64,000 nucleotides of DNA, from IMG/VR virus record IMGVR_UViG_3300046171_000197; one strand, written 5' to 3'. Position numbers and translations under genes: made by a program. The notes under the pieces were generated by a model, which ran no database searches, was not told where the DNA came from, and saw only the letters and a program-made list of their open reading frames with translations. Below, piece after piece: positions 1 to 64,000 of this stretch (position 1 is its first letter; every line of letters starts with the position of its first letter). Origin of the DNA: a virus.

Positions 1-3000
1 GTTTCAACACCAGTTTCTCTCATACCAAGTTTCTTTAATATCCCACTCAGAACTAAGGTATTTGATTCAACTATAGATGATAAAGTATACTTTAATCCAC
101 ATGAATCTGTTGGTGTGGGTACAGTTGTTGGATTAGGATCAACCGCAACATCAACTTTAGGTGATTTAATAAGTGTTGTTTCAACTCCGACTCGTAGTAT
201 AAGACTACCAAATCATCCATTTAAAACAAATCAACAAATTACATTAACTAAACCAAGTGTAGGATATGCTCTAACAGTTTCAAAGGACGATGGAGCTACA
301 ACATTTAATATACCTGAAACAGGAAATAGTCAAAATGTATTTGTAATTAGAAAATCGAAAGATTACATTGGAATAGTAACTCAGGTTGGTTTAACAACAA
401 GTTCTGATGGATTATCTTTTGTAGGTGATACAACTGTTGGTTCAAGTAGTTTTGAATATTTGTTTGAGAGTAATTTTGATAAAGTAACTGGAAAATTACA
501 AAGAATAGATGCAGTAGTTTCAGTATCTACTGCACATGGTTTGATTGATAGTGATGTAATAAATCTATCTCTCAATCCAAGTCAATCTGTTGGAATAGGA
601 ACATCAACTCAAATAGATCTTAGATTTAACTCAAATACTCATAATTTATTAGTTAATCCATTTAATGTTGCATCTAGTGGAGTTACAACCTCAACTAATA
701 ACTTTAACTTTACTGCCCATAATTTAAATACAGGTGATAAAGTTCAATACATTTCAACTTCTATAACAGAAGGTTTATCAAATGAAGAGTCTTACTATGT
801 CTTTAAAGTTGATGATAATAATTTTAAATTAGGTGAAACATATTCTGATGTAACAAGTAACCCTGCAAATATTATTGAATTAAGTTCAACAGGTGGTGCA
901 ACAGGAAGTAATCATGAATTTTCATTAGTTAATCCACCAATACCTGTTCTAAGAGATAATAACTTAGTATTTGGAGTTGGTCATACATCTTTATCTGGAT
1001 ATGAACTTAATATTTACCACGATAAAGATTATAAAAATCAATTCGTATCAGTTGGAAATACAAATAATTTACAAGTCATAGGTGTTGGAACTGTTGGTGT
1101 TACATCAACTGCAACAGTTACATTAAATTATTCTATCAATAATCCATCTATTCTTTATTACAATATTAAAAAAACAGGATTTATCAGCACATCTGATACT
1201 GATGTTGTTAATTATAATAAAATTCATTATTTAAACAGTGATTATGATGGTGAATATTCAATCTTTAATGTTCCACCTGTTGTGGGTGCATCATATACAA
1301 GTTTTAGTATATCAATACCAAAAGTTCCAGAAAAATTATCATATACATCAGCAGAAACTAGTGTATTAAAATATTCTACAAAATCATCAAGAGCAAAAGG
1401 TCCTATTGATAGAGTGAATATTGATTTTGGTGGATTGGGTTATGATAGTCCTACCATCGTTTGTAAGTGTAGCATCAACACAGGGAACAAATGCTACATT
1501 GTTACCAGATTCTACAACAATTAATAGAGTAGATGATATTAGAATCTTAAATCCAGGTTTTGAATATTCATCCGATCCTACACTTAAACCAGAGGCATTT
1601 ATTTCTCCTGTAATTTCAATTATAAATTCAGATACAATATCAAATGTTGAAATACTTGATGGTGGTAAAAATTATACATCAACTCCTAATTTAGTAATTA
1701 TTAATCCAGTTACTAGAGTTGAAGATACTTCTGGAACAATAACTGGTACAGTTGCAAGTAACTCTTAAGTAATGTGGAAATTGTTGTTCCACCAAAAGGT
1801 CTACAATCAGTAACACATGAAATATTTGCAATAAACAATGACAATGGATCTACTGTAAGTAAATTAGTATATGATGCAGCAGTAGGTATTGTAACTTGTA
1901 CTCTTGTAACTCCAATATTAGGTTTCTCTGTTCCTCCATTCTCAGTAGACGAAGAAATATTTGTAGAAGGTCTTGAAAAATTCGGCAATACAGGAACAGG
2001 ATTTAATTCTGTTGAAAATGGATTTAATTTTTTCAAAATATCCGCAGTAAATAATATAAATCCTGCCACAGTTTCCTTTGATATATCTCCATTTACTACT
2101 AATGCTGGTATTGCAAAAACTATTCAGAATTCTTTTGGAACGATAGTAAGTCGCAATTCTTATCCACAATTTAAAGTTACTCAGGAAATTTCTAAATTTA
2201 GTGTTGGTGAAAAACTATTAGCTTTTGTAGGAACATCATATATTCCTGTAGATTTAAAAGTATCTGTTTCAACTAATGAATTTATAAAAGTTGTAGAGGA
2301 AACACCTGGCGCATTTAACTTAGTTACTGGTCAACTTATAAAAGGATTTGTTTCTGGTAATATAGCAACAATTAATACTATATCCAAGAATTCTGGAAGA
2401 TTTGATATTAGTTATTCATTAAGACAAGATCAAGGTTGGAATAATGATATAGGTAAATTAAGTCAAGATTATCAACTAATACCAGACAATGATTATTATC
2501 AAAATTTATCTTACAGTGTAAAAAGTTCAGTAACTTATGAAACTTTAGTCAGTTCTGTGAATAGATTGCTTCACACTAGTGGACTTAAGAATTTTGCAGA
2601 TGTAGGAATAACATCAACCACTAGTGTAGGTATTACAACTTCAAGTTTTGCAGATACTCTTGCTTTAGATTTTATTGATAAAAAGAGAGTTGATACAATT
2701 AACAACTTTGATTTTGCTTTAGATATTGATACTGTTGATGGAAAATCAAAATTCCTTAAATTAAAAAATACAAAATTATCACCTTATATTGAATGTAAAA
2801 CAAACCGTGTTTTAGAAATAGATGATATATCTGCTTTATTCAAAAGCACTGCTACAACTTTAACTCAATTCTTAGATTTATCAATAAATGCAAGGTATGC
2901 AACATTTTTAGTGCAGATCAGAGATCCTAACACAGGAAACACTCAAATATCTGACATTATTTTATTTAAAGATAGTCTTAATATATTTACTGCTGAAAGA

Positions 3001-6000
3001 TCAAAAATTCATACAACTCCATCAGAACTTGGTGGCTCTACTTGGACAAATGGATGGTTCTAGTAATGTAAGTTTAAAATTTACTCCAGATGATCCAGAA
3101 AACAATGACTATGATCTAAAGATACTTCAAACTTCATTCAATACAAATTTAACAGGTATTGGAACTCAATCAATAGGATTTATAAATTTATCTGGTATAA
3201 ACACTACAGTAGCAACAGCAACTACATCTACAATTATATCAACCAATATTAATAATACAGACGCATTTTTTGCATCAATTGAAGTAAATGATCTTGCAAC
3301 AGATGAAACTAATTTTGTTGATGTATATTTGACACATGATGGATCATCCTCATACATAGCAGAATTTTATGCAGATACTGAAAATGCTTCAACATCTAAT
3401 TTTATAGGAACATTCACCTCAGACATTACTTCAAATATTTTATCATTGAACTTTGAAAATGATCAACCAAATGAAGTTCTAGTTAGATCAAGAGTAATTG
3501 GTATTGGAACAACAGCAGCGGGAATTGGAACCTATAGATTCAAGTTAACTGGTCAACTTGATGGAACTGAAAAAACTACTAGATTTGAATCTAATTTCTC
3601 AAACGTATCAGTAGCATCTACAATTGCAACATTCTTAGAAAATGAGATTTCTACTTTAAAGGGATTTGTAAGAGTTTCAAGTGGTTCAACAAGTGCTCTG
3701 CATCAAGTTTTAGTTGCTCATGATTCTACTGATTCACATAGTGTTCAATATCCATTCATATCAATAGGTAGTACTTCAGGTATAGGAACATTTTCTTCAA
3801 CTTTAGTTGGTAATGATTTAAACCTCAACTTCCATCCAGATCCTCTTTATACTGGTGGAACTAATAGTGTTCAGGTACAAACATTTACAGAAGCATTCTA
3901 TACTCAAAGTGATTTATTAAATATACCACCAGATTTACAATACGGAACAGTTACAGAGTCTTTATTCTTAGGACAATATGATGCATTAAATGGTGCAAGA
4001 TCGGATAAGACAAGTTTTGCACTTCAAAATGATTCTACACCAATATTCCAAAAGCAATTTAATCCTGCAGATGCATCAAGCTTAGATACATCAACTGGTA
4101 TCTTTACAATTAAAGATCACTTCTTTGAAACTGGTGAGAGATTAATATATGTACCAGGTTCAACATTTGAAGGTATATCAGTAACTGGAATTACAACTGC
4201 TGGTGGTACTTTAGGTTCAGAAGTATATGCTATTAGATTAACAAAAGATACATTTAAAATATCAAAATCTCGTCCTGATGCATTAGCAGATATTGCAGTT
4301 ACATTTACTGGAACAGGATCTGGTAATGCTCATGAGTTTGAAATGTTTAAGAAAAATGAGAAAGCATTGATATCAATTGATGGTGTAATACAATCACCAA
4401 TGGCATTTACACCAATTACTACAGATCTGGAATACAATATTACAAATACTCAAACAACATTCAGTGTAACTGGAATTTCTTCAATACAATCAAATGACAT
4501 CATTAAAATAAATGATGAATTTATGAAGATAACAAATGTTGGTCTGGGAACTACATCAGTTGGTCCAATAACTCAAACTGGATCAGTAAATGTTTTAATT
4601 GTAGAGAGAGGTGCAATAGGATCTGCTTCTACAAATCATAGTTCAGGTGCAACAACTAGATTATTCTCTGGTGGTTACAACATTGTCGATAGCACAGTTC
4701 ATTTCACAGATTCACCAAAAGGAGATGCAAATGCCACACAAAAGACACAAGCAAACTTAGATCCTGTTAGATCAACCTTTAATGGAAGAGTATATTTAAG
4801 ACAAGATTATAGCACAAATACTGTATTTGATGATATTTCTGATGGATTTACTGGAATAGCTGCAACACATCCATTAAGAGTTGGAGGTGCAAGCACATCT
4901 GGTATTCAAACAGGAAGTAGTATATTACTATTAAATGGAATATTCCAAACACCAAGCACATTTAATAATTTAGGTAATAATTATGAGTTTAATGAGGTTG
5001 GTGGTGAAAGTAATGTAGTATTTACTGGAATAACATCATCTAATGGACAGAAAATTATTAGTGATACAGATGTAAATCAAAATCAACTTCCAAGAGGTGG
5101 TATAATTGTTTCAGTCGGATCAACTGGTGGATTGGGTGTTGCTCCTCTTGCAGGTGCAAAAGTTAAAGCAGATATAGATGGAAGTGGATCAATAGTTGGT
5201 ATCGTTGGTATTGCAACTACTGGTGGTTCATTTGGAATAAGCACAGCAAGTTATAACCATTTAACAGGTCAACTTCAAGTCACCACTTCAGGTAATCATG
5301 AATTTAGAAAAATTAATGAGTTTATTAGATTAGATGGAATGGTATTTAATCCATCATTAAGTATTCCAAGTAACAGAGAATTTAGTATAACTGGTATATT
5401 ATCATCAACTACATTTACAACTGATATTGGAGTAGATGCACAAGCACATGCATATGTTGGTTTAGGAACTGTCACTGAATATCTTGCTGATTTATCACTT
5501 GGTTCTGGTTATCGTCATCCAGTTTCTGTTGCAGTTACAGATAGAACTGGATCAGGTTCTGGTGCAGCAGTTTCTGTTGCAGTAGGTGCTGGTGGTTCAT
5601 TATCATTCACAGTTGATAGTAGTGGTTCTGGATATACTAAACCTGTCATAGTTATACCTGACCCATCATATGAAAATCTACCAATTGTTGGAGTTTCTAG
5701 AAGAGGTATTGGATCTACCACTGATACTGGAACAGGTGTTACAGTAGATGTTATGGTAGGAGCTGCTAATACTACAGTTGGTATAGGATCTACATCTTTT
5801 GAAGTTGTTAACTTTAAATTGAATAACAATGGATATAACTTTAAATTAGGTGATGTATTCAAACCTGTTGGATTAGTTACTGATAAATCTCTATCATCAT
5901 TGATAAATGATTTTGAATTAACAGTTACTGAAGTATTCAAAGATCAGTATTCATCTTGGAATTTTGGTCAATTTGACTTTATTGATTCTATAAAAGATTT

Positions 6001-7471
6001 ACAAAATGGTGTACGAAAGAGATTCCCAATATTCTATAATGCAAGTTTATTAAGTTTTGAGGTAGATCCAGATAATCCAGATTCATCACTGATTGATCTT
6101 GATGCGTTATTACTTATATTTGTAAATGGAGTAATACAAGAACCAAACAAATCTTATACCTTTGATGGTGGTTCATCATTCGAGTTTGTACAAGCACCTG
6201 ATGCTAATGACATTATTGATATATTCTTCTATAAAGGAACAACTGGTGTTGATTCAGTTCAAGTATCTGCAGGAGCATCAATAGCACCTACTATAAAAAC
6301 TGGTGATGTTGTTCAATTATATAAAGTTGGTGTAACAACAACTCAAGATCCAAGAACAATATTCTCAATCTTAGCATCTGATGAAGTTGAAACTAATCTT
6401 TATACTGGACTAGGTGTTAATGAGACAACATATAAACCATTTAGTTGGATAAAACAAAAGATAGACAAAAAAGTAAATGGTGAAATAATATCTAAATCTA
6501 GAGACTCTATTGAATCTCAGGTATATCCAACTGCTAGAATTATTGATGATATAACAACTACTGATAATCAACTATTTGTTGATAATGCAAAATTCTTTAA
6601 TTATGAAGAAGATTTCTCAAGTTTAGTAATTGGTAGTGTTGGGGGATTAATAGTCGGTTCAACAAATCCTGTTGCTGCTGGATTTACTGCAGTTGTCTCA
6701 GCTGCTGGTACAATATCATCACTTTCTATTACAAGTGGTGGTAGTGGTTACGTAGGATCTACAACTTCAATTTCAATTTCTGCTCCTCATGCTATAGGAG
6801 TAGGTGTCGGAACAACTGCAGTTGCAACTGCATCGATCACTAATGGTGTAATAACAGGAACAACAATAACAAATCCTGGTTTTGGATACACATATATTGC
6901 AGTTCCTCAAGTCTTAGCACCACTTCCAAATGCAGTAAAAGAGGATATTGATACAATCACAACCGTTCAAGGATTTGATGGTGCAATCACAGGTATAGGT
7001 GTAACTGGTGGAATAGGACATCCAACTGCTCTTAAATTTACAATAAGTGCGGATTTAACAAATAATCCAAATTCAGTTCTTACAGATTTAAAAGTTGGTT
7101 ATCCAATATACATATTTGGAACACAAGTTGGACATGGTGTTACCTCAGTTGTGAGTGATAATTCCACTGTTGTTGCAACTGGAACAACATGTGTTGATAA
7201 TATCTACTTTGTAAATGCCTTTAATTCAGGTGTTGGTATTATTACATGTAATATAATGACTGGTGTTAATACTACTGGTATAGATACTTCTGGTTCAACA
7301 ATCGGTGGTTTCTCTTGGGGAAGATTCTCTGGATTTACCAGAGGTTCAAATCCTGTATCAATAGGTGTTACTGGTCTAACAATAGACTCTGGATTAACAA
7401 CTTACCCATCTATCCAGAGAAGGGATTTCGGTCTTAGAGACAACGGTTCTTTAAGAAAGGATCTTGGGTAG
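1..7471 (+). CDS. gp7: Baseplate wedge initiator gp7-like giant structural protein (5'-partial; reconstructed across 3 frameshifts at ~1450, ~1765, ~3035)
   Basis: Frame 1 is open from base 1. ORFs 115-1524, 1421-1768, 1774-3063 and 3029-7471 join by single-base shifts. Motifs DNDYYQNLSYSVKS and LLHTSGLKNFAD; Gly/Thr-rich beta repeats; lies immediately upstream of gp8. Confidence 0.75.
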
Positions 7472-7479
7472 TATAAATA
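7472..7479 (+). promoter_or_regulatory. T4-type late promoter (TATAAATA)
   Basis: Exact TATAAATA ending 18 nt before the gp8 ATG; gp55 is encoded in the window. Confidence 0.75.
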
Positions 7480-7497
7480 TAGAAAAAAGCTAATGAT

Positions 7498-9066
7498 ATG
7501 GCTGCAATTGTAACAGATCAATTTAGAATTCTAAATGCAAATAACTTTGTAGAGACAGTGGATGACTCTGCAAATTCTTATTATGTCACATTAGGTTTGG
7601 CTAATCCAGCACTTGCAGTTGGTTTTGGTAGAACCACTACTTGGAATACTGATACACCCAATCCAACAGATAATTTTAATTACATAGACCATTCTGGAGA
7701 TACAACAATATTTGGTAAGAAGGTTACTAGTGCGAATATAAGAAGATTAATAACAAGAAGAAACTGGACTCAGGGAACAAGATATGAAATGTATCGTCAT
7801 GATTACAGTGTTACGAATCCTTCACCCGTTACAAACTCAACAAGATTGTATGATTCAAGTTATTATGTAATTAATAAAAACTTTGATGTTTATGTTTGTA
7901 TCGATAATGGTTCTTCAGGCATCAGTTCAACTGGAAATGCATCACAAGATGAACCCCTATTTACTGATTTAGAACCATCAAGAGCAGGTGAAAGTGGTGA
8001 TGGATATATTTGGAAGTATCTATTCACAGTTCCTCCAAGTGATATTATAAAATTTGATTCAACAGAATATATTTCAGTTCCAAGTGGTTGGCCAACTTCT
8101 TCAGAAACTCAAATACAGTCTGTAAGAGAGAATGGAGATTCAACCATAAACAATAATCAAATTAAAAAAGTTTATGTTGATAAACAAGGTTTTGGATATT
8201 CTCAAAATATTGTTGGTAGAGAAGTTGATATTGTTGGAGATGGTACGGGTGCAAAAGTTATCATTGACACTGATAGTAATGGTAAAATAGTAAAAACAGT
8301 TGTTTCTTCGGGTGGTCAAGGTTACACTTATGGAATGGTTGATTTAGGACCACTTGGAAATAGTGGTGTTTCAGTTGGTAATTTTGCTAAATTAATACCA
8401 ATTATTCCACCATCTAATGGACATGGTTTTGATTTATATAAGGAGTTGGGAACTGATAAAATTTTAGTTTATGCAAGATTTGATGATTCAACAAAAGATT
8501 TTCCAACAGATACTAAATTTGCACAAATTAGTATAATTAAGAATCCAACATCTATTGGATCTACATCTGTCTTTACTGCTAATGATTTTTCATCAGTCAA
8601 TGCTATAAAGATTGTTTCACCAACTGGAACTCCAACTATTGGAGAAAAAATTAAACAAACTGTTACTGGTGGAACAGCTGAGGGATATATTGTTTCTTAT
8701 GATACTGATACTAACGTAATTAAGTATTATCAAGATAGATCACTATTCTTTAATCAGACTAGTTCTGATCAAACAGACTATGTTGGAATTACAACTGGAT
8801 CTAAAGTTTTGCAGTTTGAATCATCAGCAGAGAGTGTAATTGCACCTACAAGTGGATTTAATGCCACTGTAGATCAAAACTTTACTGGAATAAGCACTAA
8901 TCCAACTGGAAATAAGGTTATTTCATTAGGTGTGAACTTTACAAATGGTCTTGCGTCTGCTGAGATAAATAAAAAGTCGGGTGAAATAATTTACTTAGAT
9001 AATCGACCACTAGTTACTAGGAATCCTAGACAAAAAGAAGACATTAAAATCATCTTGGAATTTTAA
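7498..9066 (+). CDS. gp8: Baseplate wedge subunit gp8
   Basis: MAAIVTDQFRILNA start, RRNWTQG..YEMYRHDY, VYVCIDN, DGYIWKYLF, C-terminal GEIIYLDNR..RNPRQKEDIKIILEF typical of cyanomyovirus gp8. Confidence 0.9.
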   Translation: MAAIVTDQFRILNANNFVETVDDSANSYYVTLGLANPALAVGFGRTTTWNTDTPNPTDNFNYIDHSGDTTIFGKKVTSANIRRLITRRNWTQGTRYEMYRHDYSVTNPSPVTNSTRLYDSSYYVINKNFDVYVCIDNGSSGISSTGNASQDEPLFTDLEPSRAGESGDGYIWKYLFTVPPSDIIKFDSTEYISVPSGWPTSSETQIQSVRENGDSTINNNQIKKVYVDKQGFGYSQNIVGREVDIVGDGTGAKVIIDTDSNGKIVKTVVSSGGQGYTYGMVDLGPLGNSGVSVGNFAKLIPIIPPSNGHGFDLYKELGTDKILVYARFDDSTKDFPTDTKFAQISIIKNPTSIGSTSVFTANDFSSVNAIKIVSPTGTPTIGEKIKQTVTGGTAEGYIVSYDTDTNVIKYYQDRSLFFNQTSSDQTDYVGITTGSKVLQFESSAESVIAPTSGFNATVDQNFTGISTNPTGNKVISLGVNFTNGLASAEINKKSGEIIYLDNRPLVTRNPRQKEDIKIILEF

Positions 9067-9069
9067 AAA

Positions 9070-12000
9070 ATGCCACAAAAAACGAATTTAAATATAAGTC
9101 CTTATTATGATGATTTTAATAAGGAAGATAAATTTTACAAAGTCCTATTTAAACCAGGATTCCCTGTTCAAGCAAGAGAATTAACACAGTCTCAATCAAT
9201 TCTTCAGAATCAAATTGAGTCATTTGGTAGTCACATCTTTAAAGATGGGTCTATGGTGATACCTGGTAATATAAATTTTGATCAACAATATCATTCAATT
9301 AGAATATTAGATAGTCATTTAGGTATTCCAGTAACATTATACCTAGAGCAATTAATAGGATTAAGATTAAAAGGTCAAACTTCTGGTATTGTTTTAACGA
9401 TTGATAGTTTTGAATTAGCTGGGACAAACACACAGATAGATGATTTAACAATATATGTTAAATATTTGGAATCAGGGGATAATAACGAAATATCAAATTT
9501 AAATGATGGGGAGCAATTAATAGTTCAAGAATCATTTATCTACGGAAATACTGCGATTAATGAAGGTGAAACCGTTCTTACATTAGTCGATACTAATGCT
9601 TCTGCAGTTGGATCTGCAGTTGGTATATCTTCTGGAACATATTTTATTAGAGGAAATTTTGTAGATGTATCCACAGATAAAATTGTTTTAGATCCATATT
9701 CAAACACACCATCATATAGGGTTGGTTTAAATATTGATGAGCAATTAATTACTGCTAAAAATGATGACTCTTTATATGATAATGCAAGAGGATTTTCAAA
9801 CTTTGCTGCACCAGGTGCCGATAGATTAAAAATAACCACAACTTTAGGAAAGAAAAGTCTAACTGATTTTAACGATACAAACTTTATTGAATTGTTGAGA
9901 TTGGATGAAGGTGAAATCAAAAAAATTGTTAAAAAATCAGATTATTCTTTAATTAGAGATTATTTTGCTGAAAGAACATTTGATGAATCTGGAAACTATT
10001 CTGTTGATGAATTTAATGTTCAGTTATTTAATTCATTAAATGATGGTATATCAAACGAAGGTATTTTTAGATCAAATGAAGTAACTGACCAACAGAATAC
10101 ACCATCTGATGATTTAATGTGTGTAAAAGTATCACCTGGAAAGGCATACGTAAAAGGTTATGATATTAATTTAGGTGGAACATCAATCATAGATGTAGAA
10201 AAACCGAGAGACAAGCAAACAGTAGGATCATCATTAGTTCCATATCAAATGGGAACTATTTTAAGAGTAAATAATGTTTTTGGAGCTCCTTCACCAAATA
10301 TTAACGAAGATACTTATTGTTTAGAATTTTATAATCAAAGAACAGGTTCAAATACTGCTGGAACAGGAGAATTAGTAGGAAAGGCAAGAGTTTATTCCTT
10401 TACAGTATCTGATGCTTCTTATGTTAATGATGCTAGTGAATGGGATTTACATCTATTCGATATGCAAACATTCACTCGTTTAGAACTTAATCAAGCTGTA
10501 AGTAATGCTGAACTTCCTAATACTTCTTTTGTAAGAGGGGTAAGTAGTGGTGCAACTGGATATGCAATAGCAGCAGGTGGTGCTAGTGCAGTTGTTAAAT
10601 TGACTCAAGTTACTGGTATATTTGTAGCTGGTGAACAAATCATTATTAATGAGGATACAGAAATATCAAGATCAATCAAAACTGTTAGAACTTTTGGTAT
10701 ACAAGATATTAAATCGGTTTATCAAGATACTTCTTCTGTATCTGGATATGCTGCTGATTTTGTTGCTGATACAGTATTACAAAGCAGAGTACCAACTGGT
10801 TTTAGTATTACTGACAATTTAAATATAAATGCTGCTGGTATTGCCACATGTGCAGGTAGAAGTTTTACAGGTATAAAAACAGATACTATTGTTAGATACC
10901 AGTTAACAGGTGAAACAACAGAAAGGTTTAATAGAGTTATAGATGTTGATACTACTGGATTATTCATTGAATTAGCTGCTGTTACTAGTATTACTGGTGT
11001 GTGTAATGGTGCATTACCTACTGGTGAATCTGTATCACCTACATTCAGTTTCGGAGTTACTAATATAAATCTAAACGAAAATAAAGGTCTATATGCAGAA
11101 TTAGGAAATAGAAATGTATCTGATATTGATTTATCAACTGCTAATTTAACAGTGGGTAAAAATATAACAGGAGAGACCACAGATGGATCTGGTGTTTTAA
11201 CATTTGATCTTGCTGCTAGTGGTATTTCAAGTGCATTTTATGAAGGTTTCGATGCTGAAAGATATTCAGTTCACTATTCAAATGGATCAATCGAACAATT
11301 AACATCAGATCAATTTGTTTTAGGTGCAAGTGGACAGTCTGTTACTATAAATGGATTAACAGCTAGTCAATCAAACGTTGTTGTAAGCACAACTCTTAAA
11401 AAACAAGCATTAAAGAGTAAGCAAAAAAATTATATTAGAAGTGAAAAAATAGAAGTTCTTAAAACTGCTGTAGGAATAAACACAACTCTTACAGGAATGG
11501 ATCAAGCTACTGGTTATGGTCTAAGAGTAGAGGATAGAGAAATATCATTAAATGTTCCTGATGTAGCAAAAGTTATTGGAGTTTTTGAGTCAATTGACAG
11601 TAATTCACCAACACTTGATAGATTAACATTCCCTAGTGGTTTAAGTTTAGATACAGCAGCAATAGTAGGTGAAAGAATACTTGGTGATAGTAGTGATGCA
11701 GTGGCACAAATAACTGCATTAATATCTGCAACACAAGTTGAAATAGCATACTTAACACCATCTAAATTTACAATCGGTGAGGTTTGTAACTTTGATGAAT
11801 CAAATATATCTACAACACTACAACTTATAACTGTTGGAAATAATTTAAATATTACAAATAGATTTGAACTTGATAAGGGTCAAAGAGAACAATTCTATGA
11901 TTATTCTCGACTTGTAAGAAGAGTTAATTTTCCACCCCCAACTAGAAAAGTTTTAGTTGTATTTGACAAATATATTTTACCAGCTAATGATACTGGAGAT

Positions 12001-15000
12001 TTTTATACAGTTGCATCATATGATGAAGAAAGATTCTCTCATGATGTACCATTACTGAAAAATGGATTAAGAGCAACCTGATACTATTGATTTTAGACCA
12101 AGAGTTGCAACTTACACTGGTGCAGAATCACCATTTGCTTTTAAGAATAGAACTTTTTCATCTACTTTCAATCCATCATTTATTGTAACTCCAAATGAAA
12201 GTTCAATCATCGGATATAATTTCTACTTACCACGAAATGATAGGGTCGTTTTAGATATTTTAGGAAATCTATCAGTAATTAAAGGAACATCATCAACTGA
12301 TCCAACAACTCCTGTAGTATCTGAAAATGCAATGGAAGTTGCAACCTATTCAATTACCTGCATATCTTTATAATCCTGATGATGCAATCATAAGAGTTTC
12401 TGATAATGTCAGATATACTATGAAAGATATTGGTAGACTTGAAGATAGAATAGATGTTTTAGAAGAAGTTACTTCGTTGAGTTTACTAGAACTTGATACA
12501 AAAACTCTACAAGTTCAAGACGCTGATGGTTTATCAAGATTTAAAACTGGTTTCTTTGTTGATGATTTTAAAAATGTAGATCTTTTAGATACTAATGATC
12601 CAGATTGTAAAATTACTGTTAACTCTGATAATAGAGAATTAGAGGTTCCTCAAGATTTCTGGTCTATGAAACCAGAATTAGCACTTGATTTAACAACTAA
12701 TGTTGATACTGCTGATTTTTCACAAGATCTTCAATTATTAGATACTAATGTTAAGAAAACTGGAGATTTAATAACTCTAAATTATGAAGAAGTTGATTGG
12801 ATAAATCAACCATTAGCATCAAGAGTAGAAAATGTTAACCCATTTAATATGGTTGAATTTCTTGGTAACATTGAATTAAAACCATTTGCTGATACTTGGG
12901 TTAGAAATGTGTTTGTAGATGGTGGTGTTAGGAGATTAACACAAGGAAATCGCAATCGAAGATTTATTGAGACTCTTCTTACAAATCAAGCACCTGATAC
13001 ACATATTAGATCTAGAAACGTTGCTTTTACAGCAAACGGATTAAGACCAATTGCTAGATTCTATCCATTCTTTGATAGTGTAAGTGGAATAGATATTGTT
13101 CCAAAACTACTTGAAATATCCATGACAAATGGAATATTCCAAAAAGGTGAAACAGTAGAGGCATATGATTCAACTGGTGCTCGTGTTGCAATATTCAGAA
13201 TTGCTCAACCAGATCATAAATTAGGAGATATCAATTCACCTGAAGAAACATTTAATGCAAATCCATATAATACATCTACATCACTTGGTTCTGTATATTC
13301 AGCATCATCAAGTGTCTTAAATATTGATGTTTTATCATTAGCAGACGAAGCACAGGGAAGATTTTTTGGATATATCCCTACAAGTAATGTTACTTTATTA
13401 GGTCAAAGTAGTGGTGCACAAGCAGAAATGGCTAATGTTAGATTAGTCGCAGATACATATGGAGATCTTTATGGATCATTCTTCTTTAGAGATCCACTAA
13501 CAAGTCCACCACCACCATTAAGGTTTAAAACAGGTATTAGTACATTTAAATTAACCTCAAGTTCTGTAAATGCAGAACCATTACCTGGTAGTTTACTAAT
13601 AAGTTCTGGTGAGACTACTTATCAAGCAGAAGGTAGAGTAGATACATTTACAAACACCTTAGTAATCATAAGAAGAAGACGTATGTGTGACCCTCTTGCT
13701 CAGTCATTTACGACTGATGAGAGTGGTGCATTTGTAACTGCTGTTGATTTATTCTTTGGTAGTAAAGATCCTAGTCAAAAATTAGCAGTTGAATTAAGAA
13801 CAATGGAGTTGGGTCTTCCAACAAATACACTTGTTCAAGATTATTCTCGTGTTGTTGTCAATCCAAATGATATTAATATATCAACTAATGCTGAGATACC
13901 AACAAGAATAAAATTCCCATCTCCAGTTTATCTTGAACCTGGTAGAGAATATGCACTTGTATTATTAGCACCTACAACAAATCTTTATGAAGCATGGATT
14001 GCTCAGATGGGTGAGAGGACTGTAAATACACAGAGTCTACCAGATGCTGAATCAGTTGTTGTGACTCGTCAGTATGTTGGTGGAAGTTTATTTAAATCAC
14101 AAAATGGTACTATATGGACACCAAGCCAGTTTGAAGATCTTAAATTTAAACTACGCAAGGCACAATTCTCAACCTACTGCTGGTTCTGCATTCTTCTATA
14201 ATCCAAAATTAGAGAAAAATTCTAGTATTATTGAAAGATTGATTCCAAATGCAATCAAAACATTACCAAGAAAATTAAAAGTTGGTATTACAACTACGAC
14301 TCATGCATCATCAATTGCAAAATTATCTCTTGGTACTCAGGTAAGTGATTCTACATCTGCGACTGCAATTCAAGGTTATATTGAACAGGTCGGTGGTCCA
14401 ATTAATACATTTGCCATAACAAATGGAGGAATAGGATTTAAAGCAAGTCAAAGTAGTATTGCTAACGTTCCTTTATATGCAATCACTGGAAGGGGTACAG
14501 GTGCGACTGCAACAGTTACTACTAATAGTTCAGGGCAAGTATCATCAATTAGTTTAACAAGTAATACAGGTGGTTCTGGATATGTTGTAGGAGATGTTCT
14601 AGGAATTACAACATCACATGGTATTGGTGATAAAAAAGGAAGTGGTGCTGAAATTACAGTTACTGCGTTAAATGGAAGAAGTACTTTATACTTGAATAAC
14701 GTTCAGGGTGAGGCATTTACAACAGGACAACCATTAGTAGTTTATGAAGGAAGCACTGCAACATCTTATGGTAGTACAACAATTACATCATCAGCAACAT
14801 ATGATGACAAGTATGCTGGTAATGTAATTGAAGTTGAACAATACAATCATGGTATGCAAGCTGATACTAATTTAGTTACTCTTGCAAATATCGAACCAGA
14901 TACTGAACCCGTTCTTCTTACAGATTTCTTAGATGTTTCTGATCAAGTTATATCTGTTGCAAACACAACAGCTTATGCAACGTTTAATGGAATATCTACT

Positions 15001-16140
15001 TCACAAGGATTTGTTAAGATAAACAATGAAATTATTTTCTATAATAGTATTCAACCAAATCAACTAGGAATAGGAACAAGAGGTGTTGATGGAACTATTG
15101 TTAGAACACATAGTGTAAATGATATTTCTCGTAAGTATGAATTAAATGGTTTTGATCTATCAAGAATCAATAATGATCATAATATGTCAAACACAACTGC
15201 TCTTAGTGATGCTAGAGGAATTGATTCTTACTATCTTGAAATTAATAGAGGTGGTTTAGCAAACGGTGATAGTCAAGTTAGTTTCACAAAAGAACAAAAT
15301 GTTGGTGGAGATGATATCTTTGCTTCTCAAAATTATCAGTTTGACACAGTTATACCTCAGTTTAGTGTATTAACACCAAGTGATAACACAACAGTTTCTG
15401 CACAAGTTAGAACAGTTTCAGGAACAAGTGCTGGTGGTGGAGAAGTTCCGTTCATTGATCAGGGATATGAACCTGTAACTCTTAATGAACCAAATACATT
15501 AACGACACCTAGATTAGTATGTTCAAGAGTTAATGAAAATACAAGATTAACTGGATTACCATTAAATCGTTCATTTACTCTAGGAGTAAGATTGGAGACT
15601 ACAGATCCAAACCTTTCTCCTGTATTAGATACATTAAATGCAACGGTTATCTATCAAAGATCAAGACTTAACAAACCTATAGACAATTATGTGAAAGATG
15701 GTAGATCTAATGCAACAACTGGTGATCCTCATTCTGCAGTTTATATAAGTAATCGAATCGATCTTAAAAATCCTGCAACATCATTGAAAGTATTAGTTGC
15801 TGCATATCGTCATTCATCTGCCGACTTTAGAGTTCTTTATCAATTGTTCAGAGAAGATGGTAGTGATACTGAATTATCATATGAACTATTTCCTGGTTTT
15901 GATAATCTTACTGATACAGATGGAGATGGTTTTGGTGATAATATAATTGATGCTTCTAATAATAGTGGTAGACCAGATGCTTTTGTTACAGGAAGTAATG
16001 CAGATCAATTTAACGAATATCAATTTAGTGTTGATGATTTAGATGAATTTACTGGATTTAAGGTTAAAATTGTATGTAGTGGAACAAACGAAGCACTAGC
16101 ACCTAAATTTAAAGACTTTAGAGCAATTGCACTCGCATGA
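9070..16140 (+). CDS. Giant virion structural protein, VrlC/DUF4815 type (reconstructed across frameshifts at ~12077, ~12343, ~14173)
   Basis: MPQKTNLNISPYYDDF..FKPGFPVQARELTQ N-terminus, APGADRLKI, ERTFDESGNY, DPLAQSF, GSLFKSQNG, C-terminal PKFKDFRAIALA. Each break is a single extra C (e.g. gcaac[c]tgatact). Confidence 0.8.
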
Positions 16141-16331
16141 TACCAGTTGAAGGACATAAAAATTTATACCGAGATGAAAAATCTGGGGCTATCATAAGCA
16201 CTGATAGTCACGGATTTTCTCAGTATAAGAAGTCGAAAAAATTAAAATTGACTCAAAAAGAAGAAATAGATCGTATGAAAAGTGATATCGAAGAAATCAA
16301 ATATTTACTTAAACAGATAGCATCAAAATAG
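16137..16331 (+). CDS. Small conserved protein with C-terminal coiled coil (probable virion protein)
   Basis: 64 aa, MIPVEGHKNLYRDEKSGAII; ATGA overlap with the upstream stop. Confidence 0.75.
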   Translation: MIPVEGHKNLYRDEKSGAIISTDSHGFSQYKKSKKLKLTQKEEIDRMKSDIEEIKYLLKQIASK

Positions 16332-16346
16332 ACGGGTTATATTAAA

Positions 16347-16354
16347 TATAAATA
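16347..16354 (+). promoter_or_regulatory. T4-type late promoter (TATAAATA)
   Basis: Exact TATAAATA upstream of ORF 16382. Confidence 0.65.
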
Positions 16355-16381
16355 TATCTTAGATCGTGATATTGTTTCTAA

Positions 16382-16768
16382 ATGGCAATTTATACTAGTA
16401 ATCTTTCTTTAACTACCGATTCTGACTTTTCTCAGATCTTCACATTAGAGAACGCTGAAACTAACTCACCGACTAATTTAAGTGGTTTTACTATCGCATC
16501 CTCTATTAGAAAGCATCCTGCTGCTAAAAAGGGTGAAGGTTTTGAAGCAACTATTATTAATGCAGCTGCTGGAAAAATTAGATTGGGTATGTCAGGTATA
16601 AAAAGTCGTCAATTAGCCGAATCGGGTTTTTTTAGAACTGGTAGATACGTTTATGATGTTGTCGTTACAGATTCTGCCTCTGAAAGAACAAAAGTTTTGG
16701 AGGGTACAGTATTAGTGAATATTGGTATTACTAAAATACCAAGAGATATAGTTTATCCCCCTACATAA
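16382..16768 (+). CDS. Ig-like (BppU N-terminal-like) virion protein
   Basis: 128 aa; F.Q.F.L..PTNLSG..SSIRK...GRYVYDVV..KVLEG pattern. Confidence 0.6.
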   Translation: MAIYTSNLSLTTDSDFSQIFTLENAETNSPTNLSGFTIASSIRKHPAAKKGEGFEATIINAAAGKIRLGMSGIKSRQLAESGFFRTGRYVYDVVVTDSASERTKVLEGTVLVNIGITKIPRDIVYPPT

Positions 16769-16774
16769 ATTAAC

Positions 16775-17002
16775 ATGGCTGAAATTAAAGTTAGAGTAGG
16801 ACAACAGAATGCTATTAAGGTTACATCCTCATTAGCAGGAAGTGGTGCAGGAACTATCGGTGAATTAAGTGATGTATCAATTCAAAATCCACAAAATGGA
16901 ATGATTTTAGTATATAACAGTACCACTCAAAAGTGGACTGGAACACTTGAATGCACACCAGGTGCAACACAGAATCTGGATATAAACGGAGGTAGCTTCT
17001 AA
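16775..17002 (+). CDS. Small conserved structural protein
   Basis: 75 aa; LSDV..NGMILVYN..KW fibre-type motif, ends INGGSF like the next gene (IDGGSF). Confidence 0.65.
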   Translation: MAEIKVRVGQQNAIKVTSSLAGSGAGTIGELSDVSIQNPQNGMILVYNSTTQKWTGTLECTPGATQNLDINGGSF

Positions 17003-17004
17003 AG

Positions 17005-18621
17005 ATGGCGAGTTTTATAAGAATAAAAAGATCAACTGGTACGTCGGCACCATCGTCTTTAAAATTTGGTGAAATGGGTGTCACCCTCAGTGGAGGAGGC
17101 ACACAAGGTAATAGTGGTGATAGATTATTTGTTGGAGATAATGGAGAGAATCCACAGGTAGTTGGTGGTAGATATTTCACAGATTTATTAAATAATACAC
17201 CAGGTTCAGTTGCAAGTGCTGCTAATGCATCAACTGCTGCAAATGGATTTGTTGCAATACTTGATCAAACTCGTAAAGTAGATCAATGGAATGTAGATAA
17301 TTTAAGATTAGATGCAAATGTACTTTCATCAACAAACACAGACGGAGATATTTTCTTTACACCTAATGGAGCTGGTGAAGTAGTAATTGGAGATGATATA
17401 TTTCTAACCTTTGGTGATAGTAAAGACGCAAAAATAGAGTATGATGAGAACGGAACTGATAGAGTACAGGTAACTGGTGCTGATTGGACATATGCCAACG
17501 GTGTATCAATCATTATGGCAGATGTTACCGATTCATCTACAAAGGACAATGGTGCCCTTGTAGTCGAAGGTGGAGTCGGTGTAGAGAAGAGTGTTAATAT
17601 AGGTGGCAATTTAGGTGTTACTGGTGTTTCAACATTTACAGGTATTGGTACTTTTATAAGTGATCTATTTGTAGGTGGTGATCTTCATATTAAAGATGAT
17701 CTATTTGTTGATGAAATGACTATTCGTAACTTAAAGGTTACGGGTGTATCAACCTTCCAAGGTGATATGCATCAAACAGGTGGAACATTTAATGCACTTG
17801 ATGCAAGAATTGGTGGTGTTGGTATTTCATCTAACATAATTTCAACTAAAGAAGGTCATGGTAATCTTCTGTATATTGACCCATATCCAGATGGTTTAAG
17901 TAATGAAGGTACAGTTATTGTTAAAGGTGACTTACAAGTTGATGGTACAACTACAACAGTTGACTCATTTACAGTTAATCTTAACGATCCAATTATTAAC
18001 TTAGGTGTTACTACTAGTACAAGAACTGTAATGGCAACAGCACTAGCTGGTGTTAGTACAATTAAAGTTGACACGACTGCTGGTATAAACACAGGTGATG
18101 GCATAACTGGTACAAATATAGGTTCTGGTACAACAATTGCAACTTATGATTTGGGTGAAAAGTTAATTACAATTAATGGATCTGTTGCAGTTGGTGGTAT
18201 TGCGACTACAACTCAATTAACAGTAACTTCTAATGTTGACACTAATACTGATCGTGGTGTAGCATTTAGTTATAATACAAGTTCAGGTTCTGGAAATCAA
18301 AAACAAGGTTTCTTTGGATATCATGATCTAGGTGGAGATGCAAGTAATGCTCCAGAAAGATCATTTACATATATTCCTGAAGCCACGATGGTAAATAATC
18401 TTGTAAGTGGTACAAAAGGTTTCCTAGATATTAAAGGAATATATTTCCAGAATGGTGATTATGACACTACTGGAAATGGTATCGTTTATTTCGATACAAC
18501 AGGTAAACAAGTTGGTGCTGCTGGTACCGCTGCTGGTATAACTACTTCTAACTTTGTTCTTACCACTGATGCTTCTGGCATACCAAAATGGACAACGACG
18601 ATTGATGGAGGCTCGTTCTAA
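17005..18621 (+). CDS. Tail fibre / fibre-like structural protein
   Basis: MASFIRIKRSTGTSAP..L.FGE N-terminus, GALVVEGGVGVEK and GDLQVDGTTTTV triple-beta motifs, ends IDGGSF. Confidence 0.7.
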   Translation: MASFIRIKRSTGTSAPSSLKFGEMGVTLSGGGTQGNSGDRLFVGDNGENPQVVGGRYFTDLLNNTPGSVASAANASTAANGFVAILDQTRKVDQWNVDNLRLDANVLSSTNTDGDIFFTPNGAGEVVIGDDIFLTFGDSKDAKIEYDENGTDRVQVTGADWTYANGVSIIMADVTDSSTKDNGALVVEGGVGVEKSVNIGGNLGVTGVSTFTGIGTFISDLFVGGDLHIKDDLFVDEMTIRNLKVTGVSTFQGDMHQTGGTFNALDARIGGVGISSNIISTKEGHGNLLYIDPYPDGLSNEGTVIVKGDLQVDGTTTTVDSFTVNLNDPIINLGVTTSTRTVMATALAGVSTIKVDTTAGINTGDGITGTNIGSGTTIATYDLGEKLITINGSVAVGGIATTTQLTVTSNVDTNTDRGVAFSYNTSSGSGNQKQGFFGYHDLGGDASNAPERSFTYIPEATMVNNLVSGTKGFLDIKGIYFQNGDYDTTGNGIVYFDTTGKQVGAAGTAAGITTSNFVLTTDASGIPKWTTTIDGGSF

Positions 18622-18624
18622 ACT

Positions 18625-18852
18625 ATGACAATTTCTAATGATGTTGATGTGAATGCTTTGATTAAAATTTATAACCAAAAAATTTCTACATTAACTAACC
18701 AAAATATTCTTCTTGAAGCAAAATTACAAACAATTGTACAAGATAATCTTGATGCTCAGAAAGAATTACTCGCAGAAAAAATGGAACTGCAAGAAAAATA
18801 CGAAACTCTATTAGCAGATATCGAAGAAGAAGATGGCGAAAGCAAGCACTAG
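18625..18852 (+). CDS. Hypothetical coiled-coil protein
   Basis: 75 aa heptad-rich ORF directly upstream of gp13. Confidence 0.7.
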   Translation: MTISNDVDVNALIKIYNQKISTLTNQNILLEAKLQTIVQDNLDAQKELLAEKMELQEKYETLLADIEEEDGESKH

Positions 18853-19720
18853 ACAAGAATTAATAGATTACTGTTTAAGGCAGTTAGGTGCTCCTGTACT
18901 TGAGGTCAACGTAGATGATGATCAGATTGATGATTTGATTGATGATGCAATTCAAATGTTTCATGAACGCATCTTTGATGGTGTTGAGAAAATGTTTCTC
19001 AAATATAAAATTACACAAGATGATATAGATAGAGGTCTTGGTGTTGATGTTGCTGGCACAACAACTGGTATAGGTGGTACATCAGGTATTGGAATTCATA
19101 CAACAGGTGTTACTACATCAATGGTAAATACTGGGATTGCTACCTACGGAACCAGAACTTACGATTTTTATGAAAATTCAAATTATATACAAGTTCCAGA
19201 TTCTGTAATGGGAATTGAAAAAATATTTAAGTTTGATAGTAGTAGCATATCGGGAAGTATGTTTAGTATCAAATATCAATTATTTTTAAATGACTTATAT
19301 TACTTCAACTCTGTTGAATTACTTCAATATAGTATGACAAAAACTCGTTTAGAGGATATTGATTTTCTTCTATCCCCTGAAAAACAAATAAGATTTAATA
19401 AGAGACAAGATCGTTTATATTTAGATATTGATTGGGGATCACAAAGAGTTGGTGATTTTTTAATCATAGATTGTTATCGTGCACTAAACCCAGATATATT
19501 CAAACAGGTTTATAATGATATGTTCGTTAAATTATACGCAACAGCATTAATTAAAAAACAATGGGGACAGAATTTAATAAAATTTAGAGGTACAAAATTA
19601 CCAGGTGGTATTGAACTAAATGGCAGAGAAATTTATGATGATGCAATTAGAGAAATAGATGCAATTAGACAAAGAATGACACTTGAGTTTGAGTTACCTC
19701 CTCTTGATTTTATTGGGTAA
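18833..19720 (+). CDS. gp13: Neck protein gp13
   Basis: STRQELIDYCLRQLGAPVLEVNV, LIKKQWGQNLIKF..LPGGIELNG, ends PPLDFIG. Confidence 0.92.
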   Translation: MAKASTRQELIDYCLRQLGAPVLEVNVDDDQIDDLIDDAIQMFHERIFDGVEKMFLKYKITQDDIDRGLGVDVAGTTTGIGGTSGIGIHTTGVTTSMVNTGIATYGTRTYDFYENSNYIQVPDSVMGIEKIFKFDSSSISGSMFSIKYQLFLNDLYYFNSVELLQYSMTKTRLEDIDFLLSPEKQIRFNKRQDRLYLDIDWGSQRVGDFLIIDCYRALNPDIFKQVYNDMFVKLYATALIKKQWGQNLIKFRGTKLPGGIELNGREIYDDAIREIDAIRQRMTLEFELPPLDFIG

Positions 19721-19726
19721 TGATTG

Positions 19727-21397
19727 ATGGCAATAAATCCCCATTTTTTACAAGGATCTCAAGGAGAACAAAGACTCGTTCAAGATTTAATAAATGAACA
19801 TTTAAAAATCTATGGTATTGAAGTTAGATATATTCCTAGAAAATTTGTAAGACAACAATCTATTATTAGAGAGGTTCAATCATCAACTTTTGATGACAAT
19901 TTTTTATTGGAAGCATATGTAAACACATATGATGGTTATGGTGGTCAGGGTGATATTATGACTAAATTTGGAGTAAGTCTCAGAGATGAACTTACAATCA
20001 CAATATCAAAAGAAAGATTTGAAGATTTTATTTCACCATTTTTAGCATCTGATGATGATTATACAGTATCATCAAGACCAAGAGAAGGGGATATAATATT
20101 TTTTCCATTAGGACAGAGATTATTTGAGGTAAAATTTGTAGAGCATGAACAACCTTTCTATCAGTTAGGTAAAAATTATGTTTATCAACTTAAATGTGAA
20201 CTCTTTGAATATGAAGATGAAATTCTTGATACTGGTATTGACGTTGTTGATTCTCAACTTGAAGATGTTGGTTACATTACTAAGTTACAATTAATCGGAG
20301 CTGGAACAACTGCGACTGCAAATGCTCAAATAAATGTATCAAATCGTGGTTATATTCGTGAGATTGTTCTAAATGAAGATGGAAATGGATATACAAGTGC
20401 ACCAACTGTTGCTATTTCAACTGCTCCATTTGCTGCTGGTAATGTAGATGCAACTGCTGTTGCCATAACTACGTCAAAAGGTGGTGTATTCTCTATTGAT
20501 AGAATTGAACTAACACATGCAGGTATTGGATATACACAAGCACCAATGGTTCAAATCATAGGTGGAGGTGGTGTAGGTGCTGCTGCAACTGCTGCTGTTG
20601 AACAGACTAACTTTGGTATTGTTGACTTTACAATGTCAAATAATGGTGTTGGTTATGCAGCAACTCCAACTGTAACTATTGTGGGTCTTAATACAGTTCC
20701 AGCAGTCGCAGAGGCAAATCTTCTTGCAGATGGAACAATATCTGACATAAGATTAAGAAATGCAGGTATTGGATATACACAACAACCATCAGTAACGATA
20801 TCAAAACCATCTATTGTACCAACTGCAAATCCAGAACTATCTGGTGTTGGTAATTTTGATGTTGGAGAAGTTGTTAGAGGACTTTCTTCTCAAATTGAAG
20901 CAAGAGTCAAAACATGGGATACTGATACTAATATTCTTGAAATTACAAATGTTGGTATTGGAACTACACAAGGAGCATTCATACCTGGTGAAATAATACA
21001 AGCAACAGAATCATTCTACTTTAATGTTGTAACTCAAGTTGTAACTAATGTTGGTACTAGCACAAATAGAATATCGGGTATTAGCACTGCTGGAATAGAA
21101 ATTGGTTTTGCTGTGAAGGAATCTTTCTCTGGTGCAGGTAATACCATTCCAGTTTGTGGAAGTGGAAGCACAGTCACAGGAATATTTGGAGGATATGTAA
21201 CTATAGATCCTCCATGTGTTAATAATGTTAATTGTGCAGCTGTTATTACATTCGGTACAACAGCATATTCAAACTACTCACTTGATTTCTTCGATGAAGA
21301 TAATCAAAATACAACTTTTGAATCAAATGAAATCATCGAATCTGAAGCAGATGATATACTTGATTTCTCAGAAGGCAATCCATTCGGTACATTCTAA
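19727..21397 (+). CDS. gp14: Neck protein gp14 with long beta-repeat insertion
   Basis: EQRLVQDLINEHLKIYG, RPREGDIIFFP, FEVKFVEHEQPFYQLG, ends DFSEGNPFG; central GxGYTxxPxV repeats. Confidence 0.9.
   Translation: MAINPHFLQGSQGEQRLVQDLINEHLKIYGIEVRYIPRKFVRQQSIIREVQSSTFDDNFLLEAYVNTYDGYGGQGDIMTKFGVSLRDELTITISKERFEDFISPFLASDDDYTVSSRPREGDIIFFPLGQRLFEVKFVEHEQPFYQLGKNYVYQLKCELFEYEDEILDTGIDVVDSQLEDVGYITKLQLIGAGTTATANAQINVSNRGYIREIVLNEDGNGYTSAPTVAISTAPFAAGNVDATAVAITTSKGGVFSIDRIELTHAGIGYTQAPMVQIIGGGGVGAAATAAVEQTNFGIVDFTMSNNGVGYAATPTVTIVGLNTVPAVAEANLLADGTISDIRLRNAGIGYTQQPSVTISKPSIVPTANPELSGVGNFDVGEVVRGLSSQIEARVKTWDTDTNILEITNVGIGTTQGAFIPGEIIQATESFYFNVVTQVVTNVGTSTNRISGISTAGIEIGFAVKESFSGAGNTIPVCGSGSTVTGIFGGYVTIDPPCVNNVNCAAVITFGTTAYSNYSLDFFDEDNQNTTFESNEIIESEADDILDFSEGNPFGTF
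20517..20782 (+). repeat. 23-nt exact direct repeat within gp14 (ATGCAGGTATTGGATATACACAA)
   Basis: Copies at 20517-20539 and 20760-20782, both encoding AGIGYTQ. Confidence 0.8.
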
Positions 21398-22440
21398 TGT
21401 TAGGAAATTATTACTACCACGAAATACTCAGAAAAACCATAATCTCTTTTGGTACAATTTTTAATGACATTCATATACGTCATAAAGATGGTACTGGAAA
21501 AGAAACAAGTGATATGAGAGTTCCTCTTGCTTATGGACCAATGCAAAAGTTCCTAGCAAGACTAGAACAACAAGCAGATCTTAATAGAGCAGTTCAAATT
21601 ACACTTCCAAGAATGTCATTTGAAACTACAAATATTGCATATGATGCAACAAGAAAAGCTGGAATAACACAAACATTTAAAGCAACTGATGGAAGTAAAC
21701 TTAGAAAGGTGTTTATGCCAGTTCCATATAATATTGGATTTGAATTAAATATCCTCGTTAAATTAAATGATGATGCATTACAAATCGTAGAACAAATATT
21801 ACCATATTTTCAACCATCATTCAATGTTACTGTAGATCTTGTAAAAGTAATTGGAGAGAAAAGAGATATTCCCATCGTATTGGATAATATATCATTTCAA
21901 GATGATTATGAAGGAGATTTTGCAACAAGAAGAGCACTTATATACACATTAAACTTTACTGCTAAAACTTATCTGTTTGGTCCAGTATCTGATTCTAGTG
22001 AGGGTCTTATTAAGAAAGTTCAAGTTGATTATCATGCTTCTGTTGATACTGAGAATGCAAGAAGAGAGTTAAGATACTCTGCTACTCCACAAGCAATGAA
22101 AGATTATAATAATGATAATACAGCAGTATTAAAAGATGATTTAAGTAAAACTAAAACTCGATTTAATGTTTCTAATACTACTGCTTTATCTGCTGGTATG
22201 AGAATTATTATAGATAAAGAAATAATGAAGATTAAGGAAATTGTCGATGCAGATACAATTACGGTAAATCGTGGTTATCAAAGTATTGCTGCAACACACC
22301 TTGGAAATACATCAATTGATGTAATAACTACGGCTGACGATTTACTTGTCGAACCAGATGATGACTTTGGATTTAATGGAGTTCTTGAAGCATTTGATGA
22401 TTCTAGAACATTTAGTCCAACACAACAAAAAGATATTTAA
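21397..22440 (+). CDS. gp15: Tail sheath stabiliser / terminator gp15
   Basis: YYYHEILRKTIISFGTIFN, VPLAYGP.QKFLARL, LPRMSFE, PVPYNI.FEL, QIVEQILPYFQP. Confidence 0.92.
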   Translation: MLGNYYYHEILRKTIISFGTIFNDIHIRHKDGTGKETSDMRVPLAYGPMQKFLARLEQQADLNRAVQITLPRMSFETTNIAYDATRKAGITQTFKATDGSKLRKVFMPVPYNIGFELNILVKLNDDALQIVEQILPYFQPSFNVTVDLVKVIGEKRDIPIVLDNISFQDDYEGDFATRRALIYTLNFTAKTYLFGPVSDSSEGLIKKVQVDYHASVDTENARRELRYSATPQAMKDYNNDNTAVLKDDLSKTKTRFNVSNTTALSAGMRIIIDKEIMKIKEIVDADTITVNRGYQSIAATHLGNTSIDVITTADDLLVEPDDDFGFNGVLEAFDDSRTFSPTQQKDI

Positions 22441-22871
22441 TGAATACCATGACTAACTATGAATCTATTGATGATGCTTTGAATACAAGTAGTGCGATTG
22501 ATGTTAAACCAGTCAGTACACCTAAGAAAGTAAAAAAAATTGAATCTGATGATATTAAAAAAGATTACGATTACACTCGTGCGAATCTATATTCATTAAT
22601 CGAAAAAGGTCAGGAATCATTAAATGGTGTATTGGAAGTTGCTGGTGAAACTGCGAGTCCAAGAGCATATGAAGTTGCAGGTCAAATTATAAAATCAGTT
22701 GCAGATACGACTGATAAGTTAATGGAACTTCAAAAGAAAGTTAAAGATGTAGATGAAGATAAGAAACAATCACCAAATACAGTTACTAACAATGCACTCT
22801 TTGTGGGTTCAACATCTGAACTATCAAAGATGTTAAAGCAAGGAATACTAAATAATAAAGAGGATTCTTAA
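22440..22871 (+). CDS. gp16: Terminase small subunit gp16
   Basis: DYDYTRANLY.LIEKG, SPRAYEVAGQ, NNALFVGSTSEL. Confidence 0.92.
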   Translation: MNTMTNYESIDDALNTSSAIDVKPVSTPKKVKKIESDDIKKDYDYTRANLYSLIEKGQESLNGVLEVAGETASPRAYEVAGQIIKSVADTTDKLMELQKKVKDVDEDKKQSPNTVTNNALFVGSTSELSKMLKQGILNNKEDS

Positions 22872-22876
22872 TTCTA

Positions 22877-24445
22877 ATGAGTGATTCAGTTACTATTGAA
22901 GATTCAAAAGGAAATACTTTTGCGGAAGTAATCGATGTTATTGGTGTGTCTGAAGTTAAAAAGGCATTTCAACAATCTGTAAAAGAAGGTTCACTTCATA
23001 AGTGGTTCAAAGGTTCAAAATCTAAAGATGGCAAACCTGGTTGGGTGAATGTCGTCACTGGAGGAACTTGTGCAAGTGACAAACCTGGTGAGGGTACACC
23101 TAAATGTGTATCATCTTCAAAACGTGCTAGTATGAGTAAGTCAGAAAGACTCTCTGCCTCAAGAAGAAAGAAGAAAGCAGATCCTGGTCAACAAGGAAAA
23201 TCTGGTGCTGCAAAACCAACATACGTTTCAACTGATAAAAAGAAGAAAATGAATGAAGATGTAAAAAGAGATGAGTATGGTGATCCAATAGGAGGACCAA
23301 AGATTTCTAAGAAACAACTTAAAAAAAATCTTACATCAAATACACCTGACGAGCAACATACAACTACAACAAGTGAAGGGTATATTGATCTACCATTACA
23401 AGTAGAAATACCTCATACAGATGGTACATTTAGACTTGGACTTATGTTCCGTGAGAGTTTAGATATTGATAAGGGAATGCTCTTTATATTTGAGGAAGTA
23501 GGTCAACATTCATTCCATATGAAGAATACTCGTATTCCACTTGATATTGCATTTGTAAGAGAGGATGGAATTGTTGAAAGTATAAAAGAATTAACTCCTT
23601 ATAGTACATTGCCCGTATATTCTGATGGCAAAGTATTATTTGCAATCGAAGCAAATCGTGGTTGGTTCACAGAAAACAACGTGGAAGTTGGAGATGAAAT
23701 AGTATTAGGAGAAGCAAAAGATAAAAAAGGTAAGGGTAGTGGATCAAAAGATGCTTGCTATCACAAGGTTAAATCAAGATACTCTGTATGGCCAAGTGCA
23801 TATGCATCAGGTGCATTAGTTAAGTGTCGTAAAGTTGGTGCTGCAAACTGGGGTAATAAGTCAGAATCAGTTGAAATGAAGAATTATCTCGATAAGAAAG
23901 CAAAAATGCTGACTAAGAAAAGAGATGCACAATCTGATGCTGCTAAAAACAATCCTCATTTTGATAGCACACAACCTCACCATCAGGTAGAAATAAGTAT
24001 GAAGAAGTTGAATTAGATGAAAAGTGTTGGAAAGGTTATAAAAAGAAAGGTATGAAAACTATGTTTGGAAAGAGATATCCAAACTGTGTGAAGGCAGAAG
24101 AGTTTTCTAACTGGAGAGATGAACTAGGTTATGAGGGTAAGGACTGACTCAAAAAAGATTGAAGAAGCCAAGAGTCCTGCTTGGCAAAGAAAGGCAGGTA
24201 AGAGTGAGTCAGGTGGACTGAATAAAAAAGGTGTAGCATCTTATCGTGCTGCGAATCCTGGTTCTAAATTAAAAACTGCTGTTACTACAAAACCGTCTAA
24301 GTTAAAGAAAGGATCAAAAGCAGCAAACAGAAGAAAGTCATTCTGTTCTAGAATGAAAGGTATGAAAAAGAAATTAACCTCTGCAAAGACTGCTAGAGAT
24401 CCAGATTCAAGAATTAATAAGTCACTTCGTAAGTGGAACTGCTGA
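22877..24445 (+). CDS. Modular basic protein with embedded DUF192-like domain, probable internal head protein (reconstructed across frameshifts at ~23976 and ~24145)
   Basis: Modules GSLHKWF..KPGW..PKCV, GLMFRESL..GMLF..FHMKNT.IPLDIAF (DUF192-like), KDACYHKVK..WPSAYASG, KCWKGY..YPNCV (bridging frame 23984-24144) and SPAWQRK..RRKSFC..KWNC. CTAAATA late-type promoter at ~22848. Confidence 0.65.
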
Positions 24446-24451
24446 TAAATT

Positions 24452-26098
24452 ATGAATGATAATGTATACCTTGGTAATCCTAATTTAAAGAAAGCAAATA
24501 CTCCTCATGAATTTACAGAGGAACAGGTCATTGAGTTTATCAAATGTAAGAATGACCCAGTTTATTTTGCAAGAAAATATATTAAGATTGTTTCTCTTGA
24601 TGAAGGACTAACTCAGTTTCATCCTTATGATTTTCAAGAGAAGTTAATTAGAAACTTTCACGAGAATAGATTTAACATATGTAAGATGCCTCGACAGACT
24701 GGTAAATCTACCACATCTGTATCATATCTTTTACATTATGCTGTTTTTAATGATAGTACAAATATTGGTATTCTTGCCAACAAAGCAGCAACTGCCCGTG
24801 ATTTATTAGGTAGATTGCAAACTGCATATGAGAATTTACCTAAATGGATGCAACAGGGTATCATATCTTGGAATAAGGGATCACTGGAGTTAGAAAATGG
24901 TTCAAAAATACTCGCTGCAAGTACGTCTGCTTCTGCTGTCAGAGGTATGTCTTTCAACATTCTTTTTCTGGATGAGTTCGCCTTTGTTCCTAATCATATT
25001 GCTGAGTCATTCTTTGCCTCAGTATATCCTACTATCACTTCTGGTAAAAACACCAAAGTCATAATGGTTTCAACCCCTCACGGATGAACCATTTTTATAG
25101 GTATTGGCATGATGCTGAAAGAGGAAAGAACGAATATATCCCAACAGATGTTCATTGGTCTGAAGTACCAGGTAGAGATGACGTATGGAAAGAGCAAACA
25201 ATTGCAAACACATCAGAGCAGCAATTTAAAGTTGAGTTTGAATGCGAGTTCTTAGGATCAATTAATACATTGATAGCACCTTCCATATTGAGAAATATGG
25301 TATATGACACTCCAATTACTAAGAATGCTGGATTAGATATCTACGAAAAACCAGAAAAAGATCATAATTATATTACTACAGTTGACGTAGCAAGAGGTCT
25401 TGGTAATGACTATTCTGCATTTATAGTATTTGACGTAACTCAGTTTCCATATAAAGTAGTTGCTAAGTATCGAAATAATGAAATTAAACCTATGCTATTT
25501 CCAAATGTAATACTTGATGTAGCAAAGGGATTTAATAATGCTTACATATTAGTTGAAGTAAATGACATAGGAGACCAAGTTGCCAGCATACTTCAGTATG
25601 ATCTTGAATATGAAAACATACTTATGGCGTCGATGAGAGGAAGAAATGGTCAAATAGTTGGTCAGGGGTTTTCAGGTAAGAAAACTCAATTGGGTGTTAG
25701 AACGACTGCATCAGTGAAAAAAACTAGGATGCAGTAACCTGAAAACACTAATTGAAGATCATAAGTTAATCACTTGCGACTATGAAATCATATCAGAATT
25801 GACTACATTTGCACAAAAACACAACTCATTTGAAGCAGAAGAGGGATGTAATGATGACTTGGCTATGTGTTTGGTGATATTTGCATGGTTAGTTCAGCAA
25901 GAATATTTCAAAGAAATGACCGATAATGATATAAGAAAGAGAATATATGAAGAACAAAAGAATCAAATCGAACAAGACATGGCACCTTTTGGTTTTATTG
26001 AAACTGGATTAGAAGATAGTCAGTTTGTTGACAAAGACGGTGAAGTGTGGCATACTGATGAATACGGTGATCGTTCTTACATGTGGGACTATAGATGA
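24452..26098 (+). CDS. gp17: Terminase large subunit gp17 (reconstructed across frameshifts at ~25083 and ~25722)
   Basis: YLGNPNLK, Walker A PRQTGKST, Walker B ILFLDEFAFV, VSTPHG.MNHFY, nuclease VDVARG and GCNDDLAM. Confidence 0.95.
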
Positions 26099-26361
26099 TT
26101 TCAGCTTTACTTTTCAGTTCTAGTTTTTTAAACTTTGTTTTTTACATATATGCAATTGGATTTGTTATTGCATTAGTATTAGAACAAATTGTTAAAAGAA
26201 CAGATAATCAACAAAATATTTTTATTGTTGAAACAAATCGAAAATATTTGTGGAGACAAACTTGGGTGATCAATATTAATTGGTTTGTATGTAACTTAGG
26301 ATTATACTTTATATCAAGAAACATAACTCCAGTAGATAATTTTTGGAGTGAAGGATTATGA
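26095..26361 (+). CDS. Hypothetical membrane protein
   Basis: 88 aa with two hydrophobic stretches; ATGA overlap with the gp17 stop. Confidence 0.6.
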   Translation: MISALLFSSSFLNFVFYIYAIGFVIALVLEQIVKRTDNQQNIFIVETNRKYLWRQTWVININWFVCNLGLYFISRNITPVDNFWSEGL

Positions 26362-26362
26362 T

Positions 26363-26479
26363 ATGGAAAATCCATTCAAATATAGGAAGTTAAAAAAAAT
26401 ATTATCTAAGTCTTTTCCAGACAAAAAAATTATTATTACTGACAATAAAGACGGATCTCAGACAATTAGTATCATTTAA
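26363..26479 (+). CDS. Small hypothetical protein (38 aa)
   Basis: MENPFKYRKLKKILSKSFPDKKIIITDNKDGSQTISII; starts 1 nt after the previous stop; below the ORF-track cutoff. Confidence 0.45.
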   Translation: MENPFKYRKLKKILSKSFPDKKIIITDNKDGSQTISII

Positions 26480-26511
26480 GTGCATGTAGACTACATGAAA
26501 AAGGATATTTT

Positions 26512-26519
26512 AATAAATA
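26512..26519 (+). promoter_or_regulatory. Late promoter (AATAAATA) for gp18
   Basis: NATAAATA variant upstream of the GGAGA RBS and gp18 ATG. Confidence 0.6.
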
Positions 26520-26553
26520 ATTTCAGAAATAATCTGAGATTCGGAGAACAAAG

Positions 26554-28723
26554 ATGCCACTAAATTTAGCATCTCCTGGAATTGTAGTTAGAGAAGTTGA
26601 CTTAACCGTTGGTCGTGTAGACACAGCATCGGATAAAGTTGGTGCTCTTGTTGGTCCATTTGCCAAAGGAGCAGTTGACCTTCCAATTTTGGTAGAGACA
26701 GAGCAAGATTTACTAGATAATTTTGGAAAACCATACTCTGCCGATAAGCACTATGAGTATTGGATGGTTGCATCATCATACCTTGGCTATGGAGGACCAT
26801 TAAGGGTCGTCAGAGCAGATGATGATGATTTAAAGAATGCTTTTTCAGGAACTGCAGGAAGCATAAAGATAAAAAGTACAGAACATTATAATGATCTAGG
26901 ATATGATGGATCAACTATAACTGGTGTTACAGTTGCTGCAAGAAATCCTGGTTCATGGGCAAACAACTTAAAAGTTGCCATAATTGATGACTTAGCAGAT
27001 CAAGTATTACAATTCAGGTACACTACCTTCAAATATACAAGTTGGTTTTGGTATTACTCAAGCTATTCCAGCAGACACTGTTTTAGCAGGTTCTGGAACA
27101 ACATCATTATTGTCAGGTTACTTTAAGGGTATTATTACAGAAGTTGATACTACATTAAAGAAAGTATCTGTTAAGATATTAGAATCAGTAACAGAAGCAG
27201 GTGTTTCGACATCAGTAGATTACCAACCAAACGGACTCTATAAGTTTGGTAATACAGTAGCAACAGTTCACAATAATAGTGGAGTTGCAACAGGAACTGG
27301 ATCACCAAGTTCAAACGTTGACTGGTTTGATTCACAAGCAATTCAACTAACAAACTCAACAATTAATTGGAATAACATTGCAGAGAGACCTGGTACATCA
27401 TCATTTGCTGCTGCAAGAGACTCAAGATTTGATGAAGTTCATGTAGTTGTGATTGACGATACTGGTGAAGTAACTGGTAACGCAGGTACAGTTTTAGAAA
27501 AACACTTAGGACTTTCAAAGGCAAAAGATGGTTTATACTCATTAGGATCACCATCCTATTGGAGAAAATACCTTTATAATAATTCAACAAATATATTTGC
27601 TGGTGGAGCACCTGCTGGAATCGTAACGACTTCGTTTGGTGCTGGTGCAACTAACTATACACTTTCAGCAGATGTAGGTTGGGATCAAAACGCACAAGGT
27701 ATTAGATATGCTGGTATTGGTGTTACAACACTAACACTAAGTGGTGGTAAAAACTATGATGGTGGATCAGATGAAGAAGCAGCTGGTGCATTCCAAGTTA
27801 CTTTGGCTGGACTTGCAGGAGGTTATCAACTCTTTGAAGATGATAACTTAAACTCAGCAGACTTTATCTAATGGGTTCTGCCAATCATACAAAGGAAACT
27901 TGTCAATCATTAGCAAATAAAATTATCTCTGTTGCAGAGATAAGAAAGGATGCAGTTGCATTCGTATCACCCAATAGAGGTTCATTCCTCAGTGATGGAA
28001 GTGCAGGTTCTGTTGTGGTATTCGATGCAAATCAAATTACAGACAACGTAATTAGTTTCTTTGCTCCTGTATCATCTTCATCATTCGCAGTATTTGATAG
28101 CACATACAAGTACATGTATGACAGATTTGCAGATACCTTCAGGTATGTTCCAATGAACGGAGACATTGCTGGATTATGTGCAAGAAACGATATTAACAAC
28201 TTCCCTTGGTTCTCACCAGCGGGAACTGCAAGAGGTGCAATACTTAATGCAGTTAAATTAGCATACAATCCATCTCAAACACAAAGAGATCAGTTGTATT
28301 CTAACAGAGTTAATCCAATTATCTTCTCACCTGGTGGAGGAATAGTCCTCTTCGGTGATAAGACTGGTTTATCAAAAGCATCAGCATTTGATAGGATAAA
28401 CGTTCGTAGATTGTTTATCTTCCTTGAAAATGCAATATCTGGTGCTGCAAGAGATCAGATGTTTGAATTCAACGATGAAATCACAAGGACAAACTTTGTG
28501 AATATTGTTGAACCTTTCCTTCGTGATGTACAGGCAAAACGAGGAATCTTTGATTTCAGAGTTATATGTGATGAAACAAATAACACTGCTGCAATCATAG
28601 ATAGTAATGAATTTGTCGCAGACATATTCATTCAAACCTGCAAGATCAATTAACTTCATCGGTCTAACCTTCGTTGCTACACGAACAGGTGTATCATTCG
28701 AGGAAGTAATCGGTTCTGTTTAA
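26554..28723 (+). CDS. gp18: Tail sheath protein gp18 (reconstructed across frameshifts at ~27017, ~27868, ~28633)
   Basis: MPLNLASPGIVVREVDLT, PWFSPAGTARG, GDKTG..SAFDRINVRRLF, FEFNDEITR, C-terminal PARSINFIGLTFVATRTGVSFEE in shifted frame. Confidence 0.95.
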
Positions 28724-28740
28724 CGAGGTAATTAAAGAAA

Positions 28741-29328
28741 ATGGCAACCCAATTTAATAGACCACCTTTAAGAAGAATAACTGACTTTAAAAGTAAGTTA
28801 GTTGGTGGTGGTGCAAGACCGAATCTCTTTGAAGTCGAACTTGCTTTCCCAGAGGAAATCGCAATCGACAACGATGTAAAGGATAAGGCAAGATTCTTGG
28901 TTAAGGCAGCTGCCTTACCTGCTTCTAACATCACTCCAATTGATGTTAACTTTAGAGGAAGGATCTTAAAAATAGCAGGAGATAGAACATTTGATACATG
29001 GACTATCACAGTTATTAACGATACTGATTTTGCAATCAGATCTGCTTTTGAGAAGTGGATGAATTCAATTAACAAATTATCTGATGCTACTGGTGCTAAT
29101 AATCCAGCAGATTATCAGGAAGATGCTTATGTTCATCAACTTGATCGTGACGGATCTACATTAAGAAGTTACAGATTCTATGATGTTTTCCCAACAAATA
29201 TCAGTCAAATGGATCTATCTTACGAAACAGTTGACACAATAGAAGAGTTTACGGTAGAATTACAAGTACTATACTTTGAATCAATCAAAGGTGTCGGTGA
29301 TAATGCTGGAGGAGAAAGCATAAGTTAA
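28741..29328 (+). CDS. gp19: Tail tube protein gp19
   Basis: GGGARPNLFEV, FRGRILKIAGDRTFDTWT, FPTNISQMDLSY..IEEFTV. Confidence 0.95.
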   Translation: MATQFNRPPLRRITDFKSKLVGGGARPNLFEVELAFPEEIAIDNDVKDKARFLVKAAALPASNITPIDVNFRGRILKIAGDRTFDTWTITVINDTDFAIRSAFEKWMNSINKLSDATGANNPADYQEDAYVHQLDRDGSTLRSYRFYDVFPTNISQMDLSYETVDTIEEFTVELQVLYFESIKGVGDNAGGESIS

Positions 29329-29332
29329 AACT

Positions 29333-29340
29333 GATAAATA
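29333..29340 (+). promoter_or_regulatory. Late promoter (GATAAATA) for gp20
   Basis: NATAAATA variant in the gp19-gp20 spacer. Confidence 0.55.
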
Positions 29341-29370
29341 GTGCTATAATAAAAGAAAATAGATTATACG

Positions 29371-31041
29371 ATGGCAAAACTCTTTGGATTCTCAATTGAT
29401 GATTCGGAAAATAAACCCGATTCAATAGTTTCACCCGTTCCTCGAAGTAACGAGGACGGGGTTGACTATTCTGTACAATCTGGTTTTTATGGGCAGTATG
29501 TAGATATCGAAGGTGTTTATCGTACAGAATATGATTTAATTAAAAGATATCGTGAAATGGCACTTCACCCAGAGTGTGATGGTGCGATTGAAGATGTTGT
29601 AAACGAAGGAATAGTTAGTGATTTATATGATTCTCCTGTTGAGATTGAACTATCAAATGTAAATGCAACTGATAAATTAAAAGATAGAATTAGAGAAGAG
29701 TTTAAACATATTAAAGAAATGATGGACTTTGATAAGAAGTCACATGAGATTTTTAAAAATTGGTATGTAGATGGAAGATTATATTACATAAAAGTTATTG
29801 ATACAAAGAATCCACAGGATGGAATTCAAGAGATCAGATATGTTGATCCTATGAAAATGAAGTTTGTCAGACAAGAAAAGAAGACAAACAATAAGGGTAG
29901 TTTACCATTAGATCCATTAGCAAATGACAAAAAAGATATTGCATATCCACAGATAGACGAATATTATATTTACACACCAAAACCAAATTATCCAACAACT
30001 ATGTTTGCAAGTGCAGGTGGTGGTGGTAAAGGTGCAATTAAAATTGCAAAAGATTCGGTGTGTCATGTGACATCTGGATTATTTGATCGTAATAAAGGAA
30101 CATGTTTATCATACTTACATAAAGCAATTAAGGCACTTAATCAGTTAAGAATGATTGAAGATAGTCTTGTGATTTACAGATTATCAAGAGCACCAGAAAG
30201 AAGAATATTTTATATTGATGTTGGTAATCTACCAAAGGTAAAAGCAGAACAATACCTTAAAGAAGTCATGTCTCGTTACAGAAACAAACTTGTTTATGAC
30301 GCAAACACTGGTGAAGTTAGAGATGATCGTAAATTCATGTCTATGATGGAAGATTTCTGGCTACCAAGAAGAGAAGGTGGTAGAGGAACTGAAATTACAA
30401 CTTTACCTGGTGGACAAAACTTAGGTGAACTAACAGATATTGAATATTTCCAAAAGAAATTATATCGTGCATTAGGTGTTCCAGAATCAAGAATTGCAAG
30501 TGATGGTGGATTTAATTTAGGAAGATCATCAGAGATATTAAGAGATGAATTAAAGTTTGCAAAATTTGTAGGAAGACTCAGAAAAAGATTTGGAAATTTA
30601 TTCAGTAATCTATTAAAAACACAATTAATTTTAAAGAATATTATCACTCCAGAGGACTGGGATTCTTTAAGTGATCATATTCAATATGACTTCTTATATG
30701 ATAATCAATTTGCAGAATTAAAAGAGTCTGAATTAATGAATGAAAGACTTGGAACATTAGCAACAATCGAACCTTATATTGGTAAGTATTTCTCTAATCA
30801 TTATGTAAGGACAAAAGTTCTTCGTCAGACTGATCAAGAAATTGAAGAGCAAGATGAAATAATTAAAAAAGAAATTAAAGATGGTATTATTCCTGATCCA
30901 AGTGCAGTAGATCCTATCACTGGACAACCACTTGAAGGTGGTGGAGATTTAGGAAATGTTCCTGTAGAACCTGACTTAGAATCTGATGGAGCAGTTGCAG
31001 ACGCTCAGTTCCAAAAAGATGTTAAGTCGGCAGAGATATAA
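29371..31041 (+). CDS. gp20: Portal vertex protein gp20
   Basis: LIKRYREMALHPEC, YRLSRAPERRIFYIDVGNLP, EDFWLPRREGGRGTEITTLPGGQNLG. Confidence 0.97.
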   Translation: MAKLFGFSIDDSENKPDSIVSPVPRSNEDGVDYSVQSGFYGQYVDIEGVYRTEYDLIKRYREMALHPECDGAIEDVVNEGIVSDLYDSPVEIELSNVNATDKLKDRIREEFKHIKEMMDFDKKSHEIFKNWYVDGRLYYIKVIDTKNPQDGIQEIRYVDPMKMKFVRQEKKTNNKGSLPLDPLANDKKDIAYPQIDEYYIYTPKPNYPTTMFASAGGGGKGAIKIAKDSVCHVTSGLFDRNKGTCLSYLHKAIKALNQLRMIEDSLVIYRLSRAPERRIFYIDVGNLPKVKAEQYLKEVMSRYRNKLVYDANTGEVRDDRKFMSMMEDFWLPRREGGRGTEITTLPGGQNLGELTDIEYFQKKLYRALGVPESRIASDGGFNLGRSSEILRDELKFAKFVGRLRKRFGNLFSNLLKTQLILKNIITPEDWDSLSDHIQYDFLYDNQFAELKESELMNERLGTLATIEPYIGKYFSNHYVRTKVLRQTDQEIEEQDEIIKKEIKDGIIPDPSAVDPITGQPLEGGGDLGNVPVEPDLESDGAVADAQFQKDVKSAEI

Positions 31042-31044
31042 ATA
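31037..31044 (+). promoter_or_regulatory. Late promoter (TATAAATA)
   Basis: Exact TATAAATA overlapping the gp20 stop. Confidence 0.65.
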
Positions 31045-31072
31045 ATCAAGATATCTTAACATAATATTAAAT

Positions 31073-31276
31073 ATGGATGAATTACTTGACATGATTGCAA
31101 CTGATAAATCAGCAACTGATATATCAGATTCGATCAAAGACACACTGTATAGTAAGGCAGCTGAGAGAATAAATTCTCAGAGACCAGATCTTGCAGCACA
31201 ACTTTTTGATCCTTCTATTGCAGATACAGAAGTTTCTGATGAAACTGTGGATGACTCCACAGAAGAGGAATCATAA
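31073..31276 (+). CDS. Small acidic protein (possible prohead core protein)
   Basis: 67 aa, acidic tail, located between gp20 and gp21 where T4 has gp67/gp68. Confidence 0.6.
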   Translation: MDELLDMIATDKSATDISDSIKDTLYSKAAERINSQRPDLAAQLFDPSIADTEVSDETVDDSTEEES

Positions 31277-31304
31277 ATAACACTATCACGGTTGATTATA
31301 AACA

Positions 31305-31841
31305 ATGGCAGCTTTTAAGGTCGTACAAAAAATAGCATCTGTTACTGGAAACGCAACAAGTGCATCAATACCGTTAAAGTCGGGTTATCTCAGAGTAATA
31401 CCAGCTGGTGGTGATGCATTTGTTGAGGTTGGAACTAACCCAACAGCAACAGACGATAGTAGCATATATGTTCCTGTTAAAACTCCAATGATTTTTAAGG
31501 AAAGTGTTGCTTCAATACAAACAGTATCAGTAACAAATGCATCTGCAGCAATTAAGTTTGGATTTCCTTCTGGAACAGACGCACCATTTGTTGTTGGTGA
31601 TACTGTTGCAGTAACAGGATGTGCACCCACTGGTATTAATACTACAAGTGCATCAGTTACAGCAGTCACAGGACCAGATCCAATAAACGGAGTTCAGTCG
31701 GGAACTGTAACTCTAGGTTATGGTGATGCTAATTTATCTGCTACTGATGCAGTAGGTGAAATTAGACGAGTTGTAAAAGTTGCAGTTCGTGGAAGTGGTA
31801 AGACACATATTTCAGAAGTTCAAATCGTAGGAGATTTCTAA
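31305..31841 (+). CDS. Hypothetical beta-rich virion protein
   Basis: 178 aa, preceded by CATAAATA (31272-31279); stop overlaps the gp21 start. Confidence 0.7.
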   Translation: MAAFKVVQKIASVTGNATSASIPLKSGYLRVIPAGGDAFVEVGTNPTATDDSSIYVPVKTPMIFKESVASIQTVSVTNASAAIKFGFPSGTDAPFVVGDTVAVTGCAPTGINTTSASVTAVTGPDPINGVQSGTVTLGYGDANLSATDAVGEIRRVVKVAVRGSGKTHISEVQIVGDF

Positions 31842-32491
31842 TGAAACTAATTACAGAGGAAGTTTCAAGAGTTAAATTTATCGTCGAAGGAAAAGGCGCT
31901 AAAAAGAAAATGTATATTGAAGGTGTATTCCTTCAAGGTGAAATTAAGAATCGTAATGGAAGAATGTATCCACTCCAAACTCTTGCAAAAGAAGTTGGTA
32001 GATACAACGAAAGTTTTGTTAGTAAAGGTAGAGCATTAGGAGAACTCGGACATCCTGATGGTCCTACTGTAAACCTTGATCGTGTATCTCATAAGATTAC
32101 TTCTCTTCGACAAGAAGGAAATAATTTTATTGGAAAGGCACAATTACTTTCTACACCTATGGGTAAGATTGCACAAAATCTTATTGGTGAAGGTGTAACT
32201 CTTGGAGTATCTTCTCGTGGTGTTGGATCACTAAAAGAAGACCTTCATGGATGCAAAGTTGTAGGTGAAGATTTCATGTTAGCAACTGCTGCTGATATCG
32301 TTGCCGATCCTTCTGCACCAGACGCATTTGTATCTGGAATTATGGAAGGAAAAGAGTGGATTTGGGAAGGAGGAATTCTTCGTGAACAACTCGCACAAAA
32401 CACACAAAAGAGAATCAATACTCTTGTAGACCAAAGAAAATTAGAAGAACATAAGTTGAATCTATTCAACGATTTTCTCTCTAATCTCTAA
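31841..32491 (+). CDS. gp21: Prohead protease gp21
   Basis: MKLITE, IEGVFLQ..KNRNGRMY, ALGELGHP, GVSSRGVGS, DIVADPSAPDA. Confidence 0.96.
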   Translation: MKLITEEVSRVKFIVEGKGAKKKMYIEGVFLQGEIKNRNGRMYPLQTLAKEVGRYNESFVSKGRALGELGHPDGPTVNLDRVSHKITSLRQEGNNFIGKAQLLSTPMGKIAQNLIGEGVTLGVSSRGVGSLKEDLHGCKVVGEDFMLATAADIVADPSAPDAFVSGIMEGKEWIWEGGILREQLAQNTQKRINTLVDQRKLEEHKLNLFNDFLSNL

Positions 32492-32495
32492 GATC

Positions 32496-32503
32496 TATAA
32501 ATA
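32496..32503 (+). promoter_or_regulatory. Late promoter (TATAAATA) for gp22/gp23
   Basis: Exact TATAAATA upstream of gp22. Confidence 0.75.
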
Positions 32504-32529
32504 AATACAGATTATTAAATTTTAATAAC

Positions 32530-33672
32530 ATGTCCGTTGGTAGCAACAATTTACAAGAAATGGAAAACGTAGTAACTAAAGGTGCTGCTAAAGCTGATGC
32601 AATGCCAGGTCTAACAGGAACAACTCCTGGTCAAACTGGTAGTGTTGAAGATTTAGGTGGCCCAACTCCACAAAATTATAAGTCCGATGATGATTCGGCA
32701 AAACTAAAAACACCTGGCACAACTCTTAAGCAAGTTAAGGATATTGTCAACAAAGGTGCAAAACCCGCCGATCCAATGCCAGCAGGTATGAAGGAAGAGG
32801 ATCAAGTTGAAGGTGACTTAGTTGCCGAAGACGAAGTGGTTACTGATGAAGTAGTTTCTGAAGAAGAAGCAACAACGGATGAAGTAGTTTCTGAAGAAGA
32901 AACAACTACTGATGAAGTAGTAGAGGAAGAAGAAAAGATTGAGTATTCTGTCGAAGACGACATCAATGCTTTAATCGAAGGTGAAGAACTATCTGAATCC
33001 TTTAGAGAAAAAGCAGCAACTATTTTTGAAGCTGCAATTAATTCCAAAGTAAAAGGAATTAAAGAGGAGTTAACTGCTTCCTACGAAGAAAAACTCGTAG
33101 AAGAAGTTGCTTCAATTAAAGAAGAATTAAAAGACCGTGTTGACTCATACCTTGAGTATGTTGCCGACGAATGGATTGCAGAAAATCAACTTGCAGTCGA
33201 GTCTGGTCTTAAAGAAGAAATGACTGAATCATTCATATCTGGAATGAAGAGTCTATTTGAAGAACATTATGTAACAATCCCTGAAGAAAAATACGATGTC
33301 ATCGAGAGCATGGTAGATAAACTTGATGAAATGGAAGGTAAACTCAACGAGCAAATCGATAAGAACGTTGCTCTAAATAAGAGATTAGCCGAATCGGTAT
33401 CCGATGTAGTATTTGCAGAAGTAACTGAGGGACTTGCCCAAACACAAAAGGACAAGTTGGCTGGTTTAGTAGACAATGTTGAGTTTGAAAGTGAAACAGC
33501 ATACCGTGAGAAGCTAGAAACGTTGAAGGAATCTTATTTCCCAACAAAAGTAGCTCAAAGAAACACAACAGAGAATCTAACAGAAGAGACAGGTTCCACA
33601 GACTACACTTCTAGTGTTAGTCCATCTATGGAAGCATATCTTAAGACTCTGACTAGAGTTTCTAAAAAATGA
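32530..33672 (+). CDS. gp22: Prohead core scaffold protein gp22
   Basis: Highly acidic coiled coil; ELSESFREKAATIFEAA, VDSYLEYVADEW, LKESYF. Confidence 0.93.
   Translation: MSVGSNNLQEMENVVTKGAAKADAMPGLTGTTPGQTGSVEDLGGPTPQNYKSDDDSAKLKTPGTTLKQVKDIVNKGAKPADPMPAGMKEEDQVEGDLVAEDEVVTDEVVSEEEATTDEVVSEEETTTDEVVEEEEKIEYSVEDDINALIEGEELSESFREKAATIFEAAINSKVKGIKEELTASYEEKLVEEVASIKEELKDRVDSYLEYVADEWIAENQLAVESGLKEEMTESFISGMKSLFEEHYVTIPEEKYDVIESMVDKLDEMEGKLNEQIDKNVALNKRLAESVSDVVFAEVTEGLAQTQKDKLAGLVDNVEFESETAYREKLETLKESYFPTKVAQRNTTENLTEETGSTDYTSSVSPSMEAYLKTLTRVSKK
32845..32934 (+). repeat. 33-nt tandem repeat (about 2.7 copies) in gp22 encoding DEVVSEEExTT
   Basis: GATGAAGTAGT units start at 32845, 32878 and 32911. 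Confidence 0.8.
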
Positions 33673-33719
33673 TTTTTATATCATAAATTCAAACTAAACT
33701 TTAAAAAAGGAAAATTTCA

Positions 33720-35129
33720 ATGCAAGCCCCAATTAATACAGAGGCTTTACAAGAGAAATGGGGACCACTACTAAACGCAGAAGGACAGGATAAAATATCT
33801 GACCCTCATCGTAGAATGGTTACAGCAGTTCTCTTGGAAAACCAAGAAAAAGCATTAAGAGAAGAGAGGGAGTTCTTAACAGAGCAACCTACAATGAATA
33901 CAGATCCAGGTGGAACAGGTAATCCTGGTTTTAGTGGATCTGCAGCATCACCAGTCGCAGGTTTCGACCCTGTTCTAATCTCATTGATTAGAAGAGCAAT
34001 GCCTAATTTAGTGGCATACGACCTTGCTGGTGTACAACCAATGAATGGTCCAACAGGACTTATATTCGCAATGAGATCTCGTCTTGAAGGTCCATCTGGA
34101 GATGAGACATTCTACAACGAGGTAGATTCAGCATTCTCTGGACAGAATGAAGGAAGAACTAATACTGGCGGCATGGTTGACGCACAGGTTGGTTTAGGTA
34201 CAACTGCACAGTCAGGTAACAATCCAAGTCTTCTTGACCCATCTGCTACTGGTACTAGTGTACAGTCTAAGGCATACAACGTCGGTCAGGGTATGTCCAC
34301 ATCCGAGTCAGAAGCACTCGATGGTACAGGTGCAGCAGCATTCCATCAGATGGCATTCTCAATCGAGAAAGTCACTGTTACTGCGAAGTCTAGAGCACTA
34401 AAAGCAGAGTACAGTTTAGAACTTGCTCAAGACCTTAAAGCAATCCACGGATTGAATGCAGAGGCTGAGTTAGCAAACATTCTATCAACTGAGATTCTTG
34501 CTGAGATCAACAGAGAAGTTATTAGAACAATCTATAACGTTGCAGAACCAGGTGCTGCTGTCAATACAGCAACAAGTGGTACTTTCGACTTAGACGTTGA
34601 CTCAAACGGAAGATGGTCTGTTGAGAAGTTCAAAGGTTTGATCTTCCAGATCGAAAGAGATGCTAACGCAATCGCACAAAGAACTCGTCGTGGAAAGGGC
34701 AACATGATCCTATGTTCCGCAGACGTTGCTTCAGCATTAACAATGGCAGGTGTACTTGATTACACTCCAGCACTTAATGCAAACTTAAATGTAGATGACA
34801 CAGGTAATACATTTGCTGGTGTTCTTGCAGGTAAGTTCAGAGTCTACATTGACCCATATGCTGCAAACGTTGCTGCTTCACAGTACTACGTTGCAGGTTA
34901 TAAAGGTACTTCACCTTATGACGCAGGTATATTCTACTGCCCATATGTTCCATTACAGATGGTAAGAAGTGTCGGAGCAGACAACTTCCAACCAAAAATT
35001 GGATTTAAGACTCGTTACGGAATCGTTGCAAACCCATTCGCAAAGGGTGCAACACTCACCACTCCTGGTGTACTTTCACGTAACAGTAACGTATACTACA
35101 GAAGAGTTAAGGTTGCAAACCTAATGTAA
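33720..35129 (+). CDS. gp23: Major capsid protein gp23
   Basis: EKW.PLL, LLENQE, AGFDPVLISLIRRAMPNL, GVQPM.GPTGLIFAMR, KSRALKAEYSLELAQDLKAIHG, FQPKIGFKTRYG. Confidence 0.98.
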   Translation: MQAPINTEALQEKWGPLLNAEGQDKISDPHRRMVTAVLLENQEKALREEREFLTEQPTMNTDPGGTGNPGFSGSAASPVAGFDPVLISLIRRAMPNLVAYDLAGVQPMNGPTGLIFAMRSRLEGPSGDETFYNEVDSAFSGQNEGRTNTGGMVDAQVGLGTTAQSGNNPSLLDPSATGTSVQSKAYNVGQGMSTSESEALDGTGAAAFHQMAFSIEKVTVTAKSRALKAEYSLELAQDLKAIHGLNAEAELANILSTEILAEINREVIRTIYNVAEPGAAVNTATSGTFDLDVDSNGRWSVEKFKGLIFQIERDANAIAQRTRRGKGNMILCSADVASALTMAGVLDYTPALNANLNVDDTGNTFAGVLAGKFRVYIDPYAANVAASQYYVAGYKGTSPYDAGIFYCPYVPLQMVRSVGADNFQPKIGFKTRYGIVANPFAKGATLTTPGVLSRNSNVYYRRVKVANLM

Positions 35130-35151
35130 TTCAGATATTACATATCTTTTC

Positions 35152-35181
35152 AAAGAGATTCCTTCGGGAGTCTCTTTTTTT
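35152..35181 (+). terminator. Rho-independent terminator with C(UUCG)G tetraloop
   Basis: AAAGAGATTCC-TTCG-GGAGTCTCTTT followed by a T run, just after gp23. Confidence 0.9.
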
Positions 35182-35211
35182 GTCTAAATACATATAAAGC
35201 TAAAACTACCG

Positions 35212-35370
35212 ATGAAAGCAAGTCCAAGAGAAACTCAACAGGCTCATCAAAATTATAAGAAGGTTTCTGAGCATTTAATCCGTGAAGGATATGCACCAAA
35301 TCAAGAATCTGCTGATGATATAATTAAGGGTATGAGTGAAGAGTGGTTTAATTTAATTATAGAAGAGTGA
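35212..35370 (+). CDS. Small late protein (52 aa), HLIxEGYA..MSEEW type
   Basis: MKASPRETQQAHQNYKKVSEHLIREGYAPNQESADDIIKGMSEEWFNLIIEE; CTAAATA at 35184-35190 upstream; GTGA overlap with the next gene; not in the ORF track. Confidence 0.65.
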   Translation: MKASPRETQQAHQNYKKVSEHLIREGYAPNQESADDIIKGMSEEWFNLIIEE

Positions 35371-35918
35371 AAAAGTTTGGTCAGTTTCTAAAAGAAGCTC
35401 CCACAATGAATACAGATCCATCTGGAACAGGTAATACTGGTTTCAGTGGTTCTGCATCATCACCAGTAGCAGGGTTTGATAAAACCCTATGGAATTATAT
35501 GGTGACTAATGCTTATCAGTCACCTATGGATTTAAGTTACAGGTGGTCTAATATATTTCCTGTTAAAAAATTGTCTCTTGAAGATATAGATAATATGGTT
35601 GACGCATCTAACGAATTTATAAACGTAATGAATAAAAGCACATTAACAAAAAGAACTTTTAAAGAGTTTAATGAACTGACAGAATCAAAGAAATGTCCTG
35701 CTGGAAAATACTATTGTTTTACTGATAAGAAATGTAAGAAGATTCCAGGCGGATATCGAATCGGATATGGTGGACGTTTAGCACCAGATCCAGAAAATGA
35801 AAAGAAAAATGGTAATGGCAACGGAAATGGAAATGGAAATGGAAATGGTAATGGTAACGGAAATGGCAATGGTAATGGTGGAGGAAACGGTGGCGGTGAT
35901 GGAGGAGGCGGTGAATAA
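35367..35918 (+). CDS. Putative internal head protein carrying a copy of the gp23 N-arm, a Cys module and a (GN)n tail
   Basis: MKKFGQFLKE leader, PTMNTDPSGTGNTGFSGSASSPVAGFD (gp23-like), KRTFKEF, KKCPAGKYYCFTDKKCKK, poly-NG tail; stop overlaps the gp3 start. Confidence 0.75.
   Translation: MKKFGQFLKEAPTMNTDPSGTGNTGFSGSASSPVAGFDKTLWNYMVTNAYQSPMDLSYRWSNIFPVKKLSLEDIDNMVDASNEFINVMNKSTLTKRTFKEFNELTESKKCPAGKYYCFTDKKCKKIPGGYRIGYGGRLAPDPENEKKNGNGNGNGNGNGNGNGNGNGNGNGGGNGGGDGGGGE
35400..35480 (+). repeat. 81-nt diverged duplicate of gp23 segment 33888-33968
   Basis: Manual alignment: 70/81 nt and 24/27 aa identical. Confidence 0.9.
35808..35912 (+). repeat. AAYGGN hexamer repeat encoding (Asn-Gly)n followed by poly-Gly
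   Basis: aatggtaatggcaacggaaatggaaatggaaatgga..., with synonymous codon variation between units. Confidence 0.85.
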
Positions 35919-36469
35919 TGACTAGTTCACCATTCCGAAATCAAATACAAAATCGCAATTTTCTTGCACCTGTTGGATTTAAATTTACCTTGGCAAAATA
36001 TCCAAAGGTTGATTTTTTCTCAAACTCTGCTAGAATACCAGAGATAACACTTGGAACTGCTATTCAACCATCTTATCTAAAAGATATTGATATACCAGGA
36101 GAAAAACTAACGTTTGGAGATCTTAATATAAGATTTCTTGTTGATGAAAATATGGAAAACTACATGGCAGTACATAACTGGTTAAAAGGTGTAGGTTTCC
36201 CTGAGACACCTCAACAATTTAAAGATCAAACTACTGATTCTGATGGTTTAAGAGATGAAAAAGAAGTTTTTAGTGACGGTAGTTTACATATTTTGAATAG
36301 TAATTTTCAAGATGTTGCGATTGTAAAATTCAATGATTTATTCCCAGTAGGACTTACTTCATTAGAATTTGATGCAACAGAAACAGATATAAACTACTTT
36401 ACAGCAGAGGCAACTATGCGTTATACTGTATATAATATATTCGATAAGGATGGTAGAACCCGTTTATGA
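35918..36469 (+). CDS. gp3: Tail tube terminator / tail completion protein gp3
   Basis: NRNFLAPVGFKF, PGEKLTFGDLNIRFLVDENMENY..HNWL, F.DLFP..LTSLEFDA. Confidence 0.88.
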   Translation: MTSSPFRNQIQNRNFLAPVGFKFTLAKYPKVDFFSNSARIPEITLGTAIQPSYLKDIDIPGEKLTFGDLNIRFLVDENMENYMAVHNWLKGVGFPETPQQFKDQTTDSDGLRDEKEVFSDGSLHILNSNFQDVAIVKFNDLFPVGLTSLEFDATETDINYFTAEATMRYTVYNIFDKDGRTRL

Positions 36470-36894
36470 ATCTTGACAAAATTCAGGAGATGTGGGAGCG
36501 TGATGCGAACATTGACCCTGATAATCTACATAATGAATCTTTAAAAATACCTCAACTTCACTCAAAGTATTATACAGTCTATAATACTATTTCGTTATTA
36601 AGAGAGAAGGCAAGAGAGTCATATAATCGTATTCGTTTAGAAAGATATAACTACTACACAGGAAAAGCACCTGCAGAGGTATATGCAGAAGACCCATTTC
36701 CGTATAAGGTTAGGGAGAAAGACGCAATACAGAGGCATATGGAGGCAGATGAGAAGTTAAATGTAATTGACATGAAGATAAAGTATTATGATGTCACACT
36801 TAAATTTCTTGAAGAGATAATTCGTAATATCTCAGGTCGTACATATCAAATTAAAAATGCCATCGAATGGCAGAAGTTTCAATCAGGATTCTAA
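36466..36894 (+). CDS. uvsY: Recombination mediator UvsY
   Basis: ESLKIPQLHSKYY, YYTGKA, RTYQIKNAIEWQKF. Confidence 0.9.
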   Translation: MNLDKIQEMWERDANIDPDNLHNESLKIPQLHSKYYTVYNTISLLREKARESYNRIRLERYNYYTGKAPAEVYAEDPFPYKVREKDAIQRHMEADEKLNVIDMKIKYYDVTLKFLEEIIRNISGRTYQIKNAIEWQKFQSGF

Positions 36895-37335
36895 TGATAA
36901 GAGAACTAGTAGAACCAAAACATCAATTATTTCATCATCGAATTAATTCTTGTAGTTATAATTTAGATAGAAATTTTTTATCTAAAACATTAGTAGATAA
37001 TATGATCCATTATAATGGTATTGGTTTATCTGCAAATCAAATTGGCATCTGGGAAAGAGCATTTGTAATGGTAAGAGATTTAGAACATAACGAAGTAATG
37101 GTATGTTTTAATCCTCGCATTATCAAGTCATATACCGAAGAAGTTGAAATGGAAGAAGGTTGTCTATCCTATCCAGATCTTTTCTTAAAGGTTAAAAGAC
37201 CAGATAAGATTGTTGTAAAATATGAAGATGAGAATAAAAAAACTCACAAAGATGAAGTTGGAAGGACTTGCATCTAGAGTGTTTCAACACGAATACGACC
37301 ATATGGAAGGTATCGATTTCACTCAAAGAACCTAG
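36894..37335 (+). CDS. def: Peptide deformylase (reconstructed across a frameshift at ~37250)
   Basis: All three PDF motifs: GIGLSANQIG, EGCLSYP and, in the shifted frame, QHEYDHMEG, ending at TAG 37333-37335. Confidence 0.92.
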
Positions 37336-37343
37336 TATAAATA
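37336..37343 (+). promoter_or_regulatory. Late promoter (TATAAATA) for uvsW
   Basis: Exact TATAAATA upstream of the GGAG RBS; T4 uvsW is also a late gene. Confidence 0.7.
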
Positions 37344-37363
37344 ACTGAAATGATGGAGATGTT

Positions 37364-38827
37364 ATGTCTCATTTGGTTATTTCTAAGAAGAATGAAATCT
37401 TCCTAAAGATTGAGGCAGAGCCACACGTATATTATGAATTATCAGACAGTTTCACGTTTGAAGTGCCTGGTGTAAAGTATATGCCACAATACCAAAAGAA
37501 GTATTGGGACGGAAAGATAAGGTTATTTAATACTCAGAAAGGAGAAATATATGTAGGATTATTAGATCGAGTAATCCAATTTTGTAGAGATCACGGTTAT
37601 AATTATTCATTTACAGACAGCGAGTTCTATGGACTTCCATTTGAAGTAAACGACTTCATATCAATGGAGGGTGTAAAAGATTATATGAATTCTATTTGCA
37701 AGTTCAAACCACGTTCTTATCAAGTAGAGGGAGTATACGACGCTCTAAGACATAATAGAAAGTTGTTGATATCCCCAACTGCTTCGGGTAAATCGTTGAT
37801 GATATACTCGATTGTTCGATATTTTGTTGAGAAAGGGAAAAATACTCTGATAATCGTTCCGACGACCTCGTTAGTAGAACAGATGTATAAAGATTTTGCA
37901 GACTATGGTTGGGACGTAGGTTCATTTTGCCACAAGATATACGCAGGAAAAGAAAGAGAGACAGACTCTCAAGTCATTATTACTACTTGGCAATCAATCT
38001 ACAAACTTCCCCGAAAATATTTTGAGAGATTCTCTGTTGTGGTTGGGGACGAAGCTCACCAGTTTAAATCAAAATCACTAGTATCTATAATGACAAAACT
38101 TGCTGATGCCAAATATCGTTATGGTTTCACAGGAACTCTTGATGGATCACAAACACATAAGTGGGTTTTAGAGGGTTTATTTGGTCCTTCTTACAAGATT
38201 ATTAAGACCGAAGAGTTAATGAAGAAGGGACATGTAGCAACTTTGGACATCAATGTGTTGCTATTGAAACACTCACCGAATAAATTTGAAACATTTGAAG
38301 ATGAAATACAGTATATAATCGGTCATAATCGAAGAAATAACTTTATTAAAAATCTTGCCTTAGACTTAAATGGTAATACCCTGATATTATACAGTCGTGT
38401 TGAGGCACACGGACAACCATTATTTGATCTGATAAATACAAGTAAGACTGGTAATCGTCAAGTCTTCTTTGTTCATGGTGGTGTTGAAACTGAGGATAGA
38501 GAGAATATTCGGGCAATCACCGAACGTGAAAACAATGCTATAATAGTTGCATCATATGGAACTTTCTCCACAGGAATTAACATTAAAAACTTACACAACG
38601 TTATATTTGCTAGTCCTTCTAAATCGAGAGTTCGGAATCTTCAGTCTATTGGGAGAGTCTTAAGAAAGGGTGATCGTAAATTAAAAGCAACACTATATGA
38701 CATTGCTGACGATATAAGTTATAATAAGAGAAAGAACTACACACTTAATCATTTGATTGAAAGAATTAAAATCTACAATCAAGAAAATTTTAATTATGAT
38801 ATTGTAAACATACCTTTAAAAAACTGA
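37364..38827 (+). CDS. uvsW: DNA helicase UvsW
   Basis: WDGKIRLF, SPTASGKS, DEAH, GFTGTL, STGINIKNLHN, QSIGRVLR. Confidence 0.96.
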   Translation: MSHLVISKKNEIFLKIEAEPHVYYELSDSFTFEVPGVKYMPQYQKKYWDGKIRLFNTQKGEIYVGLLDRVIQFCRDHGYNYSFTDSEFYGLPFEVNDFISMEGVKDYMNSICKFKPRSYQVEGVYDALRHNRKLLISPTASGKSLMIYSIVRYFVEKGKNTLIIVPTTSLVEQMYKDFADYGWDVGSFCHKIYAGKERETDSQVIITTWQSIYKLPRKYFERFSVVVGDEAHQFKSKSLVSIMTKLADAKYRYGFTGTLDGSQTHKWVLEGLFGPSYKIIKTEELMKKGHVATLDINVLLLKHSPNKFETFEDEIQYIIGHNRRNNFIKNLALDLNGNTLILYSRVEAHGQPLFDLINTSKTGNRQVFFVHGGVETEDRENIRAITERENNAIIVASYGTFSTGINIKNLHNVIFASPSKSRVRNLQSIGRVLRKGDRKLKATLYDIADDISYNKRKNYTLNHLIERIKIYNQENFNYDIVNIPLKN

Positions 38828-39252
38828 TGGGAGAAGAATTCGTAGCTGTAATTAAATTGGTTTCTGGAGAAGAAATCCTCGCATCGGTTTGCGTTGACGA
38901 AACTGGTGAAGAACCAATTATTATTGCTCACACTCCTGTTACTATGAAAATGATTAGTAATGGAATGTATGTGAAGATCAAACCTTGGATGGAATTAGCA
39001 GATGATGATATGTTTATATTCAGAACAGATAAAATTATTACAATGAGTGAAGTTAAGGATCAAAAAGTAATTAAATTATATGAAAGATATGTTGAAGAAT
39101 CAAATGAAGAAGATGATATGACTAAACTCTTACCTTCTAGTGGTGAAGTAAAACCTGATGAAAAAATGGGATATATCTCTAGTGTTGAAGAGGCTCGTAA
39201 GAGTCTTGAAGAAGTTTGGAAGAAGCCCTTTAAGAATAATAAAGAAGGCTAG
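38827..39252 (+). CDS. Conserved hypothetical protein, Sm-fold-like paralogue 1
   Basis: IKLVSGEEILA..TP..KPW..DKIIT pattern shared with ORFs 52094, 58457 and 58743. Confidence 0.7.
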   Translation: MGEEFVAVIKLVSGEEILASVCVDETGEEPIIIAHTPVTMKMISNGMYVKIKPWMELADDDMFIFRTDKIITMSEVKDQKVIKLYERYVEESNEEDDMTKLLPSSGEVKPDEKMGYISSVEEARKSLEEVWKKPFKNNKEG

Positions 39253-39301
39253 TTTTGTCCCTTGAACCCTTACAGAGTTATTGTACACATATTTGAATGA
39301 C

Positions 39302-39329
39302 TTGTCAAGTACTGAAAGTATGTTATAAT
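39302..39329 (+). promoter_or_regulatory. Sigma70-like promoter for gp55
   Basis: TTGTCA-16 nt-TATAAT with extended -10 TG. Confidence 0.6.
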
Positions 39330-39355
39330 AGAATACAGATAGACGGAGACATTTA

Positions 39356-39835
39356 ATGCCTAGAAAGAAGTCTGAACATTATGTTAATAACAAACAACTC
39401 TTAGAGGCATTAATAGTGTATCGAGAGAAGGTTGCTAATGCGAAAGAGAATGATTTACCAAAACCAAGAATTACAAACTATCTTGGAGAATGCTTTTTAA
39501 AGATTGCCACACACTTATCATATAAACCAAACTTTGTAAACTATATGTTCCGTGATGATATGATATCTGACGGAATTGAGAACTGTGTACAGTATATTCA
39601 TAACTTTGATCCAGAGAAGTCAAGGAATCCATTTGCATACTTTACTCAGATTATTCATTACGCATTTCTAAGAAGTATACAAAAAGAGAAAAAACAATTG
39701 GATATTAAAACAAAGATTATAGAAAGAAGTGGATTTGATGAAGTGATGACTGTAGATGATAGTTCACTTGCTGGTAATAGTTCTGATTATAATACAATCA
39801 AAGATAATATCGTATACAAGTCAAGCAATAGATGA
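39356..39835 (+). CDS. gp55: Late transcription sigma factor gp55
   Basis: HYVNNK, YLGECFLKIA.HLSYKPNF.NY, DGIENC..YIHNFDPEKS.NPFAYFTQI. Confidence 0.96.
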   Translation: MPRKKSEHYVNNKQLLEALIVYREKVANAKENDLPKPRITNYLGECFLKIATHLSYKPNFVNYMFRDDMISDGIENCVQYIHNFDPEKSRNPFAYFTQIIHYAFLRSIQKEKKQLDIKTKIIERSGFDEVMTVDDSSLAGNSSDYNTIKDNIVYKSSNR

Positions 39836-40866
39836 AGATTGCAATTATTACCGATACTCATTACGGTGCTAGAAAGGGTTCTAAGCATCTCCATGAATAT
39901 TTTGAAAAATTCTATAAAGATATATTCTTTCCTGAGTTAGAAAAGAATAATATTGATACTATCATTCATATGGGTGATATATTTGATAGTCGTAAATCAA
40001 TTGACTACTACAGTTTAGAGTGGTCGAAGAGAGTGATATTTGAACCGATGAAGAAGTATAAGGTTCACGCAATCACAGGAAACCATGATTGTTATTATAA
40101 GAATACAAATGAAATTAACTCACCTGAGTTATTATTAAAGGATTATCCTAATATCATAACCTACTCAAGTGCAGAGGAGATTGTATTAGATGGATTGCAG
40201 ATACTTCTCTTACCTTGGATTAATGTAGAAAATTATGATGAGAGTAAAAAAATGATTGATGAGTCCACCAGTAAAGTGGCAATGGGTCATTTAGAGATCA
40301 ATGGATTCAAGGCAACTCGTGGTCATATGATGGAAACTGGTATGAATACTGAGGTCTTTGATAAGTTTGATACAGTGTACTCAGGTCATTTTCATACTAG
40401 GTCTACAAATGGTAAGATTCACTATCTTGGTAATCCATATGAAATGTTTTGGAACGATGTGAATGATACCAGAGGTTTTCACTTCTTTGATACAGAAACT
40501 TGTATTCACACTCCAGTAAATAATCCATATCAGTTATTTCATAATGTTTATTATGAGATACTCCATATCAATTGTTTGATGCAACTCTATACAAGAGTAA
40601 AGATTGTAAAAGTTATTGTTCGTAAGAAATCAAATCCAAAAGAGTTTGAGAGATTTGTTGATAAGTTGTATAGTGCAGGTGTTGAAGACCTTAAGATCAT
40701 TGAAAACTTTGATATACAGGTTGGAGATGAGTTTGATATTGATGAAGATGAAAATACACTTTCAATTTTAAATAGATATATTGATGACAGTGACTTTGAA
40801 TACGACAAAAATATTATCAAAAACATTTTTAAGGATCTCTATAGACAAGCTTGCGAGGTAGAGTAG
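39832..40866 (+). CDS. gp47: Recombination endonuclease subunit gp47 (SbcD/Mre11-like)
   Basis: TDTHYGAR, MGDIFD, GNHD, MGHLE, SGHFH; contains a compensating -1/+1 indel pair at ~40556-40600. Confidence 0.95.
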   Translation: MKIAIITDTHYGARKGSKHLHEYFEKFYKDIFFPELEKNNIDTIIHMGDIFDSRKSIDYYSLEWSKRVIFEPMKKYKVHAITGNHDCYYKNTNEINSPELLLKDYPNIITYSSAEEIVLDGLQILLLPWINVENYDESKKMIDESTSKVAMGHLEINGFKATRGHMMETGMNTEVFDKFDTVYSGHFHTRSTNGKIHYLGNPYEMFWNDVNDTRGFHFFDTETCIHTPVNNPYQLFHNVYYEILHINCLMQLYTRVKIVKVIVRKKSNPKEFERFVDKLYSAGVEDLKIIENFDIQVGDEFDIDEDENTLSILNRYIDDSDFEYDKNIIKNIFKDLYRQACEVE

Positions 40867-41148
40867 TGTATCTACTTACATTAAAAACTAGAAAAGAAGA
40901 CGGTGCCTTATGCTGTACAGGATAGGCATGGAGATAAAGTGTTATTTCTTTTTGAAGAGGAGGACGATGCTGAAAGATATGCTATGATGTTAGAAGACGA
41001 TGAGCAATATCAAAAAAAGATGGCTGTCATAGAAGTTGATGATGAGCTTGCCATAAAGACCTGTAGGATGTATAATTATAAGTATACTGTGATTACACCC
41101 GACGATTTCGTAATACCCCCTAAGAATGATAACCTTTCAAAAGATTAG
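40866..41148 (+). CDS. Conserved hypothetical protein between gp47 and gp46 (frameshift at ~40906)
   Basis: GTG start gives MYLLTLKTRKEDGA, which joins YAVQD..VLFLFEEEDDAERYAMMLE..VITPDDFVIPP after removing one C. Confidence 0.7.
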
Positions 41149-42835
41149 ATGGAAGAATTTCCTGTCAACAGGAGACCATTGGAGTGAAATAGATTTTCAA
41201 GGAAATACTACTAACCTAGTTGTAGGAACAAATGGTTCTGGAAAGTCCACAATGTTAGATGCATTGACGTTTAGTTTATTTAATAAACCTTTTCGTAAAG
41301 TTAATAAATCTCAACTCATCAATGCCACGAATGAAAAAGATTGTGTTGTTGAGGTAGAGTTTAATGTTAATAATAAAAATTACCTTGTAAGAAGATCTAT
41401 TAAACCAAATAAATTTGACATTGAGGTTGATGGTAATTTAATGCATAAGGAATCTGATGATAGAATAAATCAAAAGATACTAGAAGAAAATATATTAAAG
41501 GTAAATTATAAGTCATTCACTCAGATTGTCATACTTGGTAGTAGTAGCTTTGTTCCCTTTATGCAATTATCCACAAGTAATCGTAGAGATGTGATTGAGG
41601 ATCTCTTAGATATTCGTATTTTTTCTGCAATGAATACCTTAATCAAAGAAAAGATTCGTACTGAAAAGGAAAAAATAAGATCATTAGACCTAAAAAGGGA
41701 TAATATTAAAGATAAAATATGCATGCAAGAGAACTTTATTAAGGAGTTAGAAGAGCAAGGAAAGGATAATATAACAGAAAATCAAAAGAAAAGAGATAAG
41801 TTAGGTGATGAAATATGTGTTCTTATAATGAAGACTGAAGGTTTAGAAGATGATGTATATGGACTAACTGAAAAGCAAAAAGAAGTAACTGGTGCAGGAG
41901 AAAAGTTACTGAAACTTAACACATTCAAGGGTAAACTATCCAATAAAGTAGCAACTCTTACCAAAGAACATAAGTTCTTCAGTGAAAATGTAACATGCCC
42001 TACATGTACTCAAAATATAGAAGAATCGTTTCGTTTAAATAGAATTGATGACGTTCAAACTAAAGCGAAGGAACTTAAAAAAGGTTATGATGACCTTGAA
42101 AAGACCATCAAAGAAGAGCAAAACCGAGAACGTCAATTCAACCAATTATCAAAGGAGATTACTAAACTCAACAATGGCATTTCTAAAAACAATACTCAGA
42201 TTTCTGGATTCCAACGACAGATCAGAGATCTGGAATCAGAAGTTCAAAGATTTACCGAACAACTTGCAAATAGAAGTACTGAAAATGAAAAATTAGTTGA
42301 GTTTACTAAAACTCTAGAAACAACATTAGAAGAATCCTCAGAAAGAAGAGAAGAGGTTGTATATCACGACTTCGCATATTCTCTGTTAAAGGATGATGGT
42401 GTTAAGACTAAAATAATTAAAAAATATCTACCATTTATCAATCAACAAGTCAATCGTTACTTGCAGTTGATGGACTTCTATATCAATTTTACTTTGAATG
42501 AAGAGTTTGTTGAAACTGTAAGATCACCAATACATGAAGATTTTTCATATTCTTCTTTTAGTGAGGGTGAGAAGATGCGTATTGATTTAGCTTTACTATT
42601 CACTTGGAGAGAGATTGCAAGAGTTAAGAACTCTGTCAATACTAATCTTTTAATTATGGATGAGGTATTTGATAGTTCTCTTGATGGTTTTGGTACAGAT
42701 GAGTTTCTAAAAATTATTCGTTTTGTAATCAAGGATGCTAATGTATTTGTCATATCACATAAGACAGAGTTGCATGATAAGTTCAATAGTGTTATCAAGT
42801 TTGACAAAGTAAAAGGATTTAGTAGAATAGTATGA
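41126..42835 (+). CDS. gp46: Recombination endonuclease subunit gp46 (SbcC/Rad50-like)
   Basis: WKNFLSTG, GTNGSGKST, CPTC zinc hook, FSEGEKMRIDL, LIMDEVFDSSLD. Confidence 0.96.
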   Translation: MITFQKIRWKNFLSTGDHWSEIDFQGNTTNLVVGTNGSGKSTMLDALTFSLFNKPFRKVNKSQLINATNEKDCVVEVEFNVNNKNYLVRRSIKPNKFDIEVDGNLMHKESDDRINQKILEENILKVNYKSFTQIVILGSSSFVPFMQLSTSNRRDVIEDLLDIRIFSAMNTLIKEKIRTEKEKIRSLDLKRDNIKDKICMQENFIKELEEQGKDNITENQKKRDKLGDEICVLIMKTEGLEDDVYGLTEKQKEVTGAGEKLLKLNTFKGKLSNKVATLTKEHKFFSENVTCPTCTQNIEESFRLNRIDDVQTKAKELKKGYDDLEKTIKEEQNRERQFNQLSKEITKLNNGISKNNTQISGFQRQIRDLESEVQRFTEQLANRSTENEKLVEFTKTLETTLEESSERREEVVYHDFAYSLLKDDGVKTKIIKKYLPFINQQVNRYLQLMDFYINFTLNEEFVETVRSPIHEDFSYSSFSEGEKMRIDLALLFTWREIARVKNSVNTNLLIMDEVFDSSLDGFGTDEFLKIIRFVIKDANVFVISHKTELHDKFNSVIKFDKVKGFSRIV

Positions 42836-42975
42836 GAAAGTATACTGAAAAAGAATATTGGGAAGGTTTAGTTCCCGATGAATTGTTTGAAGAATATTTA
42901 AATAAATATGGATATGAATATACTCCATCAAGGGAGACAGTTAAAAAAGTGTCCACTGAACCCTACCAAGAGTAG
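42832..42975 (+). CDS. Small hypothetical protein (47 aa)
   Basis: MRKYTEKEYWEGLVPDELFEEYLNKYGYEYTP...; ATGA overlap with the gp46 stop; 3' end runs into the regulatory motif. Confidence 0.4.
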   Translation: MRKYTEKEYWEGLVPDELFEEYLNKYGYEYTPSRETVKKVSTEPYQE

Positions 42976-42991
42976 GGTTTTCTTGTATACT
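42936..42991 (+). promoter_or_regulatory. Motif promoter copy 1: GACA-N10-TGTC-CACT + hairpin + -10 (TATACT)
   Basis: GACAGTTAAAAAAGTGTCCACT 42936-42957; hairpin AACCCTAC/GTAGGGTT; TATACT 28 nt after the motif. Confidence 0.7.
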
Positions 42992-43015
42992 GGATATATC
43001 AGATAAGAAACCACC

Positions 43016-45212
43016 ATGCAAATCAAACACGAAGTTAAAGGACAACTTGCTAGATTACTTGCTACAGAAGACTTAATAGTAGAGCATAGATCAGTTGATA
43101 CTGCATCATTCAATGTAGGCACAAGAGTATTGACTCTTCCTACTTGGGACAATGCAGGAGAAGAAGTTTATGACACATTAGTTTGTCACGAAGTTGGACA
43201 TGCACTCTACACACCTGATGATGAGTGGTGGTTATATAATGAGATATCTGCTTCAATCGTAAACATTGTAGAAGATGCACGTATTGAGAAGTTAATGAAG
43301 AGAAGATATGGTGGTTTATCTAAGACTTTCTTCAGAGGTTACTCTAGTCTCTCAGAAGACGACTTCTTTAAATTAGAGGGCAAAGACCTTACTAAGTTTA
43401 ATCTTGCTGACAGAATCAATCTATACTACAAGGTTGGTAATTTTACTGATATTCCTTTCTTTAGTAATGAAGAAACATTTCTAATGAATCGCACTGGATT
43501 AACTGAGACATTTGATGATGTATTAGAAGTTGCTAAGTTAATCTTTGAATACTGTAAGACTCAAGCAGAAAAGCAAAAAGCAGAAGAAGCAAATATGCAA
43601 GCAGATGAAGAGTCTGAGGGTTCACTTGAAAACAATTCAATGTCAGGTCAATCTAATGAAGAACCATCTATGGAAGAGGATGGTCAAGATGGTGAAGAGC
43701 AAGAAATGGAAGTCACACAATCTGGTGGATCTAGCACTGCGAGTGGTATTCAAGGTGGAGAAGAGTGTGGAGAGATTGAAGCAGAGACAGATGAAACATT
43801 TACAGATTCTCTTAGAGAATTATCTAATACAACTTCTAATGAAACTCATTATGTCGAATTACCAGAGGTTAATCTAAAGCAATTCATTATCGATAATCAA
43901 AAGATTCATACTGATATGGTTACTGAATGGGAAGGAGAAGAAAAAAAATGGAAAGAAGAATATTTAGAGAGACTTGCAAAGAATCCTAACATTGCAAAAT
44001 TCTATGAAGATTATCGTGGACATAAATTCAATCCATTGAATATTTTTGAAATGGTTGATACAGAGTTTGCACAATTTAAAAAAGACGCACAAAAGGAGGT
44101 AAACTATCTTGTCAAAGAATTCGAGTGTAAAAAATCTGCTGCAGCATACGCCCGTGCTACTACTAGTCGGACTGGTATTCTCAATACAACTCTATTACAC
44201 ACTTACAAATTTAATGAAGACCTATTCAAAAAGGTCTCAGTAATACCTGATGGTAAGAATCATGGATTAATATTTTTACTTGATTGGTCAGGTTCAATGC
44301 AAAATGTGTTGATGGACACTATAAAGCAATTATTCAATCTTGTATGGTTCTGTAAAAAAGTAAACATACCATTTGAGGTTTATGCATTTACAAATACTTA
44401 TCCAACTCCAAATCGTGAGAGTAGAACAAAAGAATCTTACCTTACATATGGATTCAAGTTTTTCTTTGATGAATTTACTTACAAGTAAAATCAGAACAAA
44501 AGATATGAATACTCAAATGAGAAATATCTTTAGATTGGCAAAATATTTTGATAGTCGTGGTGGATACTACAATTGCCCAGTTGGTATGAATCTATCAGGA
44601 ACACCTTTGAATGAAGCAATGATTTGTTTACATCAAATACTTCCTCAGTTTCAGAAAGAGAATGGTCTTGAGAAAGTTCAATGTGTTGTACTAACTGATG
44701 GAGAATCTCAACCAATTCGTTTCAATCGTGAATTACAAAGAGATTGGGAGTCAAGACCATATATGGGCACATCATATTTAAGTGGTAATTGCTTTCTTCG
44801 TAATCGTAAGACAGGTCATGTATATGCTTGCAAAGAAGATATGGGTTACTATGGTGACGTTACTGGTATGTTACTTGAAGATCTATGTCAGTCTTTTCCT
44901 GATACAAACTTCATAGGCATTCGTATTATGCCAAGCAGTTGGGGTAGTTCCTTTATTCGTAAATATGAAACTGATGAGGTTAAGTATAAAAAAGATTTAG
45001 AACACTGGAGAAAGCACAAGTCAGTATCACTCAAAGGTTCTGGATATCATGTATACTTTGGATTGTCATCAACTGCACTTGGTAATGACACTGAGTTTGA
45101 AGTACAGGAAGACGCTACAAAGGCACAGATTAAGAGAGCATTCAATAAGAGTCTTAAAGGTAAAAAGATGAACAAGAAGATTCTTGGAGAGTTTATAGAG
45201 TTGGTTGCGTGA
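43016..45212 (+). CDS. Zn-metallopeptidase-like / VWA domain protein, CobT-like partner of CobS (reconstructed across a frameshift at ~44420)
   Basis: HEVGHAL, NIVEDARIEK, acidic linker, MIDAS LDWSGSM, LSGTPLNEA, VVLTDGE. Confidence 0.85.
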
Positions 45213-45266
45213 CAATTAACAAAGTGTCCACTAGGGGGTTACAACCCCCTTTTTTAATGTTATTAT
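45211..45266 (+). promoter_or_regulatory. Motif promoter copy 2: GACA-N10-TGTC-CACT + terminator-like hairpin + -10 (TG-N-TATTAT)
   Basis: GACAATTAACAAAGTGTCCACT 45211-45232; hairpin AGGGGGTT/AACCCCCT plus T run; TATTAT 28 nt after the motif; TATAAATA also at 45272-45279. Confidence 0.7.
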
Positions 45267-45291
45267 TAGTATATAAATAAATCACCACATC

Positions 45292-46401
45292 ATGACTCAC
45301 GTACCATTCACAATCAAAATGACTACCGAAGAAATCGTTTCAAAATTGAAAGCATCCTTCGGAACAGAATTTACAGCAACTGATATCAAAGCATTCTGTG
45401 CTATGAATGATATTGGATATGCAACAGTAACTAAAAGATTAAAGAACTTTAAAACAGCAAAAGGCAAGTGGAACCTTGAAGTTACAACAGCAGCAGTTGA
45501 AAATATTGAAAACTCTTTCAATTCACCTGCTGTTCTTCCACAAGTAGAACAAAACTTAGTTCCTGAGAAAGACTCTACATTTGTTAAGTTTGGAAACTTC
45601 ACAGATATTAAAAAGATTATATCTTCTAAGTTATTTTATCCTACTTTTGTTACTGGTCTATCAGGTAACGGTAAGACATTTGGTATTGAGCAAGTGTGTT
45701 CTCAATTAGGAAGGGAGTTAATCCGTGTCAACATCACCATCGAAACAGACGAAGACGATCTTATTGGTGGGTTTCGTCTTGTTAATGGTAATACTGTTTG
45801 GCACAACGGACCTGTGGTTGAAGCTTTGGAAAGGGGAGCTATCCTACTTTTAGATGAAATTGACCTAGCATCTAACAAGATACTTTGTCTACAACCAGTT
45901 CTTGAAGGTAAAGGATTATTTCTTAAAAAGATTGGTAGGTTTGTTCAACCAAAAGCAGGTTTCAATATCGTTGCTACAGCAAACACAAAGGGTAAAGGTT
46001 CTGACGATGGACGTTTTATTGGCACTAACGTATTGAATGAAGCATTCTTAGAAAGATTCCCTGTAACCTTTGAGCAAGCATATCCTGCACCTGCACATGA
46101 GATAAAGATACTCAACAACGTTGCAACAACACTTAATGTTAATGATACTGAGTTCTGTAAGAGACTTGTAGATTGGGCAGACATTATTCGTAAGACATTC
46201 TATGATGGTGGTATTGAAGAGATCATCAGTACTCGTAGACTTGTTCACATACTTCGTGCATATGCTATCTTTAAGAGCAAAGAGAATGCAATCAAGGTTT
46301 GTATCAACAGATTTGATGATGAAACCAAGCAATCATTCTTAGAGTTATATGATAAAGTAGATGCAGACTTTGAGATTACAAAAGATGAAACACAGAATTG
46401 A
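45292..46401 (+). CDS. cobS: CobS-like MoxR-family AAA+ ATPase
   Basis: GLSGNGKT, RVNITIETDEDDLIGG, LLLDEID, TANTKGKG..FIGTNVLNEAFLERF, ISTRRL. Confidence 0.92.
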   Translation: MTHVPFTIKMTTEEIVSKLKASFGTEFTATDIKAFCAMNDIGYATVTKRLKNFKTAKGKWNLEVTTAAVENIENSFNSPAVLPQVEQNLVPEKDSTFVKFGNFTDIKKIISSKLFYPTFVTGLSGNGKTFGIEQVCSQLGRELIRVNITIETDEDDLIGGFRLVNGNTVWHNGPVVEALERGAILLLDEIDLASNKILCLQPVLEGKGLFLKKIGRFVQPKAGFNIVATANTKGKGSDDGRFIGTNVLNEAFLERFPVTFEQAYPAPAHEIKILNNVATTLNVNDTEFCKRLVDWADIIRKTFYDGGIEEIISTRRLVHILRAYAIFKSKENAIKVCINRFDDETKQSFLELYDKVDADFEITKDETQN

Positions 46402-46561
46402 TCCCAACACCTATATGCGTTCTAACTGGAACAACCCTGCTCCAGTTAAGTACCGCAGGGGTAATCTAGAAAACCGAATCAGTATGACAGTACTATGGGT
46501 TTATCTAATCATATACACAGCCATGTTTACTCGTGGTCTTATATTATTTTTAAATAGATGA
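46385..46561 (+). CDS. Small membrane protein
   Basis: MKHRIDPN...; C-terminal hydrophobic helix; overlaps both neighbours. Confidence 0.55.
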   Translation: MKHRIDPNTYMRSNWNNPAPVKYRRGNLENRISMTVLWVYLIIYTAMFTRGLILFLNR

Positions 46562-47181
46562 AACAATTATGGGATAATTATAGAAGCACTTTATTTTCTA
46601 TATTCCCTGATCTTGAATATAGAGAAACTTGGGCAAGGTGGGAATCTAAAGGAACTTCCCTCATTGCCAAGACCTACTCAACTGATTATTTTATCAAAGC
46701 AAGAGAGGTTGATATATGGAGTGATAAATCTTCCATTTACAACAATATCATCTATCCAAAGACAGGGAGTAATCTTCCTTGTTTTGGTATGGACTTGATG
46801 GGATTCTTTGAAAAGAAAATAATTATTGTTTTTGATTTTCAACATCCAAAAGAAAAATATCCTTTCTCAGTTGAGGGTTTACCAAAGAGTGAAGGAGACT
46901 ATCGTTTCTTTGAACCTGGTAATCATTTCTCTGATAATATCTACATTGCAAAATGCACTGCTGATGAAGTTGATGAACACCTAGAAATGTTTACAACCTA
47001 CTTGACAAAGTATAAGGAGATGGTAGAATTAAAGAAACCTACTGGAATCGAAACCAGTGAATACAAAGATTTTGATGCATATATGACTAAACTTGACCCA
47101 GTAGCAGGTTATCTGTCTGGTAAGTTTGGAAAAGAAAAAGCAGAGAGTCTGGTAAACGATTTTCTTTTTACCTATGGATAA
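46558..47181 (+). CDS. pebS: Phycoerythrobilin synthase (ferredoxin-dependent bilin reductase)
   Basis: IIYPKTGSNLPCFGMDLM, IVFDFQHP, YRFFEPGNHFS, DFDAYMTKLDPV, ends NDFLFTY; matches recalled phage PebS. Confidence 0.93.
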   Translation: MKQLWDNYRSTLFSIFPDLEYRETWARWESKGTSLIAKTYSTDYFIKAREVDIWSDKSSIYNNIIYPKTGSNLPCFGMDLMGFFEKKIIIVFDFQHPKEKYPFSVEGLPKSEGDYRFFEPGNHFSDNIYIAKCTADEVDEHLEMFTTYLTKYKEMVELKKPTGIETSEYKDFDAYMTKLDPVAGYLSGKFGKEKAESLVNDFLFTYG

Positions 47182-47770
47182 ACCCGAAATAGAGCATTCA
47201 AAATATTGGTATGATTACACTCGTAATGATCCTGATAGAGAAAATCCATTTACTGATGCCTTTGACCATATGATGGGAGAAATGGTAGTAGGTGGTGGTA
47301 ACACTGCCTTTGAAGATGATGGACTCGATTATGAAGTCGATTATATGAGTTCTTCTGCTGATTACATGGCAGATGTAGATGATCAGTATTCACATTATTT
47401 CACAGAATATCAAATAGCAGACAGAATGGATTACAAACCACAACATGCACATTACTATAAGTATCATGAAGAAGAAATTCTAAAAGATATTGAAGAATAT
47501 GTCTCTGGAACATATCAAGGACATTACACAGGTAACTCACATGAGTTCCGTAAAGTTCAGACGATTGACTTGATGGCATCTAAAGATTTAGCATCAGGTT
47601 TTTGTCAAGCAAACATACTTAAGTATGGAAGTCGATATGGAAATAAAGATGGTCGTAATAAAAAAGACTTGCTAAAAGTCATACATTATGCTATGCTATT
47701 ATTACACTTTGATGAGCACTACAGTAAACCCCCTATGACAACAGGGAATATTGACATTAACATGCCTTAA
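47174..47770 (+). CDS. DUF3310-like protein (putative nucleotide kinase) with acidic N-terminal extension
   Basis: Y..HY..QTIDL..FCQANILKYGSRYG.KDG..KKDLLKVIHYA. Confidence 0.7.
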   Translation: MDKPEIEHSKYWYDYTRNDPDRENPFTDAFDHMMGEMVVGGGNTAFEDDGLDYEVDYMSSSADYMADVDDQYSHYFTEYQIADRMDYKPQHAHYYKYHEEEILKDIEEYVSGTYQGHYTGNSHEFRKVQTIDLMASKDLASGFCQANILKYGSRYGNKDGRNKKDLLKVIHYAMLLLHFDEHYSKPPMTTGNIDINMP

Positions 47771-47775
47771 ACATA

Positions 47776-48462
47776 ATGAATTTAAAAGAAAGAACTATGA
47801 AATTATCTGACAACACTTTGAATGTACTCAAAAATTTTGCGGGTATCAACAATTCAATCCTTGTCAAAGAAGGTAATAAATTAAGAACAATATCTGTTGC
47901 CAAGAATATTCTTGCAGAAGCAAATATTACAGAAGAGTTTCCTCGTGATGTAGCAATCTATGATCTTAATCAATTTCTAAATGGACTTGGGTTGCATTCA
48001 GATCCTGATTTAGATTTTAGTCCTGAGTCATACATTGCAATTAAAGAAGGAACAAGAAGAGTTAAATATTTTTATGCAGATCCACAAGTAATTACTGCTC
48101 CTCCTGAGAAAGAAATTAATCTTCCTACAGAAGATGTTTGTTTCCAATTAGAAAGCACATCATTAGATAAGTTACTTAAAGCAGCAGCAGTATATCAATT
48201 ACCAGATTTATCTGCTATTGGTGAAGCAGGTGTTGTTAAACTTGTTGTTCGTGATAAGAGAAATGATACATCAAATGAATATGCAGTTGTAGTTGGTGAA
48301 ACTGATAAAGAGTTTGTATTCAATTTTAGAGTAGAGAATATTAAGATTATACCTGGCGCATATGACGTTGTAGTATCAAGTAAATTACTTTCTAAGTTTT
48401 CCAATACTCGTTATGATCTAAAATACTACATAGCATTAGAACCTGATTCAACATTCGGTTAA
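47776..48462 (+). CDS. gp45: Sliding clamp gp45 (start may be 47797)
   Basis: MKLSDNTLNVLKNFAGINNSI, AIYDLNQFL, ENIKIIPGAYDV, YYIALEPDS. Confidence 0.95.
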   Translation: MNLKERTMKLSDNTLNVLKNFAGINNSILVKEGNKLRTISVAKNILAEANITEEFPRDVAIYDLNQFLNGLGLHSDPDLDFSPESYIAIKEGTRRVKYFYADPQVITAPPEKEINLPTEDVCFQLESTSLDKLLKAAAVYQLPDLSAIGEAGVVKLVVRDKRNDTSNEYAVVVGETDKEFVFNFRVENIKIIPGAYDVVVSSKLLSKFSNTRYDLKYYIALEPDSTFG

Positions 48463-48659
48463 TGCAAAAGGAAGTATTTTTTACTGCAGAAGAGATGCAA
48501 ATCATTAGGGTTTGTTTAAGAAATGCACCTACTCCTTATGATGTGGGGAAAGGTGCAAAAGCATTAAAGATACTTCAAGAAAAGGTAGGTAAACCAATAC
48601 CTTCAAAGGGAGAACCTTTACCTTTAGTTGAATGTGATTTAACCAAGTACGATAAATGA
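48462..48659 (+). CDS. Hypothetical protein (65 aa)
   Basis: ORF coupled to the gp45 stop. Confidence 0.6.
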   Translation: MQKEVFFTAEEMQIIRVCLRNAPTPYDVGKGAKALKILQEKVGKPIPSKGEPLPLVECDLTKYDK

Positions 48660-48739
48660 ATAACATAGGATTAGAAGTTGTCTTTTGGACAGCATTATCA
48701 ATTTATCTTTTAGCAAAGTTGGGAGTATTCAAAAAGTGA
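48656..48739 (+). CDS. Small membrane peptide (27 aa)
   Basis: MNNIGLEVVFWTALSIYLLAKLGVFKK; ATGA and GTGA overlaps on both sides. Confidence 0.55.
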   Translation: MNNIGLEVVFWTALSIYLLAKLGVFKK

Positions 48740-48909
48740 AGTATCACTTATATGACGATCAAGAAAGACATCAAGGAACTTTTGAATCAATAGAAAAGTT
48801 AAGAAACTTTTTATGTGATCGAAAGTATGATACTAATTGTGATAAGGATATAGGTAGCACATTTGATTATATAAAACATATAAAATGGTTTTTTGAAATA
48901 GAAGAATGA
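48736..48909 (+). CDS. Hypothetical protein (57 aa)
   Basis: GTG start giving MKYHLYDDQERHQGTFESIEKLRNFLCDRKY; in frame with ORF 48685. Confidence 0.6.
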   Translation: MKYHLYDDQERHQGTFESIEKLRNFLCDRKYDTNCDKDIGSTFDYIKHIKWFFEIEE

Positions 48910-49190
48910 AACTCACACAAGAACTTATTGACCAGATACAAGAAGCTATGCTTCATACTAACTTGAAAGGTGAAATAAACTGGAAAGATGGTGATGACAT
49001 AGAGGTGCAGATTGCAGGAACTTTTGCAAAGGACAAATTTATTGTATTGGCAAATACATCCAAGAAACCTTTTGAAAATGCACAACCTCATCCTTACTTT
49101 GATTATGAGAAGAAGGTCTTTACTAAAGATGGTAGAGAAGAATATGCAAAAGAACAAAAAGAAATTATAAAGAATATTGATAAAAAATAA
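48906..49190 (+). CDS. Hypothetical protein (94 aa)
   Basis: MKLTQELIDQIQEAM..INWKDGDDIEV; ATGA overlap with the previous stop. Confidence 0.65.
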   Translation: MKLTQELIDQIQEAMLHTNLKGEINWKDGDDIEVQIAGTFAKDKFIVLANTSKKPFENAQPHPYFDYEKKVFTKDGREEYAKEQKEIIKNIDKK

Positions 49191-49204
49191 AATTGTGTTA
49201 TAAT
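49177..49204 (+). promoter_or_regulatory. Sigma70-like promoter
   Basis: TTGATA-16 nt-TATAAT with extended -10 TG, upstream of ORF 49225. Confidence 0.5.
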
Positions 49205-49224
49205 AAAAGTAAGATATTTTTATT

Positions 49225-49761
49225 ATGAACATTTTTGTGACAGATCCTGACCCTGTTAAGTCGGCAGAAGTTTTGCCTGATAAACATGTGGTCAAGATGC
49301 CATTAGAAACTTGTCAAATGTTGGCGGTAGTTTATTCTAAGTGGTATTACAACTGGGGTAATGACTTATTACCTAAGAAAGATGGAACTCCATACAACAC
49401 AGAGAAGGGTGCCTTTCGGGGACACCCTTGTACTATTTGGGCGGCAGAAAGTATTGCCAATACTGCTTGGTTAATTCAACATGGTTTTGGATTACTTGAA
49501 GAGTATACCCATAGATATGGAAAGATACATTCTTGTCAGACTGCTATGAATGCAGCAGAGAAAGTGTTTGAAGAAAAGACAGGAAGAACATTACTATGCC
49601 ACAAAGAAGCAACACCATTCGCATTTGCAGGACCAGATGTATTTAAATATGACACAAGCCTTGACACTATTACTGCTTACAAAAATTACATTAGCAGCAA
49701 ACCTTGGGCTGCATCTAATTATCTTCGTGACCCATCCAAAAAACCAAATTGGTTATCCTAA
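49225..49761 (+). CDS. Pyrimidine-dimer DNA glycosylase (DenV)-related protein
   Basis: MNIF..D.DP..SA..LPDKHVVKMPLE..QML, HPCTIW, EYTHRYGKIH. Confidence 0.7.
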   Translation: MNIFVTDPDPVKSAEVLPDKHVVKMPLETCQMLAVVYSKWYYNWGNDLLPKKDGTPYNTEKGAFRGHPCTIWAAESIANTAWLIQHGFGLLEEYTHRYGKIHSCQTAMNAAEKVFEEKTGRTLLCHKEATPFAFAGPDVFKYDTSLDTITAYKNYISSKPWAASNYLRDPSKKPNWLS

Positions 49762-49764
49762 ATT

Positions 49765-49932
49765 ATGAACACACCAGCAGATCGCATCGCAGATGCACTT
49801 GAAAGAATTGCAACCATTTTAGAAACTGGAGCACACATTAATATTGATCATGGTCATATTGAACACATTGACCATGTTGATCATGCTACCATAGACAATG
49901 GTGATATAAACACTCATCCAAAAAGTTATTAG
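49765..49932 (+). CDS. Small His-rich protein (55 aa)
   Basis: MNTPADRIADALERIATILETGAHINIDHGHIEHIDHVDHATIDNGDINTHPKSY; fills the gap exactly and its stop overlaps the speD start; not in the ORF track. Confidence 0.65.
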   Translation: MNTPADRIADALERIATILETGAHINIDHGHIEHIDHVDHATIDNGDINTHPKSY

Positions 49933-50261
49933 TGAAGCATATTCTATTTAAATTAGAAGGTTGTCCATTCTCTACTTTGAATGATGAAGAGCATATAAAA
50001 TTCTGTTTGTTTCATGCAGCAGAAGCATCACATTCAAAAGTTCTTAAGATAGAAACTCAAAAGTTTTTACCACAGGGTGTGACTGGATTTGCCTTACTAG
50101 CAGAGAGTCATTTAAGTATTCATACATGGCCAGAAAAAGGTGTTGCAATGTGTGACATTTTTACTTGTGGTGAACAATGTCAACCAGAAAGTGCAGTAGA
50201 ATATTTAAGTAAATGGTTATCATCTACAAACACTAAATCTAAATGTTATGAAAGAATTTGA
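49932..50261 (+). CDS. speD: S-adenosylmethionine decarboxylase proenzyme
   Basis: F.PQGVTG..LLAE|SHLSIHTWPE..CDIFTCG (pyruvoyl self-cleavage motif). Confidence 0.95.
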   Translation: MKHILFKLEGCPFSTLNDEEHIKFCLFHAAEASHSKVLKIETQKFLPQGVTGFALLAESHLSIHTWPEKGVAMCDIFTCGEQCQPESAVEYLSKWLSSTNTKSKCYERI

Positions 50262-50709
50262 TTATGAACTCGATTACAAAAACATTGACTTTAAAGATGA
50301 GAGAAATCGCAAACTTTATCGTATTGGAAGGGGAGAGCAAGGAGTTCTATTGGTTCGCCCTTATACTAACACTATTTGTGATCATTGGAGATTCAAAACT
50401 CCTGATGAAGCAGTAAAATCTTCTAATAAAATATTTGCAATGTATCTTGATTATCGTGATGAAAAAGATTTTATCGGTATGGATATGTGTCGTAAGTTCT
50501 TAGAGATGGGATTTACAAGAGCAAGAAGATATGCAAATCACAACTCAGGTAAAAAGTATGATAATGAGGGTAATATAAAACCTCAAGAACCAGATCATGC
50601 TACAAGTAAATATGCAAAGTCAGCAACTATATTCAAAGGAGTTCGTGACATAGTTGCAAAAAACGAAACATATGTTAAAATGAGAAAACAATGGAGATCA
50701 GAGGAATGA
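50248..50709 (+). CDS. DUF4385-family protein
   Basis: YRIGRGEQGVLLVRPY..HWRFKTP, DFIGMDMCRKFLEMGFTRARRYANH. Confidence 0.8.
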   Translation: MKEFDYELDYKNIDFKDERNRKLYRIGRGEQGVLLVRPYTNTICDHWRFKTPDEAVKSSNKIFAMYLDYRDEKDFIGMDMCRKFLEMGFTRARRYANHNSGKKYDNEGNIKPQEPDHATSKYAKSATIFKGVRDIVAKNETYVKMRKQWRSEE

Positions 50710-50936
50710 TTTTTTTAGCGTGTCCACCAGTGTATACATTACCTGGTACTTGGAATGATCCAGACAAAATTGCTAAGTGTACTGAAACACTAATACCACA
50801 TTTTACATTCAATCCTGATTATACTTTTGGTATTTCAATTGCAGTAATTACTATTCTATTAGCAGGGTATGGAGTCTATAGAGGATTCTTTGCTAATACT
50901 AATTTAACTGATCCTTGGGATGATCATGATGACTAA
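50706..50936 (+). CDS. psbN: PsbN-like photosystem II assembly factor with N-terminal extension
   Basis: TM helix ISIAVITILLAGYGVY..F then L.DPWDDHDD, matching PsbN GY.LY.AF...L.DPFEEH.D. Confidence 0.75.
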   Translation: MIFLACPPVYTLPGTWNDPDKIAKCTETLIPHFTFNPDYTFGISIAVITILLAGYGVYRGFFANTNLTDPWDDHDD

Positions 50937-51156
50937 ATTAATTGCAAAGAACGATCCACAATTCTTTGAACAGACAAGTAATAAACCTTATGATCGTCAC
51001 CACTATAAGATAGTTTGCAATACTAAATCTTTTGTGGTAGAATCATGGCAGGAAGTTCAAGAATATTGGTGGAACAATTGTCGTTCACCATTGATTCAAG
51101 GAACTGTTATTGAGATAATTGACAAACCCAAACCTAAATCCAAAGGATTTAATTAA
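50929..51156 (+). CDS. Hypothetical protein
   Basis: DPQFFEQTS.KPYDRHHY..SWQEVQEYWWN..SKGF; coupled to the gp44 start. Confidence 0.65.
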   Translation: MTKLIAKNDPQFFEQTSNKPYDRHHYKIVCNTKSFVVESWQEVQEYWWNNCRSPLIQGTVIEIIDKPKPKSKGFN

Positions 51157-52097
51157 TGAGTGATTTTATATGGGTTGAAAAATACAGACCCACTACAATT
51201 GATGAATGTATCTTACCAAAAGGTATTAAAAAAACCTTTCAAGATTTTGTTGAAAGAGGTGAGATCCCAAATATGTTATTGTCAGGTCCTCCAGGCATTG
51301 GTAAGACCACAGTAGCAAAAGCATTATGCTATCAACTAGGAGCAGATTATTATGTCATTAATGGATCGGATGAAGGACGTTTTCTTGACACGGTTCGGAA
51401 CAGTGCAAAGAACTTCGCATCTACAGTCTCTCTTACGAGTGACTCGAAACATAAAGTCATCATCATTGATGAAGCAGACAATACCACTTCCGACGTACAA
51501 CTCCTCCTTAGAGCGTCTATTGAGGAGTTCTCCAGAAACTGCAGGTTTATCTTTACCTGTAATTACAAAAACAAAATTATCGACCCTTTACATAGTAGGT
51601 GTTCTGTTGTTGATTTCTCAGTTAATAAAAAAGACAAACCAACAATAGCATCACAATTCTTCGCAAGATTAAATTCTATCCTAGAAGAAGAAAAAGTAGA
51701 GGCAGATAAGAAAGTTCTTGCAGAACTTATTAACAAACATTTTCCAGATTGGAGAAGAGTTCTTAATGAGTGTCAAAGATATGCAGTTAGTGGTAAAATA
51801 GATAGTGGCATACTTGCTGCATTCTCAGACGTTGCTGTAAATGATCTCATTAAAAATCTCAAACAAAAAAACTTCTCCGAGGTTCGGAAGTGGGTTGTTA
51901 CCAACATGGATAACGACACTTCTGTTTTATTGCGTCGTATTTACGATAGCTTATATGATTCCTTGGAGCATAGCAGCATACCTGCTGCTGTCCTTATTAT
52001 CGCAAAATATCAATACCAGATTGCGTTCGTCGCAGATCAAGAGATTAATCTTTTGGCGGCGTTAACAGAAATTATGGTGGAGTGTGAATTCAAATGA
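51156..52097 (+). CDS. gp44: Clamp loader large subunit gp44
   Basis: WVEKYRP, GPPGIGKTT, IIIDEAD, PLHSRC, FPDWRR. Confidence 0.96.
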   Translation: MSDFIWVEKYRPTTIDECILPKGIKKTFQDFVERGEIPNMLLSGPPGIGKTTVAKALCYQLGADYYVINGSDEGRFLDTVRNSAKNFASTVSLTSDSKHKVIIIDEADNTTSDVQLLLRASIEEFSRNCRFIFTCNYKNKIIDPLHSRCSVVDFSVNKKDKPTIASQFFARLNSILEEEKVEADKKVLAELINKHFPDWRRVLNECQRYAVSGKIDSGILAAFSDVAVNDLIKNLKQKNFSEVRKWVVTNMDNDTSVLLRRIYDSLYDSLEHSSIPAAVLIIAKYQYQIAFVADQEINLLAALTEIMVECEFK

Positions 52098-52378
52098 CTG
52101 TAAAATTAATTCGTATGTGGTCTGGTGAAGATGTAATCGCCGACATAGTTAAAGAAACTGCTGATGTATTGGTGATCACTGATCCAATCGTTGCTGTTCC
52201 TTCAAATCAACAAGGGCAAATTGCATTTGCACCTTGGTCTCCTTTAGTTAAAAAGGATAAACTTGAAATTGTAATGTCTTACATTGTATACATTGCAGAT
52301 CCTCAAGATGAAATTATTGAACAATATAATACAATGTTTAGTAAGATATCAAAACCTACTAAAAAATTAATTATTTAA
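52094..52378 (+). CDS. Conserved hypothetical protein, Sm-fold-like paralogue 2
   Basis: VKLIRMWSGEDVIA..DP..FAPW..IVYIADP..IIEQY..KLII. Confidence 0.7.
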   Translation: MTVKLIRMWSGEDVIADIVKETADVLVITDPIVAVPSNQQGQIAFAPWSPLVKKDKLEIVMSYIVYIADPQDEIIEQYNTMFSKISKPTKKLII

Positions 52379-52380
52379 TT

Positions 52381-52653
52381 ATGACTAAATCTTTTACAAA
52401 ACTAAAACATCAAGTGAAATCAAGTCGATACTACATCTTTTGGGGTGCTGCTACTATCGCAGTTATGGCAGGTCAAATTTATGTTGGTAACGGATATCGT
52501 GGTATGTCACAATCAATAAAAGATCTTACTGAAACGATTACAATCAAAATGGAATGGGATGAATTAAGAAGAGGTCGAGGTACAGGTTCCTATATTCCAA
52601 TGGTTGATCCTGATGATTATCTTATTTGGAAAACAATAGATAATGTCAATTAA
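52381..52653 (+). CDS. Hypothetical membrane-anchored protein
   Basis: 90 aa with a single TM segment (YYIFWGAATIAVMAGQIYV). Confidence 0.65.
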   Translation: MTKSFTKLKHQVKSSRYYIFWGAATIAVMAGQIYVGNGYRGMSQSIKDLTETITIKMEWDELRRGRGTGSYIPMVDPDDYLIWKTIDNVN

Positions 52654-53527
52654 ATCTCTTAAGACACCATTAAGATATCCTGGCGGAAAATCAAAAGCAA
52701 TCAAAACATTATCAAAATGGTACCCTAAAAATATATCAGAGTATCGTGAACCTTTTATAGGTGGTGGTTCAATTGCGATTGATATGACTAAATCTAATCC
52801 AGATATACCAATTTGGATTAATGATCTTTATGTACCTTTATATAATTTTTGGGTACAATTAAGAGATCGTGGTGATGAATTATCTGAGAGAGTTCGTGAA
52901 GAAAAACAAAATACCTTAGACGAAGGTAATAAAGATAAAATAACTGCGAGTGCAAAAGAATTGTTCAATAAGTACAAAGAAGAAATTGATACTTATGATG
53001 ACTTTGAAAAGGCAGTTGCATTCTTCATAATGAACAAATGTAGTTTTTCTGGTCTCACAGAGAATAGTACATTTTCACAAACAGCATCTAATTCTAATTT
53101 TTCATTAGTTGGTGCTGATAAGTTAAAAGAGTTTTCAAAGTTAATTCAACATTGGAAGATTACAAATATTGATTACTCAGAAGTTATGAGTGCAGATGGT
53201 TCTGATGATACATTTGTATTCCTTGATCCTCCATATGATATTAAAGATTTTTTATATGGTAAAAACAAAGAGATGCACAAATCATTTGATCATAATTTAT
53301 TTGCAGAGAATGTTTATAAATGCAAACATAATTTTATGATTACCTATAATGTAAATCATCGTTTGATGCAGATGTATGCAGAATATGAATTAAATTTTTG
53401 GAATCTTAGATATTCAATGGCACACAGAGGAGAAAAGGGAACTGAGGATAATGTCAAACAAGAATTATTAATAACTAACTATAACATAAATCCAGTAACA
53501 CCAATAGAAGAATTACTAACTACATGA
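52643..53527 (+). CDS. dam: DNA adenine methyltransferase (Dam/D12 class)
   Basis: PLRYPGGKS, YREPFIGGGS, FVFLDPPY, ELLITNY. Confidence 0.92.
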   Translation: MSIKSLKTPLRYPGGKSKAIKTLSKWYPKNISEYREPFIGGGSIAIDMTKSNPDIPIWINDLYVPLYNFWVQLRDRGDELSERVREEKQNTLDEGNKDKITASAKELFNKYKEEIDTYDDFEKAVAFFIMNKCSFSGLTENSTFSQTASNSNFSLVGADKLKEFSKLIQHWKITNIDYSEVMSADGSDDTFVFLDPPYDIKDFLYGKNKEMHKSFDHNLFAENVYKCKHNFMITYNVNHRLMQMYAEYELNFWNLRYSMAHRGEKGTEDNVKQELLITNYNINPVTPIEELLTT

Positions 53528-56259
53528 CAGAATTCATTCAAAGACATATCGGCATCACCGAAGCAGAACAGGCTCAAATGTTAAAGGATTTGGGTCTTTC
53601 TTCGTTAGACGAATTAGTAAGGCAAGTTGTACCAGATTCAATTTTACTTCGTGGAGATGATAATTTACCAGAACCCTGTAGTGAACAACAAGCACTTGAA
53701 GAGTTAAAAGAAATTTCTGAACATAATATTGTTAAAAGAACTCTTATAGGTCAAGGATATTATGGAACAATTACACCATCAGTAATTTTAAGAAATGTAT
53801 TTGAGAATCCATCTTGGTATACATCTTACACACCATATCAAGCAGAGATATCACAAGGAAGATTAGAAGCATTATTTAATTACCAAACACTAATTACAGA
53901 ACTCACTGGATTACCTGTAGCAAATGCATCATTGTTAGATGAAGGAACTGCAGCAGCAGAAGCAATGATACTTGCATATAGTCAATCTACTAGGAAAATG
54001 GTTTTAGTTGATAGTAAGATATTTCCACAAACTCTTGAAGTATTAAAAACAAGAGCAAAACCATTAGATATTGAAATTAAATTAATAGACTTAGATGAAG
54101 TCCCAGATCTAGGTGATGTATCATTATCATTTGGAATTATTGTTCAGATGCCAAATAATCATGGCAAGTTACGTCACCCTGACGGATTGTTAAGATGTGC
54201 AGAAGTTTATAAGTGTATGAAGATTGCAATTGTAGATCCTTTAGCACAAGTATTGATGCAACCTGTAGGTGAGTTAGGATTTGATATTGCAGTTGGTAGT
54301 ATGCAAAGGTTTGGAGTTCCTATGGGTTTTGGAGGACCTCATGCAGCATTCTTTGCAACCACTGAGAAATATAAACGTAAGATTCCTGGACGTATTGTAG
54401 GGCAGTCGGTAGATAGTCAAGGTAATAAAGCACTACGCTTAGCATTACAAACAAGGGAACAACACATAAGAAGAGACAAAGCAACATCCAATATATGCAC
54501 TGCTCAAGCACTTCTCGCAAATATGGCAGGTTTTTACGCTGCTTACCACGGTGCGGAAGGTCTGAAAAGAATAGCAAATAGAGTACTCCGATATAGACAA
54601 GTGTTATTACTAGCATTGAAATGGTGTGATGTTGAAGTTGATGAATCAGAGGGATTTGATACTGTTAGATTTAAAGGTAAAAAAACTTTAAAAGATTTTA
54701 ATGTAAGGTATGAAGATGGTTGGACTATTTTATCATTAGATGAATGTACAACTATAGAAGAGATTGCATTGATAGTACATTCTCAGTATCCTAATTTTCC
54801 TTTTGAAGTAACTGATATTATTAAAAAATATGAGTGGATGAGTATTCCTTTGAGAAAAAAACCTTGGTTAACTCAAGAAGTATTTAATAAGTATCAGAGT
54901 GAAACTAATATGATGAGATACATTTATGAGTTAGTATCGAAAGATTTCTCACTTGTGAATGGTATGATGCCACTTGGTAGTTGTACAATGAAACTCAATG
55001 CAGCATCAGAACTGATGCCAGTATCTTGGGCAGAGTTTTCAAATATGCATCCATTTGTGCCAGAAGATCAAACTATTGGATATCAAAGAATCATATTTGA
55101 TTTGAAAGAATGGTTATGTGATATAACAGGATTTGCTGACATTTCATTACAACCAAATGCAGGTTCACAAGGTGAGTATGCAGGTCTCCTTGCAATACAA
55201 GAATATCATAGAAGTCGTGGTGATAGCAATAGGAATGTATGCTTAATTCCCACAAGTGCACACGGAACTAATCCTGCATCAGCAGTGATGGCAGGTATGA
55301 AGATAGTTCCTGTCAATTGTGACGAAGATGGAAATATTGATATGGCAGACTTAGAGAAAAAGGCAATTATGAATACCTTTGAACTCTCTTGTATAATGAT
55401 TACATATCCTTCTACTCACGGTGTGTTTGAACCTACTATTAAAGATATTTGTAGAATCATACATGACAATGGTGGTCAGGTATATCTTGATGGTGCAAAT
55501 CTAAACGCACAGGTATGTCTTGCAAAACCTTGTGAGTATGGTGCTGATGTGTGTCATCTTAATTTACATAAAACATTCTGCATTCCTCATGGTGGTGGAG
55601 GACCTGGTGTAGGACCGATTGGTGTTGCGTCACATCTCACACCATTTATAAATCAAAGAGTATCAGCATCTGAATTTGGTAGTGCAAGTATACTACCTAT
55701 CAGTTGGATGTATATAAGAATGATGGGTGGAGAAGGATTAAGAAAGGCAAGTGAGATATCCTTGTTGTCAGCAAACTGGTTAGCGAATGAAATTGATCCA
55801 CACTTTAAAGTTTTATATAAAGCAGAGAATGGTCGTGTTGCACATGAATGTATTTTTGATTGTCGTACATTACCAGTTACAGCAGAAGATGTTGCGAAGA
55901 GATTGATGGATTATGGTTTTCATGCACCTACATTATCTTGGCCAGTTACAAATACGATGATGGTAGAACCAACTGAAAGTGAATCACTTGACGAACTTAA
56001 AAGATTTGTAAAGGCAATGGAGATGATACAAAGAGAAATTTATACTGATAAAAGTATCTTGAAAAACTCACCCCATACTGCAAAGGTTGTCAGTTCAGAC
56101 GAATGGGTGTATAATTATACCAGAGAACAGGCAGCATATCCTGTGAGTCAGAATAATAAGTTCTGGCCAGCAGTATCAAGAATTGATAATGTTTACGGTG
56201 ATCGTAATCTTGTATGCTCCTGTTCTACTTATTTTGATGATGTATCTGATGGAACTTAA
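53524..56259 (+). CDS. gcvP: Glycine dehydrogenase (decarboxylating), glycine cleavage system P protein
   Basis: FIQRHIG, YTPYQAEISQGRLEAL, NASLLDEGTAAAEA, REQHIRRDKATSNICTAQ, PLGSCTMKLN, PLP lysine in HLNLHKTF, PHGGGGPG, GDRNLVCSC; intact 911 aa. Confidence 0.97.
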   Translation: MTEFIQRHIGITEAEQAQMLKDLGLSSLDELVRQVVPDSILLRGDDNLPEPCSEQQALEELKEISEHNIVKRTLIGQGYYGTITPSVILRNVFENPSWYTSYTPYQAEISQGRLEALFNYQTLITELTGLPVANASLLDEGTAAAEAMILAYSQSTRKMVLVDSKIFPQTLEVLKTRAKPLDIEIKLIDLDEVPDLGDVSLSFGIIVQMPNNHGKLRHPDGLLRCAEVYKCMKIAIVDPLAQVLMQPVGELGFDIAVGSMQRFGVPMGFGGPHAAFFATTEKYKRKIPGRIVGQSVDSQGNKALRLALQTREQHIRRDKATSNICTAQALLANMAGFYAAYHGAEGLKRIANRVLRYRQVLLLALKWCDVEVDESEGFDTVRFKGKKTLKDFNVRYEDGWTILSLDECTTIEEIALIVHSQYPNFPFEVTDIIKKYEWMSIPLRKKPWLTQEVFNKYQSETNMMRYIYELVSKDFSLVNGMMPLGSCTMKLNAASELMPVSWAEFSNMHPFVPEDQTIGYQRIIFDLKEWLCDITGFADISLQPNAGSQGEYAGLLAIQEYHRSRGDSNRNVCLIPTSAHGTNPASAVMAGMKIVPVNCDEDGNIDMADLEKKAIMNTFELSCIMITYPSTHGVFEPTIKDICRIIHDNGGQVYLDGANLNAQVCLAKPCEYGADVCHLNLHKTFCIPHGGGGPGVGPIGVASHLTPFINQRVSASEFGSASILPISWMYIRMMGGEGLRKASEISLLSANWLANEIDPHFKVLYKAENGRVAHECIFDCRTLPVTAEDVAKRLMDYGFHAPTLSWPVTNTMMVEPTESESLDELKRFVKAMEMIQREIYTDKSILKNSPHTAKVVSSDEWVYNYTREQAAYPVSQNNKFWPAVSRIDNVYGDRNLVCSCSTYFDDVSDGT

Positions 56260-56629
56260 AGATTGGTTAAACTCTATAAACTTAACAAAAAAGAATTTAA
56301 TTGATGAAGATCCATCTATTGAAAAAGACTATCCTCCTTACATAATTAACCGTTGTTTCTCAGGACACCTAGATGCAATTATGTTTGCAAATGAGATGAA
56401 TATGTCTTCTTTTTTACCAAAGAAGATGCAATATGACTTTTTTATAAATATCCTCAGAACTAAGAAGAGATTCTCTCCTTGGCTCCGCAAAGATACGATT
56501 AAAGATATTGATTATGTAAAACGTTACTATGGTTATAGTAATGAAAAAGCAAAGCAAACGTTGACAATTTTAACTAAAGAACAACTTGCTTTCATTAAAT
56601 CGAAGTTTGAAACTGGAGGAACAAAATGA
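56249..56629 (+). CDS. gp62: Clamp loader small subunit gp62
   Basis: MELKDWLNSIN, YPPYIINR, ANEMN, QYDF..KKRFSPW, YYGYSNEKA. Confidence 0.93.
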   Translation: MELKDWLNSINLTKKNLIDEDPSIEKDYPPYIINRCFSGHLDAIMFANEMNMSSFLPKKMQYDFFINILRTKKRFSPWLRKDTIKDIDYVKRYYGYSNEKAKQTLTILTKEQLAFIKSKFETGGTK

Positions 56630-57075
56630 GTGTGGTACAAGTACCAGAGGTGAAATGGGCGCCTGATAGAATGGTCGAGGTGGTCTTGGGTGAACCAGAC
56701 GATTTTTTAAAAGTTCGTGAGACACTAACTCGTATTGGAGTTGCATCGAGAAAAGAGAAAAAGATATATCAATCATGTCATATACTTCATAAGCAGGGAA
56801 GGTATTATCTTGTCCACTTTAAAGAACTTTTTGCTCTTGACGGGAAACACGCTAACCTTACTATTAATGATGTTCAGCGTCGGAATCGTATTGCTCAACT
56901 TCTTGCTGATTGGGGTCTAATAAGTATTGTAAATGTAGAAACAATACAAGACATTGCACCTTTAAATCAAATTAAAGTATTAGCATACAAAGATAAGGGT
57001 GATTGGATATTAGAAACAAAGTATAATATTGGTAGTAAAAAGAAGAAGGTAGAAGAGAAAGAAGAAAAAGAGTAA
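56626..57075 (+). CDS. regA: Translational repressor RegA
   Basis: PDDFLKVRETLTRIGVAS, QSCHILHKQGRYYLVHFKELF, RRNRIAQLL.DWGL. Confidence 0.96.
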   Translation: MSVVQVPEVKWAPDRMVEVVLGEPDDFLKVRETLTRIGVASRKEKKIYQSCHILHKQGRYYLVHFKELFALDGKHANLTINDVQRRNRIAQLLADWGLISIVNVETIQDIAPLNQIKVLAYKDKGDWILETKYNIGSKKKKVEEKEEKE

Positions 57076-57096
57076 TTTTACTTTAAACTATTTGTA

Positions 57097-57825
57097 ATGA
57101 AAAAATTTATTTTTGATGTTGACGGGACATTAACACCAAGTCGCAAACAAATGCACTCAGGATTCTCTGCAGAGTTTCTTATATTTTGTTGTAAGTTTGA
57201 TACTTACTTAGTAACAGGAAGTGATAAAGATAAAACTATCGAACAGGTTGGATCAGATATTTACAATCGATGTAAGAGAGTATTTAATTGTTCTGGATCA
57301 GATATTTACGATGGGAGAAATAGTGTTTATAGATCAACTTGGAAACCATCTGATGAGTTAATATCTTTTTTAAATGATGAGTTAGACAATAGCACTTTTC
57401 CAACAAGAACAGGTAATCATATTGAACATAGACCTGGTGGAATAAACTTTAGTATTCTTGGTAGAGGTGAAGGTAATATGGAAGGAAGAGATGAATATGT
57501 AAAATGGGATATTAATACTACTGAAAGAATATTAATTGCAGATCGAATTAAATCACAGTTCCCTGATTTAAATGTACAGATAGGAGGACAGACAGGACTT
57601 GATATATCTGATAGTGATAAGAGTCAAATAATTAAATATTTTAATTTTGATGATGATCTTCACTTCTTTGGTGATATGATGGAAGAGGGTCAGAATGATT
57701 ATCCTTTAGCAGAAGCAGTAAAGGAGAGGCTCGGTAAAACGTACCATGTTAAAGATTGGGAAGAAACCCGAACGTTGGTTAGTCGGTTCTCCTCTACCTT
57801 TGCAACTGGTTTAAAGTATAATTAG
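57097..57825 (+). CDS. HAD-IIB phosphomannomutase-like enzyme
   Basis: FDVDGTLTPSR, LVTGSD, GNHIEHR.G.INFS.LGR, GGQTGLDI, FFGD..EGQNDY; resembles eukaryotic-type PMM. Confidence 0.8.
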   Translation: MKKFIFDVDGTLTPSRKQMHSGFSAEFLIFCCKFDTYLVTGSDKDKTIEQVGSDIYNRCKRVFNCSGSDIYDGRNSVYRSTWKPSDELISFLNDELDNSTFPTRTGNHIEHRPGGINFSILGRGEGNMEGRDEYVKWDINTTERILIADRIKSQFPDLNVQIGGQTGLDISDSDKSQIIKYFNFDDDLHFFGDMMEEGQNDYPLAEAVKERLGKTYHVKDWEETRTLVSRFSSTFATGLKYN

Positions 57826-57879
57826 TATTGAATGCCGAAAGGGTTCACATTTTATACTCGCTTTTAAAGGAGAACTATT

Positions 57880-58317
57880 ATGACTGCGCTACAACGCTAT
57901 CACTCTGCTAATCTTCCAGAACTAATGAAGATTATTTCTAAGAATGGGATAGGAATGGACGATTATTTAGATCGTTTCTTTAACAATTCTTATGAAACCA
58001 CAACAAACTATCCACCTTACAATCTTATTCATGTAAATAATGTTGAGTCTGTACTAGAGATTGCTCTTGCAGGATTCAGTAAAAAAGAGTTAAAGGTTTA
58101 CACTGAATATGGAAAACTTATTATCGAAGGACAAAAAGAAACTAAGGAGACAGAATCCGAGTATGTCCATCAAGGACTGGCTCAGAGATCTTTCACAAGA
58201 GAATGGACACTCTCAGATGATGTTAAAATCAGGGATGTCCAATTTAAAGACGGACTTCTTACCGTCAACTTGGGTAAAATAGTTCCAGAGTATCACACTC
58301 GAAAAGACTATCTTTAA
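57880..58317 (+). CDS. hsp20: Small heat shock protein Hsp20
   Basis: NYPPYNL, LEIALAGF, HQGLAQRSFTREW.L, FKDGLL; AAGGAG RBS. Confidence 0.95.
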   Translation: MTALQRYHSANLPELMKIISKNGIGMDDYLDRFFNNSYETTTNYPPYNLIHVNNVESVLEIALAGFSKKELKVYTEYGKLIIEGQKETKETESEYVHQGLAQRSFTREWTLSDDVKIRDVQFKDGLLTVNLGKIVPEYHTRKDYL

Positions 58318-58326
58318 ATAAATTAT

Positions 58327-58353
58327 AAAGGGATCTTGACGATCCCTTTTTTT
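58327..58353 (+). terminator. Rho-independent terminator after hsp20
   Basis: AAAGGGATC-TTGAC-GATCCCTTT plus T run. Confidence 0.85.
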
Positions 58354-58363
58354 ATGCTATAAT
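58336..58363 (+). promoter_or_regulatory. Sigma70-like promoter whose -35 sits in the terminator loop
   Basis: TTGACG-16 nt-TATAAT with extended -10 TG. Confidence 0.7.
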
Positions 58364-58369
58364 ATAAAT

Positions 58370-58440
58370 GCCAGAGAAATACTGGCTGCGGTGATCCCCT
58401 TTGGTAGGTTCAGGATTAGCGGCGATAGGAATCTACCAAA
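58370..58440 (+). ncRNA. Candidate structured RNA (hairpin plus H-type pseudoknot)
   Basis: GC-rich island; stems GCCAG/CTGGC and TTTGGTAGGTTC/GAATCTACCAAA; loop GGATTAGCGGC complementary to upstream GCTGC-gg-TGATCC. Confidence 0.55.
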
Positions 58441-58456
58441 TTAATTATATTTTATT

Positions 58457-58774
58457 ATGGCTATCAAACTAGCAGTCTTGCAAGAACAAGAGCAAGTTAT
58501 TGCAGAAATAAAAGAATTAGTAGACGACGGTAAACCAATTGGATATTTGTTTGCTAATGCTCATCGTGTTTTGACTGAAAAGCAATTTCTTGCAGAAAGT
58601 GATGACGATAGAAAAATTCAAATTACTTTATCTCCTTGGATTTTGTTATCGGCAGATAAAGAAATATTAGTACCAAGACATCAAGTAGTGACCATTGTGG
58701 AACCTATAGATAGTCTTAAAGAAATGTATCTGGAGAAAATAAATGGAAGTGAGAGTTCTAGCATTAGTGAATAA
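58457..58774 (+). CDS. Conserved hypothetical protein, Sm-fold-like paralogue 3
   Basis: IKLAVL..EQVIAEI..LSPWI.LS.DKEI..VVTIVEP..L.EMY. Confidence 0.7.
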   Translation: MAIKLAVLQEQEQVIAEIKELVDDGKPIGYLFANAHRVLTEKQFLAESDDDRKIQITLSPWILLSADKEILVPRHQVVTIVEPIDSLKEMYLEKINGSESSSISE

Positions 58775-59009
58775 TCACTACTTAATTAGTCAGTTGGATG
58801 AAGTTGCATCTGCTGATATTGGAGAACCTGATTGTAAACTTGTAAAACCTTTTATAGTTAATACAGAATCTGGTAAAACTATTCTTGAACCTTTTATGTT
58901 GGATCTCACAAGAGAGGATATTTTTATGATGGGATCTGACAAAATCTTGACATTAGCGGTGCCAACACCTACACTATTAGAACAATATTTAAAATTGATT
59001 AAAGAATGA
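58743..59009 (+). CDS. Conserved hypothetical protein, Sm-fold-like paralogue 4
   Basis: VRVLAL..LISQL..GEPDCKLVKPF..LEPF..SDKILTL..PT..LLEQY. Confidence 0.7.
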   Translation: MEVRVLALVNNHYLISQLDEVASADIGEPDCKLVKPFIVNTESGKTILEPFMLDLTREDIFMMGSDKILTLAVPTPTLLEQYLKLIKE

Positions 59010-61508
59010 GGTTTTACACCAACGTTCAAATGGTTGGAGATAACTTCTTGGTTCGAGGTTATGAAGATGGTAAACACTTCATGACTCGTGAGAAGTTTTA
59101 TCCAACTCTTTTTGTCAACTCTAAAAGAAAGAGTAAGTACAAAACATTGACAGGTCAAGCAGTTGAACCTGTTAAACCTGGTACTGTGCGTGATTGTCGG
59201 GAGTTTATTAAAGGGTATAGTGAAGTTGAAAACTTTGATATTTACGGGAATGAAAGATTTATATACCAATATATTTCTGATAAGTATTCAGAGAATGAAG
59301 TTAAGTTTGATATTGAAAAGATAAAGTTAGTGACTCTTGATATTGAGGTAAAGTCTGAGAATGGTTTCCCTGATGTAGAATCTGCTGCTGAAGAAATACT
59401 ACTCATATCAATACAGGATTATACAACAAAACAGATCCATACTTGGGGTCTAGGTGAATTTAATAATAAACAAAAGAATGTAATTTACAAGTCATTCAGT
59501 ACAGAGTATGATCTTCTAAATGCATTCATTAATTGGTGGATGATAGAGAGTAATACACCAGAAGTTATTACAGGTTGGAACAGTAAGTTATATGATATAC
59601 CATATGTTTGTCGTAGACTCGAAAGAGTTCTTGGTTCTAAGTTGATGAAACGTATGTCACCTTGGGGTTTAGTGACTGAATGCGAAACTCATATTATGGG
59701 TCGTAGACATATCTCATATGATATTGGTGGTGTATCGCAGTTAGATTATCTTGACTTGTATAAGAAGTTTACTTACAAAGCGCAAGAGTCATATCGTTTG
59801 GATTACATTGCAAGTGTTGAACTTGGTCAAAAGAAATTAGACCACTCAGAGTTTGATACGTTTAAGGACTTCTATACAAATGGTTGGCAGAAGTTTGTAG
59901 AATATAACATCATTGACGTTGAACTTGTTGATCGTATGGAAGACAAGATGAAACTGATTGAGTTGGCATTGACGATGGCATATGATGCGAAGGTCAACTA
60001 TGAAGATGTATTCTATCAGGTAAGAATGTGGGATACAATTATCTACAATTATCTTAAGAGAAGAAATATTGTTATACCCCCAAAAGAAAGATCTGATAAA
60101 TCTGATAAGTATGCAGGTGCATATGTAAAGGAACCAATACCTGGCAAGTATGATTGGGTGGTTTCTTTTGACTTGAATAGTCTATATCCACATTTGATTA
60201 TGCAGTATAATATTTCACCAGAAACTTTACTTGAAACAAAACATCCAACAGTTACAGTTGATAAAATTCTCAATGAAGAATTGACATTTGAGATGTATCA
60301 AGACAATGCTGTTTGTGCAAATGGTGCGATGTATCGTAAAGATGTTCGTGGTTTCTTACCAGAACTTATGGAGAAGATGTATAACGAAAGAGTCATCTTC
60401 AAAAAGAGAATGATCAAAGCAAAGAAAGAATATGAAAAGACTAAAACAAAAGATCTTGAAAAAGAAATTGCCCGTTGTAATAATATCCAGATGGCTAAAA
60501 AGATTTCTCTTAACTCTGCCTATGGTGCAATTGGTAATCAATACTTCCGATATTATAAATTAGCAAATGCAGAAGCAATTACCTTATCGGGACAGGTTTC
60601 TATTCGTTGGATAGAAAACAAAATGAATGCATATCTAAACAAAATTTTAAAAACGGAGAATACTGATTATGTTATTGCCAGTGATACTGATTCTATCTAC
60701 CTTAATCTTGGTCCTTTGGTGGAGGTCATATACAAAGATCGAGAGAAGGATGGTGCGAGCATTTGTTCGTTCCTTAATAAGATCTGTGAGATGGAATTTG
60801 AAAAATATATTACGGGTTCTTATGAAACGTTGGCGAAGTACGTAAATGCTTATGATCAGAAGATGTTTATGAAAAGAGAGAACATCGCAGATCGTGGTAT
60901 ATGGACAGCAAAGAAAAGATATATTTTAAATGTCTGGGATAGTGAAGGAGTTAGATATGAGGAACCTAATCTTAAGATGATGGGTATTGAGGCAGTTAAG
61001 TCATCAACTCCTGCACCTTGTCGCACCATGATTAAGAATGGTCTCAAGATCATGATGAATGGAACTGAGGAAGAAGTCATTGATTATATTGATGATTGTC
61101 GCACAAAGTTTAGAAAACTTCCACCAGAAGAAATTGCATTTCCTCGCACAGCATCTAATGTTCAGAAGTATAAAGCATCTTCTACAATCTATGCAAAAGG
61201 AACTCCAATACATGTTCGGGGTGCATTATTATTCAATCATTATATAAAGCAGAAGAAGTTGGATAATAAATATTCACTTATTGGTAATGGAGAGAAAGTT
61301 AAAGTTTCTTTATTTGAAAAAACCAAATATTATACAAGAGAATGTAATTTCTTTCATTCAAGACTTTCCAACTGAAATTGGACTTGACAAGTATATAGAT
61401 TATGATCTACAATTTGAGAAGAGTTTTGTTGAACCAATCAAAGCAATTCTTGATGCGATTGGTTGGAATGTTGAAAAAACTGTAAACCTAGAATTATTTT
61501 TTACCTAA
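59006..61508 (+). CDS. gp43: Family B DNA polymerase gp43 (reconstructed across a frameshift at ~61302)
   Basis: Exonuclease LDIEV, GWNS..YDIPY; polymerase SFDLNSLYPH, KISLNSAYG, ASDTDS, KKRY; C-terminal clamp-binding NLELFF in shifted frame. Confidence 0.97.
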
Positions 61509-61669
61509 TGGATTTACCTATTGATTTAAATGAACTTGATGTTATCATTGAGTCTGTATCAGATGTTGATACTGAATTATGTCGAAAACTAAGATTAGTT
61601 AAAGGTTTAGTTGAAGATGGAAAACCTTATAAAAAGATACTTCGTGAAAAGTATGGTTATGTAGCATAA
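61508..61669 (+). CDS. Small hypothetical protein (53 aa)
   Basis: MDLPIDLNELDVIIESV..LREKYGYVA; TAATG overlaps at both ends. Confidence 0.6.
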   Translation: MDLPIDLNELDVIIESVSDVDTELCRKLRLVKGLVEDGKPYKKILREKYGYVA

Positions 61670-62130
61670 TGTTTTTTAAAAAATTGAGTCTTGTTACTGG
61701 TGGATTTGATCCTATTCATAGTGGACATATATCATATTTTACAAGAGCTAAAGATTTTTCTGATTACCTTGTAGTTGGTATCAATACAGAAGAATGGTTA
61801 ACTAAAAAGAAAGGTCAATACTTTCAATCTTGGGTTGAACGTGCAGAGATTATTCGACATCTTAATATGGTTGATGCAGTTATTACTGTACCAGATGATG
61901 ATAAAGGTTCTGCCTGTGGTGCAATTGAAAAATGCTTAGAGATATCAGAGAAAGTTGTTTTCTGTAATGGTGGAGATAGAGGATCTGACAATACACCAGA
62001 AACTGATAAGTATGATAAAGATCCAAGAGTTGAATTTCAATTTGGTATTGGTGGTGATGATAAGATGAATAGTAGTTCTTGGATACTTAAGGGTTACTTT
62101 GAAAGACAACGTAAATTATTAGGAATATGA
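61669..62130 (+). CDS. Cytidylyltransferase-like protein (RfaE/TagD family)
   Basis: TGGFDPIHSGH (HxGH), LVVGIN, ERAEII, NGGDR, NSSSW. Confidence 0.88.
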   Translation: MFFKKLSLVTGGFDPIHSGHISYFTRAKDFSDYLVVGINTEEWLTKKKGQYFQSWVERAEIIRHLNMVDAVITVPDDDKGSACGAIEKCLEISEKVVFCNGGDRGSDNTPETDKYDKDPRVEFQFGIGGDDKMNSSSWILKGYFERQRKLLGI

Positions 62131-62276
62131 ATTGTTGGCATTGTAATGCAGAATTGATCTGGGGTGGAGATCATGACCTTGACGATTATGAAGATATGGA
62201 GTATGATATAGTTACAAACTTATCATGCCCAAAGTGTGAATCATACGTTGAAGTCTATCATAAGATAGAAAAATAA
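62127..62276 (+). CDS. Small zinc-ribbon protein (49 aa)
   Basis: MNCWHC..ELIWGGDHD..TNLSCPKC..VEVY, two CxxC pairs; ATGA overlap; not in the ORF track. Confidence 0.7.
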   Translation: MNCWHCNAELIWGGDHDLDDYEDMEYDIVTNLSCPKCESYVEVYHKIEK

Positions 62277-62278
62277 TT

Positions 62279-63286
62279 ATGGATTTTTTAAAGGAAATAG
62301 TAAAAGAGATTGGTGATGAATACACTCAACTCGCAGCGGATATAGATGAAACAGAAAGATTCATCGACACAGGATCACACATCTTTAATGCAGTGGTTAG
62401 CGGTTCCATTTATGGTGGTGTTTCTAGTAATAAGATCACTGCCATTGCTGGTGAAACTAGTACTGGTAAAACTTATTTTGCCCTTGCTGTTGTCAAGAAC
62501 TTTTTGGACACTAATCCTGATGGGTATTGCCTCTATTTTGATACTGAAGCTGCAATCACCAAGGGATTACTTACATCTCGTGGAATTGATCAAACAAGAC
62601 TTGTTGTTGTCAATGTCGTTACTATAGAAGAGTTCCGAAGCAAAGCACTCCGTGCAGTAGATATATACCTCAAGACAGATGAAGAGGATCGCAAACCTTG
62701 TATGTTTGTGTTAGACTCTTTAGGTATGCTCTCTACAGAGAAAGAGATAAGAGATGCATTAGATGATAAGCAAGTCCGTGATATGACCAAATCACAACTT
62801 GTCAAGGGAGCATTCCGTATGCTAACATTAAAACTTGGTCAAGCAAACATTCCACTTATAGTCACAAATCATACTTACGATGTCATCGGATCTTATGTCC
62901 CAACTAAAGAAATGGGAGGAGGCTCTGGTCTCAAATATGCCGCTTCTACGATCATTTATCTCAGCAAAAAAAAGGAAAAGGATAAGACAGAGGTTGTTGG
63001 AAACATTATTAAAGCTAAGACGGCTAAATCCAGACTCTCAAAAGAAAACCAACAAGTAGAGATAAGACTCTATTATGATGAAAGAGGTTTAGACAGATAC
63101 TATGGTCTTCTTGAATTAGGAGAACTTGGTGGGATGTGGAAGAATGTAGCAGGTAGATATGAAATGAATGGTAAGAAAATATATGCTAAAGAAATATTAA
63201 GGAATCCGACAGAATACTTTACTGATGATATAATGAAACAACTAGACACTATTGCCAAGAAGCAGTTTTCCTATGGATCGGATTGA
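62279..63286 (+). CDS. uvsX: RecA-like recombinase UvsX
   Basis: IDTGS, AGETSTGKT, YFDTE, VLDSLGML, VTNHTY, MGGGSGLKYAAS. Confidence 0.96.
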   Translation: MDFLKEIVKEIGDEYTQLAADIDETERFIDTGSHIFNAVVSGSIYGGVSSNKITAIAGETSTGKTYFALAVVKNFLDTNPDGYCLYFDTEAAITKGLLTSRGIDQTRLVVVNVVTIEEFRSKALRAVDIYLKTDEEDRKPCMFVLDSLGMLSTEKEIRDALDDKQVRDMTKSQLVKGAFRMLTLKLGQANIPLIVTNHTYDVIGSYVPTKEMGGGSGLKYAASTIIYLSKKKEKDKTEVVGNIIKAKTAKSRLSKENQQVEIRLYYDERGLDRYYGLLELGELGGMWKNVAGRYEMNGKKIYAKEILRNPTEYFTDDIMKQLDTIAKKQFSYGSD

Positions 63287-64000
63287 GACCACAATACTCC
63301 AAAACTTAATATACAATGAAGAATATTCTCGTAAAGTCATTCCTTTTATTGAACCCGATTACTTTGAAAATAAATCTGAAAGAGTCACCTTTGAACAGAC
63401 TGCAGAGTTTATTGTTAAGTATGGTTCTGCGATTACAATTGAAGCTTTAAATATTGAAATTGATAATCGTACAGATCTTACTGAAACAGAAGTCAAAGAG
63501 ATTCGTGAACTAAATGGTTTCCTAACTAATACACCAGTTGATTATCAATGGTTGATGGATACTACTGAGAAGTGGTGTCGTGATCGTGCAATTTATCTTG
63601 CACTCATGGAATCTATTCAACTTGCTGATGGTGATGAGAGTAAAAAGAATAAAGATGCAATACCATCGATTCTTTCAGATGCACTAGCAGTATCATTTGA
63701 CAATCATGTCGGACACGACTACTTAGAAGACTACGAAGAAAGATATGACTTATATCACAGAAAGGAAGAAAGAATTCAATTCGACCTCGATTTTTTCAAT
63801 AAGATTACGAAGGGTGGGGTTCCAAATAAAACACTCAATATTGCTCTCGCTGGCACTGGTGTTGGTAAATCTTTGTTTATGTGTCATGTCGCAAGTAGTG
63901 TGCTACTCCAAGGAAAGAACGTATTATACATCACACTTGAAATGGCTGAAGAAAAGATTGCAGAAAGAATTGATGCTAATCTTTTAAATGTAGCAATCCA
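63273..64000 (+). CDS. gp41: Replicative DNA helicase gp41 (3'-partial)
   Basis: ATG 63273 gives MDRIETTILQNL..YSRKVIPF..TEKWCRDRAIY..VSFDNHVGHDY..ALAGTGVGKS..ITLEMAEEKIAERID, open to the window end (absent from the ORF track because it has no stop). Confidence 0.95.
   Translation, partial: MDRIETTILQNLIYNEEYSRKVIPFIEPDYFENKSERVTFEQTAEFIVKYGSAITIEALNIEIDNRTDLTETEVKEIRELNGFLTNTPVDYQWLMDTTEKWCRDRAIYLALMESIQLADGDESKKNKDAIPSILSDALAVSFDNHVGHDYLEDYEERYDLYHRKEERIQFDLDFFNKITKGGVPNKTLNIALAGTGVGKSLFMCHVASSVLLQGKNVLYITLEMAEEKIAERIDANLLNVAI

Follow-up and report, generated by a model that had tools for sequence, protein, structure and literature searches.

A modular protein encoded beside gp23 in T4-like cyanophages carries a copy of the predicted mature N-terminus of the major capsid protein

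In the unexpanded head of phage T4, an arm segment of gp23 (residues 66-105) lies inside, is disordered and is thought to contact the scaffold (PMC9546572). On head expansion the segment moves to the outer surface, where it becomes the N-arm and the N-fist (PMC9546572, PMC9958956). The N-fist, about 25 residues long, contacts four subunits (PMC9958956), and mutations that affect head length map to the arm segment (PMC9546572). The capsid-targeting sequence (CTS) of T4 is printed in 10.1101/2021.01.19.427310, the rule for sites cut by gp21 is given as L/I-x-E (PMC9026906), and a 2023 review called the selection and placing of minor internal proteins in T4-like heads unresolved (PMC9958956). In the gene table of PMC3037559, gp24 is absent from 16 of 16 cyanophages.

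The DNA analysed here, a 64,000-nt stretch of IMG/VR record IMGVR_UViG_3300046171_000197 that we call the window, is from a marine T4-like phage and carries a head gene cluster of the T4-like cyanophage type. Two small ORFs, of 52 and 183 amino acids in that order, lie between gp23 and gp3 (Table 1), and the larger is the subject of this report. No gene for gp24 follows gp23 in the window, as the original prediction had noted; since gp24 is missing from the cyanophages tabulated in PMC3037559, this is the norm. The 52-aa ORF matched nothing in PHROG or Pfam, is 85-100% conserved within the window's clade, and also precedes a short, arm-less version of the downstream gene. The hexamer upstream of both ORFs resembles late promoters of the T4 type; hexamers of the TAAATA type occur 46 times on the plus strand of the window. 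We take the ORF at 31841-32491 to be of the gp21 type, from its position and similarity. The genes for terminase (gp17, 24452-26098) and tail sheath (gp18, 26554-28653) are each split over three ORFs, and several other genes are broken up likewise, a pattern that points to indel errors of the assembly and not to genuine interruptions. In two close relatives a gene sits between gp23 and the 52-aa ORF, one encoding 348 aa (L017:3105-4148, phrog_2558) and the other 465 aa with no match (L008:4377-5771); the two inserts are unrelated.

Table 1. Features of the gp23 region and of the 183-aa ORF; positions are those of the window.
Feature	Position (nt)	Strand	Basis or remark
gp23, major capsid protein	33720..35129	+	phrog_138 6.9e-166; PF07068; T4 gp23 structures
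Predicted FLTE maturation site of gp23 (residues 52-55), with the N-terminal arm that is the template of the copy (residues 56-83)	33873..33968	+	alignment to T4 gp23
Terminator-like hairpin and T run, 3' of gp23	35155..35181	+	visible on inspection of the sequence
TAAATA, late-promoter-like motif upstream of the 52-aa and 183-aa ORFs	35185..35190	+	sequence match
Conserved 52-aa ORF	35212..35370	+	overlaps start codon of the 183-aa ORF
183-aa modular ORF	35367..35918	+	GTG start; consists of leader, copy of the gp23 arm, module A, remnant of a second leader, Cys-containing module B and GN tail
CTS-like leader, residues 1-10, ending L-K-E (8-10)	35367..35396	+	predicted gp21 site after E10; cleavage inferred
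Copy of mature gp23 N-terminus, residues 11-38	35397..35480	+	repeat search, alignment, shuffles
Module A body, residues 39-94	35481..35648	+	C-terminal helix predicted
Internal leader-like stretch, residues 95-106, ending L-T-E	35649..35684	+	second predicted gp21 site
Module B (residues 107-147), a three-Cys motif of basic character, net +7	35685..35807	+	sequence; relatives including S-SM2_109
Low-complexity GN/GG tail, residues 148-183	35808..35915	+	sequence

Residues 12-38 of the 183-aa ORF (35400-35480) and residues 57-83 of gp23 (33888-33968) are identical at 24 of 27 amino acids and 70 of 81 nucleotides, and seven of the ten codon differences are synonymous; a recount reproduced all of these figures, which the original prediction had reported. 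A repeat search of the window returned the match as a direct repeat of 97 nt, 82% identical, at 33871 and 35383. The best ungapped match of the copy's 27-mer within gp23 begins at residue 57 and was equalled by none of 2000 shuffles. The cleavage context in the window's gp23, FLTE/Q, aligns with FLTE/A in T4 gp23, where the mature chain starts at residue 66; since T4 gp23 shares this site, the copy starts at the predicted mature N-terminus. The excess of synonymous differences had been taken to suggest selection on the peptide, an argument that is weak on its own because gp23 alleles of the same arm type themselves differ by up to 19 nt.

The arrangement is not a product of faulty assembly. 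Module A, the body that follows the copy, is present at 17 of 80 IMG/VR loci (L005-L021), the gene occurs in further metagenome contigs, and arm plus body were found together in 20 distinct alleles from viral and metagenome contigs. On this evidence chimera or misassembly is rejected.

The leader in front of the copy was described earlier as of the T4 CTS type with a gp21-type L-x-E, and it does fit the T4 pattern: M, K, an aromatic residue at position 4, F7, a hydrophobic residue at position 8 and E10, with predicted cleavage after L-K-E. Leaders of the same CTS-like type are found in 64 of 114 distinct module-A proteins; 102 of the 114 have either this or another E-terminated leader, and L or I stands at position -2 of the leader end in 103. 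Module A itself comprises 1058 clusters at 90% and 84 representatives at 50%, and is free-standing in S-SM2_108 and in S-SKS1 SWZG_00088. A Pfam search with its body found no family. Comparison with a profile of gp23 past the arm gave a probability of 0.07%, that is, no homology to gp23 beyond the arm, and the profiles of tail-tube gp19 and gp3 gave 1.9% and 2.5%; on profile comparison, both a truncated gp23 paralogue and a relative of gp19, gp3, gp22 or gp21 are rejected. The AlphaFold2 model of module A is poorly ordered (pLDDT 56, pTM 0.23) and mostly coil, with one helix at residues 71-104.

Residues 95-106 are likely the seam of a fusion between the module A part and module B, because the short relatives L022, L027 and L028 start with a leader of this kind directly before module B. 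Leader and module B alone, with no arm, form a common short gene 3' of gp23, and module B also occurs inside long, shuffled polyproteins of the T4-GC119 type, e.g. S-SM2_109. The relative L027, whose gp23 is 95% identical to that of the window and has the same arm type, carries only the short gene here and lacks module A; at this place, at any rate, a phage can do without the tagged module. Many module-A proteins, among them P0082, P0018, P0046, L002:5965-6420 and L004:4959-5459, have a second arm-like motif that comes after an internal E site and before a lysine-rich tail of the phrog_3286 or phrog_696 type.

The locus is not a single odd case: the tag runs through the whole module-A family and heads other protein bodies too. 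The N-terminus of the family follows the pattern E-x-PTN...G[FY]...AG[FY]D. Cyanomyovirus gp23 arms have this same consensus and are hypervariable, 149 distinct ones being counted. We searched 130 module-A-bearing records for gp23, most of them fragments without it, and kept 18 of 38 candidate pairs after reducing the window's clade to one and setting aside duplicates and the fused L150. Similarity to the arm of the same genome averaged 0.432 in these pairs, against 0.251 +/- 0.035 when the pairs were permuted (p 1e-5). Leaving out the window's clade and allowing each lineage a single pair left 14 pairs, which averaged 0.419 against 0.260 (p 8e-5). The arm lengths of module-A proteins also follow those of their own gp23 (Spearman 0.76). 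The own arm ranked within the top 5% of 148 background arms in seven of the 18 pairs, and the other 11 fell outside, several of them clearly so (L193/L152 ranks 139 of 148).

We define the tag as an N-terminus that is nearer to the mature N-terminus of its own gp23 than to other gp23 arms. The window's ORF has such an N-terminus; five of 148 background arms outscored its own, the top one being an allele of the same clade, L012. Mantel tests were based on FastTree trees of the 18 paired genomes. In these tests the bodies of module A and gp23 go together (r 0.587). Neither arm is coupled to the tree of its own gene (r 0.03 and -0.02), yet with both trees removed in a partial test the two arms still correlate (r 0.243, p 0.015). 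The clearest independent case of tracking is S-SM2, which has a different arm type and a copy 11 kb from gp23; 19 of 23 residues are identical, and 14 of the 19 are written with different codons. In this lineage the comparison of copy and gp23 gives pS 0.795 and pN 0.114, with an omega of 0.17 among seven copies. Two sister phages changed both arms together (L383/L319 and L394/L364).

The gp23 arms of L186, L193, L194 and L383 are of one short type and lie on distant branches of the gp23 tree, which suggests that the arm is exchanged between phages as a cassette. In L150:4418-5314 (the same DNA as L396), the gp23 propeptide and arm share one reading frame with a module A body and a DUF192 module; the fusion is due either to a genuine crossover in the common arm or to a jump of the assembly over the repeat.

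In the clade of the window the copy goes back to a single, fairly recent capture from gp23, and it is held more loosely than gp23. The co-tracking test proposed originally has two outcomes, positive across distant genomes and negative here. A tree of 20 ORF arms and 14 gp23 arms, from which L443 and L488 were omitted for having arms of another length, parts the two groups by a single branch (98/98), and concerted evolution with the own gp23 allele is rejected inside the clade on the strength of that split. The window's copy differs from the other ORF copies at 0-15 nt and from gp23 arms of the same type at 9-21 nt, and the gp23 arm nearest to it is not that of its own gp23. Pooled pairwise omega, a rough measure because the pairs are not independent, is 0.50 for the ORF arm, 0.098 for the body, 0.069 for module B and 0.187 for the gp23 arm, while pS is 0.206 in the ORF arm and 0.394 in the body. 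One allele, L016:457-978, is half-converted: the 5' half of its tag is of the family-consensus type and the 3' half matches the clade's gp23 arm.

The tag recurs on three unrelated bodies: module A, gp190/T4-GC426 and T4 gp61.1. When 10 complete or long records were searched with an arm profile, 7 of them gave a second place in addition to gp23, and one such place is a gp190-like gene near the primase gene (T4-GC426; phrog_696, labelled 'major head protein'; 288 phage records). Tags of gp190 were examined in 20 cultured genomes and scored in 19, S-RIM2 being dropped. The own gp23 arm fell in the top 5% of 159 background arms for 13 of the 19 (p 1e-5) and outside it for six; with the gp23 tree partialled out the relation is weaker (r 0.19, p 0.048), and the phages are not independent. 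Many gp190 proteins are leaderless, with Met directly at the arm, and so mimic the cleaved form. In the gp190 of P-RSM6, different codons are used at 14 of 21 identical residues.

According to Table S8 of PMC3037559, a virion proteome contained T4-GC426, with 17 counts, and T4-GC119, with 13; these records are at the level of the family, their assignment to S-SM1 is our reading of a column that bears no heading, and the gp190 tag was read in other phages. In the same supplement the module A cluster (S-SM2_108, T4-GC1207) has no proteomic record. The window has its own basic polyprotein of the T4-GC119 type at 22877-24445, spread over two ORFs; its modules are of the DUF192 and DUF6321 kinds and its linkers end in E. 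Relatives exceed 1000 aa and have their modules shuffled.

In T4 the carrier is gp61.1 (54 aa, NP_049649.1, phrog_1823), which consists of a CTS-type leader ending in I-K-E, a gp23 copy and a run of lysines. The copy is identical to gp23 residues 66-93 at 14 of 28 positions without gaps, different codons being used at 9 of the 14. The best match falls exactly at gp23 residue 66, and none of 2000 shuffles reached it; against the 149 arms of cyanophage type, the gp61.1 arm scored at most 0.16. The span copied corresponds to the N-fist of about 25 residues.

We propose, with a probability of roughly 45%, that the protein is packaged and cut by gp21, and that its copy then binds the N-fist site on the gp23 shell and tethers the cargo modules. 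The leader would bring the 183-aa protein, presumably expressed late, into the prohead core, and gp21 is predicted to cut after E10 and near E100-E106. The freed copy would bind a site on the gp23 shell that is normally taken by gp23's own N-fist, and once bound would hold the cargo modules to the capsid. The sites so occupied might be the few left vacant by the geometry of the lattice, for example at the portal vertex, though this is a speculative guess. Recombination at the flanks common to gp23 (E-x-PTN ... AG[FY]D) would likely refresh the copy now and then, and between refreshes selection would hold it, more loosely than gp23.

Since the leader would already give entry to the core, the most likely role of the copy is one on the shell once cleavage has taken place, and its match to the own gp23 is what would be expected of a binding site that changes together with the arm. 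T4 gp61.1 and the gp190 forms that lack a leader also lead us to prefer shell binding over an address for the scaffold. Conservation of the peptide while synonymous sites are saturated in some lineages is consistent with shell binding; against it stand the clade's copy, which ignores its own gp23 allele at an omega of about 0.5, and the pairs outside the top 5%, 11 of 18 for module A and 6 of 19 for gp190. The gene of L027 without module A, the weak partial Mantel result for gp190 and the lack of a proteomic record for module A also count against it. The N-fist site of the expanded T4 shell lies outside, so that a protein packaged internally would need to make its way out just as the arm of gp23 does. 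The original prediction had the copy dock in a groove of the inner lattice, which misfits T4, where the arm goes to the outer surface on expansion (PMC9546572, PMC9958956). It had also suggested a filler at vertices or the portal and noted the missing gp24; a substitute for gp24 is unlikely in view of T4, which has gp24 and a tagged gp61.1 alike, and the argument from a missing gp24 is rejected, as the gene is absent throughout the cyanophages of PMC3037559.

A wider version of shell binding is more tentative. From T4 to the marine cyanophages there may be an overlooked second head-addressing system, in which a self-mimic of the N-fist, re-templated from the own gp23 and carrying interchangeable cargo, would plug vacant N-fist sites (e.g. 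at the portal vertex) and tether that cargo to the shell. T4 gp61.1 would be its minimal form.

In the strongest alternative, an unlikely one, the copy is an address for the prohead core that binds the scaffold (gp22) or the protease as gp23's arm does before expansion, thereby helping to package the cargo, and has no role in the mature shell. The location of T4 gp23 residues 66-105 inside the unexpanded head, their presumed contact with the scaffold and the length mutants there (PMC9546572) suit such an address, and in the many leaderless gp190 proteins the arm could be the sole one. However, 102 of 114 module-A proteins already have a CTS-like or E-terminated leader, and leader plus module B is common without the arm, so that the arm looks additional to targeting; the start of the copy also coincides with the mature N-terminus, both in T4 and in the gp190 forms that have no leader.

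The loose hold on the copy in the window's clade can be read as a sign that it is a neutral by-product, which we consider rather improbable. Flanks common to gp23 would let ectopic recombination overwrite the middle, which then decays, and only the flanks would matter. The single recent capture (pS 0.206 against 0.394 in the body, omega 0.5), the half-converted allele L016, the L150 fusion, whether real or misassembled, and the many non-tracking pairs all fit. What such decay does not account for is a peptide kept while synonymous sites are saturated, with different codons at 14 of 19 residues in S-SM2, 14 of 21 in the gp190 of P-RSM6 and 9 of 14 in T4, and the flanks would still need a function.

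A slimmer chance falls to the copy as a decoy or timer of assembly, a free peptide that transiently fills gp23 N-fist sites and thereby delays or nucleates expansion or tunes head length. In T4 the arm is disordered until expansion and is the site of length mutants (PMC9546572), and T4 gp61.1 is hardly more than leader, copy and basic tail. Yet in the window's clade the cargo is more constrained than the tag (omega 0.10 and 0.07), which suits a tether, and the gp190 family is listed in mature virions (PMC3037559). That the extra copy is a donor cassette, a reservoir of variants for an exposed hypervariable surface loop of gp23, is very improbable: gp23 arms are indeed hypervariable and uncoupled from the gp23 tree, and module-A arms cover the same types, but of the two partners in the clade of the window the copy is the younger, and copies are N-terminal in intact ORFs under purifying selection, behind a protease-type site.

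By its sequence, the 183-aa ORF resembles a CTS-bearing head protein but is no homologue of IPI-III, gp24, gp190 or gp61.1. The T4 internal proteins IPI-IPIII have a 10-residue leader of the same pattern, a gp21-type site and small basic cargo; the passages of PMC9026906 and 10.1101/2021.01.19.427310 consulted mention no gp23-arm copy for them, and PHROG and Pfam gave the mature part no match to IPI, IPII or IPIII and no family common to modules A or B. The T4-GC119 polyproteins, a family detected in virions (PMC3037559), have E-terminated linkers and, in S-SM2_109 and many metagenomic relatives, module B, but they are much longer, the window's member has no arm copy, and the S-SM1 member has no module B in the part compared. 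A gp24-type vertex protein or gp23 paralogue is rejected, there being no HK97-fold homology beyond the N-arm (0.07%; model mostly coil).

The openly accessible literature searched contains no description of a tag that copies the capsid arm, and describes no role for the similarity behind the 'major head protein' label of gp190. New here are the carrier family (module A), the tree-controlled test of tracking and the drift of the copy after capture. The gp190-like proteins (T4-GC426) come close in design, with an N-terminal tag matching the own gp23 arm and a family listed in virions (PMC3037559), and in S-SKS1 a module-A protein occupies the gene position of gp190. They differ in having an unrelated body, in being often leaderless and in lying between gp189 and the primase gene, whereas the window's ORF lies after gp23; the ORF did not match phrog_696, the gp190 body, so only the tag design is common. 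If the proposal is true, it would explain why a near-ubiquitous cyanophage gene is automatically labelled 'major head protein'.

T4 gp61.1 likewise has a CTS-type leader, a copy of the N-terminus of its own gp23* and then basic residues. Its gene, annotated 'hypothetical protein', lies upstream of the primase gene and encodes almost no cargo and an arm of the T4 type, whereas the ORF of the window follows gp23 and has modules A and B as its cargo; the gp61.1 families phrog_1823 and phrog_2086 are not among the ORF's PHROG hits. A tag that copies the capsid N-terminus, varies along with it between lineages and also occurs in T4 would give the best-studied phage a head component that has so far been overlooked.
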